Source: Bacteroidota bacterium
Lineage (GTDB): Bacteria > Bacteroidota > Bacteroidia > Bacteroidales > JAAAOM01
Reading direction: 5' to 3'
Assembly: GCA_009908855.1 (NCBI GenBank)
Contig: JAAAOM010000033.1
Span: 7,200 to 71,199 of the forward strand
Length of the DNA stretch: 64,000 bases
This document shows, one piece after another, positions 1 through 64,000 of this stretch (positions within the stretch are counted from its first letter, which is position 1; each line of letters starts with the position of its first letter). A model generated the notes under the pieces. That model was given only the letters and a program-made list of their open reading frames with translations, did not search any database and was not told the DNA's origin. The translations under genes were made by a program, and so were the position numbers.

Positions 1-2
1 TA

Positions 3-467
3 ATGATTGTAGAACCTGAAAAGTTTGTGATTGAATTTGCCCGACTCGGTGCACATTTTATAACTGTACATTATGAAACCTGTCCGCATTTACACAGGTT
101 GATTGAATTGATAAAATCGAATGGTGTGAAAGCTGGTGTAACCGTAAATCCCCACACCCCTGTTCAGGTACTCGAAGAAATCATACCTTATGTCGATATG
201 ACACTGATCATGTCGGTTAATCCCGGTTTTGGCGGACAAAAATTTATCCCAACCACCCTGGATAAAGTTGCCAAATTAAAAGCCATGCGCGACCAATTAA
301 ACCCTGGTATGCTCATTGAAATAGATGGTGGTGTATCCTTGCAAAATGCCGATCAGTTATACGCAGCCGGTGTGGATGTTTTGGTAGCGGGTAGTAGTGT
401 ATTTCAAAACGGTAGTATAGCTAACAACATCAAACAATTTAAAGAAGCAGGTAATAAGTTTGCCTGA
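3..467 (+). CDS. rpe: Ribulose-phosphate 3-epimerase (5' end outside window)
   Basis: Motifs MSVNPGFGGQKF, IEIDGGV, LVAGSSVF. Confidence 0.97.
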   Translation: MIVEPEKFVIEFARLGAHFITVHYETCPHLHRLIELIKSNGVKAGVTVNPHTPVQVLEEIIPYVDMTLIMSVNPGFGGQKFIPTTLDKVAKLKAMRDQLNPGMLIEIDGGVSLQNADQLYAAGVDVLVAGSSVFQNGSIANNIKQFKEAGNKFA

Positions 468-505
468 AGCATATTTTTGCATTAATTTTGTGGTCATTCC
501 TTCAT

Positions 506-898
506 GGGGCCGACATGGTTTCGACAGCAGGTACATGGAGATGTAAGCATGCCGAGCCACGCATTAACGCTCGTTAATCAGGGATGCAACACTTTTAAAC
601 GGCGAAAATAACTACGCGCTTGCTGCGTAATCGAAGTAACAGTAGATTACCTTAATCCCGGTTCAAGGAACCAGGACAAGCTGTCTCTCTGAGACCCTTC
701 CCGGCGGCCTCAGACCAAGAGACACCGAAAAGTTGGGATAGCCAGGTGATTGCCTCGGTCATTTGGTGAAATTTAAGAGGCTACGGTTTAAGTAGGTAGT
801 CTGTGGCCGGCTTAAACCCGACAATAAAGCACGGACTAAGCATGTAGAAAGCATGTTTGTGGCCTGTTTGGACGGCGGTTCGATTCCGCCCGGCTCCA
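506..898 (+). ncRNA. ssrA: tmRNA
   Basis: 5' GGGGCCG pairs with 3' CGGCTCC-A (G.U at position 3); T-arm GGCGGTTCGATTCCGCC; tag frame 601-630 encodes GENNYALAA*. Confidence 0.98.
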
Positions 899-901
899 CA
901 A

Positions 902-933
902 AATCAGTTTGGAGTGTGAGTATTGAGCAAGAG
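902..933 (+). repeat. 32-bp direct repeat, copy 1 (copy 2 at 1345-1376)
   Basis: AATCAGTTTGGAGTGTGAGTATTGAGCAAGAG is identical at both sites; 901-910 is also an inverted repeat with 951-960. Confidence 0.95.
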
Positions 934-998
934 CGAAATACGAACACGAGAAACTGATTTTGTCCCTCAATACACAAACACCAACTCAAACTAACTCG

Positions 999-1346
999 AT
1001 GTTTGATTTTGAAAAATTGGAAGTATACAAAAAAGCCAAGTCATATAACCGATCGGTTAGTGATTTCTTAGCCAAAGATACTGTTGACAAAGTTACCTAT
1101 GACCAGCTCAAGAGAGCTTCTTTCAGTATCATGCTAAATATTGCCGAAGGTGCCGGAAGGTTTACCAATAAAGATAAACGAAACTTTTATGTTATCGCCA
1201 GGGGATCGGTTTTCGAATGTGTGGCCATTTTTGATTTCCTGAACGATGAACATAAAATTGATGAATTCTTTTTCAATGACTTTTACAAAGCCCTCGAAGA
1301 AATTTCCAAAATGCTCTTTGCTTTGATTAAAAGCCTGGAACGGTAA
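999..1346 (+). CDS. Four-helix-bundle protein (23S rRNA intervening-sequence protein / bAvd-like family)
   Basis: MFDFEKLEVYKKA...DQLKRASFSIMLNIAEGAGR...FYVIARGSVFEC signature; ATG at 999 preferred over TTG at 960. Confidence 0.93.
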   Translation: MFDFEKLEVYKKAKSYNRSVSDFLAKDTVDKVTYDQLKRASFSIMLNIAEGAGRFTNKDKRNFYVIARGSVFECVAIFDFLNDEHKIDEFFFNDFYKALEEISKMLFALIKSLER

Positions 1347-1376
1347 TCAGTTTGGAGTGTGAGTATTGAGCAAGAG
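1345..1376 (+). repeat. 32-bp direct repeat, copy 2, followed by degenerate GCAAGAG units to ~1406
   Basis: Exact match to 902-933; overlaps the stop codon of the four-helix-bundle gene. Confidence 0.95.
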
Positions 1377-1431
1377 TTAATAGCAAGAGTAGCGGGCAAG
1401 AGTGAGCTACAATTGATACAAGCTTATGAAA

Positions 1432-2310
1432 TTAATCTTCCAGAAATCCGAATTTTCCACTATTAAAATCCAAAAACGCTTGCTTTAATTCTTCTTTGGT
1501 ATTCATTACAAACGGGCCATGCGCAGCAATGGGTTCACCAATGGGGTTGCCACTTAATACCAATACCACCGACTTCTCAGCTGCTTCAATTTCAAAATTT
1601 TCACCATCATTAGCCATAAGTACCAGATTATCTGTTGGAACTTCTTCTTCACCATTTACTTTGATGCTACCTTCAATCACCAACAAAGCAGTATTGTAAT
1701 GTCCTGGGAAATTGAAAGCCGCTTTACCTCCTGTATTTAACTTTGCATTAAACATGTGAATGAGCGTAAAGGTAGATGCTACTCCTTTAGTACCCTTATA
1801 TTCTCCTGCAATAACTTCGATAACACCACCATTTTCTGCTAGTTCATAGCGACTTATCCTGTCATTACGGATATCCTGGTATTTGGGAGCGCTCATTTTG
1901 TCCTTTTTGGGCAGATTCACCCACAGTTGCACCATTTGAAAATCGCCCCCTTTTTTACTCCACTGCTCTTCATGGTATTCTTTATGCAGAATGCCCCTGG
2001 CGGCTGTCATCCATTGAACATCTCCCTCGCCAATTACTCCGCCACCACCGCTACTGTCATGGTGAGCAACTTTACCTTTGTAGGCAATGGTTACGGTTTC
2101 AAATCCCCTGTGAGGGTGTACTCCTACTCCTCTTGGTTTATCAGCAGGCGGAAAGTGATATTTTGAATTATAATCCATCAGGATAAATGGATCCATTCTT
2201 TCCATATCAAGCCTGTACCCGCTTGGGATAAAATTGTGTACTCTAAACCCGTCCCCTACGAAATGAGGCTCTCTTGGTCTCGCTACTAATTCTACTGTAC
2301 GTGTTTTCAT
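1432..2310 (-). CDS. Pirin family protein
   Basis: DPFILMD, HPHRGFETVT, VQWMTAARGILHKE, QLWVNLP, GPFVMNT; likely start MKTRTVE at 2310. Confidence 0.95.
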   Translation of the reverse strand: MKTRTVELVARPREPHFVGDGFRVHNFIPSGYRLDMERMDPFILMDYNSKYHFPPADKPRGVGVHPHRGFETVTIAYKGKVAHHDSSGGGGVIGEGDVQWMTAARGILHKEYHEEQWSKKGGDFQMVQLWVNLPKKDKMSAPKYQDIRNDRISRYELAENGGVIEVIAGEYKGTKGVASTFTLIHMFNAKLNTGGKAAFNFPGHYNTALLVIEGSIKVNGEEEVPTDNLVLMANDGENFEIEAAEKSVVLVLSGNPIGEPIAAHGPFVMNTKEELKQAFLDFNSGKFGFLED

Positions 2311-2383
2311 AACTGTAATATTTAAATACATCACAAAAATACCCCATATCGGCCTCCGTTGCATTGATGTATGTTAAGAACGT

Positions 2384-2974
2384 TTATTGCTTGTTTTTTC
2401 GCGCTAATTCTTTACGTACGCGGCTTAACCCCTCCGGTGTTATGCCAAGGTATGATGCGACCATTTTTTGTGGAACACGAAGAAGAACATCCGGATACAT
2501 TTTAACAAATGTCAAATACCTGTCTTCGGCCAGGGCGCTTAACAACAGGTTAACTCTGTTTTGAAGGTGACGTATTTGATTGTGCAGCAACCGGTTGTTA
2601 AAATCACGAAAAGCCGGTATTTTCTTTTCCAGTACCCGAATAAACTCTTCATCAATTAAAACAACTTGTGTCTCTTCAAGGGCCTGAATAAAGTATTGAG
2701 AGGGTTGATTAAAGTAAACACTCTCCCTGTCGGAAACAAACCAGTTTTCCGGGGCAAATTGCAGTATATGCTCTTTTCCAGCCGGGTCTATGGAGTATTG
2801 GCGAATTAATCCCTTTTCCACAAAAAAAGTATGACTACAAACCATTCCTGGTTGAAAAAGCAACTCATCCTTTTTATAAACGCGCCTGTTACAATCCTCT
2901 GTTAATGCCGAAATATCATTTGCTTCAACATTTAAATTCGATGTAAGAAAACTTGTGAAGCTAAATTCTTTCAT
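2384..2974 (-). CDS. Crp/Fnr family transcriptional regulator
   Basis: cNMP-binding domain (FFVEKGLIRQY, GKEHILQF) and C-terminal HTH (VPQKMVASYLGITPEGLSRVR). Confidence 0.93.
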   Translation of the reverse strand: MKEFSFTSFLTSNLNVEANDISALTEDCNRRVYKKDELLFQPGMVCSHTFFVEKGLIRQYSIDPAGKEHILQFAPENWFVSDRESVYFNQPSQYFIQALEETQVVLIDEEFIRVLEKKIPAFRDFNNRLLHNQIRHLQNRVNLLLSALAEDRYLTFVKMYPDVLLRVPQKMVASYLGITPEGLSRVRKELARKNKQ

Positions 2975-3028
2975 TGACACTTGACATTTACGACTATGTT
3001 AACATAATTATGGCATGAGGAGTTCAAT
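2895..3028. repeat. 134-bp direct repeat, copy 1 (5' end and upstream region of the Crp/Fnr gene)
   Basis: Aligns without gaps to 5127-5260 with 4 mismatches. Confidence 0.95.
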
Positions 3029-3418
3029 TAAATTGAGAACAGCTGGTCCATTTTCCATTTACATGGATTAAATGTGCGTTAAGCTAAAATTGTCATAACT
3101 ATATCCAGATCAAATTGGATTTATACACAATCTTATCTGAACGAGGATGGTTTGACAAAACAAACCCGTACAAATGGCTGAAAAAAACATGATGTTTATG
3201 TATGGCGGCTTAAATCCGGTGGGAGAGCTAAAGATTTTGAATTTTTATCATCCAATGACCTGCCTAAAAAGGGTGTATTAAGAAAATTTACTGCATTACA
3301 AATCCTGAAGTACCCGTGACGGCATTTGAAAAAAAACTTTTTAAATCCATTTGTGAAAAATATCAACCAAATCGTTCCTTGCGATTATCATTATAAAATA
3401 TTTGTTATTTTTGAACCC

Positions 3419-3590
3419 TCATTGGTTTTCAATCCCGATAGCTGTCGGGAGAAATTAAAAGGGAATGCCGTGAAATTCAGCAACAGTTCCCGCTGCTGTG
3501 AGCTCCGGATAATGTTTTAGTAATTTGCCACTCTTAATCAATTAAGGGGAAGGTGCTAAAACAGGAGTAAGTCAGAAGACCTGCCGATGA
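3419..3590 (+). promoter_or_regulatory. Cobalamin riboswitch
   Basis: AAAAGGGAAT-GCCGTGAAATTC, CCCGCTGCTGTGA, GCCACT, GGGAAGG and AAGTCAGAAGACCTGCC (B12 box) in canonical order; TATTTTTG -7 promoter box at 3406-3413. Confidence 0.92.
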
Positions 3591-3793
3591 AACATAGATA
3601 TTGCAGTCTGCGGAGAACAGATAACTAATCAGAACAATGTTTCGTTAGCCTTCCTCCTGCATTGTATGTTGCAAAATCTAAAAAACTGTGTTTATCAATA
3701 ATAGTAGTCATGGTAAATAAAATACTAATTGACTTTTTGAGCCAAATTATCATGCCTGAATGTGATGTTTCGTTAACAATAAATAATTAATCA

Positions 3794-4801
3794 ATGAAAA
3801 AAATAAGCATGAAAGACTGGATAAACAAACGATTGGAATCAGAAAAACGTGAAATGATGCCTGTTATGACATATCCAGGGTTGGAATTTACCGGAAAAAA
3901 AATTATTGACCTTGTAACCAATGGTGAAGAACACTTCAGGTGCATTGAAGCTCTGGCAAAATACTATCCGACCATTGCCAGTGTTATAGTTATGGACCTT
4001 TCTGCAGAGGCAGAAGCCTTTGGTTCAAAAATTTCCTTCCGGAATGATGACGTACCGACTATTGCTGAAAAATTATTACCTCAACTTACTGATGTGGATA
4101 CATTGAATATGCCTGAAGTAGGTGCAGCAAGAACCAATGAGTATCTTAAAGCCGCAGCATTGGCAGCCAATCAAATATCTGACCGACCTACTTTTGCGGG
4201 TATGATCGGTCCCTATTCACTGGCTGGTCGATTGGCTGATATTACAGAAATGATGACATATATCATAATGGACCCTGAAAACTCACATAAACTTTTGAGA
4301 AAGGCTACTGATTTTCTGAAAGAATATGCTATGAAATTTAAACAAACAGGTGCAGATGGAATTGTGGTGGCGGAACCTGCTGCCGGACTATTACCAGCGT
4401 ATATGTGCGACGAATTTTCTTCAGGATATATGAAAGAGATCGTTGACTACGTGCAGGACGATAATTTTTTGGTGATCCTTCATAACTGCGGAAATACGGT
4501 GGAATTGGTAGAATCTATGGTTTCCACCGGTGCCGGGTCATTGCACTTTGGAAACGCGATTAACATGAAAGATATAATGCCTCAGGTTCCGGAAAATATC
4601 ATTGCCATGGGCAACATTGATCCTGCCGGAATTATTAAAAGCAGCACACCTGAACAGGTAAAAAACATAACAGTACAATTATTGAAGGACATGAAACCCT
4701 ATCCAAATTTTGTTTTATCAACCGGATGTGATGTACCCCCAGGTTCACCTAAAGAAAATATTGATGCATTTTTCGATGCCTTACATGTTTTTAACAAATA
4801 G
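3794..4801 (+). CDS. Uroporphyrinogen decarboxylase-fold protein, MtaA/CmuA methylcobamide methyltransferase-like
   Basis: GPYSLAGRL, Zn-type motif ILHNCG, MGNIDP, C-terminal STGCDVP. Confidence 0.85.
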   Translation: MKKISMKDWINKRLESEKREMMPVMTYPGLEFTGKKIIDLVTNGEEHFRCIEALAKYYPTIASVIVMDLSAEAEAFGSKISFRNDDVPTIAEKLLPQLTDVDTLNMPEVGAARTNEYLKAAALAANQISDRPTFAGMIGPYSLAGRLADITEMMTYIIMDPENSHKLLRKATDFLKEYAMKFKQTGADGIVVAEPAAGLLPAYMCDEFSSGYMKEIVDYVQDDNFLVILHNCGNTVELVESMVSTGAGSLHFGNAINMKDIMPQVPENIIAMGNIDPAGIIKSSTPEQVKNITVQLLKDMKPYPNFVLSTGCDVPPGSPKENIDAFFDALHVFNK

Positions 4802-5126
4802 TGAGTATACCTAATAAGTATATACCTGACACTAATTAGATGGTACAAACAATCAAGAAACCTTCAGTCATACTGAGACCTTGATAGCATAAATGCACAT
4901 TAATATAAAAAGTGACATATCAGGGGATAGCCAAAAATTGGAGCGCGTAATCGAAATTTAAATCCGCTACACCCAATTAATTAAACCTGCATGTCATGAG
5001 ACGCGGAGTCGAAGTCTGACACTTATGGTGTATTTTTTGCTGTACTTTGGCATAGTAAGCATATCAATAAGAATCTTTTTAAACCCTATTTTCCAAAATC
5101 TTCAGGCAACCTGACCGCCTCGCTTC

Positions 5127-5260
5127 TCCTCTGTTAATGCTGAAATATCATTTTCTTCAACATTTAAATTCGATGTAAGAAAACTTGTAAAGCTAAAATC
5201 TTTCATTGACACTTGACATTTACGACTATGTTAACATAATTATGGCATGAGGAGTTCAAT
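5127..5260. repeat. 134-bp direct repeat, copy 2 (orphan 5' fragment of the Crp/Fnr gene)
   Basis: 130/134 identical to 2895-3028. Confidence 0.95.
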
Positions 5261-5485
5261 AATTTGAAAATTGGCAAGAAAAAATTTAAATGGGGGTCGG
5301 ATTATTTTCCTGATGATAAAAAACCGATAGTCATATTTTGTTTTACTGGTAGTGATATAAATCATCTGTGTTTATTTTCAGAGTTCCTTAAAGTCTGCTA
5401 AATTTATATAAACCCAACACTAACTCACCTCTTATCTAATAGTATATCCATTGATCATTTGTAATGTCAAATTTTTTTAAAGAAT

Positions 5486-7915
5486 ATGATTATGAGTAAA
5501 AGTATCTTATACGTGACGCTTCATTTTATCACGTGCGTTTTATACGGTCAATTAACAGTTAGTTCGGAAAATAATCTTTCTACAGCACCTATATTTCCCA
5601 ATAGCATTGCTGCCGATTGGGGAGATATAGATGGTAATGGCAATCCGGATATTGTGAGCGAAATAGCAGATCCCGGCACTAAATATTTAGGAACCGTAAC
5701 AGATTTGTTAAGTACCGCTAATTTTACTGCACAAGATCATATTGACCAGGAAAATAACAATTTTTACGGCAATACGCTTGCCGATCTGGACGGTGACGGT
5801 GACCTTGATCTTATAACAACAGGCCCCAACGGAACTATTTATAGCCCGAATAATATTTACTATTGGAATGCTGATTCGTCCAGGTTTGAATTTAAAGGCT
5901 CAGCATATTCCATTGATAATAAGTCTTTTTATGGTCGTACCGTAGTTACAGGGGATTTCAATAACGATACCAAACCCGATGTCATGTGGTTTGGCGGCTC
6001 CAAATACTATGTAGGTATGAATGCCACAACAACAACCGATAGTATCAAGTTAAGCTCAATAACAGCGTCTTCCACTACAATAGAAACCCCCAATAATGGG
6101 AATTACTCGAGTGATACAGGTGATTTTAACAATGATGGCAACCTGGATGTAATAACCGTGGATGCTGGTTATTATTCCGGTGATTATGGTGGTTATTATC
6201 AATTGTTGTTGGGAAATGGCGATAGCACTTTTAGTTATATAAGCCCCTCAAATGGCACTGATAGTTTGAAAGCGTTTTCTGTTGCTGCCGGGGATGTGAA
6301 TGCAGACGGAAAATCTGATTTTGTGCTGGTAAGGAGTGATTTATTTGATGATCGATGTGAAGTAATAATATATACACGAAACAGTGCGAATACCGGATTC
6401 GAACAAACCATCCTGGTATCCTCTACATCGTTTCACAGCCGTGGAGTGGTTATAGATGATATAAATAATGACTCCTATCCCGATATTCTTCTTCAAACAA
6501 ATAATGGCAATGCTATTTCAATATTCTTAAACCAGGGGGACGGAACCTTCCCGGCGACAGAGGAGCTTACATTTTATCCTTCTGATAGGGCCATGTTTTT
6601 TGTTCATGACGTGGATGGCGCAGGTTATAAAGATGTTATCACCCTTGATTATTCAAGCATTACCTATTATTCATTGGGGCTTGAACCGGACAAGCCCGTT
6701 GCTAATGATGGTGAGTACAAGTATGATGGCACGGAAAAAAGCGCTTCGGCCGATTCACCATCCGGTGACTCCATAGTATGGTATACCAACTCTTATGGAA
6801 GCACCACAACTAACGCGCCAACAGCAACTAATGTGGGAACATATAGTGCCTACGCAGCTGCCAGGGATACGGCAACCGGATTTGAAAGTTCATCAAGAAC
6901 GTTGGTCACCCTCACCATCGATAAGGCACCTCTCTCAGTAACCAATGCCACTGCCGCCGACAAAACATATGACGGTAATACGGAGGCTGCGATATCCGGA
7001 GCCATACTGGAAGGGGTAGTCGGTTCGGAGGATGTGTCGCTGGCAAATGATGCTACAGGTACTTTTGCTTCCGCCAACCCGGGTACAGCCATTGCCGTTT
7101 CAACATCCATGACACTTGAAGGTGCCGATAAAGGCAATTATACCCTGTCTCAACCAGCCCTTACAGCCGATATCAGTGCCAGGGAACTGACAGTAACCAA
7201 TGCCACTGCCGCCGACAAAACATATGACGGTAATACGGAGGCTGCGATATCCGGAGCCATACTGGAAGGGGTAGTCGGTTCGGAGGATGTGTCGCTGGCA
7301 AATGATGCTACAGGTACTTTTGCTTCCGCCAACCCGGGTACAGCCATTGCCGTTTCAACATCCATGACACTTGAAGGTGCCGATAAAGACAATTATACCC
7401 TGTCTCAACCAGCCCTTACAGCCGATATCACAAAAAGACCGCTGGGAATTAAAGCTGATCCGAATCAAAGCAAAATTGTCGGGACAACAGACCCTGACTT
7501 TACTTATACCATTACAAGTGGTAACCTGGTAAATGGCGATAAGCTGTCCGGGAAGTTAAGCCGTGAAAAAGGTGAAACGGTTGGCTCTTACCAAATTAAA
7601 CAGGGGACACTCAGTGCCGGTGATAATTATGAGATATCATTTGTGGGTGCTGAATTTGAGATAGTAGCCGCTACTGATATCAATACCCATGAATCCAATA
7701 ATATCCGCTTTTACCCCAATCCAACCAACGGCATATTATATGTTGATACTGAACAGGCCTATATCAAAGTATTCGACATGAATGGAACATTGATATTCGA
7801 AACCCAATTGAACCGTTCCAGGAAGATTGATATTAGTAACACTTCCCCAGGTGCTTACTTAATCCTTTTAACCACTGATAACGGCGTAATAAAGCATATA
7901 ATTATGAAAAAATAG
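5486..7915 (+). CDS. T9SS-secreted protein with FG-GAP/VCBS beta-propeller, two YDG domains and an MBG domain
   Basis: Signal peptide; repeated (G/A)D(F/L/I)(N/D)xDGxxD motifs; DKTYDG x2; YPNPTNG type A C-terminal sorting domain. Confidence 0.9.
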   Translation: MIMSKSILYVTLHFITCVLYGQLTVSSENNLSTAPIFPNSIAADWGDIDGNGNPDIVSEIADPGTKYLGTVTDLLSTANFTAQDHIDQENNNFYGNTLADLDGDGDLDLITTGPNGTIYSPNNIYYWNADSSRFEFKGSAYSIDNKSFYGRTVVTGDFNNDTKPDVMWFGGSKYYVGMNATTTTDSIKLSSITASSTTIETPNNGNYSSDTGDFNNDGNLDVITVDAGYYSGDYGGYYQLLLGNGDSTFSYISPSNGTDSLKAFSVAAGDVNADGKSDFVLVRSDLFDDRCEVIIYTRNSANTGFEQTILVSSTSFHSRGVVIDDINNDSYPDILLQTNNGNAISIFLNQGDGTFPATEELTFYPSDRAMFFVHDVDGAGYKDVITLDYSSITYYSLGLEPDKPVANDGEYKYDGTEKSASADSPSGDSIVWYTNSYGSTTTNAPTATNVGTYSAYAAARDTATGFESSSRTLVTLTIDKAPLSVTNATAADKTYDGNTEAAISGAILEGVVGSEDVSLANDATGTFASANPGTAIAVSTSMTLEGADKGNYTLSQPALTADISARELTVTNATAADKTYDGNTEAAISGAILEGVVGSEDVSLANDATGTFASANPGTAIAVSTSMTLEGADKDNYTLSQPALTADITKRPLGIKADPNQSKIVGTTDPDFTYTITSGNLVNGDKLSGKLSREKGETVGSYQIKQGTLSAGDNYEISFVGAEFEIVAATDINTHESNNIRFYPNPTNGILYVDTEQAYIKVFDMNGTLIFETQLNRSRKIDISNTSPGAYLILLTTDNGVIKHIIMKK
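6936..7430 (+). repeat. Intragenic tandem duplication, period 255 bp (85 aa YDG domain)
   Basis: 6936-7175 and 7191-7430 differ at one base (AAAGGCAAT vs AAAGACAAT). Confidence 0.95.
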
Positions 7916-7943
7916 TGGTAGAAATGTAATTAGACAATGTATT

Positions 7944-7970
7944 AAACCCGGATTTTTTCCGGGTTTTTTA
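7944..7970 (+). terminator. Rho-independent terminator
   Basis: AAACCCGGA-TTTTT-TCCGGGTTT followed by a T run, ~30 bp after the stop codon. Confidence 0.85.
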
Positions 7971-8440
7971 ATGCTTTATTGTGAAACCTACCTTCATTAA
8001 ACCATTTATACCTGGATTCAATATGCTATACAAACCGTGAAATAAATTTTGCTTTTTATAAATACTCTGTCATTGTTTTAATCCCAACAAACGAAGTTAA
8101 GCATGTCATGCAAAATGGATTTTCGCACCCTTTTTCAATTACTGAAGACGGAATAAAATATGTACTGGCCAAGCAAAAGAATATAACACAAAAAGATATA
8201 GAAAGGTGAAATACTACTTTATTTTTTTATTAACTTTAATTAATACACCACCTCATTAAACTGTTAGCTTATATCTGTTCGATTCCTCAATTTAAAGGAT
8301 AAATGACTTGTTTATGCAATTAATAAGATTTATAACATCATAAAAAAATTATCTATCAGCCAGAAATTGATGCTCGGAATTGCCGGTCAGGCAGTATTTA
8401 TAGCAATGCTTGTGTTTATTGTTTTAAACCCAGACGGGGA

Positions 8441-8645
8441 ATTTACCCTGATCATTGGTTATGGCAAACCAGGGGGTGTGCAATGAATAGGCCGGGTGAG
8501 CTGCTAAGAAATGACGTATCATCTTCATTTCGAGATAATTAATCCACTTTATTTCAAAATCCAACCTGACCGATAAATAATACATCTATCCGGGTCCCAA
8601 CGACAACCTCGCGAAGCAATCCGATTCAATGGTACATACATAAAA
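8441..8645. repeat. Dispersed ~200-bp degenerate non-coding repeat (relatives at 52970-53160 and 53181-53265)
   Basis: Colinear similarity with an exact 18-mer TAAATAATACATCTATCC (8574-8591 = 53091-53108), plus CGAAGCAATCC and TGATCATTGGT blocks. Confidence 0.8.
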
Positions 8646-8818
8646 GGAAATCTTCAGTCACCCTGTGCTCTTTACCTTCACAAAGTAACTTTGGCGGAGA
8701 CAAGTATATCATCAATCAATGCAATTGATCCAGGAAATTTCAGGCATTAAATAATAAATGATATAAATATCCCTATTTATTGGTATACCATTTATAATAC
8801 CGTGTGTTAATATTGCAG

Positions 8819-8838
8819 TTTAGAATCATTATTAATAA
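8819..8838 (+). promoter_or_regulatory. Possible Fur-box-like operator
   Basis: TTTAGAATCATTATTAATAA imperfect AT-rich dyad just upstream of a predicted iron-uptake operon. Confidence 0.4.
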
Positions 8839-8851
8839 CAAAATGAAAATT

Positions 8852-10000
8852 ATGAAAAATTTACGCCACTTTAAACCACAATCACTTTTAATACTGGCGC
8901 TGGCTTTAGCCTTGTCAGCCTGCGAAGACAACGATTCAGATACAGACCCAAACACCTATACCATCCCCGATACTTATACTTTCTCCGATGATGAAGGAAA
9001 TAACACCGTAAGTTATCAGGGACAAATAGACCGGTTGAATCAGTTAAGTGAAATGAATGACCTTATGGACGAGGCAACCACCGGAACCATCGACGCTCAG
9101 GACCTGAAAGACATGTATGCCAATACTGGCGACGACGGCAATGGCAATTTTTCATTCACATCCTCAAAACAGCTTAAAAACAAGACCTTTGGCGCCGGTG
9201 TCGATGCATCGACCCAGGAAATGTTTGAAAACTTTATGGATAGCCTTGCTGCCAATAGCGAAAGTTTTGATCAGACCGCGGCCGAAGGAGTTGCAGGAAT
9301 TGCCTCCAGTGGTTCCGGCAATTATTTGGTGAGCGCCAATGGCATTGAGTACAAACAACTCATTGAAAAAGGACTTATGGGCGCCGTTTTCTATTACCAG
9401 GCGGTTTCGTATTACCTGAGTGATGCCAAAATTGGTGAGGGTGTTGATAACGAATCACCTTCCGATCCGGAAGCCGGCAAATACTACACTGCCATGGAGC
9501 ACCATTGGGATGAAGCATTTGGTTATTTTGGTGTTCCCGTTGATTTTCCTGCAACCTTAACCGACCGTTTCTGGGGAAAATACACCAACAGTCGTGATGA
9601 AGCAGGGTTAATGTCGTACGACAAAAGCGTAAACAATGCCATGATGGATGCTTTTATCGCCGGAAGAGCTGCAGTATCCAACGACGATACGGATGCCAAA
9701 AACGAAAACATCCGGATCATCAGAGAAACCTGGGAGTTGATCTCAGCCGCACAGGCCATTGACTATTTTGAAGGGGCACAAGCCAACTTCGGTTCAGACA
9801 ATGCCAAGTTTCTTCATGAACTATCAGAGGCCTGGGCATTTACCAACACCCTGAAATATTCACCTGAAGAAACCCGGAAAATAACCAATGAAAAGGTAGA
9901 TCACATTTTAAATGACGTGATCGGTGATAATTTCTGGGAAGTTACTTCACAGGATTTATCAGATGCTATTGACGAAATAAAAACGGTTTATGGATTATAG
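8852..10000 (+). CDS. DUF4856-type lipoprotein (imelysin-associated, probable iron uptake)
   Basis: Lipobox LALSAC; QLIEKGLMGA, EHHWDEAFGYFG and HELSEAWAF motifs; context. Confidence 0.82.
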   Translation: MKNLRHFKPQSLLILALALALSACEDNDSDTDPNTYTIPDTYTFSDDEGNNTVSYQGQIDRLNQLSEMNDLMDEATTGTIDAQDLKDMYANTGDDGNGNFSFTSSKQLKNKTFGAGVDASTQEMFENFMDSLAANSESFDQTAAEGVAGIASSGSGNYLVSANGIEYKQLIEKGLMGAVFYYQAVSYYLSDAKIGEGVDNESPSDPEAGKYYTAMEHHWDEAFGYFGVPVDFPATLTDRFWGKYTNSRDEAGLMSYDKSVNNAMMDAFIAGRAAVSNDDTDAKNENIRIIRETWELISAAQAIDYFEGAQANFGSDNAKFLHELSEAWAFTNTLKYSPEETRKITNEKVDHILNDVIGDNFWEVTSQDLSDAIDEIKTVYGL

Positions 10001-11186
10001 TACCCTATCAATTTCACATACCAAAACAGACAAAGAGCCGGGCGCAAAGTTGCCCGGCACTTTGCGTTTGATCAGCCGGTTTTTTTTCATTTTAACGGTA
10101 TGTTTATTTACCATTACCAGCTGCGAAGATGAAGAAACCAATACCGGGTCGAATGAATTTGATCGAAGCACAATGCTTGCTAATTATGCGCATAATATTA
10201 TCATACCCAATTACGCAACACTTAATAACGCAGTAGATAGCCTGAATAAGGCGATTAATAATTTTACTTCATCACCGGATACCGTGAAATTACAACAACT
10301 GCGTGAAGCATGGTATAACGTTGCCATGAACTGGCAACATTGTTCAACCTTTGAGTTCGGCCCCGCTTCCGATGTATTGCTTCGGGCCTCTATGAACACA
10401 TTCCCGACGAATGTTGACCAGATCAACGATAACATATCCTGGGGAAGCTATAACCTCGAAACGGCGGGTAATATTGATGCCATTGGCCTTCCTGCACTCG
10501 ATTATCTCATAAACGGAGTGGGTGAAGATGATGAGTCCATCGTTTCAATGTATATGAATAATGATCAATCGGAGAACCGAAAACAATACTTAGCTGATCT
10601 GGCTGCGCAAATGCAATCCAAAGTATCTGCTGTTTATAACGATTGGGTAACAGATGGCGGAAATTATCAGAAAATGTTTATTGCGTCCGACGGTATGGAT
10701 ATCGGCAGTTCGGTAGGACTATTGGTGAACGAATTAAATTTCGATTTCGAGATTATTAAAAATGCCAAAATCGGCATTCCGCTCGGTGAAAAAACGCTTG
10801 GTTCACCCCTGCCCCAACATGTTGAGGCCTTTTACCACAAGCAGTCAGTCGATTTTGCCGTTGAACACATCAAAGCCATTGACAATATTTTTAATGGCAG
10901 GAGTCGTGCAGGCATTGACAGCACAGGCCTCGACGATAATTTAAATGCGCTGGATGCAAAACACAGCAGTGGTATACCGCTGGCTGAGGCCATCAATAAT
11001 CAGTTCGACGACTGTATTTCAGCCGTTGAGTCGATCCCTGATCCCTTGTCAGAAGCCGTGGAAAATAACAGTACTGTTGTTGATGCAGCGCATACCGAGC
11101 TAAAAAAACAAGTGGTATTGCTTAAAACAGATTTGCCCTCTACCCTGAGTGTTTTAATCACTTATCAGGATAATGATGGTGATTGA
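9990..11186 (+). CDS. Imelysin (peptidase M75)-family lipoprotein
   Basis: Lipobox TITSC; IIIPNY, FEFGPA, GLPALDYL, C-terminal DNDGD; true start may be a downstream TTG (~10062). Confidence 0.87.
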   Translation: MDYSTLSISHTKTDKEPGAKLPGTLRLISRFFFILTVCLFTITSCEDEETNTGSNEFDRSTMLANYAHNIIIPNYATLNNAVDSLNKAINNFTSSPDTVKLQQLREAWYNVAMNWQHCSTFEFGPASDVLLRASMNTFPTNVDQINDNISWGSYNLETAGNIDAIGLPALDYLINGVGEDDESIVSMYMNNDQSENRKQYLADLAAQMQSKVSAVYNDWVTDGGNYQKMFIASDGMDIGSSVGLLVNELNFDFEIIKNAKIGIPLGEKTLGSPLPQHVEAFYHKQSVDFAVEHIKAIDNIFNGRSRAGIDSTGLDDNLNALDAKHSSGIPLAEAINNQFDDCISAVESIPDPLSEAVENNSTVVDAAHTELKKQVVLLKTDLPSTLSVLITYQDNDGD

Positions 11187-11207
11187 CCCATTTATAGCTA
11201 TGCACGC

Positions 11208-12548
11208 ATGAAAAATCTCCAAAAACAACTTGATAAACAAGTCTATATTGCACCTTTGATCACTTTCAGGGTGCTTTTTGGATTTATAATGCTGGTAAGC
11301 CTTATACGGTTTATGGCCAATGGCTGGGTTGATCAACTGTACGTTGCACCCAAATTCTTTTTTACCTATTACGGTTTTGACTGGGTTCAACCGCTGAACG
11401 AAACGGGTATGTATATCGTTTTTGGCCTGATGATAGCCGCTACTATAGGTATCATGCTTGGGTCATTTTACAAAACAGCCATCACCGTTTTTTTTATTTG
11501 CTTCACCTATGTTGAGCTGCTTGACAAATCGAACTACCTCAACCACTATTATTTCGTAAGTATCATTTCCTTTATTATGATCTGGCTTCCGGCTCACCGC
11601 TTCTTTTCAGTTGATGCATTGCGAAATCCATCCATCCGCCGGACACAAGTTCCTGCATGGTGTACAGGTAGTATTAAACTGCAATTGATAATTGTTTATT
11701 TTTTTGCCGGATTGGCCAAAATCAATAGCGACTGGCTTTTAAACGCCTTGCCATTAAAGATATGGCTGCCAGCAACCAGCGATTTGCCCGTTGCAGGGCC
11801 TTTTATGGATGAAGCCTGGGTGGCCTATTTGCTTAGTTGGTCCAGTTGTTTGTACGATCTGTCCATCCCCTTTCTCCTGTTGTACAAAAAAACAAGGCCC
11901 TATGCTTTTATGGCCGTGATCGTATTTCATGTACTTACCAAAGTATTCCTCCCGGTTATTGGTATGTTTCCCTATATCATGATTTTGTCGACCACCATTT
12001 TCTTCCCGGGAGACAGACATAGAAAGATATTCACAACCATTCAACAATGCTTTGGCCGATTACAAAAAGTACCGGATACAGAATTGCATTTCCGTGCCAT
12101 TCATAAAAAATCTTTAACCAGTCTCTTTGGACTGTTTTTTATGCTCCAGCTATTACTGCCGATACGCTATTTGCTGTATCCGGGAAACCTTTTTTGGACG
12201 GAACAGGGATATCGTTTTTCCTGGCGTGTGATGCTCATGGAGAAAGCAGGTACGGTCTTCTTTTACGTAAGAGACCCGTCCACAGAAAATGAGGCAGAGA
12301 TCACCAACCGCGATTATTTAACCCCTTTTCAGGAGAAAATGATGGCCACACAAGCGGATATGATCTTACAGTATGCCCATTTAATCAGGGATGAATACAA
12401 AAAGAAAGGTATTAAAAACCCCGAGGTAAGGGTTGAGTCCTATGTGTCGTTAAACGGCACTGGAAGCCGGTTATTTATCGATTCAACCGTGAATCTTGCG
12501 GCTGAAGAACGTGGTTTCAGGCATAAAGATTGGGTATTACAATATTAA
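11208..12548 (+). CDS. HTTM-domain / vitamin K-dependent gamma-carboxylase-like membrane protein
   Basis: FRVLFG, YLNHYY, VYFFAGLAKINSDWL, WTEQGYRFSWRVMLMEK. Confidence 0.92.
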   Translation: MKNLQKQLDKQVYIAPLITFRVLFGFIMLVSLIRFMANGWVDQLYVAPKFFFTYYGFDWVQPLNETGMYIVFGLMIAATIGIMLGSFYKTAITVFFICFTYVELLDKSNYLNHYYFVSIISFIMIWLPAHRFFSVDALRNPSIRRTQVPAWCTGSIKLQLIIVYFFAGLAKINSDWLLNALPLKIWLPATSDLPVAGPFMDEAWVAYLLSWSSCLYDLSIPFLLLYKKTRPYAFMAVIVFHVLTKVFLPVIGMFPYIMILSTTIFFPGDRHRKIFTTIQQCFGRLQKVPDTELHFRAIHKKSLTSLFGLFFMLQLLLPIRYLLYPGNLFWTEQGYRFSWRVMLMEKAGTVFFYVRDPSTENEAEITNRDYLTPFQEKMMATQADMILQYAHLIRDEYKKKGIKNPEVRVESYVSLNGTGSRLFIDSTVNLAAEERGFRHKDWVLQY

Positions 12549-12586
12549 TTATTTGTTGACATGTTTATAAAAACAATAGCAAATTA

Positions 12587-15034
12587 ATGGATAAGCAACT
12601 GAAAATTATACCAGGTATCCTATTACTACTATTTATTCTGAGTGCTTTAAACGCGCAGGAATACTCAGTTACCGGAAAGATTATTGATCAAAAAACCGGA
12701 AAGGGGCTTGAAGAAACATTTATAAAAGTCGAAAACCGGTCAAAACAGCTCATTACAAATTCGAACGGGTATTTCAGTATCCATCATTTAAAACCCGGCA
12801 TACATAAAATAACCATTTTTGCCTTCGGTTATGAAGTTGTTGTACGCGAGATTGAGGTACAGTCAGAAGATATCGATGTAAATATTGAAATGAATGAGCT
12901 TGAAGAGCAGCTTGCGGAGATATTTGTTGAAAAGAGCCGGCAGGATAAATTTGGTATGGCCCACCTGCGATCCGTTGAGGGCATGTCAATTTATGCTTCC
13001 AGGAAAAACGAAGTTGTGTTGCTGGACAATATCAATGCCAACAAGGCCACAAACAATAGCCGCCAGATTTATGCACGGGTTCCGGGCCTCAATATCTGGG
13101 AAAGCGACGCCGCGGGCTTGCAATTGGGCATAGGCGGACGGGGTTTAAGCCCTAAACGAACCTCCAATTTTAATACCCGCCAAAATGGCTATGACATAAG
13201 CGCCGATGCCATGGGATACCCTGAAAGTTATTATACACCACCGGCAGAAGCACTGGAAAAAATTGAAATCGTACGAGGGGCAGCTTCGCTTCAATATGGC
13301 ACTCAATTTGGTGGTATGGTAAATTTTGACCTAAGAGACGGGCCTGCTGATAAAAAAATGGAATTGACATCACGGCAATCAGTAGGTTCTTATGGGTTGT
13401 TCAATTCCTATAACAGCCTGGGAGGTACCGTTGGTAACCTCAACTATTACACCTGTTATCACCACAAACAAGGCAATGGCTGGCGACCGAACACCTCCTT
13501 CGGGTCCAATACAGCGTTTATCAATCTTGGTTACACCTTTTCGGAGAATTTATCCATCGGGATTGATTTTACGTTTATGGATTACCAGTCTCAACAGCCC
13601 GGCGGACTCACAGACGATGAATTTAGAGAAGACCCGTCGCAATCCAACCGCGAACGAAACTGGTTTAAGGTAACCTGGAACCTCCCGGCGTTTTGGCTCG
13701 ATTACCGGTTCAGCCCAAAAACCAAAATAAACCTGCGTACCTTTGGGTTAATTGCTGAAAGAAGCTCTTTAGGTTATTTGGGAAGGATCGACCGGCCCGA
13801 CCCCATACCGCTTATTAACCGCGACCTGATATATGGCGCATTCAATAACTGGGGGACAGAATTGCGGTTCATGCAGCATTACAATGCCTTGTTCGGCAAA
13901 CGAGCGGTGTTGTTGCTCGGAAGCCGTTATTATATCGGTCATACAGTTAATAAACAAGGTTATGCCAATGATGGATACGGGGCAGATTTTACTTTTCTTC
14001 CCGATGAAAACCTGAAATCTTCCCACCAGTTACCCAGTACCAATTGGGCCTTTTTTGCTGAAAACGTTATTCACCTCTCACCCAAACTGAGCCTTACACC
14101 AGGGATTCGATTTGAATATATCAATACCGAAAGCAACGGTTATTATAATGAATCGCGTAAAGATTTCGCAGGCAATGTTATTTTAGAGCTCCAACACAAA
14201 GATAGTTTGCAAAAGGAACGCTCCTTTGTACTGGTTGGATTAGGTGCCAGCTATAAACCGAATGAATCGATTGAGCTATACGCCAACCTTTCCCAAAACT
14301 ACAGGGCTATTAATTTCAATGACCTGCGCATTGACAACCCCAACCTGCGTATTGATGAAAACCTGAAAGACGAGAAGGGCTACAATGCCGAAATAGGGAT
14401 GAGAGGAAATTACCGAAACAAACTGTCGTTCGATGCCAGCCTTTTTTACTTAAAATATAACAACCGCATCAATGGTATGAACACCAAAGACACTGTTGAG
14501 ATTGCTACCTATCGGTTCCGTACCAATGTGGGAGACTCCAGGTCGGTTGGCATAGAAACGTATATGGAGGCCGATCTGACCAGTATTTTTAAATCCGAAA
14601 CAGCGTTAAACCAGTTTTTACTATTTTCAAATTTCTCAGTCGTTTCAGCTCGGTATGTTCAATCAAAAAGGCCCGGTGTAAAAGGCAATGAAGTTGAATT
14701 TGTACCGCCTGTAACACTCAAAACAGGACTTACATATCGCAGAAAAGCCTTTTCCATTACCTGTCAATATGCCTACACGCATGAACATTTTAGTGATGCC
14801 AGCAATGCGGCAGAGGTAATGACTGCTACCAGCGGATTGATTCCATCGTATGCCGTAATGGACCTGTCGGCCCGTTATACTTTTAAATTTTTAACCCTGG
14901 AAGCCGGGATCAACAATCTTACCAACGAATCGTATTTTACTTTTCGTGCCACCGGTTATCCCGGGCCCGGAATTATCCCCTCCGAACCACGTGCATTTTA
15001 TACCACGCTACAGATTAAACTATTTCCTCTTTAA
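12587..15034 (+). CDS. TonB-dependent receptor, FecA-like, with N-terminal carboxypeptidase-regulatory-like domain
   Basis: Plug motifs RVPGL, IGGRG, IEIVRGAASLQYG; GINNLTNESY near the C-terminus. Confidence 0.93.
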   Translation: MDKQLKIIPGILLLLFILSALNAQEYSVTGKIIDQKTGKGLEETFIKVENRSKQLITNSNGYFSIHHLKPGIHKITIFAFGYEVVVREIEVQSEDIDVNIEMNELEEQLAEIFVEKSRQDKFGMAHLRSVEGMSIYASRKNEVVLLDNINANKATNNSRQIYARVPGLNIWESDAAGLQLGIGGRGLSPKRTSNFNTRQNGYDISADAMGYPESYYTPPAEALEKIEIVRGAASLQYGTQFGGMVNFDLRDGPADKKMELTSRQSVGSYGLFNSYNSLGGTVGNLNYYTCYHHKQGNGWRPNTSFGSNTAFINLGYTFSENLSIGIDFTFMDYQSQQPGGLTDDEFREDPSQSNRERNWFKVTWNLPAFWLDYRFSPKTKINLRTFGLIAERSSLGYLGRIDRPDPIPLINRDLIYGAFNNWGTELRFMQHYNALFGKRAVLLLGSRYYIGHTVNKQGYANDGYGADFTFLPDENLKSSHQLPSTNWAFFAENVIHLSPKLSLTPGIRFEYINTESNGYYNESRKDFAGNVILELQHKDSLQKERSFVLVGLGASYKPNESIELYANLSQNYRAINFNDLRIDNPNLRIDENLKDEKGYNAEIGMRGNYRNKLSFDASLFYLKYNNRINGMNTKDTVEIATYRFRTNVGDSRSVGIETYMEADLTSIFKSETALNQFLLFSNFSVVSARYVQSKRPGVKGNEVEFVPPVTLKTGLTYRRKAFSITCQYAYTHEHFSDASNAAEVMTATSGLIPSYAVMDLSARYTFKFLTLEAGINNLTNESYFTFRATGYPGPGIIPSEPRAFYTTLQIKLFPL

Positions 15035-15166
15035 TTTAATTAATGTGCATGAAAAAATAGTGGGTATGAACGCATGGACATTCTATAACCTCAATGATTG
15101 CCGGGTTATGCAAAAAGACTTTGGAATCTTAAAAATTCCTATTTTAGCTGTTTAACTAATAAACCA

Positions 15167-16432
15167 ATGACAATGGGTAACAACAAGCTGGTGCAACGCG
15201 AAACTTTGATCCCTTTTATTCTGCTAACAAGTTTATTTGCCTGGTGGGGGCTGGCCAACAACATGACCGACACACTGCTGGCAGCTTTTAAAAAAATAAA
15301 AAGTATGTCTGATTTTCAGACATCGCTTATCCAGATGGCTTTTTATGGCGCCTATTTTTGTTTTGCCCTGCCGGCCGCCATTTTTGTTACCCGGTTCACT
15401 TATAAAAGCGGGGTGTTGCTCGGGCTGGCATTGTTTATCATTGGTGGCTTGCTGTTTTATCCTTCCAGTATCAGCATGCAATATGGGCACTTCCTGGTTT
15501 CACTTTACATTTTGGCCGCCGGATTGTCTGTGTTAGAGACCAGCGCCAATCCCTATATTTTGGTTATGGGACCACCCGAAACGGCTACCCAACGACTAAA
15601 CCTGGCACAATCGTTTAATCCCATTGGTTCCATATTGGGTGTGTTAATCAGCAAGGTTTTTATTTTGTCAAACCTTAATGCGGTAAATAAGGCGGAACGA
15701 ATGGCAATGCCTGCCGAAGAACTCAGGCATATCCAGTCGGAAGAATTGACCGCCGTGATGAATCCGTATGTTACGGTGGCCTTCATTCTATTGATTGTCT
15801 GGATTGCGATTGCATTTCTTAAAATGCCCCGTGAAAAGGATACGCGTGATGTAAAAATAAAGGCTTCTTTAAGCCGGTTGCTAAAAAACAAAAATTATAT
15901 GCTGGGTGTCCTGGCACAATTTTTCTATATAGGGGCACAAATAGGTATCTGGTCGTATACCATACGATATGTCATGCAGGAACTCGGGATTAATGAAGCA
16001 GCTGCCGCCAGCTATTACCTGGCATCATTGGGGTTATTTGCCCTGTTCCGGTTTATTTCTACCCTGTTAATGTCGTACATTAAGCCTGTAAACCTGTTGG
16101 CACTATTATCCGTAATAGCCGCATTGCTTGTGCTAATTGTGATGAATATCGGAGGTATGACCGGTGTTATATCGTTGGTGTTAATATCAGCATGTATGTC
16201 GCTGATGTTCCCGACCATTTACGGACTGGCCCTTGAAAATGCCGGTGAAGATACCAAAATTGGCGGATCAGGATTGATCATGGCTATTTTGGGAGGAGCG
16301 GCATTAACGGCTGTGCAAGGAATTGTATCGGATAATGTTGGAATCAACTTCGCATTTATTGTGCCATTGTGCTGCTTCCTGGTCGTTTTCGGTTTTGCTT
16401 TTGTTAAAATGCGTGAAATTAGAAATGCATAA
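15167..16432 (+). CDS. fucP: MFS sugar:H+ symporter, FucP family
   Basis: LFAWWGLANN, AFYGAYF, LETSANPYI, RLNLAQSFNPIG, MSLMFPTIY, GLIMAILGGA; substrate not established. Confidence 0.85.
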   Translation: MTMGNNKLVQRETLIPFILLTSLFAWWGLANNMTDTLLAAFKKIKSMSDFQTSLIQMAFYGAYFCFALPAAIFVTRFTYKSGVLLGLALFIIGGLLFYPSSISMQYGHFLVSLYILAAGLSVLETSANPYILVMGPPETATQRLNLAQSFNPIGSILGVLISKVFILSNLNAVNKAERMAMPAEELRHIQSEELTAVMNPYVTVAFILLIVWIAIAFLKMPREKDTRDVKIKASLSRLLKNKNYMLGVLAQFFYIGAQIGIWSYTIRYVMQELGINEAAAASYYLASLGLFALFRFISTLLMSYIKPVNLLALLSVIAALLVLIVMNIGGMTGVISLVLISACMSLMFPTIYGLALENAGEDTKIGGSGLIMAILGGAALTAVQGIVSDNVGINFAFIVPLCCFLVVFGFAFVKMREIRNA

Positions 16433-16815
16433 AGTATGACATGAATAAAATCTTAATTCGTGCCGAACTATCAGTGCTCAAAACATTCGCTTCTTCAAGT
16501 GTGCTAAAAACCGGAAATGGGGATGAATTAACAGGATTGAGCCGTATTATTGATTCGGAATTAAACCAATACTATGTACCCTATGGATGGTTGCCAGGTA
16601 TAAAAATATACAAGGTATACCATATTCTTTCAACGGATTAATATTCTACCTTCGGTCATATTTATTGCAAAGGTCTAGTGCACAGAAAAAAGCAGAACCC
16701 ACGTATAACTGTGAAACAGCTATTCAGAAACTTATACATTCAGCTGTTAATGCCGGCAGCAATAATGCATTTAAACACTTCTGACATTTTTTTTGCTTGT
16801 TATTTCATTGTTTTT

Positions 16816-16845
16816 AAGGCAGCGCAATCGAACGCTGCCTTTTTA
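16816..16845. terminator. Rho-independent terminator between convergent units
   Basis: AAGGCAGCG-N8-CGCTGCCTT followed by TTT. Confidence 0.8.
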
Positions 16846-16860
16846 ATTTAGACCCATTGG

Positions 16861-17145
16861 CTATTTCAACCTCAATTTATGCGGACTGGATCTTGGAACA
16901 CGTTCAATTACCTTCCCGGCTTCCGGATCGAGTTTTACGATAACCATGTACCATACTACTTTGCCATCAAAACTGTTGGTCAGTTCATCCACTGCCAGAT
17001 CCGTTAATTCCTCAAAACTTATCTCGCCGCGGGTTTTGAGGGTGTTTAAAATAAATTGGCTAATTGCATCGTACCGTCTTTTGAGAATGTTTACCCCTTT
17101 TTTGCCTTGTGGATGGAGGGTGGTTATTTTTTCTTCGGTTCGCAT
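16861..17145 (-). CDS. Small conserved protein (DUF6958-like)
   Basis: LHPQGKKGVNI...FDGKVVWY..VKLD.EA...IER pattern. Confidence 0.75.
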   Translation of the reverse strand: MRTEEKITTLHPQGKKGVNILKRRYDAISQFILNTLKTRGEISFEELTDLAVDELTNSFDGKVVWYMVIVKLDPEAGKVIERVPRSSPHKLRLK

Positions 17146-17181
17146 TTTTAACGAAATTATTTTATGTATGATTGCCGATAT

Positions 17182-17433
17182 TCAAATTTGATTTTTTTTA
17201 TACCGGTGGATCAATTGCGTAAGCCCATAAATGATCAACCTAATCACTGAAATAAACACGTAGATGGTCAATGCTACAATGAATACATAGTGCAAGCTGG
17301 TATATATTTCGGTCCACTTATTTGATATCGTAATAATGGCATATATGTTCAATATGAGTGCAACAATCAAACAAGCCGTAAAAATCAACAATTCTTTTTT
17401 CTTAGCCTTAGCGGTTATAATTGTATCTCTCAT
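17182..17433 (-). CDS. Small two-helix membrane protein, hypothetical
   Basis: Two hydrophobic segments; starts 6 bp after the upstream oxidoreductase stop. Confidence 0.75.
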   Translation of the reverse strand: MRDTIITAKAKKKELLIFTACLIVALILNIYAIITISNKWTEIYTSLHYVFIVALTIYVFISVIRLIIYGLTQLIHRYKKNQI

Positions 17434-17439
17434 CTTAAT

Positions 17440-18735
17440 TTATATTTTATATTGTTCCGGAAAATATACAGTTTGATGTTTCTCAATGGCTTCTTCGCCC
17501 ATTAATGAAGCTATACTGGCATAAAAGCCCTGACGTGTAATTTCAGTATCAATGTGATTTTTACGTATGGATTCAACAAACGACTTTAGTAACATATCGG
17601 TTCCATCTCCATGCGGATCATTAGGGATAATTGGTTCACCGTCTCTATCAATCGCTGTTTCGGGCACCCAACTAGTGCCTCCTAAAGGAGTAGCCTCAAA
17701 AATACCATGCTCAATATTGGTAATTAACTGAAGGATACCCGGTGCCGGAGGTGGTGTTTCAGGGTAGTATTTGTTTTTTTCGAGTTCCATGGTTCCTAAA
17801 TGACCTAAAATTTGTTCATCCACACCATATAGTTTATTGGAGGTAAGACAGTCGTAATTGAGTTTAACCCCCGATTGGTAATTATAAACCAAGCTTACGT
17901 TGTCACAAACTTCTCGTCCATCTTTCCAAAAATTGATACTACCTGAGCCCATAACCGATGTCGGAAAATCTTTCAATATCCAATTGCTCACCTGTATCTG
18001 ATGAGATGCAAGTTCGGTCATAACTCCCGCACTATATTCTTTGTATAGTCGCCAGTTTAACGTCCTTTCCAACTCCGGGGAAGGTATTTCTCTTCGCCAA
18101 TCATTGTTGCGATGCCAAAATGCCCGAATATGGGTAATTGTTCCCAGTTCTCCTTCATCTATGCGTTTTATACCATCAAGATATCTTACATCAAAGATAC
18201 GTTGATGACCGATATAAAGCAACTTACCGGTACGTTCCTGTGCTTTTACCATTTTAAAACAATCTTCATAATTTCTGGCCATGGCTTTTTCACACATAAC
18301 GTGCTTACCTGCTTCAAGCGCCTCAATGGTAATATGAGCATGCTGATATAATGGAGTTGCAATCACAACCCCGTCAATCTCATGCATATCTAAAATATGT
18401 CTGTAATCGGCCAATGCATTTTGTTTATCTACACCACTTAGTTTAATGGCTTCTTTAAGATGTGGGGGATAATTGTCACAAACTGCCGTAATTTCAACGC
18501 CGGGTATATACTTCAAATGTTCAATTAACAAAGTTCCTCTGACACCTATACCGATCACGCCCAGTTTAACTATCCTACCAGGGTCATGCACTGGTTCAGC
18601 GCCAAATACCTTAAACCAGGGTAAACTTGATAAGAAATAAGCACCACCGGCTAAAATCCCAAAGTTTTCAAGAAATTCACGTCTACCATATGTTGAAATG
18701 TCCGTCTCTCTTTTTTTATCGTTACACTTTGCCAT
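17440..18735 (-). CDS. Tat-exported Gfo/Idh/MocA family oxidoreductase
   Basis: GRREFL Tat motif; GVIGIGVRG; IATP; HVMCEKAM. Confidence 0.93.
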   Translation of the reverse strand: MAKCNDKKRETDISTYGRREFLENFGILAGGAYFLSSLPWFKVFGAEPVHDPGRIVKLGVIGIGVRGTLLIEHLKYIPGVEITAVCDNYPPHLKEAIKLSGVDKQNALADYRHILDMHEIDGVVIATPLYQHAHITIEALEAGKHVMCEKAMARNYEDCFKMVKAQERTGKLLYIGHQRIFDVRYLDGIKRIDEGELGTITHIRAFWHRNNDWRREIPSPELERTLNWRLYKEYSAGVMTELASHQIQVSNWILKDFPTSVMGSGSINFWKDGREVCDNVSLVYNYQSGVKLNYDCLTSNKLYGVDEQILGHLGTMELEKNKYYPETPPPAPGILQLITNIEHGIFEATPLGGTSWVPETAIDRDGEPIIPNDPHGDGTDMLLKSFVESIRKNHIDTEITRQGFYASIASLMGEEAIEKHQTVYFPEQYKI

Positions 18736-18822
18736 ACCTACAAAATTAATGAAAAGAATTTTATTGTCATTTTGTTACATATTCTTACTACTTAAATTGT
18801 AAAACGCCTGTTAACATTCATT

Positions 18823-19755
18823 TCAAATTTCATCAACGCTATAAGTAATTATTTCGGGGGGGGTATTGTGATAAATTATTTCTGTTATAAGCGGTTTACA
18901 GTCAAAAAATTTTTTCAAAATACGTTTTTTCTCAGCTAAATCATCGGTGAGTAATAAAGACGTGGACAAGATTTCTGAATCAATGGCATTATTGGTAAGC
19001 GCACATACCATTTTGTTACCTTTTTGTATTTCTTTGGTTTTGGGGTTAAAGATGTGCCATAAGGCCGGCTGATTCGATGTTTCAATATCTCGTTGAAGTC
19101 CCGAAACCGATAAAAACTGATTATTTAGTTCTATTGTACAAGCACTTTGCGAAGGGCTATATATGTTTTTTATACCGATAGCCCAATTCTTACCAAACGG
19201 ATGAGTACCAATACCCATAATAGAGCTGTCGCCAAAATTTATAAGTCCGCTGGGTATTTGATTTTCAGAAACCATATCCGAAACCCGTTGCAGAGCCAAT
19301 CCCTTACCATACCCACCAAGGTCAATAGCTACATGCTCTGAAGTAAATTTAATGGTCCGCTTTGAAGGATTTGTAATAATGCTTTCATTTGCATTGATAT
19401 TAAAATCAAATGCATCATCTAATTGACTTGTGTTTTGCCCTTTGATCATTTTAAACACTTTCCCGTTAGAAACATCAAAATATCCCAACGTTTTGGCACA
19501 ATATTCCTGACAGGATAAGATTATATCAAATATTTCCTGGTCTACCGTCAGTTCTTTTTGCGAAGCGTATTGATTAACCAGAGAAATAGAACTATTGGAC
19601 TGATAAGTAGATAACTTTTGTTCAATACGTTTGGTTTCAGCAACAATAGAAGTATATAACCTCTGTGCAGTATCCTTTTCAACACCAAAAAACACCACAT
19701 CGAATCTTGTTCCCATTGCTTTGAAAGTGTTATGGTAATACTTCCCTGGTTCCAT
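18823..19755 (-). CDS. apbE: FAD:protein FMN transferase, ApbE family (no signal peptide)
   Basis: AMGT, DLGGYGKG, HIFNPKT, SEILST motifs. Confidence 0.85.
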   Translation of the reverse strand: MEPGKYYHNTFKAMGTRFDVVFFGVEKDTAQRLYTSIVAETKRIEQKLSTYQSNSSISLVNQYASQKELTVDQEIFDIILSCQEYCAKTLGYFDVSNGKVFKMIKGQNTSQLDDAFDFNINANESIITNPSKRTIKFTSEHVAIDLGGYGKGLALQRVSDMVSENQIPSGLINFGDSSIMGIGTHPFGKNWAIGIKNIYSPSQSACTIELNNQFLSVSGLQRDIETSNQPALWHIFNPKTKEIQKGNKMVCALTNNAIDSEILSTSLLLTDDLAEKKRILKKFFDCKPLITEIIYHNTPPEIITYSVDEI

Positions 19756-19931
19756 ATTGATATATTAAGTTGGAACAAAACACTCAGTGATTATTCTTAA
19801 AATAGTTACTATTGTGTTTTATGCTTTTCAGTTTTATATTTTACTTTTACTTGATAGGGAGGCCACAATGCAATAAATTAAGAGTACACACTGACCATGT
19901 GACGCTTAATTTATTGCAGAGATTATTCTGC

Positions 19932-21266
19932 TTAAACTTTTAATTCCCATCCCGGCTCATATTCCCTTGACCACATTTGCATGGCTTGCCCATCGTTACG
20001 GATACGGCCGGTTGTGTTATCAATGTATAGTGTTCGGCCTACTTCTTGTGATATATTACCCAAATGACAATACAGATTGCTAATTACCCCTTCATCAATG
20101 GGGGAATTCAATTTTGCCCCTTCCCGGATACCATCAATTAAGTTGTTAAAATGCAGTACATCCAGAGGACCGGAGCCACTGATATTAATGGTGGCTGATT
20201 GACCTTCTGCCTTTCGTTCCTTAACCAGGTTATTATCCATATCATAAAGTTTATAGATGTTTCTGTCCATCACCACGGTACCTTTTGTACCATGTATGGA
20301 AACACCACGTGACATGCCGTAAAATTGCATTGGATTACAACTTTTACCTTCCCAACTGATTATTTTATTGTCCGAGAACTCAAAATTCGCTATCTGCGTA
20401 TCATAAAATTCCCAATCATCATTAAAATGATACCTGCCTCCATTGGATGATACTTTATCAGGATAATCAACCTTTAAAGCCCAACGACAAATATCTAATT
20501 CGTGTATGGCATTGTTGTTGATTTCACCTGTACCCCAATTCCAAAACCAATGCCAATTATAATGCACAATGTTATCACGATATTGTTCACGGGGGGCCGG
20601 ACCCTGCCAAAGCTCCCAATCGAGCCATTCAGGCACCGGCACCACTTTGCCATACCCAATTGAGCCTCTGTTATTAGCATAAAAGGCCTTTCCATAGTAT
20701 GCTTCTCCAATAATTCCGTTATGAATATCATTAATAGCTTCAATGGTATGAGGAGCAGAACGTTGCTGATCACCCATCTGGATCAAAGGTTTGTATTTTT
20801 TCATGGTTTCAACCAGCAACTCGCCTTCCCGGGGGTTATGAGAGCAGGGTTTTTCAATATATACATGTTTGCCTGCCTGCGCGGCCATAACAGTCATAGG
20901 AGCATGCCAATGCTCTGGTGTGGCAATGGCAACTGCATCCAGGTCATCATTTTCAAGAAGCTTGCGATAATCTTTTACAGCTTTAGGCGTTTTGCCGGTA
21001 TACTTTTCTACCATTGCGGCTGATTCTTCCAGAACCCGGGAATCAACATCACAAACATACCCTACCGAAGCGTTCTTTGCATCAATAATGGCTGATACAA
21101 GTGCTTTACCCCTTCCGTTTAGCCCTACTACTGCAAAATTTACATGATCATTTGCCCCAAGAATGTTTTTGGCTGATGCTGCTGCTGACAAATGATAAGC
21201 TCCCAAAGTAACACCTGCAGCTCCTAAACCTGATTTCTTAATAAATTCACGTCTTGATTTATCCAT
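19932..21266 (-). CDS. Tat-exported Gfo/Idh/MocA family oxidoreductase
   Basis: SRREFIK; VVGLNGRG; IATPEHWH; HVYIEKP; LDWELWQGPAP. Confidence 0.94.
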   Translation of the reverse strand: MDKSRREFIKKSGLGAAGVTLGAYHLSAAASAKNILGANDHVNFAVVGLNGRGKALVSAIIDAKNASVGYVCDVDSRVLEESAAMVEKYTGKTPKAVKDYRKLLENDDLDAVAIATPEHWHAPMTVMAAQAGKHVYIEKPCSHNPREGELLVETMKKYKPLIQMGDQQRSAPHTIEAINDIHNGIIGEAYYGKAFYANNRGSIGYGKVVPVPEWLDWELWQGPAPREQYRDNIVHYNWHWFWNWGTGEINNNAIHELDICRWALKVDYPDKVSSNGGRYHFNDDWEFYDTQIANFEFSDNKIISWEGKSCNPMQFYGMSRGVSIHGTKGTVVMDRNIYKLYDMDNNLVKERKAEGQSATINISGSGPLDVLHFNNLIDGIREGAKLNSPIDEGVISNLYCHLGNISQEVGRTLYIDNTTGRIRNDGQAMQMWSREYEPGWELKV

Positions 21267-21285
21267 TTTTTATTAATTAAGTGGG

Positions 21286-22653
21286 TTATTTAATTGTTTT
21301 GATTTTTATACTCCTAAAAGCCACTCTATTGCCATGATCCTGTAAGAGTATATGCCCTTTCTCTGCTTTTCCAAAGTTTTCCCATTTGGCATACTTACTT
21401 TCAGATACAAGCCTGTTAAAATTCTCGCTAAAACGGTCGTATTCCAATACCTTGAAATTATTCAGCCAATGCTCAGCGTGTTGTCCGTCAGATTTCACAA
21501 TGGCAAAGTTCCATTGTCCCACACCGGCGAACCGTTTATTTTCCGCTTTTTTTAGGTCATAAAGCGAGCTTAAGGTACGGCTCCCTTCATGATTACCAAG
21601 TTTGGCATCCGGATGTCTTTGATCATCCAATATCTGATACTCTAACCCAATGGCTGATCCTTCTGTTTCTTCATCTTCAGTAACGTAATACTTAATACCG
21701 CTATTTGCCCCTTCGGTTATTTTAAACTCCAGTTTGATTTCAAATTTATCATATTCACTGAGGGTAACAATATCACCACCATGTTCTGCTTCCCCTCCTC
21801 CTGATTCTTGTACAATAAGTTCGCCATTTTGTACGACCCAGCCAGTTTTAGGAAAACTATCTCTATGCGCGCCACGCCAATTTTCAGTACCCTTACCGTC
21901 AAATAATAATTCCCATCCATCCTCAATTTCGTTTTTTGTAAGTTTGTTAACCAAACGAGATTCTTGAGGGGCCGTTGATTCAAGCATATAATTTTCCGGA
22001 TTTTCTGTGATTATTCGGATGTTTCTCCATTTCATGGCATCCCCTTCCTTGCCATATCCTTCATGAACACTATGAACCTGTAGTCCTATAAAACCTACAT
22101 GATTCATTTCATCCAGGATATTAGCTGCAGATATACCGTTTACGTAAGTACGGATGGTATCTCCAATGGCTTCAATGCGTATTTTATTCCATTCTCCCGC
22201 TTTATATGCTGACCGGGCTTTGGTGTTTAGCGTAAGAGGGTATATCCAGCCGCGTCGGGATTCATCGTAAATACCTCCTGTCCATGCCCTGTCAGAGGGA
22301 TCAATTTCGCATTGGTAACCATGCACCCGGCCATCTTTATAATCGGGTATGCTATTACTACGAAATTGAATGCCTGAATTTAAATTACCTTGTCCTTTTA
22401 CTTCCAATTCGAGAATGAAATCACTGTAGTTGTTATTCGTACATAAAAAAGTGTTTGGTGTATTGGCTATTGCCGTGCCCACAATCACTCCGTTTTCAAC
22501 GTTATATGTTGCTTCTCCGCCTTTACGTTTCCAGCCCTCTAAGTCGGTGCCATTGAAAATATCAACCCAGGGTTCTGGATTATTTGTACATGAAATACTC
22601 AATAATAGTATTGATAGCAAATAAATACTTCTTTTAATGTTGTGCATATTCAT
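21286..22653 (-). CDS. Tandem DUF1080 (3-keto-disaccharide hydrolase) lipoprotein
   Basis: Lipobox LSISC; two domains with FNGTDLEGW/LFDGK, NSGI, GYQCEI/EYQILD, IGLQVH/ILLQDHG. Confidence 0.92.
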   Translation of the reverse strand: MNMHNIKRSIYLLSILLLSISCTNNPEPWVDIFNGTDLEGWKRKGGEATYNVENGVIVGTAIANTPNTFLCTNNNYSDFILELEVKGQGNLNSGIQFRSNSIPDYKDGRVHGYQCEIDPSDRAWTGGIYDESRRGWIYPLTLNTKARSAYKAGEWNKIRIEAIGDTIRTYVNGISAANILDEMNHVGFIGLQVHSVHEGYGKEGDAMKWRNIRIITENPENYMLESTAPQESRLVNKLTKNEIEDGWELLFDGKGTENWRGAHRDSFPKTGWVVQNGELIVQESGGGEAEHGGDIVTLSEYDKFEIKLEFKITEGANSGIKYYVTEDEETEGSAIGLEYQILDDQRHPDAKLGNHEGSRTLSSLYDLKKAENKRFAGVGQWNFAIVKSDGQHAEHWLNNFKVLEYDRFSENFNRLVSESKYAKWENFGKAEKGHILLQDHGNRVAFRSIKIKTIK

Positions 22654-23053
22654 AGTTTTATGGTTTAAATTAAATAACAGAGAACTATATGTGTTATTTA
22701 TCAATTGATTAACTAGAGGCTTATAGATTTATAAACCATAAATAAACATTTTTTTTATAAATTCCAATTTTGACTATCCTGAATTATCCCTATGTTTTTC
22801 ATAATAAGTTAAAGCCCCTTAGGGATAGCTTGTAATGGTACTTCTTGCAATCAAAAGCTTTAGGCGACTTTTTTCAATGGTGGTGGGCAGAACCACATTT
22901 ACCGCAGACCTTGATCTGCTTAAGGCTGTAATTTTAATAAGTGCTGTACAAATTTCATCTGTTTATTACCTGAAGGTGGCAAAAAGGTACGGAAAACCGG
23001 AAAGATGATACTGCAAATAGGGCCCCAGGTTTTTAAATAGTCCTGCAACAACG

Positions 23054-23263
23054 CTAAATGACATGATACAATCATTAAATGAGGTGCAACATTGATTGAA
23101 CGACCGGCGCAAACCGTTAAACCAGGTGTAACAATGATTGAATGACTAAATTAAGTTGTTAAACGAGGTTGGCATGTTGTTAAACGGAGTTGGCTTTTTA
23201 TTCAATGCATTTCCGAAAAGGCTTAACAATGCTTAATGTTAACTGAATGATATGGCATTATTT
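23054..23263. repeat. Degenerate tandem array of 10 x 21 bp, consensus YTRAAYGAN-N12
   Basis: Units begin at 23054, 23075, 23096, 23117, 23138, 23159, 23180, 23201, 23222 and 23243 with no indels. Confidence 0.8.
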
Positions 23264-23485
23264 GAAAAAACCGGTCAATCTTCGCCCAACCTTGAAATTT
23301 ACCGGTAGCTATATTTGTAAATTTTGTATTTTGTTGTGAACAAATTCTTCATATTTAATGGGCAAAATAGTTATAAATGCAATAACGATATAATGATGTT
23401 TTGCCTGCAATAGCAGCAGAGTGATATAGCAACAAAAATTCTGATTTGATTTTGATTAAGTAAACTAATTGGTTAACTTTACGGA

Positions 23486-23827
23486 ATGATTAGAAAGATA
23501 ATTGCGTACAAAGACAATTTTGTGAACTTCTATAAAAGTCAAGATTTACAAGTTCAGGAAAAAATTGAATATGTACTTGATTTGGTGAGATTTGAAAGAC
23601 AAGTACCGAAAAAATTTTACAAATTACTTGAAAATACAGATGGGATTTGGGAAATAAGAGTAATAACGACTTTTAAAAGCATTCGGATTCTGTGTTTTCA
23701 AGATAAAGGTAACCTAGTAGTGCTGACAAATTGCTTTCTAAAAAAATCGCAGAAAACTCCAAAAAAGGAGATAAAAACTGCAGAGAATTTGAAAAAAGAG
23801 TATTTGACAGATAAATACGGAGGATAA
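23486..23827 (+). CDS. RelE/ParE-superfamily toxin (HigB/Gp49-like)
   Basis: DGIWEIRV, RILCF, VVLTNCFLKKSQKTPKKEI; toxin-first order. Confidence 0.9.
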   Translation: MIRKIIAYKDNFVNFYKSQDLQVQEKIEYVLDLVRFERQVPKKFYKLLENTDGIWEIRVITTFKSIRILCFQDKGNLVVLTNCFLKKSQKTPKKEIKTAENLKKEYLTDKYGG

Positions 23828-23830
23828 ATA

Positions 23831-24121
23831 ATGAAAAATGTTACTGATTTCGAGGACTTATTAAAAGACAAGTATGGAGAAAAAGGTACTCCATCAAGAG
23901 ATAAGTATGACGCTGATTCTCTATCTTTTAGATTAGGAATTATGCTTAAAGAGGCGAGAAAAGAGGCGCAAATTACCCAACAGGAACTTGCTGCAAAAAC
24001 CGGGACAAAAAAAAGCTATATCTCACGGATTGAGAGAGGTCAAAGTGATATCCAGATTTCGACTTATTACAAATTGATTGAGATGGGATTGGGTAAACAC
24101 CTAAATATTTCGATTGGATAA
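23831..24121 (+). CDS. XRE-family HTH antitoxin (HigA-like)
   Basis: ITQQELAAKTGTKKSYISRIERG; 3 bp after the toxin stop. Confidence 0.9.
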   Translation: MKNVTDFEDLLKDKYGEKGTPSRDKYDADSLSFRLGIMLKEARKEAQITQQELAAKTGTKKSYISRIERGQSDIQISTYYKLIEMGLGKHLNISIG

Positions 24122-24130
24122 AAAGCTACA

Positions 24131-24263
24131 GCAGGCAACACACGGTATAGCCAATAAGGGTTTCAATGGTATGCGAAGGTTTGTAGTCCGCTTCAAATTT
24201 TCGTGTAACTTGATAGGTGATTAGCCCGCAATCCCTTACTGGCCATACCCCTGTCCGTTGGGC
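24131..24263 (+). repeat. attC-like recombination site
   Basis: GCAGGCAAC...GTTGGGC ends; 17-bp inner dyad 24144-24160 / 24233-24249 whose two mismatches are A.C on the top strand and G.T on the bottom strand. Confidence 0.78.
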
Positions 24264-24380
24264 CATTTCTTGAATTTCGCAGCGAAAGAAAAATTGCGGG
24301 AGAAATGAGTATTGAGTATAGATTTTCTATATTTTTTGGGTTATATTTGTACAGATTAATGTACGTTAAAATGTATTGTC

Positions 24381-24632
24381 ATGTTAACAACAACGATTAC
24401 AGATTTTAGAAAAGATATAAAAAGATATCTGGATAATGTTACTCAAAATTTTGAGACTTTGATTATAAATCGGGGAAAAGATACTGGAGTCGTGATAATG
24501 TCATTAGATGAATATAATTCGTTATCAGCTACCCAACATGAATTATCTAGTAAGGCTAATGAGAAAAGGCTTGATTCAGCAATAGAAAAATTCAATAATG
24601 GTTTATCATTTGAAAATGATTTGCCTGAGTGA
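24381..24632 (+). CDS. yefM: Phd/YefM family antitoxin
   Basis: TDFRKDIKRYLD, VVIMSLDEYNSL; upstream TATATTTG promoter box overlapping a TGTACA/TGTACG operator-like pair. Confidence 0.92.
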   Translation: MLTTTITDFRKDIKRYLDNVTQNFETLIINRGKDTGVVIMSLDEYNSLSATQHELSSKANEKRLDSAIEKFNNGLSFENDLPE

Positions 24633-24889
24633 TGAAATATGTATTTGTAGATGAGTCTTGGGAAGATTATTTATATTGGCAAAATACCGATAAAAAGGTT
24701 GGTAAAAAAATAAATAAACTGTTGAAAGATATTGCTCGCCAACCTTTTTCAGGATTAGGAAAGCCAGAGCCACTAAAATATAAATACATAGGATTTTGGT
24801 CTCGTAGAATTACAGACGAACATAGATTAATTTATAAATACCGAGAAAATGAAATTTTAATTGCTAAGTGTCGATTCCATTATGATTAG
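24632..24889 (+). CDS. yoeB: Txe/YoeB family toxin
   Basis: WEDYLYWQ, GLGKPEPLK, WSRRITDEHRLIY, CRFHY; TGATG overlap with yefM. Confidence 0.95.
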   Translation: MKYVFVDESWEDYLYWQNTDKKVGKKINKLLKDIARQPFSGLGKPEPLKYKYIGFWSRRITDEHRLIYKYRENEILIAKCRFHYD

Positions 24890-25221
24890 ATGGTTAATTT
24901 TCATGACTTTTCTACTATCTATTGGAGTAAATAATCAGGATAAATTATTAGAAATTGTGAAGTTTATAATACAAGAATTGTTTTAGATTAGATTCTTAAA
25001 TGCATCTTTGGAGGCTGAAACACAAATAATGCCTTTTTTCGAATACAGAATAACATTAATAATTGTAGAGAAATGAAATATAATTTTGTACTTATATAAA
25101 GCGATGGTGAAAGCGGCTTCTGGGTTTATGCCCAACGTTAGCAAAAATGCCGTGAGAGCGTCGTACAAGAAAAACCACCAGTAAATTACCATATTGGTAA
25201 CATTTTCGTATCTTTATCAGT

Positions 25222-25320
25222 AGATTGATTACGCATATAAACTATTTGAGACAGTGGGTTTTTATTAGATTCATTGGTACGCACACAGATTATAATAAAA
25301 TTGACGCAGAAAAAATTTGA
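25222..25320 (+). pseudogene. higB: 3' remnant of a HigB toxin gene
   Basis: Reads RLITHINYLRQWVFIRFIGTHTDYNKIDAEKI*, the typical HigB C-terminus; the 5' part is missing directly behind the TTACCATATTGGTAA dyad. Confidence 0.85.
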
Positions 25321-25682
25321 TTGCTACGAATATTAAAGTGATTAAAAACGAGGATGATTACCAAAAAGCTCTTGAAAGATTTGAGGTGATATTTGATGCC
25401 GCGATTGATTCTCCCGAAGGAGATGAAGCGGAGATTTTAAGCATCTTGATTGAGAAGTACGAGGATGAGCATTATCCGATTGGACCACCTGATCCGATTG
25501 AAGCGATTAAGTTTCGAATGGAGCAGATGGATATGAAAAAAAGTGATTTGGCTAAGATAATTGGATACAAAAGTAGAGTTTCCGGGATTTTTAGCAGAAA
25601 GCGTAAATTGACTTTGCCGATGATACGTAAGCTGCATGAAACTTTAAAAATTCCATACGAATCATTGATTGCAGATTACTAA
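25317..25682 (+). CDS. higA: HigA antitoxin (HTH); expected ATG appears as ACG at 25326
   Basis: IKNEDDYQKAL, LIEKYEDEHYPI, PDPIEAIKFRMEQ, RKLTLPMIRKLH. Confidence 0.88.
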   Translation: MIATNIKVIKNEDDYQKALERFEVIFDAAIDSPEGDEAEILSILIEKYEDEHYPIGPPDPIEAIKFRMEQMDMKKSDLAKIIGYKSRVSGIFSRKRKLTLPMIRKLHETLKIPYESLIADY

Positions 25683-25697
25683 TGGCGCATTTTGCTA

Positions 25698-25960
25698 ATC
25701 GAGTAGATGGCTGACAGGATTGTAGCCCTGCCGGTGCAACTTTCACAACTTGTCCCGCACCTTTGGTCGGGGCCACCTACCCCAAAAGCTTTCGGGAAAT
25801 CACGTATACGCCGATTCTCCAAATCAAAGGGAAATACTAACTTAAAAAGTTAGAATACCTGCTTTTTCAAGCGGGTATTGCGTAAAAACAGGAGAGACGG
25901 AATGATAATACGCAAGAAGTGATTCATAGACCCGTTTTTTTCAGCCTGCTAATGGAGACG
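25698..25960 (-). mobile_element. 3' remnant of a group IIC-attC-type intron (IEP C-terminus, degenerate domain V, domain VI)
   Basis: Minus strand: frameshifted SISRLKK-RVYESLLAYYHSVSP, then GAATCGGCGTATACG (cf. GAACCGCCGTATACG), TGTGAAAG and terminal CATCTACTCGAT joined to TAGC of the attC-like end. Confidence 0.78.
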
Positions 25961-26099
25961 CTCACTCCCCGGATAAAATGACAAGCGCCCTAACACCTTG
26001 AAATAGAATGGAATATTATTTTACACTAAAAGTGTAAACCTATTTAAACAAAAAGGCCAGGAGGTACGTGTTATTTAATATTCATTTGCACGGATAAAT

Positions 26100-26474
26100 A
26101 GAGAACCTTTCGCTGAATACTCTTCCCAAGTGATAGGTTTATGTAAGACTGTTAAAATAAAAGGATTTGTAACGCCAGTGATTTATAGTAATGTTTATTA
26201 CTTATTGAGACAAACAGCCAAGCATGACAAAGTGATTGTTAATCTTAAGCAATTACTAACAATTACAGATATCTTGAATATGGATAGAGAAGTAGTGAGC
26301 AATGCCTTAAATTCCCGATTTAGCGATTTTGAGGATAGTTTACAGAATTTTGCAGCAATGAAAAATGGGGAAATTGATGTAATTCTGACACGTAATTTAA
26401 AAGATTATAATAAAAGTGAGATTGGGGTATTAACACCAGAATCATATATCAAATCGATTATAGCCAGCCGCTAA
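26100..26474 (+). pseudogene. 5'-truncated PIN-domain (VapC-like) toxin
   Basis: REPFAEYS...DFEDSLQ...ILTRNLKDY; the N-terminal DT(N/D) strand is absent, there is an in-frame stop at 26076, and no antitoxin is visible. Confidence 0.82.
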
Positions 26475-26543
26475 TCGAGCAGGAAGTCGCCCGACATAGC
26501 CTGGTGGTGCATCGCTCACAACTTGTCCCGCACCATTGGTCGG
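26474..26543 (-). mobile_element. Second group II intron 3'-end remnant
   Basis: GCCGCTA|ATCGAGCAG junction parallels GCTA|ATCGAGTAG; 26516-26543 matches 25743-25770 at 27/28. Confidence 0.7.
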
Positions 26544-26708
26544 AACCGAGATTTTTGTTGAGCAATCTGATAGGTTCAAAGCGTATGCAAATCGCACGAT
26601 CCAAACCTATTGTTCAGCGCAGCGGATGCCATACTGCCTTCCGTTAAATGACGGGCGATTGAAAATATCATACTACTCTTTTAAGCCCGGATAAACACAT
26701 ATTTTTAT

Positions 26709-28250
26709 TTAAAAAGGCGGGTTATCATCAAATCCCGTGTTGAAATTCAGGTCATTATTCCCAAAACCACCATCGTTGGATTGATCTTCGTTCATTTTAG
26801 AACCTACCGTGAATGATTGTACGGCCTGGCTGTCATCAAAATCATCGAGTGGTGCAATTTCATCATCTTCCAGGTCGGTAAACTTGGCCTGCTCATCTTT
26901 GAAACGCAGCACAACATCACCAATAGCGCCGTTACGGTGTTTGGCCAGAATAATATAAGCCAGTCCCTGCAACGAATTGCCATTTTCATCTTCCAAAAAG
27001 CCGTATTTCTCAGGCCGGTGGATAAAGGTTACCATATCAGCATCCTGCTCAATGGCGCCTGATTCGCGTAAATCGGATAATTGCGGACGCTTGTCCCCGC
27101 CCCTCACTTCAACCGAGCGGTTAAGTTGCGACAAGGCTATTACCGGCACATTCATTTCTTTGGCAATACCTTTCAGCGAACGGGAAATCGTACTTACCTC
27201 CTGCTCTCGATTACCACGGGTTTCAGGTGTGCCGGTCATAAGCTGCAGGTAATCGATAATCACAATATCAATGGTATGTTGTCGTATTAACCGACGCAGT
27301 TTGGCACGCAGCTCAAAAATGGAGATACCCGGCGTATCATCAATATAAATAGGCGCATCTTCCAATACCTGTACTTTGTGTTCAAGCATTTGCCATTCAA
27401 AATCTTCCAGTTTACCATTGCGTATTTTTTCAGATCCTATGCCTGTTTCAGCCACAATTAAACGATTAACCAATTGAATGGATGACATTTCCAGGGAAAA
27501 AACAGCCACCCCCCGGTTATGCTCAACGGCCATGTTACGGGCCATGGATAATACAAAAGCTGTTTTACCCATAGATGGACGGGCGGCCACGATTACCAGG
27601 TCAGAGGGTTGCCATCCACTGGTCATACGGTCCAGCTTGGTAAATCCCGATGGCACACCGCTCAGGCTATCCTCACGTTTACTGGCCTCCTCTATTTGCT
27701 GAATAGCTTCTTTGAGTATTGAATTCAGTTTCGATGTTTGTTTCTTAATGTTTCCTTCAGCGATGTTAAAAAGTTCACCTTCCGAAAAATCCAGTAAATC
27801 ATTCACATCAATACTATCATCAAATGCCCGACTTTGTATCTCTGAAGCAACCCTGATCAATTCACGCTGAATATGTTTTTGGGCAACAATTCGCGCATGG
27901 AAATCGATATGCGCCGCAGAGGCCACTTTGTTTGAAAGTTGGGTAATGTACACCGGTCCGCCAATCTCATCAAGCTCTTCACTTTTGCGCAATTCCTCAG
28001 TTACCGTTAAAATATCGATGGGCCTGTCCTGGCTGGCCAATCTAATAATGCCCTTAAAAATTTTTTGATGCGTTTGGTTATAAAAACTCTCCGCCACCAA
28101 AATATCCAACACATCGTAAACCGCATTTTTTTCAAGCATCAGCGCCCCCAAAACAGCCTCTTCCATGTCAATTGCCTGGGGTGGCATTTTGCCAAAATCA
28201 AGATTTACAGGATTTATCGCCGGCTTATTTGTTGGATTTGTTCGCGCCAT
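26709..28250 (-). CDS. dnaB: Replicative DNA helicase
   Basis: AARPSMGKT, FSLEM, IDYLQLM, LSQLNR, SDLRESGAIEQDAD, AKHRNG; no intein. Confidence 0.98.
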   Translation of the reverse strand: MARTNPTNKPAINPVNLDFGKMPPQAIDMEEAVLGALMLEKNAVYDVLDILVAESFYNQTHQKIFKGIIRLASQDRPIDILTVTEELRKSEELDEIGGPVYITQLSNKVASAAHIDFHARIVAQKHIQRELIRVASEIQSRAFDDSIDVNDLLDFSEGELFNIAEGNIKKQTSKLNSILKEAIQQIEEASKREDSLSGVPSGFTKLDRMTSGWQPSDLVIVAARPSMGKTAFVLSMARNMAVEHNRGVAVFSLEMSSIQLVNRLIVAETGIGSEKIRNGKLEDFEWQMLEHKVQVLEDAPIYIDDTPGISIFELRAKLRRLIRQHTIDIVIIDYLQLMTGTPETRGNREQEVSTISRSLKGIAKEMNVPVIALSQLNRSVEVRGGDKRPQLSDLRESGAIEQDADMVTFIHRPEKYGFLEDENGNSLQGLAYIILAKHRNGAIGDVVLRFKDEQAKFTDLEDDEIAPLDDFDDSQAVQSFTVGSKMNEDQSNDGGFGNNDLNFNTGFDDNPPF

Positions 28251-28390
28251 ATCAGTGATTTTATAAAGAGCCTCAAAAGTAGTTATAAACCTACCCTACA
28301 TGCAATTTATTTGCCGGTTTAATGTTCACAATATATAAAGTGTTATTATGAACAAATTGTTGATAAAATATTTACACCAAAAAATGACTT

Positions 28391-28978
28391 CTAACGCATC
28401 CCGATTAATTTATGCAGCTGCAAACTCAGGCGCCAGCGATTATTGCTGTGCTTATTCATTTGTGCAACCAAGCGCATACTGTCTTCTATGTTCATTATGC
28501 CGTTTTCTTCAAGCGGACTGATAAAATGATCTGTGGCCTGTATTTTGGTTTCAAGAGATGACAAATAGTCAACATTAAGTTTATCATTTACTACGCGCAA
28601 TTCATCGGCATAAAACTGGTTTATATGCTTTTTGGGTGAAACGGTTATGTAATCAATTTGTCCGTTGTATCGTTCCAGACTGATGGTGCCATTGGTTTCG
28701 ATGGCAATCCAATAGGCTTTTGCTTTGAGTGCATTTAAAAGTTCGTTTAATGGCTGGGCGCTTGGTTCACCACCGGTTAGTAATATCGATTGACAGGGAT
28801 ATTTGGCTATTTCCTCCATAATTTCTTCAACTGTATATTCGGTATAAGGGTGATAATTGGTATCGCACCAAACACAGGATAAATTACAACCGGCCAGGCG
28901 AATAAAAATAACTTCTTTTCCCTGATTAAAACCCTCACCCTGCAGACTGAAAAATATTTCGTTTACTCTATACTTCAT
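28391..28978 (-). CDS. queE: 7-carboxy-7-deazaguanine synthase (radical SAM)
   Basis: EIFFSLQGEG, GCNLSCVWCDT, LTGGEP, IETNGT, SLQLHK. Confidence 0.95.
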   Translation of the reverse strand: MKYRVNEIFFSLQGEGFNQGKEVIFIRLAGCNLSCVWCDTNYHPYTEYTVEEIMEEIAKYPCQSILLTGGEPSAQPLNELLNALKAKAYWIAIETNGTISLERYNGQIDYITVSPKKHINQFYADELRVVNDKLNVDYLSSLETKIQATDHFISPLEENGIMNIEDSMRLVAQMNKHSNNRWRLSLQLHKLIGMR

Positions 28979-29297
28979 AAATAGCAACGTTTCCCTGGCT
29001 TTCCTGTACTTTTACTTTATAGCAGTTGGTTATTTGTTGGCATATCCATTGGGCAATATTTTCAGCAGTGGTATTCACGGGCAATACCTTGTTCAGGTCT
29101 TTATGATCCAGCTTGTCTTTAATATTATGCTTTATTTCCGAAAAGTCGACTACCATTCCGTTATGATTCAGTTTGTCGCTTTTACAATATATGGTGATCA
29201 GCCAGTTATGCCCATGGGGTTCGGTACATTTACTTTCGTAGTCCAGTATTAAATGGTGGCTGGCAGATATTTCGAATGTTTTTTCGATGTAAAACAT
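28968..29297 (-). CDS. queD: 6-carboxytetrahydropterin synthase
   Basis: SASH, CTEPHGHNW, GMVVDF, LDHKDLN, TAENIA. Confidence 0.95.
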   Translation of the reverse strand: MFYIEKTFEISASHHLILDYESKCTEPHGHNWLITIYCKSDKLNHNGMVVDFSEIKHNIKDKLDHKDLNKVLPVNTTAENIAQWICQQITNCYKVKVQESQGNVAIYEV

Positions 29298-29308
29298 GGT
29301 GAATGGTA

Positions 29309-29992
29309 TTAAATTTTGTTTTCATATTCCAATGGGTCCGGGTATCCTGCTTTCTCAAAAGCCTGCAATCGCAATTGACAACTGTCGCAAGTACCGCAAG
29401 GTTTATCATCGCCGCGATAACAGCTCCAGGTTAGGCCATAGTCCACACCCAGACGTATACCCAGCGTTATTTCCTGGTCTTTATTTTTATACATAAAAGG
29501 TGCATGTATACGGATGGGTTTATTATCCTCTACCGCACAAACTGTTCCTTTGTTAATCGCAGCCTGCATGGCATCAATAAATTCTTTACGGCAATCAACA
29601 TATCCCGAGTAATCGACCTGGCTTATTCCTGTAAAAATATCATAAGCCCCGATGGCCTCGGCGTATGAGGTAGCGATGGATAGAAATATCATATTCCGGG
29701 CAGGCACGTATGTAACAGGGATATCTTTATGATCTGCTCTGTAATCAGGTACATTAATGGATGTATCCGTTAACGCAGAGCCTCCCCAGGCCGATATATC
29801 AATTGAAATAATTTGATGATTGGAAATATTCAGTTTATGAATTGTCTTTTCAGCAACATCCAGTTCCCGGCTGTGCCGCTGGCCGTAGCGAAACGATATG
29901 GCATGAACATCATATCCTTTTGAGCGGGCCAGGTATAATACGGTTGTAGAGTCTAATCCTCCTGAAAAAAGTACAACTGCTTTTGGTGCCAT
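29309..29992 (-). CDS. queC: 7-cyano-7-deazaguanine synthase
   Basis: [25 protein letters not shown]...CGTCDSC; alternative start at 30022. Confidence 0.97.
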
Positions 29993-30094
29993 TTTCTCCG
30001 GTTTAATCAGGTAATATCCCATACTTCAATTCAAAACCGGGGAAAAGATTTAAGAGAAAGTAAATCCTTTCATGTGCCATACACATCTCTCGGC

Positions 30095-30135
30095 CCTAGT
30101 TTTGTTTATAGACAGGATGGGATTTCGAACTGTCT
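30095..30135 (-). promoter_or_regulatory. preQ1-I riboswitch
   Basis: Minus strand AGACAG-TTCGAAATCCCATC-CTGTCT-ATAAACAAAACTAGG (P1 stem plus A-rich tail) upstream of queC; TAACTTTG -7 box at 30152-30145. Confidence 0.85.
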
Positions 30136-30183
30136 TTTATGTGGCAAAGTTAATCATTTAACTGACTTAACGACAATACTGAT

Positions 30184-30642
30184 TTAGTTGACCACAATTT
30201 TTTCAATGTATAATACTTTGGTGTCATCAACAATTTCTAACATATATATGCCTTCACGGGTTAACAGGTTAGAGAATGAATTGGTTGATCCGGATTTTAG
30301 CGGTCGGGAAATCAGTTTATTGCCATCCAGACAAAAAACTAATAATCGGGCTTTTTTCAGCCGACCTTTAAGAGTAACATCTACATTTCCGGTTGATAAG
30401 TCGGATTGAACAGACAATTGTTCCGGTCCAATGTGATTATTATTAGGATTTAGTTTTTTCACTGCTTTCTTATTAACAGGTGTTAACTGGTTAGCCGAAT
30501 TCATATCAGCATCACCGGCAGCAGTACTTTCGATAAATGTTTGTGCATTAATCGTTAATACACAACATAATAAGAGAAGTAAGGGGAATACATTCTTTTT
30601 AAAAGAAATAGGGGCTTGATAAACAGGTTTTTTTTTAGTCAT
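30184..30642 (-). CDS. Small secreted protein consisting mostly of a T9SS-like C-terminal domain
   Basis: Signal peptide (LLLLCCVLTINA-Q); C-terminus GIYMLEI...EKIVVN; start MTKKK chosen. Confidence 0.65.
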   Translation of the reverse strand: MTKKKPVYQAPISFKKNVFPLLLLLCCVLTINAQTFIESTAAGDADMNSANQLTPVNKKAVKKLNPNNNHIGPEQLSVQSDLSTGNVDVTLKGRLKKARLLVFCLDGNKLISRPLKSGSTNSFSNLLTREGIYMLEIVDDTKVLYIEKIVVN

Positions 30643-31303
30643 AGGTTCAAAATAACTACAGCTCAAACAAATAATGTAGTAAAAGAGTTCAAAGAATATT
30701 CCTATTGAGGTGCAAAAATTGAAAAAAAACAAGGAAATATGGGGCACAACTACAGCAGGAAAAAATGGATAACTAAAATGACGTCACATACCAGATTTAA
30801 TCCCGGAAATCTATTTTTAAAGATAAAGTAAACCACTATCAGTATGATAAAAATTTCAGTGAAAATAGAACAAATGACGGGCTGGTTACAATGAGTTTCG
30901 GCCAGTTTCACAAATATCTTACTGTAAGGGAGATCGCACCAGGCATTAGTGTCACTACAAAGTTTTTAAGGGGCATCAAACTCCAACAAATCCCGGCAGG
31001 GTCATCCATGAGCAAAGGCAATGAGAAGCAGGACTACCGGGTGTTCGGGTTTATATTCAATCAGTAGTTGAAATATTTAATGACCTATTATAAAAGACAT
31101 GATAACTACCAGGTCATAAAGGAAATAGTAGGAAAATTAGATATAAGATAAAATGTTCAAGCATTTTAGGCTAAGATATAAATTTCTTATCCCTGGTTTT
31201 TAGGTTTTTAAGTTTTAAGATCATTATCTATTAAGTAATGTTCGGACAGATATGAATATAAATACAACAATTGAATTAAATTAGTTGCAGTATATACAAA
31301 GCA

Positions 31304-31333
31304 AACCCCGGAACAAACTAATGTGCCGGGGTT
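31304..31333 (-). terminator. Probable terminator
   Basis: AACCCCGG / CCGGGGTT dyad ~20 bp after the biotin-carrier stop. Confidence 0.65.
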
Positions 31334-31355
31334 CCATATTCAATTGTGAACATAC

Positions 31356-31739
31356 CTATTCATATTCGATAAGCATCGCACCTTTGGAGATTCTGTCGCC
31401 GGTGGCTACATGAATTTTCTTTACCTTTCCATCATAAGGAAACATAATGCGATTCTGCATTTTCATTGCTTCCAGGATCAACATTTCATCACCTTCTTTT
31501 ACTTCCTGACCTTCAGCAACAAAAATTTTCTGTATCGTTCCCGGAATTAAGGCATTCACTTGTTTACGATTGGGTAGTTCCCATTTTTTTCTTTTTTCAT
31601 ATTTGGTAGTGAGCCTGGTTTTATATTTTGTTCCATTCACTACCAGATTTTTACAACGTATGTTACCCTTCCCACATTCGCTCTCAATGGTTTTATTGCT
31701 CACAGTGGTTACAGGTTGTTCTAATGTTTGTGTACTCAT
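31356..31739 (-). CDS. Biotin carboxyl carrier (biotin/lipoyl-binding) protein
   Basis: ILEAMKMQN biotinylation motif. Confidence 0.93.
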   Translation of the reverse strand: MSTQTLEQPVTTVSNKTIESECGKGNIRCKNLVVNGTKYKTRLTTKYEKRKKWELPNRKQVNALIPGTIQKIFVAEGQEVKEGDEMLILEAMKMQNRIMFPYDGKVKKIHVATGDRISKGAMLIEYE

Positions 31740-31751
31740 AAGTTATACAAT

Positions 31752-33296
31752 TTAGAATGGAGGTATACCATGTTTTTTTCTGGGCATAGATATTTGCTTC
31801 TGTTTAGAAACGTCAATACAATGAAGCAGTACTTTTCGTGTTTCTTCCGGTTCTATTACCGAATCGATGTATCCCTTAGCTGCTGCTACATAGGGGTTTG
31901 CAAATTTTTCTTTATATTCCTTTACTTTTTGTTTACGCATTTTTTCAGGGTCTTCGGCAGTCGTAATTTCTTTGCGGAAAATTATATTGGCAGCTCCTTC
32001 AGGCCCCATCACTGCAATTTCGGCAGATGGCCATGCAAAAACAAAATCAGCCCGCAGGTGTCTTGATCCCATAGCAATATAACCACCACCATAAGCCTTA
32101 CGAACAATAACCGTAACCTTAGGAACAGTAGCTTCGCTATAGGCATATAATACTTTAGCTCCGTGGCGAATCACGCCGGCATGCTCCTGATCAACACCCG
32201 GTAAATAACCTGGTAAATCTACCAGGGTTACAATGGGTATATTAAATGAATCGCAGTAACGTATAAAACGGGCTGCCTTATCCGATGAATCAACATCCAA
32301 AACGCCGGCAAGCACCAACGGTTGATTACAAACGAACCCAACCGTTTCGCCATTCATACGACCAAAACCGATTACCATATTAGACGCCCATAATTCCTGA
32401 ACTTCAAAGAAATCAGAATTATCAACGAGTCCGCGAATTACATTTCGAATATCATAAGGTTGCGTAGGATCACCCGGTACAATATTCTCAACCTTGAATT
32501 CCGGCTTGGGGTCTTTGGGTGCATACACTTTTGATTTTTTATCGTTATTGGGTGGTATAAAGGACAGCAAGCTCTTGATCTGTTCAAAACAATCCTTTTC
32601 ATTTTCGGCAAAAAAATGTGCATTCCCGGTCATTTCACTCTGCACCCGTGCACCCCCAAGTTCTTCCATAGAAATTTCTTCGCCGATAACGGTTTTAATA
32701 ACTTCAGGTCCGGTGATAAACATTTTAGAGATGTTGTCCACCACAAACACAAAATCTGTTAAAGCCGGTGAATACACCGCTCCCCCGGCGCATGGGCCAA
32801 GTATAACGGATATTTGCGGTATTACACCAGACGAAATTGTATTTCGAAAGAAAATTTCACCATATCCGGCCAAAGAATTAACGCCCTCTTGTATGCGTGC
32901 ACCACCGGAATCATTAATTCCAATCAAAGGCATTTTCATTTTCAGGGCATGGTCCATGATTTTGGTGATTTTACGGGCATGCATACTCCCCAGTGATCCG
33001 CCTGCAACAGTAAAGTCCTGTGCAAAAATACATACCGGACAATAGTCAATTGTTCCGGTTCCGATAATAACGCCATCTCCATGCAATTTCTTCTTATCCA
33101 TATTGAAATCACGTGCGTCATGCTCAACAAATAAATCATATTCGTTGAAGGAGTCTTCATCCAAAATAGAAAGAATTCTTTCACGGGCTGTTAGTTTACC
33201 CATGGCCATTTGTTTTTCAATGGCCTTTTCACCTCCCCCCATCTGAACTTCTTCTCTTTTTTTCTTAAGCTCCTGGATTTTTCTCTTTAAAGGCAT
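31752..33296 (-). CDS. Acyl-CoA carboxylase carboxyltransferase subunit (PccB/MmdA family)
   Basis: GKLTARERI, DSGGARIQEG, GPCAGGAVYSPALTD, RKAYGG, KKHGIPPF. Confidence 0.95.
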   Translation of the reverse strand: MPLKRKIQELKKKREEVQMGGGEKAIEKQMAMGKLTARERILSILDEDSFNEYDLFVEHDARDFNMDKKKLHGDGVIIGTGTIDYCPVCIFAQDFTVAGGSLGSMHARKITKIMDHALKMKMPLIGINDSGGARIQEGVNSLAGYGEIFFRNTISSGVIPQISVILGPCAGGAVYSPALTDFVFVVDNISKMFITGPEVIKTVIGEEISMEELGGARVQSEMTGNAHFFAENEKDCFEQIKSLLSFIPPNNDKKSKVYAPKDPKPEFKVENIVPGDPTQPYDIRNVIRGLVDNSDFFEVQELWASNMVIGFGRMNGETVGFVCNQPLVLAGVLDVDSSDKAARFIRYCDSFNIPIVTLVDLPGYLPGVDQEHAGVIRHGAKVLYAYSEATVPKVTVIVRKAYGGGYIAMGSRHLRADFVFAWPSAEIAVMGPEGAANIIFRKEITTAEDPEKMRKQKVKEYKEKFANPYVAAAKGYIDSVIEPEETRKVLLHCIDVSKQKQISMPRKKHGIPPF

Positions 33297-33498
33297 AACA
33301 TGTCAATTAAATGATTTTAAGCTACTGAATAATATGACTTTTATATCCCCCTGTCAAATTATTATGACTACAACGTTACGAAAACAAAACAATTTTTAAA
33401 AATTTTTTAAATAACTATATGAGTATTCCAAAATTAAAATATTGTACATCAACAAATTGAAAATTAAAGATTGATCAAATCTAAATAATATCAAAAGT

Positions 33499-34593
33499 CT
33501 ACTTTGGTGCCAATTTGTACAGTATTATTGCCACAAAGGTAAAAATAATATTGGGCGTCCAGACTGCCAGCATAGGACTAAAAGCCCCGCTAATAGCAAA
33601 TTGTGTTGAAAATTGCATAAACAGAATATATGTAAAGCCAATTAACATCCCCAGGCCTATATGCATACCGATACCACCCCTTACTTTACGGGATGAAACG
33701 GATACACCAATAACCGTGAGAATGAATGTTGAAAAAGGAAAGGCAAACCGTTTGTATTTCTCCACCAAATAGGCCGGTATATTTGGTGATCCCTGCATGC
33801 GTTGTTCGTCGATAAAATCATTCAACTCACCCAGGCTCATGGATTCAATTACATTATCCCGTCGTTTAAACTCTTCGGGATGCATATTTAAGGTTGTGTC
33901 AATATTTCTGCCCAGCGTTAATTTTTGTTCGCCCCCGGGAAGATAATCCCTTATCCAATAATTGTATATTTTCCATTTGTTAGTTGTTGTATCCCAACGA
34001 ATATAATCGCTCAGCAATTTCGACTTCAGATTACCATTCTCAAAATATTCCATGGAGAATTTATATCCGGTATTGCTGGCTGTGCTGTAATTATCCATAT
34101 ACACAAAAAGACCGGGTTCAATTTGTTTATGAATATGCTTTTCGGTAAACCGGCGTGGTGATGAATGATAATATCTTTCCTCAAATTCAAATCGCTTTTC
34201 ATTGGCATGCGGAATGGCATAATTATTCAGGATGATGGCCATAATGGTAATCACTGTAGCGGATACAAAATAGGGAACCAACATGCGTCTGAAACTAATG
34301 CCATTGCTAAGAATCGCAATAATTTCGGTGTTATAGGCCATTTTTGAAGTAAAGAAGATAACTGAAATAAGTGTAAACAAAGAGCTAAATAATACCGCAA
34401 AATAGGGTATAAAATTCAGGTAATAATCGCGTAAAATAGCTTCTAACGGGGCACTGTTTTCCATGAAATCATCGATTTTTTCAGAAAAATCGAAAATGAT
34501 GGCTATACCAATAATGAGTATAATGGCAAAAAAGAATGTCCCCAAAAACTTTTTTACAATAAATACGTCCAGTCTTTTAATTCCCCGGTTCAT
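33499..34593 (-). CDS. LptF/LptG family LPS export permease
   Basis: 3+3 TM layout; EIIAILSNGISFRR; WTPNIIF; directly downstream of tgt. Confidence 0.92.
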   Translation of the reverse strand: MNRGIKRLDVFIVKKFLGTFFFAIILIIGIAIIFDFSEKIDDFMENSAPLEAILRDYYLNFIPYFAVLFSSLFTLISVIFFTSKMAYNTEIIAILSNGISFRRMLVPYFVSATVITIMAIILNNYAIPHANEKRFEFEERYYHSSPRRFTEKHIHKQIEPGLFVYMDNYSTASNTGYKFSMEYFENGNLKSKLLSDYIRWDTTTNKWKIYNYWIRDYLPGGEQKLTLGRNIDTTLNMHPEEFKRRDNVIESMSLGELNDFIDEQRMQGSPNIPAYLVEKYKRFAFPFSTFILTVIGVSVSSRKVRGGIGMHIGLGMLIGFTYILFMQFSTQFAISGAFSPMLAVWTPNIIFTFVAIILYKLAPK

Positions 34594-34638
34594 CCCAAAC
34601 TTATTATAAATTTTTCTTTCATGGCCAAATTTAGCATG

Positions 34639-35775
34639 TTACAGGCGGTTTTCAAGCTTAGGAATCATTTTATGCTTCCAATCCTCAAAAATTCCGGCTT
34701 TAATTTTTTCCCTGGCTGTTTTTACCAATTTCAAATAGAATCCCAAATTATGCACACTGGCAATTTGTGCACCCAACATTTCATTCGAAACCACCAGGTG
34801 TCGCAAATAGGCTTTTGAGAAATGGTCAACAAAGGTTGTACCATTCGTATCTATGGGCGTAAAATCACGCATCCACTTTTTATTCTTTATGTTTATAATG
34901 CCGTCTGCGGTAAATAACATTCCGTTTCTTCCGTTACGTGTAGGCATTACACAGTCAAACATATCTGTTCCCATTGATATGGCTTCCAAAATATTAGCCG
35001 GTGTACCAACCCCCATTAAATAACGCGGTTTATTGTCCGGTAATATTTCATTCACAATTTTTAACATGGCATACATATCGTTAATGGGTTCTCCGACTGA
35101 TAACCCGCCAATGGCATTTCCTTCCAGCTCCATAGAAGCTATAAACTCGGCTGATTGTGTTCTTAAATCGGGATATACACTACCCTGCACAATCGGAAAC
35201 AGAAATTGCCTGTGTCCATAAATATCAGCAGTATTCTTAAACTGATTGATGCACCTTTGTAACCATCGGTGCGTAAGCTCCATGGAGGTAATAGCTTCTT
35301 TTTTACCACAAGGAAAAGGTGTGCACTCATCAAATGCCATGATAATATCAGCACCTATTATGCGTTGGATATCAATAACATTTTCAGGGGTAAAAACATG
35401 CCTTGAACCATCAATATGAGATTGAAAATAGGCGCCCTCTTCTTTTAATTTACGATTATCAGACAATGAAAAAACCTGATACCCGCCACTGTCGGTTAAT
35501 ATCGGTTTATCCCAATGCATGAAGCGATGTAAACCACCGGCTTCTTCCATCACCTCCATACCCGGGCGTAAAAATAAATGGTAAGTATTACCCAAAATGA
35601 TTTGCGCTTCTATATCCTGCTCCAAATCGCGGTGATGTACACCTTTCACTCCGCCTAATGTTCCCACAGGCATAAAGATTGGTGTTTCTATTTCTCCATG
35701 CCCGGTACTAAAAACCCCGGTTCGTGCAGGGGATTTATCATCAGTAGCCAGTATATTAAAATATGAATTGTTCAT
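34639..35775 (-). CDS. tgt: tRNA-guanine(34) transglycosylase
   Basis: TPIFMPVGT, LGNTYHL, TDSGGYQVFSL, GGLSVGE, PRYLMGVG, DMFDCVMPTRNGRNG. Confidence 0.98.
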   Translation of the reverse strand: MNNSYFNILATDDKSPARTGVFSTGHGEIETPIFMPVGTLGGVKGVHHRDLEQDIEAQIILGNTYHLFLRPGMEVMEEAGGLHRFMHWDKPILTDSGGYQVFSLSDNRKLKEEGAYFQSHIDGSRHVFTPENVIDIQRIIGADIIMAFDECTPFPCGKKEAITSMELTHRWLQRCINQFKNTADIYGHRQFLFPIVQGSVYPDLRTQSAEFIASMELEGNAIGGLSVGEPINDMYAMLKIVNEILPDNKPRYLMGVGTPANILEAISMGTDMFDCVMPTRNGRNGMLFTADGIINIKNKKWMRDFTPIDTNGTTFVDHFSKAYLRHLVVSNEMLGAQIASVHNLGFYLKLVKTAREKIKAGIFEDWKHKMIPKLENRL

Positions 35776-36043
35776 TTCGCCGGCAAATATACCCTAAATT
35801 AGCAAATCCTCCACTTGTATGAAGCATAAAACCAATTGGGATAGCCTGTTTAGATTTCGCCACCAGCAAGGAATACGCCAAATTATGAAAATCATGCTCT
35901 GTTGATTTTAGGTATACTTCCAATGCATCAAACAATTATCAGCGATATTACCTCATATATTGAGTGAATGAGTTGTGAATAAGTTTTTAGGTTATTGGCA
36001 CCAGGATTTTGTTCGGTATCAAAACATTTAATAAACTTGTATA

Positions 36044-36206
36044 AATGTCGTTACGGTCAAAAAATTTGTCACAACTACCCTTTTACCTGCCTAAAGGGCG
36101 CAGTGCAAAGACCACCCTTAAAGAGTCGCCCCGCCCACATAAAGTGGAAGGATTAAGGGCGTTGGCAAAAATTTTAATTATAGACAATCCTTAACTGAAC
36201 GACATT
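36044..36206. mobile_element. Degenerate MITE/REP-like element
   Basis: Terminal inverted repeats AATGTCGTT / AACGACATT extending imperfectly ~25 bp inward; GC-richer interior with CCCT/AGGG dyads. Confidence 0.55.
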
Positions 36207-36230
36207 ACAATGTGTATCTAAATAAGATGA

Positions 36231-37373
36231 ATGGAGATTTACTACCAAAATATACTTCGTGATCCAAATCAGTTCTTACTGACTTTGTTTACGCTTTTTG
36301 CATTTTTCCAACTGCTATATTATTTTTTTTTATACACCAGGTTGGCCTTTAAGAAAATAAGTAATGACCTGCCCAATAATTTTCCGCCGATATCGGTAAT
36401 CATTTGTGCAAAAAATGAGGCGGAAAATCTTGGGCTTCATCTGCCCAAGGTGCTCACACAGGATTACCCGGATTTTGAAGTTATTGTTGTTGATGATTGC
36501 TCGGAGGACGAAACAGACATGGTATTGGCTGATCATAAAAAGCAGTTTTCGCATTTAAAAATCACCTCCATTTCACCGGACCGAAAATTCACCCATGGTA
36601 AAAAACTGGCCATTACCGTTGGTATAAAGGCAGCTACCCACGAATGGCTTGTATTTACGGATGCAGATTGTTACCCGTTATCAGATCAATGGCTTCGGTA
36701 TCTGGCCCGTAATTTCGATGAAAAAACACAAATCGTACTGGGTTACAGTGGTTTTCAGCCAAGAGCCACCCTGTTGAATAACTATATTCGTTTCGATGCG
36801 TTTTTTATTGCCCTCCAATACCTTAGCTACGCCTTAAACAGAAATCCTTATATGGGAGTTGGCAGAAACCTGGCTTATCGAAAATCTTTGTTTTTCAAAC
36901 ATAAAGGATTTGCCAAACATTATCATATTTTATCAGGTGATGACGACCTGTTTGTAAATGAAAATGCCACAAAAGATAATACAAAGGTTGAGATACATCC
37001 GAAAAGTTTTACCCGCTCTGAAATGAAACCAACATTCAGAGAATTTTTCAAACAAAAAATGCGGCACTTTAGCACCTATAAATTATATAAACCGAAACAT
37101 AAATATTTGCTGGTAACAGAACTGCTTACACGTCTTGGCTTTTACGGCTGTTTCGTGTATTTAATGACAATGAATTTATTTGTGTACGAAGTGTTAATTA
37201 TTTTTAGCATAAGGTTTTTCATTCAATTTATTATTTTTACCACTTCACAAATGAAACTAAAAGAAAAACATATTTGGCCCACATCGCCAATTTTTGATGT
37301 TATATCTTTGTTTATTAATTTTGGAATTGATCTGAATAAACGACTTAGAACAGGAAGAGGACAATGGCAGTAA
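36231..37373 (+). CDS. Membrane glycosyltransferase family 2
   Basis: SVIICAKNE, VVDDCSED, GKKLA, FTDAD, SGDDDL, QKMRH. Confidence 0.92.
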   Translation: MEIYYQNILRDPNQFLLTLFTLFAFFQLLYYFFLYTRLAFKKISNDLPNNFPPISVIICAKNEAENLGLHLPKVLTQDYPDFEVIVVDDCSEDETDMVLADHKKQFSHLKITSISPDRKFTHGKKLAITVGIKAATHEWLVFTDADCYPLSDQWLRYLARNFDEKTQIVLGYSGFQPRATLLNNYIRFDAFFIALQYLSYALNRNPYMGVGRNLAYRKSLFFKHKGFAKHYHILSGDDDLFVNENATKDNTKVEIHPKSFTRSEMKPTFREFFKQKMRHFSTYKLYKPKHKYLLVTELLTRLGFYGCFVYLMTMNLFVYEVLIIFSIRFFIQFIIFTTSQMKLKEKHIWPTSPIFDVISLFINFGIDLNKRLRTGRGQWQ

Positions 37374-37963
37374 GTACAAATTTATCTGATAAAGCGCGAC
37401 TGGATTATGAGCTGGTAAAAAGAGCTGCCAAGGGAGATCAAAAAGCATATGCCGATCTGCTTGGAAAATACCGGGATGCCATCTATTTCATGCTTCTCAA
37501 AATGGTTAATAATCCCAGTGATGCTGAAGACCTGACAATTGAAGCATTTGGAAAGGCATTTAAAAACATCCAACAATATACACCCAACTACGCTTTTAGT
37601 ACCTGGTTATTCAAAATTGCATCAAACAACTGCATCGATTTTATACGTAAAAAAAAGGCCAACATGATATCGCTGGATGAGCATGATGATGAACAGGATC
37701 GTGCACCAACCGATATCCAGGCTTCATCGTTAGACCCCGAAGAAAGTCTGATGAAACAACAGAAAGTTGATCTGATGCGGAGTATAGTTTCCAAGCTGAA
37801 ACCACGATACCGCAGGTTAATTGAATTAAGGTATTTCAAAGAATTGTCATACGAAGAAATATCTGAAGAACTTGAATTGCCTATTGGTACGGTTAAGGCA
37901 CAGCTTTTCAGGGCGCGCGAATTGCTTTTCAATATTTTAAAAACATCCAACCAAAAAATATAA
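37364..37963 (+). CDS. ECF RNA polymerase sigma factor
   Basis: DAEDLTIEAF, FSTWLFKIASNNCID, LSYEEI, GTVKAQLFRAR. Confidence 0.95.
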   Translation: MAVSTNLSDKARLDYELVKRAAKGDQKAYADLLGKYRDAIYFMLLKMVNNPSDAEDLTIEAFGKAFKNIQQYTPNYAFSTWLFKIASNNCIDFIRKKKANMISLDEHDDEQDRAPTDIQASSLDPEESLMKQQKVDLMRSIVSKLKPRYRRLIELRYFKELSYEEISEELELPIGTVKAQLFRARELLFNILKTSNQKI

Positions 37964-37987
37964 ATTGGCATAGGCGGGTTTCTATTC

Positions 37988-38614
37988 ATGGAACTAATTC
38001 ATAAATATTTCCCACATTTAACAACCAGGCAGGTCGAACAGTTTGAGCAACTGAAGCCACTTTATACCGACTGGAATCAGAAGATCAATGTAGTTTCGCG
38101 AAAGGATCTGGACAATTTATACCAAAACCACATTTTGCACTCCCTGTCCATTGCACGATGTTATACATTTAATAAAGGGCATACAGTTGCTGATGTGGGA
38201 ACAGGCGGCGGTTTTCCAGGCATTCCACTGGCCATTATGTTCCCCGATGTAAGTTTTACTTTAATTGATGCCACGGCAAAAAAATTAAAAGTGGTGGAGT
38301 CGGTAGCCCGTGAAATTAACCTGACAAACTGCCAAATACGCCATAATCGGATTGAAAATATACAGGAGCGTTATCATTTTGTTGTTAGTCGTGCGGTTAC
38401 TCAATTTCCGGTTTTTGTAAACTGGGTATGGCGAAAAATTAAACCACAAACCAGCCATTTATCCGACCGGGACAATGGAATTTTTTATCTGAAAGGCGGT
38501 GATTTTGAACAAGAAATCATCAATTACAAATGGGTGCAGGTTAAATCGGTATCCGATTATTATCAGGAAGATTTTTTTGAAACCAAAAAAATCATTTACC
38601 TTCCAAAAAAATAA
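37988..38614 (+). CDS. rsmG: 16S rRNA m7G527 methyltransferase
   Basis: WNQKINVVSR, HILHSL, DVGTGGGFPGIPLAI, VVSRAV, YLKG. Confidence 0.96.
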   Translation: MELIHKYFPHLTTRQVEQFEQLKPLYTDWNQKINVVSRKDLDNLYQNHILHSLSIARCYTFNKGHTVADVGTGGGFPGIPLAIMFPDVSFTLIDATAKKLKVVESVAREINLTNCQIRHNRIENIQERYHFVVSRAVTQFPVFVNWVWRKIKPQTSHLSDRDNGIFYLKGGDFEQEIINYKWVQVKSVSDYYQEDFFETKKIIYLPKK

Positions 38615-38700
38615 AATTTATTCTATTGTATGCAATATTTATTTTATTACCTTTGCAACCTCTAAAAATCAGATGATAGACGAATAAACACAATAATGTC

Positions 38701-38859
38701 ATGAAACGAACATTTCAACCATCCAGGAGAAAAAGAAAGAATAAGCACGGTTTTAGAGACAGAATGAAATCCGTTGGTGGAAGAAAAGTACTTAATGCCC
38801 GTCGTGCAAAAGGCAGAAAAAAGGTTTCTGTTTCTGACGAACCCCGTCATAAATGCTGA
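38701..38859 (+). CDS. rpmH: 50S ribosomal protein L34 (absent from ORF track)
   Basis: Translates [52 protein letters not shown]; TACCTTTG promoter box at 38648-38655. Confidence 0.98.
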
Positions 38860-39217
38860 TAAACTTCGGGAGGTTATTCCTGATTTATGCTTTCCAATGG
38901 ATTTGATATTTATATTTTATCCAACAATTCACAATGGCTTTGGTCAATTAATGTAATACGATTGCGATCATTTGTTTTAGGTCAACAAAAAAGTCCATTT
39001 TAACTCCCTCCGCATTTCAACCTTACCCCGGGTCTTATATTAATAATTGATTTATTCTCTTATTTTACAGGTAAAAATTATATTTGCAGTTAACATGTTT
39101 TAAATAGCTGATAGGTATATCGAATTCGCAGGGCTTTCAATTAACATTGTAGATAATTCCTTGCAGGATATTGGATTTATATTGGTAGTCATCAGCTTAC
39201 ATTAATCAGGGCTCAAC

Positions 39218-40036
39218 ATGTACGGCAATTATAAAACAGGTATCGTAATACCATGCTTCAACGAACACAAACGATTGAACGTAGCATTAATAGATGATTA
39301 TATTAAAAATACATCGGGAGTAATGCTGCTTTTTGTCGATGATGGCAGCACAGATAATACAAAATCGTTATTACAACAAATTGATAATGAATACTCTGCA
39401 GTTTCATGCTTTTACCTGGATCAAAACCAGGGCAAAGCAGAAGCAGTACGACAGGGGATAAACCATCTGTTACAAAATGGTCTTACGTATGTCGGGTATT
39501 TTGATGCCGATTTTTCTACCCCCCTTAGTTGTATCAATACATTTATTGAGATACTCGAAGATTCGAATGAGCAGTTATCAGTAGTAATCGGATCGCGCGT
39601 TAAAAGGTCAGGATCAGAAATCAGCCGGAAGTTATCCAGACACATAATAGGAAGGATTTTTGCAACCTTAATTTCCTATACACTTGGTTTACCCGTTTAT
39701 GACACACAATGCGGTGCCAAGATATTCAGGCGCGAAGTGGCCGAAAATGTATTCAGTGAAAGATTTCAAAATCGTTGGCTCTTTGATGTCGAAATATTCG
39801 CAAGGTGTATTATTAAACTGGGGTATAAAAATACCAACAACATGATACTGGAATACCCCCTTGAAATATGGAAAGATGCAGGTGATAGCAGAATAAAATT
39901 CAAAGATTCTGTTAAATTACCATTTGCTTTATTAAAATTGTATGTAATATTCCATCATAAAATAAAAAAAATAAAAATAGCCGAGGCCAACCATGACAAA
40001 AAAACAAAAAAAGGTATCAAAAGCTCCCGGGCGTAA
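39218..40036 (+). CDS. GT2 polyprenol-phosphate glycosyltransferase-like protein
   Basis: VIPCFNE, VDDGSTD, NQGKAEAVRQG, FDADFSTP, DTQCGAKIF, WLFDVE. Confidence 0.9.
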   Translation: MYGNYKTGIVIPCFNEHKRLNVALIDDYIKNTSGVMLLFVDDGSTDNTKSLLQQIDNEYSAVSCFYLDQNQGKAEAVRQGINHLLQNGLTYVGYFDADFSTPLSCINTFIEILEDSNEQLSVVIGSRVKRSGSEISRKLSRHIIGRIFATLISYTLGLPVYDTQCGAKIFRREVAENVFSERFQNRWLFDVEIFARCIIKLGYKNTNNMILEYPLEIWKDAGDSRIKFKDSVKLPFALLKLYVIFHHKIKKIKIAEANHDKKTKKGIKSSRA

Positions 40037-42743
40037 ACCATTATCCATAATTTTCAATGTTGAATCTGAAGCAAATTTATCATCGGTTCAAAAAACCATA
40101 AAAAATTTCAGCAATAACATTGAAAAAGAAGACCAGATAATTGTATTAAGCGATGTGATTCAGCAATCAGAAAATCAGGATGCTGATAGTCATACCGCAA
40201 GTACGCAAAACATTAGCTATTTAAACATCTCCTCCGATAAAGAATTATTACATACCATTAATAATGAGCAGATTATGCTTGTTACAGGCGAAAGCCTTCA
40301 TGCTGAGCTTACATTAAACGAAGTAATACACCAGAAAAAAGAAATTCATGAAGGCATCCTTTATTTAAATTATTCAAATACCGGCCTGATATATGACAAA
40401 GCTCCAATACTGATATTCAACAAATTATTACTGGAAGAACACGCCGGTATAATCAAAAACTCGGCCGGATTTCATCGCACAATATTGTTTATAATTGACC
40501 GCAGTGTCCGGAATATACAATCCGGAATCTTGCCTAAACAGTCGAATGTAAATTTCAATTCAAAAATCAGTATTGGGCAATGGGCAGGTTCGTTAAAGTT
40601 ATGGTATTCATGGCTTGTAACTGAACCGGTAAAGGAAATTTTTATCCAAAAAAAAATAGGTTATGGTAACAACGCACCCATATTCAGACTGGCATTTTTG
40701 GTTATAGCCATCACTTCATTGGCCTTTATGCTAATATTCTCGAAAGACGCCGGAATATCAGGCGATGAACCGGTAAATTATGAGCATGCCGAATACGTTT
40801 ACAACTATTATGCCGAAGGTGACAGTGCCGCCTTGCACACACCAAAAACCAAATTGCAATATTATGGCCAATCATTCGACAACTTAACTTACCTTTATAA
40901 TCATATCACCGGTAGTGATAATCCATACCGAAGCCGTCATTTTTTTAACTCACTTACCGGTTGGCTGGCTATGTTATTCACCGGGATACTGGCAATTTAT
41001 TTAATGGGTTGGCGAGCCGGCGTGTTGGCATTTTTATTAATCGTTTTTTCACCCCGATTTCTTGGACATGCCTGGAACAATCCGAAAGACATACCATTTG
41101 CCTTTACCTATATCCTATGTTTGTTTTATCAGATAAAACTATTAGCCGAATTGCCGAAACTCAAGTATTCAACACTTATTACATTGGCCTTTGCCATAGG
41201 TTTATCGATAAGTGTGAGAATTGGAGGATTACTTTTAATCATATACCAGTTTTTATTCCTGGCCATTTATGCGGTAGCTGTAAGACCCTATAAAAACACG
41301 CCCAAACCATTAAATAATTTTATTAATACCGGGCTACAGTTATTAGGTGTTAGCGTAATTGGTTATTTCCTGGGCCTGGTCATGTGGCCCTATGCACTGG
41401 AAGACCCGTTTAATCATCCTTTTGAAGCGCTTGAAATGATGACTAATTTCTCTGCCAGCTTAAAACAGGCCTTTATGGGAGATGTTATTTGGTCGGACAA
41501 GGCACCCTGGTACTATACACCTATTTATATATTGTTTACCACACCCATTGTTATAATAGCCGGTATGGCGATATTTGCGATTTTCGTGTGGAAACATCCA
41601 CGTAAAAAACTATTTCTTAACTTATTTGTAGCATTTGCATTTGCCTTCCCCATTGTATATATCATTTATCGTGGGTCGAATGTATACGGAGGATGGCGTC
41701 ATGTACTATTTTCATTTCCGCCCTTAATAGTGATCGCCAGTGTCGGTCTAAACGAGTTGCTTAACAGGTTTAAACCAAAATTACAGCCCTATCTACTGGC
41801 TGTTGTAATATTATCAATGGCCTTGCCTATTTACCATACCTTTAATAATCATCCCTATCAGTATGTTTATTTCAATCAGTTTGTAGGTGGCGTAAATGGT
41901 GCTTATGGCGACTATGAAATGGATTATTATTACCATTCCCTAAAAGAAACAACCGAGTGGGTATTAGAGAATAAATTGGATGAAGCCAGTATAGACGATA
42001 AGCTGGTGGTTGCATCGAATCATTCATCGTTAAGCGGTAACTATATCAATAAACATCGCGATAAAATTTCCATGCCTTATATCCGATATTACGAAAGAGG
42101 AAACACAGATTGGGATTATGCTGTTATAGCCAACAGCTATATCAGTCCATACCAGCAAGAAAAAGGATATTGGCCACCGGCCAATGCCGTATATGAAGTT
42201 AAAGTTGGAGATGCGGTTATTGGTGCGGTTATTGAACGCACAGACAGAAATGATTACTATGGTTACCAGGCGATGAGAAACAGAAACTATAGCCAAGCCA
42301 TCGTACATTTTGAAAAAGCATTAGAGGCGAATCCAAATAATGAAGCAGCCCGAATAAACCTTGCTCGGATACTAATTGAGCAGAACCGACTGAATGAAGC
42401 GCAAAAGATTGCTCAAAAAACGCTCCAGATTTATAAGGACTATGACAAAGCGCTGAATCTGCTTGGTACGGTCTACATGAAAAAAGGAGAGTTTGAGAAT
42501 GCGTTGGGAACATTCAATTATTTGCTAAAAATAAATCCTAAATATACCACAGCCTTTCACAATATCGGTGTTATTCTTTTAAATCAACAAAAATTAGATC
42601 AAGCACTTACTTACTTTCAAAAAGCCATTGATGCTAATCCGCGTTATAAGCCTTCATACATGGGCATTGCGCATATTTTGCGTCAACAAGGCAGAAATGA
42701 AGAAGCACAACGCGTGATCAAAGCCGCCCAAAGTATACAATAA
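39993..42743 (+). CDS. Multi-TM GT-C-fold (ArnT/PMT-like) glycosyltransferase with C-terminal TPR repeats
   Basis: SGDE after the first TM, SPRFLGHAWNNPKDIPF, many TM segments, several TPRs. Confidence 0.8.
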   Translation: MTKKQKKVSKAPGRKPLSIIFNVESEANLSSVQKTIKNFSNNIEKEDQIIVLSDVIQQSENQDADSHTASTQNISYLNISSDKELLHTINNEQIMLVTGESLHAELTLNEVIHQKKEIHEGILYLNYSNTGLIYDKAPILIFNKLLLEEHAGIIKNSAGFHRTILFIIDRSVRNIQSGILPKQSNVNFNSKISIGQWAGSLKLWYSWLVTEPVKEIFIQKKIGYGNNAPIFRLAFLVIAITSLAFMLIFSKDAGISGDEPVNYEHAEYVYNYYAEGDSAALHTPKTKLQYYGQSFDNLTYLYNHITGSDNPYRSRHFFNSLTGWLAMLFTGILAIYLMGWRAGVLAFLLIVFSPRFLGHAWNNPKDIPFAFTYILCLFYQIKLLAELPKLKYSTLITLAFAIGLSISVRIGGLLLIIYQFLFLAIYAVAVRPYKNTPKPLNNFINTGLQLLGVSVIGYFLGLVMWPYALEDPFNHPFEALEMMTNFSASLKQAFMGDVIWSDKAPWYYTPIYILFTTPIVIIAGMAIFAIFVWKHPRKKLFLNLFVAFAFAFPIVYIIYRGSNVYGGWRHVLFSFPPLIVIASVGLNELLNRFKPKLQPYLLAVVILSMALPIYHTFNNHPYQYVYFNQFVGGVNGAYGDYEMDYYYHSLKETTEWVLENKLDEASIDDKLVVASNHSSLSGNYINKHRDKISMPYIRYYERGNTDWDYAVIANSYISPYQQEKGYWPPANAVYEVKVGDAVIGAVIERTDRNDYYGYQAMRNRNYSQAIVHFEKALEANPNNEAARINLARILIEQNRLNEAQKIAQKTLQIYKDYDKALNLLGTVYMKKGEFENALGTFNYLLKINPKYTTAFHNIGVILLNQQKLDQALTYFQKAIDANPRYKPSYMGIAHILRQQGRNEEAQRVIKAAQSIQ

Positions 42744-42746
42744 AAC

Positions 42747-43850
42747 ATGAACAGAATAACACGGTATATCATAATTGCGGTTATAGCGGCCATTGTGGGG
42801 TTTATTTTATGGTATTTCCAGCACATTGTAGCGTATATATTAATCTCCGGTGTTTTATCGTTGGTTGGTAGACCCATTGTAGATATGATGGGACAAATAA
42901 GAATAAATCAACGAAAAATTGCGCTCGGGCTGAGAGCACTTTCCGCTTTGATTATTTTGTGGCTGATATTTTTTACTTTTTTCAGAATATTTATTCCCCT
43001 GGTTGCCAACGAAGCCTATGCATTGTCAAATTTAGATGTTAATAAAGCAGTTGAAAGTCTTGAAGTACCTATCGACAGGTTTGAACAACTGGTAAATAAG
43101 TTTTTCGTTTCCGATTCGTCGTTTTCATTGGAGGATTATTTAACACAAAAAATAATATCAGTGCTCGACATTTCAATCTTATCAAACTTCGTAGGTTCGC
43201 TGGCAAGTGTGTTGGGTAATATATTTGTAGCCATTTTTGCCATTTCCTTCATCACCTTTTTCTTTTTGAAAGACGAAAATTTGTTTTCAAACGCCATACT
43301 TGCCTTTGTACCTGACCATGAAGTATCACAGGTTAAACATGCGCTCAAATCAACCCGCCGCTTACTTATGAGGTATTTCATAGGTATTGGCGGGCAAATT
43401 ACCGGGATTATCATCCTTGTTACTGCCGGACTAAGCATTGTTGGCATCGAATTTAGCAGGGCATTGGTAATGGGGTTAATTGCCGGTATAATGAATGTAA
43501 TTCCCTACTTAGGCCCTGTATTAGGTACTACCATCGGACTTGTTTTGGGAATAGCCGGTAATCTTGATCTCAATTTTTATGATGAACTGGTTCCGCTAAC
43601 TATTTACATGGTCCTGGTATTTATTACGGTACAACTAATTGACAATACACTTTTTCAACCGCTCATTTACTCAAGCAGTGTAAATGCTCATCCACTGGAA
43701 ATATTTTTGGTTATCATGATTGCAGCCAGTTTAGCGGGTATAGCAGGTATGATTTTAGCCATACCCACCTACACCATACTGCGGGTTTTTGCAAAAGAGT
43801 TTTTCAGCGAGTTTAAAATTGTTAAAAAATTAACCCGGAATATTGAATAA
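42747..43850 (+). CDS. AI-2E (PerM) family transporter
   Basis: FFFLKD, NVIPYLGP, VQLIDN..FQPLI, HPLEI, GMILAIP. Confidence 0.92.
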   Translation: MNRITRYIIIAVIAAIVGFILWYFQHIVAYILISGVLSLVGRPIVDMMGQIRINQRKIALGLRALSALIILWLIFFTFFRIFIPLVANEAYALSNLDVNKAVESLEVPIDRFEQLVNKFFVSDSSFSLEDYLTQKIISVLDISILSNFVGSLASVLGNIFVAIFAISFITFFFLKDENLFSNAILAFVPDHEVSQVKHALKSTRRLLMRYFIGIGGQITGIIILVTAGLSIVGIEFSRALVMGLIAGIMNVIPYLGPVLGTTIGLVLGIAGNLDLNFYDELVPLTIYMVLVFITVQLIDNTLFQPLIYSSSVNAHPLEIFLVIMIAASLAGIAGMILAIPTYTILRVFAKEFFSEFKIVKKLTRNIE

Positions 43851-43912
43851 GTTTTTTTTACATTCACCGCCGATATCAATATATTTACGGGTTTAATACA
43901 GGATTGAGCAAA

Positions 43913-44755
43913 ATGAAAAGGCTTTTCATCATATTTCTTATGATTATACTTACCAAAACTATTATGGTTGCTCAACCTGATTTTATAGCTGATACATTAT
44001 CAGGCTGCGATCAGTTAACCGTTACTTTTACCATTGACACCGCCACTGTTGATTTGGATACAATTACAGCCGCCCTATGGCGCTTCGGCAATGGCTCCGG
44101 AAATAATAATATTTATCCGCAACCTGTGCAATACAATGTATCCGATAGTACACAACAATTTGATATAGCACTTTTTTTAAACAATGACACCCTGAATAAC
44201 AGTATCATTAAAAACGATTATATTACCGTCCATAAAACATACAATGCCCGCTTCTATATTCAGGAATTAAATGAATTAAACGCCTCTTTTTCAACCGTTC
44301 CTCAGAAATGGACGGACCCGTCAGCAAATTATCAGTTTAACTGGAATTTCTCTGACGGAACATCATTATCCAATGGTGTTAATAAAATTGTTCACACCTT
44401 TAGCGATACCGGCTCATATAACATTTCATTAAGGGTTACAGATGACTACGGCTGCACCGCTCAATTCGACACCACGGTTGTCTTAAATGACAGTTACGAC
44501 TTCCCGAACATATTGATCACAAGCAGAAATGATTATATATTATACGAATACAATAACACCATCCCTATTCATTTTCAGGTGTTTACCAGAAGTGGAATTA
44601 AGGTGTATGAATCCAATGCACCCGCAATTTACTGGGACGGCAGAAATTTATCCGGGCAATATTTAAATACCGGTATCTATTATTATCTAATTCAATCGGA
44701 CATGCAATCAGAGACTTTACAGCATAAAGGATTTATTTATATTGTATCAGATTGA
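43913..44755 (+). CDS. Secreted PKD-domain protein with T9SS type B-like C-terminus
   Basis: Signal peptide; WNFSDG, HTFSDTGSYNISLRVTD; VFTRSG, WDGRN, GIYYY. Confidence 0.8.
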   Translation: MKRLFIIFLMIILTKTIMVAQPDFIADTLSGCDQLTVTFTIDTATVDLDTITAALWRFGNGSGNNNIYPQPVQYNVSDSTQQFDIALFLNNDTLNNSIIKNDYITVHKTYNARFYIQELNELNASFSTVPQKWTDPSANYQFNWNFSDGTSLSNGVNKIVHTFSDTGSYNISLRVTDDYGCTAQFDTTVVLNDSYDFPNILITSRNDYILYEYNNTIPIHFQVFTRSGIKVYESNAPAIYWDGRNLSGQYLNTGIYYYLIQSDMQSETLQHKGFIYIVSD

Positions 44756-44996
44756 TTGCTTTAAAATTTTATTAAAAAACCGAATTTTTTAATTTATATG
44801 CAAGCATTACCAAAGCCTATTATTTTTAACACTTTACAATAAGTCCCGTTATTATTGGATTAAAGGATCGTATATTGGTCTAAATTATTTTGAAATAATA
44901 ATATTTGCAGACCGATGGCTAGTTTTTTCTATTTTTGGGACGGCTTAATTAAATTGAATCAAGTTCTATATTAAATATAAAATAATTGCTATAAGA

Positions 44997-46238
44997 ATGT
45001 GTAAGGCAAATTGTTTCAGAGGATTATATTTAACGGTATTAAACATTATATTATTCATTTCCCCTTCCATATTCAGTTATGCTGCAGAGGCGGATACGGT
45101 TACCACAACAGATAATCAGGATTCTTTAACACATATTATCAACAATCAGGCTGGCACCCATGATGATCATAACGATTATTACCAGGGTAATACCCATGAC
45201 GAACATCATGGATTTGATTTAAATATGAAAAAAGCCGAAAGGATTTTTTACGGACTGTACCAACAGGAAGGAAACACACAATCATGTGCAAGTTGCCATA
45301 ATACCTTTGCCATCGACACATTCAACTGGAATCCTTCAGCACTGGATATAGCAAAACTGTATGTAAATAAAACAGAAGATGACCTGGCCGGTACATTACT
45401 AAATCCAACCGGCAAGGTTACTTCCAAAGCACACGCCAATTATAATTTTAGCGAAGAACAAATTCAATTATTGAAAGGGTTTCTGGATAAATATTCAGCC
45501 GAGCATGAATCCTTACCAAGCAAACCTAATATTACACAAACACTTATATTTATAGGAATTACCTTGTTGTTCTTACTGGCATTGGTTGATCTGCTTTTCA
45601 CCAAAAAAGTTCGTCTCAGGGCCCTGCATTTAATTATTATATTGTTCTGTTTGGTTTACAATACCCGTGTAGTTGTTGAAGAAGCTATTGCACTGGGTCG
45701 CCAGGAAAACTATCAACCCGAACAGCCAATTAAATTCTCCCATGAAATACATGTTCAACAAAACAATATCGATTGCAGGTATTGTCATAGCACTGTTGAT
45801 TTCAGTAAATCGGCCAGTATACCACCAGCCAACACCTGTCTTAACTGCCATACCTTAATAAGGGAAGGCAGCCATTCGGGAGCATTCGAGATAAACAAAA
45901 TTCACGAAGCCGTTGAAAGCGGACAACCTATAGAATGGGTTAAAGTACATAACCTACCCGACCATGTATATTTCAATCATGCCCAACATGTAGGCGCCGG
46001 TAACCTCGATTGTGCCGATTGTCATGGAGTGGTTGAAGAAATGCATGAAGTTCGTCAGGTAAGCGACCTTTCGATGGGCTGGTGTCTGGACTGCCACCGA
46101 ACCAATGAAATACAGTTTACGTCAAATAAATACTATGCGGAATTTGAAAAACTGCATGAAGACCTTAAAGCTGGAAAGATAGATAAAGTAACACCCGAAA
46201 TGGTGGGTGCTACCGATTGTATGAAATGTCATTATTAA
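44997..46238 (+). CDS. actA: Alternative complex III subunit ActA (multiheme cytochrome c)
   Basis: Six CxxCH motifs (one N-terminal, five C-terminal); PEQPIKFSH; LPDHVYFNHAQH. Confidence 0.92.
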   Translation: MCKANCFRGLYLTVLNIILFISPSIFSYAAEADTVTTTDNQDSLTHIINNQAGTHDDHNDYYQGNTHDEHHGFDLNMKKAERIFYGLYQQEGNTQSCASCHNTFAIDTFNWNPSALDIAKLYVNKTEDDLAGTLLNPTGKVTSKAHANYNFSEEQIQLLKGFLDKYSAEHESLPSKPNITQTLIFIGITLLFLLALVDLLFTKKVRLRALHLIIILFCLVYNTRVVVEEAIALGRQENYQPEQPIKFSHEIHVQQNNIDCRYCHSTVDFSKSASIPPANTCLNCHTLIREGSHSGAFEINKIHEAVESGQPIEWVKVHNLPDHVYFNHAQHVGAGNLDCADCHGVVEEMHEVRQVSDLSMGWCLDCHRTNEIQFTSNKYYAEFEKLHEDLKAGKIDKVTPEMVGATDCMKCHY

Positions 46239-46264
46239 TGAGAATTTTTTAAACCATTATTTTA

Positions 46265-49249
46265 ATGGAAAAACAATATTACAGAAGCTTAGACGAGTTA
46301 AAGGTTGATCGGGAAAAGGTGAATGAAAAACCCGTGAAGGAATTTGAAGCAGAGAAAGATGTTCTTCTTGATCTTATGGAAGAAAATAATTTCAACACCT
46401 CCTCATCACGACGGGATTTCTTAAAAGTATTTGGATTTAGTATTGCTTCAGCCGCCGTTTTAGCCAGTTGCGAACAACCTGTGCGCAAGGCAATCCCTTA
46501 TTTAAACAGGCCTGAAGAAATAACTCCGGGAAAAGCAAACTATTATGCCTCCACATATTTTGATGGCAATGATTATTGTAGTGTACTCGTAAAAGTGCGA
46601 GATGGACGACCCATTAAAATTGAAGGAAATACCCTGTCATCTGTAACCAAAGGTGGTACCAACGCACGCACACAAGCCTCGGTTCTGAGCCTGTATGATA
46701 ACGCCCGATATAAAGCCCCTGCCATTAAAGGTGAAGAAACAACATGGAAAAATATTGACCAGGATATTCAAAACCAGCTGAACCAACTTACACAAAATAA
46801 GGAAAAAATCGTTCTCCTTACACCAACCATTATCAGCCCGTCTACCAAAGCTGTGATTGAGCAGTTTCAGCAAAAATATCCCACAACACAACATATACAA
46901 TATGATGCTGTTTCGGCAAGTGGTATATTAGATGCCAATAAAAAAACATTCGGACAGGCTTTCATCCCGTCTTATCACTTCGAGAAAGCAGCGACCATTG
47001 TCAGCTTTGGAGCTGACTTTTTAGGATCGTGGTTATCACCTGTTGAATATACCAAGCAGTATGTGCAAATGCGAAAACTGGATGAGGGTGAACAAAAAAT
47101 GTCTCATCACATACATGTTGAAGCAGGCATGTCGTTAACCGGTAGTAATGCCGATAAACGCATTATCGTAAAAAACTCCCGACAGAAAGCTGTAATTGCC
47201 AATGTTTATAACCATTTACTGGCACTAAGCGGCCAGTCCACATTTAATGCCCCTGAGACATCTGTTGATACCAAAGCCATTGCCGAAGAACTTTATAAAA
47301 ACAGGGGTAAATCGCTTGTTGTTTCCGGTTCCAATGATACGGATGCACAAATGATGGTTAACGGAATCAATCAGTTATTAGGTAATTTCGGAAAAACCAT
47401 TGATACTTCCGTTCACTTAAAAATTAAACAAGGTATTGACCAGGAAATGGAATCCCTTGTTCAGGAAATGAATGAGGGTACTGTGGGTGGCGTAATTATG
47501 TGGAATGTGAATCCCGTGTATGACTACCCCGGAACAGATGCTTTTTCATCTGCTTTAAAAAACACAAAGCTGCGCGTATCACTGGCCGAATCGAAAAATG
47601 AAACAGCCGAAGAAACGGAATATATTTGTCCGGTCAACCATTATTTAGAAAGCTGGAATGATGCAGAAATAAAAACAGGCCATTATTCGCTTGGCCAACC
47701 TGCCATTCGTCCGATTTTTAGCACACGCCAGGGGCAGGAAAGCCTTTTGAGATGGACCGGATCAAATACCGAGTACCATGAATATTTAAAAAACTACTGG
47801 ACCGGTAATCTATTCCCGGCATCCGGATATTTATCAGCCGATAAATTCTGGACCGATAAATTACATGATGGTATTTACGAAACCGATCAATCTGAAACCA
47901 ACATAAATGGTTTTTCGTCCAACGCAATAGTGAATGCTGTTAGCCAATTAAAAAACGAATCCACTAAAAATATTGAATTAGAGCTGTATCAGAATGTAAG
48001 TGTGGGAAATGGTACACATGCCAACAACCCCTGGTTACAGGAATTACCCGACCCGGTAACCAAAATTTGCTGGGATAACTATGCAGCCATATCCCCTAAG
48101 CTAGCTGAAGAAATGGGTATTGAAGATAATGACCTGATTCGTATTGATCAAAAACCCATTCCGGCCGTTATTCAACCCGGTCAGGAATATAAAACCATTT
48201 CTGTTGCACTGGGCTATGGCCGGCAAAAAGCAGGTACAGTAGGAGAAAAAGTAGGTGTAAATGCATACATTTTTTCGCGGTTTGCTGATGGTCAACGGCT
48301 TACCTGGTCAACGGTAAAAGAAGTGAATAAAGCCGGGGAAAAATACCCTTTGGCACGTACACAAACGCATCATTCGATGGAAGGCAGAGCCATTGTACGC
48401 GAAGCTACCCTTAAGGAATATCAAAAAAATCCTGCTGCCGGAAATGAATTACATGAAAAAATTGAATCACATCATAAAACATTATATGATAAACACGAAT
48501 TCCCGGGGCATCACTGGGGAATGGCCATAGACCTGAATTCATGTACAGGTTGCAATGCCTGTGTAGTTGGATGTTCGTCAGAAAACAACGTCCCGGTTGT
48601 TGGCAAAAAGCAGGTATTGATGGCCCGTGAGATGCATTGGATTCGGATTGACCGCTATTATCAGGGCGATCAGGAAAATCCGTCGGTTGTGCGTCAACCG
48701 GTTATGTGCCAACATTGCGATAATGCACCTTGTGAGAATGTATGTCCGGTTGCAGCCACCACGCATAGCAACGAAGGTATCAACCAAATGGCTTATAATC
48801 GTTGTATTGGTACTCGTTATTGCAATAATAACTGTCCTTATAAAGTACGACGTTTCAATTTTTATGATTATACAGGAGCCGATGCATTGCCCGGAAATAT
48901 AGTTGATCCGGCCGAGATGACGCTTGACCTGAAACGCATGGTATTAAATCCGGATGTAACCATCCGAGCCAAAGGGGTGATTGAAAAATGCTCATTCTGT
49001 GTGCAACGTATCCAGGAGAAAAAACTGGATGCCAAGCTGGAAAACCGGCAGTTGGGCGACGGAGAGATCAAGCCTGCCTGCGCACAGGCATGTCCTGCTG
49101 ATGCTATTGTGTTTGGCGATTTAAATGACGAAAACAGTAAGGTATCCAAGATATTCAAAGACCAGCGAAGCTATCATTTGCTTGAAGAATTGCATACATT
49201 ACCATCCGTTGGTTATTTAACAAAAATCAGGAATAAAGAAGAAGCATAA
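46265..49249 (+). CDS. actB: Alternative complex III subunit ActB
   Basis: SRRDFLK Tat motif plus lipobox LASC; DGRPIKIEGN; C-terminal Fe-S motifs (CTGCNAC, CQHCDNAPC, CIGTRYC, CSFC). Confidence 0.95.
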   Translation: MEKQYYRSLDELKVDREKVNEKPVKEFEAEKDVLLDLMEENNFNTSSSRRDFLKVFGFSIASAAVLASCEQPVRKAIPYLNRPEEITPGKANYYASTYFDGNDYCSVLVKVRDGRPIKIEGNTLSSVTKGGTNARTQASVLSLYDNARYKAPAIKGEETTWKNIDQDIQNQLNQLTQNKEKIVLLTPTIISPSTKAVIEQFQQKYPTTQHIQYDAVSASGILDANKKTFGQAFIPSYHFEKAATIVSFGADFLGSWLSPVEYTKQYVQMRKLDEGEQKMSHHIHVEAGMSLTGSNADKRIIVKNSRQKAVIANVYNHLLALSGQSTFNAPETSVDTKAIAEELYKNRGKSLVVSGSNDTDAQMMVNGINQLLGNFGKTIDTSVHLKIKQGIDQEMESLVQEMNEGTVGGVIMWNVNPVYDYPGTDAFSSALKNTKLRVSLAESKNETAEETEYICPVNHYLESWNDAEIKTGHYSLGQPAIRPIFSTRQGQESLLRWTGSNTEYHEYLKNYWTGNLFPASGYLSADKFWTDKLHDGIYETDQSETNINGFSSNAIVNAVSQLKNESTKNIELELYQNVSVGNGTHANNPWLQELPDPVTKICWDNYAAISPKLAEEMGIEDNDLIRIDQKPIPAVIQPGQEYKTISVALGYGRQKAGTVGEKVGVNAYIFSRFADGQRLTWSTVKEVNKAGEKYPLARTQTHHSMEGRAIVREATLKEYQKNPAAGNELHEKIESHHKTLYDKHEFPGHHWGMAIDLNSCTGCNACVVGCSSENNVPVVGKKQVLMAREMHWIRIDRYYQGDQENPSVVRQPVMCQHCDNAPCENVCPVAATTHSNEGINQMAYNRCIGTRYCNNNCPYKVRRFNFYDYTGADALPGNIVDPAEMTLDLKRMVLNPDVTIRAKGVIEKCSFCVQRIQEKKLDAKLENRQLGDGEIKPACAQACPADAIVFGDLNDENSKVSKIFKDQRSYHLLEELHTLPSVGYLTKIRNKEEA

Positions 49250-49270
49250 TCATTTTAAATCTAAATACGC

Positions 49271-50641
49271 ATGTACGTATCTCCGGTTAGAGAACCATTA
49301 ATAAAAGGGAAAAAGGACTATAATAAAGTTACAGAAGATATTACTGCTCCCATGGCAGGAAAGCCATCGAAATATTGGTATATGGGGATTGGCTTATCAC
49401 TGCTTGCTTTGTTGGCAGGCGGAATAGGAACGGTTATTACCATTTGGTATGGAATAGGTACCTGGGGGCTCAACAAAACCATTGGATGGGGTTGGGGAAT
49501 TACCAATCTGGTATGGTGGATTGGAATAGGTCATGCCGGCACCTTTATATCTGCTATTTTATTGTTGTTCCGCCAAAAGTGGAGAACCAGTATCAACCGA
49601 TCAGCCGAAGCCATGACACTTATGGCCGTTACATGTGCCGGATTTTTTCCGCTTATTCACATGGGGCGATTATTACTTGGTTTTTTTATCATTCCTTATC
49701 CCAATACACGCGATTTATGGGTAAACTTTAATTCCCCCCTTTTATGGGATGTATTCGCAATTTCAACATACGGTATTGTATCCCTATTGTTTTGGTATAC
49801 CGGCTTAATACCAGATTTGGCTACGATGCGTGATCGTGCTACACATAAAATTAAGAAAGCAATTTATAATTTATTAAGTTTCGGATGGACGGGATCGGCA
49901 AGACATTGGAGCCGTCATGAAACTTTAAGTCTAATCATGGCCGGATTGGCAGCACCCCTGGTTCTCTCTGTTCATACCATTGTAAGTTTTGATTTCGCCA
50001 CATCCGTAATCCCGGGTTGGCATACCACTATATTCCCGCCATATTTCGTATCAGGTGCAATATTCTCGGGTTTTGCGATGGTATTAACACTGATGATTGT
50101 TGCCAGAAAAGCACTGAACCTTGAAGATTATATTACTGTGAATCATGTGGAGTCCATGAATAAAATTATTATAACCACAGGTTCAATTGTTGGAATTGCT
50201 TATTTAACAGAGCTCTTCGTTGCATGGTATTCAGGTGTGGAATATGAACAATATGCCTTTATGAACAGAGCATTGGGGCCTTATGCCTGGGCTTACTGGA
50301 TTATGATGACATGCAATGTGATCACTCCGCAATTGTTTTGGTTTAAAAAAATCAGAAGAAGTTTAATCGCCACATTCATAATTTCCATTTTTGTGAACAT
50401 TGGCATGTGGTTCGAAAGATTTGTAATTATTATAACTTCGTTGCACAGGGATTTTTTACCATCAAGTTGGTCGATGTATGCACCATCGTTGGTGGAAGTG
50501 GCTTTATTTATTGGTACGCTGGGATTATTTTTCACCCTGTTTCTGCTGTTTATCAGAGCATTCCCAATAATTGCAATTGCGGAAGTAAAAAGTGTATTGA
50601 AATCGTCAGGAGAAAATAAGAAACATTCAAATCATGAATAA
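49271..50641 (+). CDS. actC: Alternative complex III subunit ActC (NrfD family)
   Basis: [33 protein letters not shown]. Confidence 0.95.
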
Positions 50642-51158
50642 TCAACAATATATAACTGCTTATTATTTAGATGATGATGACCTCATGAAGTCGGTGAAGC
50701 ATATCAGGGAAAAAGGACTTTCGATTAACGATGTACTTACTCCTTTCCCGGTTCACGGATTGGATAAATTACTGGGTCATCGTCGTTCGTACCTGCCTCA
50801 GGTTGGATTTATCGGTGGCGCGATTGGTGCTATATGTGGATTCTATTTTCAGTATTGGATATTTACCGAAGCATATCCTTTGAATTTTGGAGGTAAACCA
50901 TTTGCTTCAATTCCCTCTTTTATACCTGTAACATTTGAATGTACCGTGCTTTTTGCGGCTTTTTCAATGTTTTTTGCATTTTTAATACGGTCTGGTTTAG
51001 GGTTGGGGGCACAAGCAAAAATTCATGATGAAAAGGTTACTGACGATCGCTTTATGGTGATTATTCCGATTGACGAAAGCAATCGACAGGATAGCATAAA
51101 CCATATTGAAGCTGTTTTAAACGAAACAGGAGCCAAAGAAGTTAAAGTAAACGGATAG
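50634..51158 (+). CDS. actD: Alternative complex III subunit ActD (DUF3341)
   Basis: [25 protein letters not shown]. Confidence 0.93.
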
Positions 51159-51174
51159 AAATTATTTTATAAAC

Positions 51175-52347
51175 ATGGAGCATAAACAATTCCAATTTAA
51201 CAATAAAGTTATAATCCCGTCGGTTTTATTGCTGATTTTAGGTATTCTGGCAGTAATCGGAGCATTGGTAACTGATATTCCACGCGAAAGAATCATTGCC
51301 AATCTTCATTTAAATAATGTCTATTTCCTGGCATTTGCATTATGTGGATTATTTTTTGTGGCCGTTCATTCCATAGCAGAATCCGGATGGCATACAAGCA
51401 TTCAGCGTATTCCTGAAGCCATGGGAATGTTTGTGCCCTTTGCAGGAATAATAATGCTTGTTTTGTTTATTTTCGGCAAACATGACCTTTTTCACTGGAC
51501 CCATACCGATCATCTCGATGAAGTATTGCTTCACAAACAGCCCTATTTAAATTCAACATTCTTTTATATCCGTTTTGTTGTTTATTTCCTCGGTTGGGGG
51601 CTGTTGGGATATGCCCTTCGTAAAAATTCATTGCTGTTGGGTGAAACCGGAGACATTAAATACTTTAACAAGCAAAGAACTTTTTCGGCAATATTTGTGG
51701 TGTTTTTTGCTATTACCAGTTCAACAGCGTCATGGGATTGGTTAATGTCTATTGATGCCCATTGGTTTAGCACGCTATACGGCTGGTACATATTTTCCAG
51801 CTTATTGGTAAGTGGTATGGCTGTGATAACATTATTTGTGCTGCTTCTAAGACGTATGGGATATTTACCACATGTGAATATTGAACATTTGAATGACCTG
51901 GGACGGTATATGTTTGCATTTAGTATATTCTGGATGTATCTGTGGTTTTCTCAGTATATGCTTTATTGGTACGGTAATATTCCCGAAGAGACAGTTTATT
52001 ACTATGAACGATTAAATAATTTTGAGAACTATTTCTTTATAAATATCATACTTTGCTTTGCAGCACCTTTTTTGATTATTATGCTCCGTCAAATGAAGCG
52101 CATACCGTTTGTATTAGGTATAACATCTGTGATTATTATTGTGGGACACTGGGTTGATTTTTATCAACTTATTATGCCCGGTTCCATTGGTGATAAAGCA
52201 GGATTTGGAATGTTGGAAATCGGATTGACACTGGGGTATTTTGGTTTGTTTGCATTGTTTGTATTCAGGGCATTGTCAAAAGCGCCCTTAGTTCCAAAGA
52301 ATCATCCGTTTTATAAAGAAAGTCTGGAATATCATACCAATTATTAA
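51175..52347 (+). CDS. actF: Alternative complex III subunit ActF
   Basis: WDWLMSIDAHWFSTLYG, HLNDLG, WFSQYML.WYGNIPEE. Confidence 0.93.
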   Translation: MEHKQFQFNNKVIIPSVLLLILGILAVIGALVTDIPRERIIANLHLNNVYFLAFALCGLFFVAVHSIAESGWHTSIQRIPEAMGMFVPFAGIIMLVLFIFGKHDLFHWTHTDHLDEVLLHKQPYLNSTFFYIRFVVYFLGWGLLGYALRKNSLLLGETGDIKYFNKQRTFSAIFVVFFAITSSTASWDWLMSIDAHWFSTLYGWYIFSSLLVSGMAVITLFVLLLRRMGYLPHVNIEHLNDLGRYMFAFSIFWMYLWFSQYMLYWYGNIPEETVYYYERLNNFENYFFINIILCFAAPFLIIMLRQMKRIPFVLGITSVIIIVGHWVDFYQLIMPGSIGDKAGFGMLEIGLTLGYFGLFALFVFRALSKAPLVPKNHPFYKESLEYHTNY

Positions 52348-52351
52348 GATT

Positions 52352-52921
52352 ATGAAGAATGTAAAAATATATTGGCTGTTTATTTTCGTAGTTACGCTTT
52401 TGTGTTCATGCACCGATGATCCTGAGCATCCTGGCTATGCCTATTATCCTGATATGGCTTATTCCCAGGCTTATGAAACACAGTCGGAGAACCCTTTGTT
52501 TGCCGATGGTAAAACCATGCGCGAACCGGTGGAAGGCACCATACCTCGAGGTTATGCACCCTTCCCATACGAAAAAAACAATGATGACCGTGCACTTGCA
52601 GGCCAGGAATTATCGAATCCCATGGAGGCGACACCCGAAAATATTAAACGTGGCAAGGTAGCTTATGGTTATTATTGCCTTCAATGTCATGGCGATCAGG
52701 GAGATGGCCAGGGACATCTGTTTACCAGTGGTTTGTATCCTTATCCGCCCGCAAGTTTAATCAATGAGCGCATGCAAAATGCTCCTGACGGAGAATTCTA
52801 CCATGCCATTACCGTTGGCTTTGGTATTATGGGCGCGCATGGCCATATTGTAAGACCGGATGATCGTTGGAAAATTATTACTTACATCCGTGAGGTTCTG
52901 CAGGATCAGGATAATTCGTAG
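52352..52921 (+). CDS. actE: Alternative complex III subunit ActE (monoheme lipoprotein)
   Basis: Lipobox LCSC; PDMAYS; PVEGTIPRG; CLQCH; DRWKII.Y. Confidence 0.92.
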   Translation: MKNVKIYWLFIFVVTLLCSCTDDPEHPGYAYYPDMAYSQAYETQSENPLFADGKTMREPVEGTIPRGYAPFPYEKNNDDRALAGQELSNPMEATPENIKRGKVAYGYYCLQCHGDQGDGQGHLFTSGLYPYPPASLINERMQNAPDGEFYHAITVGFGIMGAHGHIVRPDDRWKIITYIREVLQDQDNS

Positions 52922-52969
52922 GCCTGATTTATAAACTTATATTTTTCAGTTAACAATTGCATTGCGATG

Positions 52970-53265
52970 CATTGGTGGTAGTAAACCTTGCTTTTGTGCC
53001 ATGAACATGCCATGCGAACTGCTTCTAAATGAGGTAATGTATTCATTGCAAGGTAATAAATCACTTAATTTAAAATACCAACCTAACCATTAAATAATAC
53101 ATCTATCCATGTCCTGTCGACTGCCTCCCGAAGCAATCCAATTCGATGATACAATCATAAGATTGCTACTGCAGGTGGGCATTTTACCTTGATCATTGGT
53201 ATGGTGATACCTGATTTTGTACAATGAACATGCCTTGTGATATGCAATGACGTGATGCCGTCATT
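52970..53265. repeat. About 1.4 tandem units of the dispersed repeat also found at 8441-8645
   Basis: CATTGGT...ATGAACATGCC recurs at ~52970 and ~53194; colinear with 8441-8645. Confidence 0.75.
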
Positions 53266-53280
53266 ACATATCAATGGATA

Positions 53281-56200
53281 TTATTCATTTAATATCATCA
53301 CCGGTTTAATACCTGCCCGGCCGGCTGAAATAATATTTATCATGTAATAACCTGGCTCAAATCCGGATATATTTAACTCATATAGTTGCTTTCCGGGCTT
53401 TAAGGATGTTGTTTTCTGAACAACGCCCCTGGTATCTAAAATTTCAATTTTTGCCTCTTTTTCTAATTCATTGGCAAATGATACATACGCCGAATAATTA
53501 ATCGGATTGGGATACACCGTAAATGATAACTCATTTCGTTTATGGGTTGTATAAGGAATATCTAACAAACCTTGTGGCTGATAGGAAGCAGCCTGATAAA
53601 CCAATTGATTGCTCTCATCCTGAACAAATGCAACAACACGTAAATTTTTCACATTGTAAACCGTCTGATTTACCTGGTAGGAATACCCAATGGTAGCTGA
53701 ATCACCAATTGACCAGGGATTTAAGAAGTTAGTACCTGCAGAATTGGGTTCCATCGATTTAACCACCTGCCTGAATACCTTATCACCATTAATGCCTTCA
53801 ACATCATCTTCGTCGATCACTGTTTCAATAATGACAATGTATAATGTTATATCAGCACTTGTGAAATTACGTTTGGCCTTAATAGTAACATCACCGCTTA
53901 TTATGTTATTCGATTTAGAACCTGTAATTTCAATACCAAACGCTTCCTCCTTCAGGCTTTCTGTAAGTAAGGCAGCGGCGTTCCAGGGATTGCCCGGAAA
54001 AGAATATTCCATGTTACCATTTATAATTGAGAAAGGGATCAATTCATCATCAATGTCATAATAATAAACACGGTCTCTGGCAACCTGCGGATTGTCCTTA
54101 TTAAGCGGGTCTTCTCCGGGTACTTCAGTGTGATACTGAATATCGATCACATCTAATGGATACTGATCGGTGATGTTATCAACCAGGTTATCGGCATCAA
54201 GGCTGTTATTGTCGGCGCTGTTGGTAAAATGTTCCAATAACACCACCCTGCTCCGTTCGCCCAGCCAGAAGTTGTCAAAAGCAAAACCATCAGCCGAACC
54301 TGTGCGGTTCACGGCACCATAAGCCATTCTGAATTGTACATATTCTTCACCATTCAACACATCCAGATTACTGCGGGCAGGATCACCCCAATCACTATCG
54401 TTACCGGACCAACCCATGGATGATCCACCGGGTTCTCCGTCAATTTCGTCAGCATTGTACCATTTAATGCCATTGTCAACTGACCCGACATCTGTCCATG
54501 TACGCCCATTATCTGTTGTATATTGAAGAATAACACCGTCCCTGTCATTGCTTTCAAAATCCTGCCAGATATTCATCTTTACCATAGGTCTTTTGGTGTT
54601 CTCGAAACTAAAGCATGGACTGGATACCCAGGATTGTTCATTTGCCTGATTAGCGGATACAGATGTATACCATGCCCTTGAGGTATCATTGATTAATTGG
54701 CCACTTGGCTCGCCCAGTGTCCAGCTATTCACTTCCGAAGATGATGAACTCATCCATCCGGCCGGATTAGCCGATTCGAAGGTTTGTAAATAGCCTTCTT
54801 CTGTAAGGGTAATCAGCGGTTTCAATGTAATATCCTGTGATATGCTGTCTTTACACCCATATTCATTACCTATGATCAATTTCACATTATAGGATTCGAT
54901 ATCTTCAAATGTATATGAAACCTCCATGTCAGTAAGCACACTATCCCCAAAAAACCATTTATAATCGTTAATATTTACCTGGCCGGTGGATGTATTGGTA
55001 AATTCAGTAGCATCACCGTTTGTATAACAATTGTTTTCTGTATAGAATCCTGCTATAGGAATATCACTTATAACCAAATTTTTGATTTTTGATGCAGAAC
55101 AATTATTAATAGTTGTGGCCGATAGTTCAATGTTTCTCGGGCCGGCTTCGCTGTAATAATGTGAAGGACTAAATTCCGGACTGAAATTAGCCGATCCGCT
55201 GTTGATATCATCAAAGTTCCAACTCCAGGAGATGATCGAATCAGTCGAAACCGTTTCATTGATAAAATTAGCCTGCGCATTGTTTGCAATATCCACACAA
55301 ATATTATCCAGTGAAAAGTCAATATCCGGTATCGGATTCAAATAAATGGTTTCATCCGCTTGTCGTTTACAACCGTTGCTGGTGGTGTATATGTAAGAAA
55401 TAACCGATGAATCTTCGCCCACCTGTGGGGGTCTGAATTCAAATCCACTACCGATATTACCAAATACCCCCTGGCCTTCAAAAAAGGCACTGGAATTATT
55501 ACCGATTAATGTAATATTGGTTCCGTTTTCACATACTTCCTGTGGTAAATCAGTTATGATCCATATTGAATCAACATATTCAACTTCAATATCTTTGGTG
55601 AGTTCAAATGTATCATCATCAAAATAAGTATAGGTAATAGTAAAATTGCCATCTTCCAACATACCAGGAAAAATGGTTGCTGTATTATTGCCATTATCCA
55701 CCAGTCCTTCATTACCTGAAATACTAAAACTTCCTGTATCCTGTGCTGTATTTACACCATTCACAATAAACGGGTCGTCATTAAAACAGTAAACATCTTT
55801 TTCGTTTTGTATCACAATATCTCCATCGGCACCAATTACAAAAACAGTGTCGGTATCACTATTGGTACAGGATGTATTCGGATCGGTATATTGATAATTT
55901 ATATAATGGGTTGGTGCAAATTCATAGGCTTCCTCCGGTGAGAAATATGAATTCCCGCCATCCATAATAATGCCATCAGAACCGGAGAATGTACCACCGG
56001 TAGGAGAGCCTGTAAGCAATACATCCTCACTGGTAGCACTATAAATACTTTCTAATCCTACGATTTCCACTTCCGGTAATTCATTGATGGTTATTTCACC
56101 CGAACCGTATGCCTCACCCGGACAATATGCATCATTCATTGCTGTAATGGTATAATTTCCCTCCAGATAGGCTTCGAGGTTATACGTACCGGATGCTATA

Positions 56201-59200
56201 TTGTTAATAGTATCGAAAGGAACACCATCGATGGCATAAGCGAAACTATAAGGAGCAGAACCATTAAAAACAACTGTTATTTCATCGCTTGTGTCACCAA
56301 CGCATATAGCTTCACCATCGAATATAGTGGCAAAGGGAGAATCCCGGTGATCAACAATACCCAGGCCGGATGTTGTACCACCACCACAACGTGAATCGGA
56401 AAGTGATGTCAATACATAATTTCCTTCCTGGTGCGCATCAATATAAATTGTATCGCTTGTTATACCGGTTATGGATTGTGGATTTGTACCATTTATGGTA
56501 TAGGTTAAGTTCCACGGGGCCGCACCTGTTAAAGTAATCATCAGCTCGGCTGTATCCTCCTCACAAATTATTTTATTGCCATGAATGGTAGCCGTAGGAG
56601 TCGGAATTTGGTTAATGATTGCCTGCCCGGAGACCTGACCATCGCAGTTATCATCACTCATGGAGATGAGTTCATATAAACCGGGCGTAGTAACCTGGAA
56701 ACTATATGGATCACTAAATACATTACTGCGGGTTATGGTATCCTCATCGTCAATTGAATATGTGAACGAATAAGGCTGTGTACCCTGGAAGTCCAGATTA
56801 ATCACTGCGGTAGTTCCATCATCACATATAGAATCGTTACCACTCATTACAGCACTGGCCAGTGGATATTTATTAATGGTTGCCTGGCCGCTGACAATTC
56901 CCGGACAACGATTATCATTCATTTCTTTTAATCGGAATGTTCCTTCATCACCAGTTGTAAACTCAAATTCAGAAGTTGCATTATCAGTAACACTGGTTGT
57001 ATCTGTTGCACCTACTTTGAAATATTTAAAGTCGAACGGTTGGTTACCATTAAGGCTTACTGTAATGGTTGCCTGTTCACCTTGACATATAGTGGCATTG
57101 CCGGCTATTTGAGCGGACGGGATGTTATAAAAGTCAACCTGAGCATCCCCGGAAACCGAACCTTCACAATGGGCGTCAGTTACTGTTACCAATTCATAAA
57201 GACCCGTATCGGATACGGCAAATTGATGGTTAGTGGTTTGTATCTCATCTTCGATAGAGAAACTGGAACCGTTACGTGAATAAGTAACACTCCAGGGAGC
57301 CGCACCTGTTAAATTAAGAGATAATACTGCAGTAGCCGAACCGCTGTTACATATGGTATCATCCCCTGACAGGCTGGCAGATGGTGTATTCCAAATATAT
57401 ATATTCCCCGCCCCACTGGTTGTTCCCATTGTGTACAAGTCATCCGATACGCTAACCAGGGTGTATTCTCCAGCTTCGGTTGCCGGTATGGTATAAGGAG
57501 ATGAAGTTATTCCGGATACTGTTTCAGTATCACCATCTATTGAATATGTAACCGACCAGTTTGGTGTACCGGTAAGGATAATTTTAATGCTATCGGATGT
57601 TTCACCAGGACAAATAGAGTCATTACCTGAAATAGTTGCTGTGGGTTCTTCACCAGTAATTTGGCCTGAAAACGGACTAAACACCGCGCTTCCGGGAGAT
57701 GTGCCGGATTGGGCTTCAGGTATAACCCTAAACTGAATATACATATCCTGATCTGCACCTATTAGAGAATACGTTATATCAGTAGCACCAGCTATCGGTG
57801 TGCGATTCGCCTGGGTACTATCCGGAGATCGATACCACTGAAATGATGTCGAGGACACATCTTCAGGATCACCTTCCGGATCGGAGTACTCATAAAAAGC
57901 CTCGAGTTCTGAACCGACTGCCTGAGTGCCGCTAATTGACAAATTATAAGCAACCGGTCCGGCATTGCTAATGGGACCTTTTCGAGAGCTATATACGATT
58001 TCACCGGGTGTTAAACCATCATCCGCACCTGGGATCACTGCGAAACGAATGTATTTTCCTTCATCGTCATCATCCAGTATATAGATTTGCTGATCGGCAT
58101 TGGCAATTTGTACTTCGTTGGTGCCACTCCCATCATCGGCACGATACCACCTAAATTCTGTATTTACTTCATCGTCTCCTTCATCATCGTTATATGTATA
58201 ATCGCCCGATAAGGCCTGGCCCACCGTAAGGGTTCCGGTATATGAAACGCCCGTGACATAAGGTGGATAATTAACATTGCTTACGGTCAACGGATTATCC
58301 ATATCCTGCTGATTGTTACCGTGAACCAGGTTCCAATTGGCATTGAGGTCAACTTCGTAGCTATTGCCCATAGCATCATTGGTTCCGTCGTTATCAAACA
58401 ATGTATCCATAACATTGCGGTCGTTGCCGGTTACAGCAATTGTAAAACTGGTGAGGGAAGTTATATCTTTGTTTGAGCTTGAAGAGAGTGTTCGTGTAAG
58501 ACCTTTTTTTCCGGTAATCGTAATTTCCGAGACATCAATATCATCGTTTCCTCCTATTCCGTTTGTTGCCAAGTGATTAGCGGTGAAAGATAACACACCG
58601 GTGCTCACGTTATAGGCAACATTTGATATGGCAGGAGTTGAGAGCATCATTATTTCTAATTGGCTGTTATCAGGGGAAGCAGACGTTCCGTTCCAGTCGT
58701 CAGCCAATTGTAATTCATAGGCTTGCGCACCGGATGATGTCAATCCTGTGGCATCAAACAAACCATTTAAATGGGCCACATTAATGCCCGACAATGTTAT
58801 AGTGGTTTGGGAAGCACCACCAGGTGTGGCATTGGGCGTTGAACTTAGCGTGTAGGTGGTTGCTCCTACTGCAAATGTCATATCACCTGTTTGAATATCT
58901 TCGCCTGTATTGAATTGTCCATACAGGGTGAGCTGCTGACCGGATGCGTTATATCGCGCACTATCCAGTCGTGGCAGAGCATCGCCAACAGGGCCGTACC
59001 AGGAACTAAATGCTTGTTCACCTGGTGTTTGTCCATCATCAGCACCTGGTGTAACTGCAAACCTTACAAATTTTCCGTTGTCTGCAGCTACCAACGTGTA
59101 GTTTTGTGCATTGGCGCCGGTAATTCCGGCCGAATTCGTACCGCTTCCATCATCTGCACGGAACCATTGATACGTAGAATTCTCTTCAAGGTCCCCTTTA

Positions 59201-61080
59201 AAATCATTATAATCATAACTTCCGGTTAATTCTTCATCCACGTTATATGTACCGCTAACCATCACATTACTGGCAATGGGTGGAAAATTGCCATTGGTCA
59301 CATTTAATGTATTGCCGATATCCTGTTGCGGATTGCCATGAACCGCATTCCAGCTTGTTGCAAAGCTAATGGTATAATTATTTCCGTCTGCATCAACTGT
59401 TCCGCTTTGGTTAAATAAGGTATCCAAAACAATTTTATCGGTTCCGGTAATGGATACGTTAAATCCGGTTAATGAGTCAATATCAACATCTGTTGAAGTA
59501 GCTAAAGTATAAGACTGTGTCTGCTTACCGATGATAGTTATTTGTGAAACATCGATATCATCCAGGCTATTGCCATTGGAAGCCAGATTGGAAGCTGTAA
59601 CCTCTAATTGGCCGGCATTATAGTCGTAACTAACATTCGTAACTGCGGGACTGGTAAGTGAAGTTACATCCAACGAACCCGAATCAGCTGATGCAGCTGT
59701 ACCATTCCAATTATTCGACAATTGTATTTCATAATCCTCCATACCGGCTGACTGACTGCCGGTTGCATCAAGCAGGTGATTTAACCGGGCCAAATCCATG
59801 TCTGATAATGTAAATGTTACGGTTGATTCTGTTTCGGGTGTAACGGAAGCCGGTGTTGTGGTTGACAAGGTATAGCTGCCTGAGGCGCCAACAGCAAATG
59901 TGATTGATGAAATTGAGATAGCATCTGATGTAGAAAACTGGCCATTAAGCGTCAATATCCGGGTTGAAGCATTATAAGTAGCATCATCCAAACGGGGTAG
60001 TGCTTCACCAATCGGGCTGGTCCAACTGCTTAATACTTCTTCGCCGGTAAGCTGATCGCCGGTGGTGGCAACCGGTGTTACACCAAATTGTATATACTTA
60101 TTCTCATCTGCCTGTACCAGCGTATATTCCTGTTCATCGGCAGCGGCAATGGCTGTTCGGTTTGTACCTGTGCCATCATCAGCCCGATACCATTGGTATA
60201 TGGAGCTGCCTTCGGGGCTGCCCTCATTGTCATTATAGGTATAAATGCCATTTAATACCTCACCAACATTCTGTGTCCCTGTTACTCCAACACCCGTTGC
60301 AAATGGTGCAAAATCACCATCAAGTACGGACAGCCCGATACCCAAATCGGCAGTTGGATATCCATGAACAACGTTCCAGTTTACACTGAAATCAATTGAA
60401 TAATTATTGCCATCCAGGTCTTGTGTACCCACTTTATCAAATAAATCATCCAGGGCATTTCCGTCACTGGCGGCCATGGTAATTGAAAAACTGTCGACTG
60501 TGATAATATCAGTATCCCCGGTTGTGGACAAGGAATATGGATTACCATCCTTACCGGTTATGGTAATTTCCGAAACATCAATATCATTATTGACTATCTG
60601 ATCGGTAGCAAAATTACTGCCTGAAACGCTTAAAATTTGATCGTCATAATCGTAAGTAGCTGAAGTAATTGTGGGGGTGGTAAGATTAAGCACTTCAATA
60701 CGACAGGTGTCTTCAGCAGATACTATACCGTTCCAGGTAGCGGCTGCCCAAATTTCATAGCGTGTGCCTAGTGATGATAATGTATCTGCCTTATCGAAAA
60801 GGCTATTTAAATGAGATACATCTATTCCTGTGATAGGAATTGTTATCGGACTGGATGGGGTTAAACCAGTATTCACGTCAGATGTACCGAATAATTGATA
60901 ATCAGTATCCGAATGTATGGTAAAATCGCTTGCATCAATATCAGTAGATGAAGCAAATGTTCCGTATAATAAAAGCTCTTGTGTATTAGAATTATAAGTT
61001 GCACTATCCAACTCGGGCTGCGCCATTGTAATTTGTAAAGCACTAAATATTAGCAGGGTATATAATAAAATCGCTCGCAT
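53281..61080 (-). CDS. Large (2599 aa) T9SS-secreted repeat protein: Ig-like modules, PKD domains, Omp28-like domain
   Basis: Signal peptide; three LD(S/D)A.YN modules; four Y.Y.D..GD/S...(Q/R)W(Y/F)R Ig repeats; Cys-paired G..P(W/Y)S.TY repeats; PKD WNFDD/WFFGD; RVVLLEHFTN; VYPNP sorting domain. Confidence 0.9.
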   Translation of the reverse strand: MRAILLYTLLIFSALQITMAQPELDSATYNSNTQELLLYGTFASSTDIDASDFTIHSDTDYQLFGTSDVNTGLTPSSPITIPITGIDVSHLNSLFDKADTLSSLGTRYEIWAAATWNGIVSAEDTCRIEVLNLTTPTITSATYDYDDQILSVSGSNFATDQIVNNDIDVSEITITGKDGNPYSLSTTGDTDIITVDSFSITMAASDGNALDDLFDKVGTQDLDGNNYSIDFSVNWNVVHGYPTADLGIGLSVLDGDFAPFATGVGVTGTQNVGEVLNGIYTYNDNEGSPEGSSIYQWYRADDGTGTNRTAIAAADEQEYTLVQADENKYIQFGVTPVATTGDQLTGEEVLSSWTSPIGEALPRLDDATYNASTRILTLNGQFSTSDAISISSITFAVGASGSYTLSTTTPASVTPETESTVTFTLSDMDLARLNHLLDATGSQSAGMEDYEIQLSNNWNGTAASADSGSLDVTSLTSPAVTNVSYDYNAGQLEVTASNLASNGNSLDDIDVSQITIIGKQTQSYTLATSTDVDIDSLTGFNVSITGTDKIVLDTLFNQSGTVDADGNNYTISFATSWNAVHGNPQQDIGNTLNVTNGNFPPIASNVMVSGTYNVDEELTGSYDYNDFKGDLEENSTYQWFRADDGSGTNSAGITGANAQNYTLVAADNGKFVRFAVTPGADDGQTPGEQAFSSWYGPVGDALPRLDSARYNASGQQLTLYGQFNTGEDIQTGDMTFAVGATTYTLSSTPNATPGGASQTTITLSGINVAHLNGLFDATGLTSSGAQAYELQLADDWNGTSASPDNSQLEIMMLSTPAISNVAYNVSTGVLSFTANHLATNGIGGNDDIDVSEITITGKKGLTRTLSSSSNKDITSLTSFTIAVTGNDRNVMDTLFDNDGTNDAMGNSYEVDLNANWNLVHGNNQQDMDNPLTVSNVNYPPYVTGVSYTGTLTVGQALSGDYTYNDDEGDDEVNTEFRWYRADDGSGTNEVQIANADQQIYILDDDDEGKYIRFAVIPGADDGLTPGEIVYSSRKGPISNAGPVAYNLSISGTQAVGSELEAFYEYSDPEGDPEDVSSTSFQWYRSPDSTQANRTPIAGATDITYSLIGADQDMYIQFRVIPEAQSGTSPGSAVFSPFSGQITGEEPTATISGNDSICPGETSDSIKIILTGTPNWSVTYSIDGDTETVSGITSSPYTIPATEAGEYTLVSVSDDLYTMGTTSGAGNIYIWNTPSASLSGDDTICNSGSATAVLSLNLTGAAPWSVTYSRNGSSFSIEDEIQTTNHQFAVSDTGLYELVTVTDAHCEGSVSGDAQVDFYNIPSAQIAGNATICQGEQATITVSLNGNQPFDFKYFKVGATDTTSVTDNATSEFEFTTGDEGTFRLKEMNDNRCPGIVSGQATINKYPLASAVMSGNDSICDDGTTAVINLDFQGTQPYSFTYSIDDEDTITRSNVFSDPYSFQVTTPGLYELISMSDDNCDGQVSGQAIINQIPTPTATIHGNKIICEEDTAELMITLTGAAPWNLTYTINGTNPQSITGITSDTIYIDAHQEGNYVLTSLSDSRCGGGTTSGLGIVDHRDSPFATIFDGEAICVGDTSDEITVVFNGSAPYSFAYAIDGVPFDTINNIASGTYNLEAYLEGNYTITAMNDAYCPGEAYGSGEITINELPEVEIVGLESIYSATSEDVLLTGSPTGGTFSGSDGIIMDGGNSYFSPEEAYEFAPTHYINYQYTDPNTSCTNSDTDTVFVIGADGDIVIQNEKDVYCFNDDPFIVNGVNTAQDTGSFSISGNEGLVDNGNNTATIFPGMLEDGNFTITYTYFDDDTFELTKDIEVEYVDSIWIITDLPQEVCENGTNITLIGNNSSAFFEGQGVFGNIGSGFEFRPPQVGEDSSVISYIYTTSNGCKRQADETIYLNPIPDIDFSLDNICVDIANNAQANFINETVSTDSIISWSWNFDDINSGSANFSPEFSPSHYYSEAGPRNIELSATTINNCSASKIKNLVISDIPIAGFYTENNCYTNGDATEFTNTSTGQVNINDYKWFFGDSVLTDMEVSYTFEDIESYNVKLIIGNEYGCKDSISQDITLKPLITLTEEGYLQTFESANPAGWMSSSSSEVNSWTLGEPSGQLINDTSRAWYTSVSANQANEQSWVSSPCFSFENTKRPMVKMNIWQDFESNDRDGVILQYTTDNGRTWTDVGSVDNGIKWYNADEIDGEPGGSSMGWSGNDSDWGDPARSNLDVLNGEEYVQFRMAYGAVNRTGSADGFAFDNFWLGERSRVVLLEHFTNSADNNSLDADNLVDNITDQYPLDVIDIQYHTEVPGEDPLNKDNPQVARDRVYYYDIDDELIPFSIINGNMEYSFPGNPWNAAALLTESLKEEAFGIEITGSKSNNIISGDVTIKAKRNFTSADITLYIVIIETVIDEDDVEGINGDKVFRQVVKSMEPNSAGTNFLNPWSIGDSATIGYSYQVNQTVYNVKNLRVVAFVQDESNQLVYQAASYQPQGLLDIPYTTHKRNELSFTVYPNPINYSAYVSFANELEKEAKIEILDTRGVVQKTTSLKPGKQLYELNISGFEPGYYMINIISAGRAGIKPVMILNE

Positions 61081-61263
61081 GGGTATATCGGTTTAAAATG
61101 ATGGGTATAACACTTCACGCTACAAAGATTTAAAATTTGCGTGAATAAATTATCCTTGTTTGTTAATATTTTGATTAATACACATATAATGTATATGAAC
61201 CCTTATATCAGGTACTGGAGAATAATAAATATTTCTGACACAATGGAATAAAGCGGTTATCTC

Positions 61264-62493
61264 CTACTTTCCGGCATTCAGCTCAGCAATTTTAACAATT
61301 ACCTCCGTGGCTTTAACCATTGATTGTATGGGAATAAACTCATAGCGCCCATGGTAATTGTGGCCGCCGGTAAAAATATTGGGTGTAGGTAGTCCTTTAA
61401 AAGACAGGCGTGCCCCGTCGGTTCCCCCACGAATAGGAGATATTTTTGGTGTGATACTCAAGGCTTTCATGGCTTCCTGTGCCAGCTCAATAATATGCAT
61501 GACCGGCTCTATTTTTTCGCGCATATTGTAATACTGGTCCATCATAATAAGTTTTACTGTGTTAGAGCCGTATTTGATATTCAAATGGTCGATAATTTTG
61601 ATAAGCAGGTCTTTTTTATGATCAAATTTTTCTTTGTTATGATCGCGGATGATGTATTGCATGGTTGTGTATTCCACATCACCGTCAATTTTAACCAGGT
61701 GATAAAAGCCTTCATACCCTTCGGTATGGGAGGGTACTTCATGTAACGGGAGCATGCCATTTAACTCGGTGGCAATAAGCATGGAATTAACCATTTTATT
61801 TTTGGCCGTACCGGGGTGCACATTTCTTCCCTGAATAGTAATTTTCGCGCTGGCGGCGTTAAAATTTTCAAATTCCAACTGGCCAATTTCTCCGCCATCC
61901 ATAGTGTAAGCAAAATCCGCTCCAAATTTCCGAATATCAAAATGATCGGCGCCGCGACCTATTTCTTCATCCGGTGTAAAGGCAATACGAATTTTCCCGT
62001 GTTTTATATCGGGATGATTGATCATAAATTCAGCTGCCGAAATAATTTCTGCTACCCCGGCTTTGTTATCAGCGCCCAATAAGGTAGTACCATCGGTAGT
62101 AATCAAATCTTTACCTATGTAACTATACAATGCCGGGAATTCCAATGGAGACAGATTAATATTTCCTTTTTGATTGAGTAACAATTTATTGCCGTTGTAT
62201 TTCTGATGGATAAGGGGTTTTACGTTTTTGCCTGACATATCGGGTGAAGTATCGATATGAGAAATAAAACCTATAACGGGTACATTATGATTGATATTTG
62301 AGGGTATGGTGGCCATAATGTAACCATTTTCGTCCAGTTCAACCTCTTCAAGACCTATCTCTTTAAGTTCTTCGCATAACATTTGTGCAAATTCGAGCTG
62401 CGTTTGGGTGCTGGGGATTGTATTTGCGTCTTCATTAGACTGCGTATCAATTTTAACGTATTTCAAAAACCTGTTAACGATAGCATCTTTCAT
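61264..62493 (-). CDS. pepT: Peptidase T (tripeptide aminopeptidase)
   Basis: [44 protein letters not shown]. Confidence 0.97.
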
Positions 62494-62590
62494 AATAACC
62501 TGCGTTGATATTTATCAGATGAAAATAATAAATTATCGCTTATAAATGAGCATTATGCTTTGAAAATCTATCGGAATGAGAAATTTGGTA

Positions 62591-64000
62591 TTAAAAATAA
62601 ATGTATTTATTGAGGATATCTGTAAAATAGTCTACATCCATATCATAAGATAAATATTCATGAATGCCATAAGAAAAACAAATTTCTTTTTCATCCTGTG
62701 TAGGCTGATCGCTGATATACAGGAAGGTATGCCCGGGTTGGTTTTTTTGGTCAATAATTTGCTTTATAAGCGACATTTGTTGGCCTGCATGGAAGAAAAA
62801 CAGTTGTTTACAACCTGAACGCAAAGGAGGAAAATCGGTAAGGCTGTAATATTGAACTTTGCTGTGCTCCGATAACACATTCATAATTGGTTTGAGCCAT
62901 TGTAAATGATGAAGGGAGCAATAAGTATATACGATGTTCTCTTTTATGGGTGTTAGTGCAGCTTCGCGATTGCCAACATGTCCGGATAACGGCAGTTGAA
63001 TTTTAAATACCGACCCCAGCTTATTTTGTGAGCGCAATTGCATATTGCCATTTAAAAATTCAACATATCCTTTGACAATGGACAACCCCATGCCTGTTTT
63101 CATTGCTCCCTCATTTTGAAGGGTAACAAATTCAGTTGGTTGATCATGCCTTTCCAATCTGTTTCGTTGCTGACGGTTAACACCTTTTCCGGTATCGGAA
63201 GTGTAAATATTCAGTAACCCGCTGTGGTCCATGTAATAACCAAATTCGATATATCCGCTCAGGGTATTTTTAAAACTATTCGACAACAGATTAAGCATAA
63301 TCTGCTTAATTTTCCCTTTGTCGGCATAAATATAAACTGCTTTATGATCTATTCCTTTATGACAGGTGATTTTTATGTTTGTATGTCTTTTGGTTAACAA
63401 TTGATTTTTGCAATAGAAAAGAATGTCATCGAAGGTTTTATTAATATCAAATTGTACTTCATTCAATATCATTTCGCCTGATTCCATACGTGCAATATCC
63501 ATAACCTCCTCAAAGGCATTTAGCAGATTTTTACCGTTATCCCTGATAAGCGTGGCATATTTTTGTTTTTTTTCTTCGGGTAAAGACGGTCTGTTTAGCA
63601 GATCAGCAAATCCCATAATCCCGTTCATGGGTGTGCGAATTTCATGAGACATGCTGTTTAAAAAAGCCTTTTTCAGACGGTCTGACTCATCCGCTTTTAA
63701 TTTGGTTTCGTAATACCTGCGCTCAATTATGCGGGCCCGTGTTTTATTATGAAATATAAGTAACAGAAAAAGAACCTCATTATCATTATTTAAAACCGGA
63801 TAGTATTGGTAATCAAACCATTCCTGCTTTCCTTTAGGTGTACGAACAACAACCTCTTCGGATATGTATTTGCCCTTGATGGCATCATTGGTACATTGCA
63901 AATATTTTTTTAAATGGCCGGTTGCAATATAACGATCAAATATTTCGCCTGGTTTTGGATAATTATTGTAATAATTAAGCAACAACTGTTTACCATTGCT
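62591..64000 (-). CDS. Sensor histidine kinase (PAS-HisKA-HATPase, degenerate receiver-like tail); 5' end outside window
   Basis: FLNSMSHEIRTPMNGI, QIMLNLLSN, DTGKG, GMGLSIV; the frame stays open to the window edge. Confidence 0.9.
   Translation of the reverse strand, partial: SNGKQLLLNYYNNYPKPGEIFDRYIATGHLKKYLQCTNDAIKGKYISEEVVVRTPKGKQEWFDYQYYPVLNNDNEVLFLLLIFHNKTRARIIERRYYETKLKADESDRLKKAFLNSMSHEIRTPMNGIMGFADLLNRPSLPEEKKQKYATLIRDNGKNLLNAFEEVMDIARMESGEMILNEVQFDINKTFDDILFYCKNQLLTKRHTNIKITCHKGIDHKAVYIYADKGKIKQIMLNLLSNSFKNTLSGYIEFGYYMDHSGLLNIYTSDTGKGVNRQQRNRLERHDQPTEFVTLQNEGAMKTGMGLSIVKGYVEFLNGNMQLRSQNKLGSVFKIQLPLSGHVGNREAALTPIKENIVYTYCSLHHLQWLKPIMNVLSEHSKVQYYSLTDFPPLRSGCKQLFFFHAGQQMSLIKQIIDQKNQPGHTFLYISDQPTQDEKEICFSYGIHEYLSYDMDVDYFTDILNKYIYF

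Follow-up and report, generated by a model that had tools for sequence, protein, structure and literature searches.

Gene content of the locus

The window, that is, the whole 64,000-nt stretch of Bacteroidota DNA analyzed here, contains at 22705-26708 a cluster of co-oriented toxin-antitoxin genes on the plus strand, set between a 3-keto-disaccharide hydrolase gene and dnaB, both of which lie on the minus strand. The cluster includes a cassette encoding a Gp49/HigB-like toxin and an HTH_3 antitoxin (23486-24121, plus strand; Pfam Gp49 63.4 bits, HTH_3 48.8 bits), the toxin being 83% identical to a cassette toxin that occurs twice in the array of a relative, G155. A Phd/YefM antitoxin and YoeB toxin pair (24381-24889, plus strand; Pfam 61.5 and 131.8 bits) is co-oriented with the other cassette-like genes. 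An HTH_3 antitoxin-like gene (25317-25682, plus strand; Pfam HTH_3 25.8 bits) is preceded immediately upstream by the last ∼22 codons of a degraded HigB-type toxin gene, recognized from frame translations, and an N-terminally truncated PIN_3 toxin gene (26130-26474, plus strand; Pfam PIN_3 38.3 bits) matches profile positions 28-114 of 115.

Three minus-strand features are interleaved with these genes. Behind the Gp49/HigB-HTH cassette lies an intact, unoccupied attC-like hairpin at 24124-24271. The 3′ end of a group IIC intron, 5′-truncated and decayed, extends from 25698 to ∼25986 (relic 1); this region is GC-richer than its surroundings, falls between the HTH_3 and PIN_3 genes, and is antisense to the former. 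A second piece at 26474-26547 (relic 2) is antisense to the PIN_3 gene. Both relics thus lie opposite to the cassette genes, as the original prediction had proposed for relic 1, and every element that it listed is present on the minus strand.

Anatomy and decay of relic 1

Read on the minus strand, relic 1 consists of a protein tail, a domain V, a linker hairpin, and a domain VI with the intron terminus, all collinear with intact introns (alignment A3). The domain VI remnant and 3′ terminus, ending in ...CTACTCGAT, occupy 25698-25746; over 25746-25698 they are 90% identical across 51 nt to a bona fide intron of relative G099 (blastn, E 3.5e-13; also alignment A3), in keeping with the domain VI-like hairpin and terminus first suggested from the letters alone. 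The bulged A expected of domain VI would be position 25704, 7 nt before the terminus. The distal hairpin of this domain is kept, its basal helix is weakened by two mismatches, and the minimum free energy fold is not canonical.

A linker hairpin of the form CCCG...CGGG (25753-25772) separates domains VI and V. The original prediction had taken palindromes near these domains for inserts; the same hairpin, with variable loops, separates domains V and VI in the full-length introns of four relatives (G141, G074, G031, and G226) and folds in G141, so it is a natural part of the lineage and not a foreign insert.

Domain V itself (25773-25817; alignment A3 against an intact intron of the same genome and the intron of G261) is decayed. 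Its 5′ strand reads GAATCGGCGTATACG at 25817-25803, compared with GAACCGCCGTATACG in the intact introns of the same genome, the very strand that had been quoted as the undecayed form; the triad CGC has accordingly become CGG. About 20 nt have been inserted or substituted for the loop and 3′ strand, of which ..GGTGG alone remains, and the domain no longer appears in the minimum free energy fold. Over 21 nt the relic still matches the G261 domain V at 90.5%. The homology is therefore clear, but the CGG triad and the disrupted 3′ strand mark a relic and not a functional intron.

Upstream of domain V, at 25842-25986, lies a remnant of the intron-encoded protein comprising ∼45 terminal codons in two frames, identified by tblastn to two full-length intron proteins. 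The frames flank a frameshifted A7 run at 25935-25941, giving the peptide ...SISRLKK / RVYESLLAYYHSVSP..., and end at a stop codon at 25842-25844. The resemblance of this peptide to a maturase C-terminus, which had been claimed from the translation, is upheld by alignments of both frames to the C-termini of the two proteins, with identities of 42-47% over 15-19 amino acids (25986-25930) and 37.5% over 24 amino acids (25940-25869), each with a weak E of 0.18-0.26.

The 5′ limit of the relic lies between 25953 and 25986. The segment 25954-25990 may be a fragment of intron domain I, since its hairpin resembles one in the G099 intron, although the blastn match is just 17 nt with an E of 4.7. The segment can be read equally well as intron-protein codons, and for this reason the limit is given as a range. 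The same ambiguity attaches to a CTTGT at 25986-25990, which could be a remnant of the 5′ exon and is equally readable as protein codons. The window copy has no GUGYG 5′ end, no domains I-IV, and no complete reverse transcriptase/maturase gene, and relic 1 is predicted to be dead, able neither to splice nor to move.

A match of the region to the Rfam model Intron_gpII (RF00029), put forward with the original prediction as a check, did not materialize: the window has none at the gathering score, and 25300-26400 has none at E up to 10 beyond chance-level matches. Likewise, none of the eight genome-wide matches (E up to 1) falls on contig C52 or C22. The cut-off of this model is 40 bits, and even the intact introns of G099 score just 38.7. 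The silence of Rfam is what would be expected if the resemblance arose by chance or if the sequence belonged to some other repeat family (REP or MITE) without intron ancestry. That explanation is effectively refuted by the E of the match to the G099 intron and by a still lower one (5e-18) for a sister copy on contig C22, together with the collinear order of domain V, linker, domain VI, and protein tail. The assignment as a group IIC relic accordingly holds, resting on homology to intact introns of class C type both in the same genome and in relatives from the same order.

Junctions, relic 2, and sister copies

The 3′ exon of relic 1 can be read directly. On the gene strand it occupies 25683-25697 and ends in ...TTTTGCTA|, starting 1 nt past the stop of the HTH_3 gene, and represents the surviving gene-proximal half of a presumed R″-equivalent box; on the minus strand the flank begins with the T at 25697. 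On the gene strand, the end of both relics reads exactly ...GCTA|AT and lies 15 nt (relic 1) or 0 nt (relic 2) past a stop codon, and in both the 3′ exon begins with TAGC. Two copies of the junction motif CTRCTCGATTAGC are present in the window, at 25694-25706 and 26470-26482 on the minus strand, where 0.06 would be expected, and two or more matches were seen in none of 100 shuffles. An occurrence of GTTAGCAAAAATGCC at 25137-25151, the inverse of the relic 1 3′ exon, was evaluated as a cassette boundary and discarded; it lies inside the apparent degraded HigB-type gene.

Relic 2 retains the linker hairpin, a diverged domain VI, and the terminus CTGCTCGAT, and was recognized by the junction motif and by homology to relic 1 (86% over 44 nt at 26500-26543). 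Its last base is the third base of the TAA stop codon of the PIN_3 gene, and neither domain V nor domain VI folds. Abutting its 5′ side on the minus strand, at 26548-26652, is what appears by eye, against the family consensus described below, to be the 5′ part of an attC-like hairpin, with the AAC box and first arm present (gene-strand box GTTAAAT at 26643-26649) and the 3′ arm missing. The covariance model of the family (R1) returns no match to this fragment at E up to 10, which makes the assignment weak. The loss of the second arm looks like the outcome of a single deletion that also took the 5′ part of the intron. Beside relic 1, no remainder of a site was detected, either by folding, where the DNA fold is unremarkable, or by R1 with filters off, which gave nothing in 25900-26130 at E up to 10.

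A search of the genome with the 311-nt region around relic 1 returned four more pieces, on contigs C22 (250 nt, 88% identity), C51 (60 nt), and C20 (40 nt) and in the window itself at 26500-26543 (relic 2, above). No hairpin site was detected beside the relics on C22, C51, and C20. The C22 copy is the most informative. Its protein remnant aligns with intron-protein C-termini at 50% over 24 amino acids (tblastn, E 0.001), and, within domains V and VI only, the copy matches introns in 29 of the 401 order genomes sampled; its 5′ 120 nt have no match elsewhere in the 401 genomes or in three family relatives. The A run differs in length between the C22 copy and relic 1, with the result that their frameshifts are of opposite sign. 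The changes in the C22 domain V are C-to-T substitutions that retain G-U pairs, and its domain VI folds canonically. All of these copies without domains I-IV (the two relics in the window and the pieces on C22, C51, and C20) are predicted to be dead.

Relic 1 and the C22 copy also reach nearly the same 5′ limit (within ∼30 nt), a coincidence that random deletion does not predict and that tells against the truncated-intron reading. It could be accounted for if the 255-nt unit were a retained element, for example a small RNA, the terminator of a 3′ UTR, or a mobile unit that is copied as such and has no open reading frame. Such an element would explain both the shared limits of two copies that are 88% identical and a 65-nt stretch holding two hairpins that is identical in both, and it would suit the conservative changes in the C22 domains V and VI as well as the location of both copies just past replication genes, relic 1 adjoining the dnaB region and the C22 copy adjoining dnaG. 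We nevertheless consider it very improbable. The 5′ 120 nt of the unit were not found in the other order genomes or the family relatives, neither domain V nor the domain VI base survives in relic 1, the opposite-sign frameshifts in the A run are what neutral slippage would produce, the vicinity has no domains I-III that could act in trans, and a clean run of 65 nt at 12% divergence is only marginally unusual (∼0.05 by our own estimate).

The attC-like hairpin family

The truncated-intron reading gains its context from the unoccupied hairpin 1.4 kb from relic 1. The hairpin family to which this site belongs is ∼147 nt long and was modeled from 25 copies (alignment A1, covariance model R1); the site at 24124-24271 scores 150.1 bits with an E of 4.9e-40. 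With a 114-nt core as blastn query, the family was found in 156 of the 401 sampled genomes of the order (134 of 342 of good quality; 120 of 236 genera), with identities reaching 96%. Its consensus has AAC and GTT boxes that pair at the foot and are invariant or nearly so, an asymmetric unpaired spacer of 4 nt versus 1 nt, and then a stem of ∼17 bp. Of 34 consensus pairs, 10 show compensatory changes, including one pair flanking the AAC/GTT boxes (CG 6, UG 6, UA 6) and three stem pairs that are changed on both sides in nine sequences. The empty site as a single sequence folds no better than its shuffles (z -0.91).

The boxes of attC hairpins (RYYYAAC/GTTRRRY) are recognizable both in the family and in the empty site, where the gene-strand R′ is GTTGGGC and the R″ side fits partly. 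The half-site at relic 1 does not classify as an attC hairpin, its 3′ exon GT|TAGCA agreeing with GTTRRRY at only five of seven positions; the T|AGC start recurs in 4 of the 25 family members in alignment A1. Rfam returned nothing for the empty site at E up to 10. Identity with the FopS small-RNA family of Bacteroides was considered and rejected, as those RNAs are ∼65-70 nt long and are deposited in Rfam, according to PMC11697453. The hairpin is also carried by Cytophagales and Flavobacteriales replicons. Among 72,556 plasmid records, four matched it, on Chondrinema and Persicobacter replicons; on the Chondrinema replicon, 15 small genes in one orientation come after it, with weak R1 matches in the intergenic gaps. 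A phage collection gave no match.

Intact introns of the lineage and their target

Five identical intact intron 3′ ends close five contigs of the same genome, each scoring 47.5 bits to Rfam Intron_gpII and each terminating in CCTACTCGAT followed by T, a terminus that matches that of relic 1; a broken copy of fuller length resides on contig C17. Relatives contribute complete elements, with two introns in tandem in G099 and one in G261. These have open reverse transcriptase/maturase frames of 450-464 amino acids, match group-II-D1D4-3 at 109 and 54 bits, and fold with a canonical domain V containing a 2-nt bulge and a domain VI containing a bulged A.

In full-length copies, the 5′ exon ends in GTGT or TTGT and the 3′ exon starts with T. 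In five introns, the loop of a putative EBS1 changes in step with the four exon bases that precede the intron, as ACAA:TTGT, ACAC:GTGT, ACAG:TTGT, ACAT:GTGT, and ACCT:TGGT. The model R1 detects the 5′ exon of seven of the nine introns examined, one of them on a Chryseobacterium plasmid, and misses that of an Adhaeribacter intron, which has a short hairpin, and that of the C17 copy, whose site by eye is GCCTAAC...hairpin...TTGT|. The introns occupy (T/G)TGT|T, a position that splits the TT of the GTT box in the 3′ foot of the AAC...GTT hairpin behind cassette genes. Conversely, 5 of 36 family copies listed bear an intron 5′ end at exactly this point. The ∼140 nt preceding each G099 intron are homologous to the empty site of the window, which has corresponding intron-occupied sites in G157, G298, and G051 as well and presents the target ...CCGTGTGT|TGCC at 24138|24137, i.e. 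...GTGT|T. By a rough count, blastn also picks up a hairpin in 17 of the 29 intron-bearing genomes, compared with 156 of 401 overall; the 12 intron genomes without one speak neither way because blastn detects the conserved variant only.

These observations qualify what had been proposed about the insertion point. Insertion exactly into R″ is directly visible for the lineage and well supported for relic 2; for relic 1 the rest of the hairpin site is gone, and the claim depends on the 3′ half-site and on analogy. The junction was also said to support the attC-like sites as real attC structures. Its position is indeed the target of the lineage, and since class C introns in general, including those behind ordinary Bacillota genes, share a terminus of CTACTCGAT with a T after it, the junction alone is not attC-specific and is no proof. 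The designation as an IIC-attC type is in a similar position. The bottom-strand, GTT-box behavior agrees with it, and the proteins of the relatives form a Bacteroidota clade of their own apart from the integron-borne ones. In a tree of 14 intron proteins, which contains only two reference IIC-attC proteins and two outgroups on very long branches, the G099 and G261 proteins group with those of the Chryseobacterium and Adhaeribacter plasmid introns (100/99), and the two integron-borne proteins pair separately (95/99); a tree of this size does not settle how the Bacteroidota clade, the integron-borne pair, and the Bacillota class C proteins are related. The lineage thus behaves like IIC-attC introns, though the proteins of the relatives fall outside the pair of integron-borne IIC-attC proteins, and its homing to the GTT box would have arisen either convergently or through distant common descent with the IIC-attC introns of Proteobacteria.

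One could also suppose that relic 1 is a class C relic whose ancestor entered a plain terminator-like hairpin where two convergent genes meet, and not a cassette recombination site, the likeness to attC being coincidental. Class C introns on Bacillota plasmids likewise lie tail-to-tail with an antisense gene and end in CCTACTCGAT followed by T, the relics on C22, C51, and C20 resemble relic 1 in having no detectable hairpin site alongside, and the genome yielded no canonical integron integrase. This is nonetheless unlikely, given that seven of the nine 5′ exons examined in the lineage are hairpins of the R1 type, that relic 2 abuts the AAC arm of an attC-like site, that an intact site stands in the same gene cluster, and that the neighbors are co-oriented toxin-antitoxin genes like those in the arrays of relatives. 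We therefore favor, with a probability of roughly 80%, reading the minus strand from 25698 to ∼25986 as the dead, 5′-truncated remnant of a group IIC intron that was once inserted in an attC-like hairpin behind a toxin-antitoxin gene.

Cassette arrays and recombinases

Elsewhere in the genome and in its relatives, the hairpins form arrays. The genome itself has 11 R1 sites at E < 3e-4, several of them at contig ends. The complete genome of G155 has at least 121 R1 matches (150 candidates scored); among the matches listed, 13 are elsewhere and the rest lie in 3,682,240-3,956,924, all but one on one strand, and in a 7-kb sample of this array one site stands behind every gene or gene pair. In G031, nine sites lie within 7 kb adjoining a recombinase gene. 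A tyrosine recombinase is encoded at the upstream end of the array, co-directional with the cassettes, in all four genomes examined (G155, G031, G099, and the genome of the window). It lies 0.6 kb from the array in G031 and 0.85 kb in G099; in G155 a weak partial site is ∼0.65 kb away, and on contig C1 of the genome studied here the distance is 1.8 kb and two genes intervene.

The array recombinases match the NCBIfam family "site-specific tyrosine recombinase/integron integrase" at 247.6 bits (cut-off 220), and that of G099 reaches 223 bits against the integron-integrase model TIGR02249 (cut-off 265). Aligned with IntI1, they are missing both IntI-specific insertions and have an extra 80-100 residues at the N-terminus. 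No canonical integron integrase was found in the genome or in six relatives, the best TIGR02249 scores being 100 bits in the former and 132 per stretch in five relatives.

It is an even bet, in our estimation, that these elements together constitute an integron-like gene-cassette system native to Bacteroidota and apparently missed by standard integron searches, with ∼147-nt AAC...GTT hairpins, arrays of up to at least 120 sites over ∼275 kb, a co-directional Xer/IntI-like recombinase lacking the integron domain, and homing class C introns of its own. The IntegronFinder 2.0 paper mentions Bacteroidetes only as having integrases lacking sites, plus one complete integron in Salinibacter, and neither such arrays nor introns homing to attC in Bacteroidota turned up in the literature outside subscription journals. 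Cassette insertion outside att sites, as reported in 10.1101/2022.09.11.507474, may bear on scattered single cassettes. The literature covered also includes PMC9024848, PMC8138268, and PMC8618304.

Proposed history of the locus and its significance

By analogy with the relatives, the bottom strand of an attC-like hairpin behind a toxin-antitoxin gene would, while single-stranded, have taken up an intron by reverse splicing. The choice of target would have depended, as the intact introns of relatives indicate, on the hairpin and on 4-nt pairing of the putative EBS1 loop with (T/G)TGT, with T as the first base of the 3′ exon. Insertion would have placed the intron opposite to the cassette gene and between the two T of the GTT box, an arrangement that can be read from the sequences at hand. 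A later deletion of ∼1.6 kb probably took away domains I-IV of the ribozyme along with the greater part of both the protein gene and the hairpin site. Point decay followed, and its marks are visible in relic 1 as the frameshift in the A run, the changed domain V triad, the disrupted 3′ strand of domain V, and the mismatches at the base of domain VI. The one lasting effect of relic 1 would be the destruction of the recombination site of the HTH cassette, and relic 2 would have done likewise for the PIN cassette; with both sites destroyed, these cassettes of a small, integrase-less cluster adjoining dnaB would be frozen in place.

The relic itself is ordinary debris, given that group II introns are often found truncated and that attC sites with introns have been described before; greater novelty lies in the hairpin arrays and their unusual recombinase. 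The value of the relic is as an independent witness that a retroelement recognizing folded, single-stranded hairpins has repeatedly chosen one point of one hairpin family, a point that corresponds to the one chosen by IIC-attC introns in integron attC sites. This repeated choice of target, the arrays, and the recombinases adjacent to them in four of four genomes examined together lead to a testable claim, namely that large cassette arrays exist in Bacteroidota and are acted on by a recombinase that lacks the hallmark IntI domain. If true, integron-type gene capture would prove broader in range and enzymology than is now known, and many "hypothetical gene islands" in Bacteroidota would be explained.

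Comparison with known systems

IIC-attC introns are the closest known counterparts. Their rule of insertion, as set out in PMC3001079 and PMC7923331, is the bottom strand, opposite to the cassettes, at TTGT/T in R″. The introns behind blaIMP-4 and aadA2 in class 1 integrons (Klebsiella plasmids NZ_CP052763.1 and NZ_CP095559.1, with intI1 nearby) are tail-to-tail with the gene and end ...CCCGAT|TAGA... Like these and like S.ma.I2 of Serratia marcescens, the present lineage has class C domains V and VI, lies on the bottom strand between the gene and the rest of the site, and shares the junction ...YCGAT|TAG.. and the target TTGT/T inside the GTT box. Unlike them, it resides in Bacteroidota and not in Proteobacteria, its proteins are only 40-43% identical to the integron-borne ones, and its target is a different hairpin family adjoining a recombinase without the integron-specific insertion.

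Intron fragments comparable to the relics include UHB.F1, H.ha.F1, and H.ha.F2, which, according to PMC7923331, likewise survive as a 3′ end alone, frameshifted, in an integrase-less cassette array, UHB.F1 also lying opposite to the cassettes. Those fragments differ in occupying canonical attC sites of Proteobacteria or halophile metagenomes, and H.ha.F1 and H.ha.F2 belong to class IIB. With terminator-homing class C introns, the lineage shares recognition of a hairpin plus short IBS1/IBS3 sequences, the same terminus, and the type of domain V. It departs from them in that its hairpins carry AAC...GTT boxes behind cassette genes in co-oriented arrays, and the stem is entered, not followed.

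The attC sites of sedentary chromosomal integrons are repeats of the VCR type. The hairpins described here resemble these sites and those of CALINs in providing one imperfect hairpin of ∼90-150 nt per cassette, with outer AAC/GTT boxes and an asymmetric unpaired spacer. They differ in that their center is strongly conserved across many families (up to 96%) and that the R″-side box fits RYYYAAC only partly. The recombinase is set apart from IntI by the missing additional domain, by an N-terminal extension of 80-100 amino acids, and by its co-directional orientation with the cassettes. The arrays as a whole are organized like those of sedentary integrons and CALINs, with more than 100 co-oriented sites, toxin-antitoxin cassettes, and a tyrosine recombinase at one end.

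Hairpin elements and their arrays

Cassette genes are followed by a conserved hairpin element, ∼147 nt long and carrying AAC and GTT boxes, which is detected in 156 of 401 sampled genomes of the order; one copy lies in the window (24124-24271, minus strand). Co-oriented arrays of this element reach at least 121 copies and adjoin an IntI-like recombinase without the IntI-specific domain; examples include arrays in two order-level relatives, at G155:C1:3,682,240-3,956,924 and G031:C1:476,804-543,049. The element is not among the families of Rfam. A tmRNA (506-901, 171.6 bits) and a cobalamin riboswitch (3406-3602, 101 bits) in the window are ordinary.

Beside the G031 recombinase (L122, G031:C1:536000-547000) lie shorter, 92-nt variants of the hairpin with a spacing of only ∼375 nt, and the cassettes there are therefore very small. 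At another locus, in G099 (L054, G099:C23:51300-58000), tandem introns and hairpin sites are separated by AT-rich stretches of ∼900 nt each, which on the cassette strand hold no open reading frame of 50 or more amino acids except one of exactly 50, and which are cassettes without an obvious gene. The same foreign sequence, AACTAAATCCGCC...GCGGATAG, directly follows the GTTG of the hairpin site in G194 (L089) and G226 (L100), two genomes belonging to different families, and may represent one end of a further element with the same target.

The cassette cluster of the window

The upstream end of the toxin-antitoxin cassette cluster includes a 780-nt gap containing two 21-nt units in tandem (23155-23196, pattern GTTGTTAAACG.GGTTGGC.T), downstream of two ATTGATTGAA(C/T)GAC-like words, and this could be a recombinase-binding or attI-like region. 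The -7 promoter motif of Bacteroidota is TAnnTTTG. The first two toxin-antitoxin cassettes have TATATTTG words on their upstream side (23309-23320 and 24341-24348) that fit this motif, suggesting that these cassettes carry their own putative promoters. Further downstream, at 24950-25321, a HigB-type toxin upstream of the HTH gene is reduced to its last ∼22 codons (..IRFIGTHTDYNKIDAEKI), and its degraded part includes GTTAGCAAAAATGCC (25137-25151), the inverse of the 3′ exon of the intron relic.

Intron copies elsewhere in the genome

A sister relic on contig C22 (L002, G000:C22:28042-31279, locus positions 1487-1737) begins at the dnaG stop codon, and its other end is separated by 15 nt from the true stop of a HepT-like (HEPN) gene, which is frameshifted and has an MNT nucleotidyltransferase as its partner; dnaB and dnaG are thus alike in being followed by a relic and antisense toxin-antitoxin genes. 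A 60-nt relic comprising domain VI only is located behind the end of a lipoyl-synthase-like gene (L003, G000:C51:55198-58257, locus ∼1500-1560), and on its far side an antisense open reading frame crosses the junction and ends at a TAG within the relic. The only copy in this genome retaining the intron 5′ end (G000:C17:18,300-19,620, minus strand) has its protein gene interrupted at about codon 138 by an IS200-like tnpA pseudogene, and its 5′ exon is a different hairpin with a G-run, GCCTAAC at the start, and TTGT at the end.

Recombinase of the same genome

The genome also encodes a 693-amino-acid recombinase (G000:C1:2403-4481, minus strand), whose last ∼270 residues share 39% identity with the recombinases of the G099 and G155 arrays; a second, weaker core-binding-like segment is located upstream.
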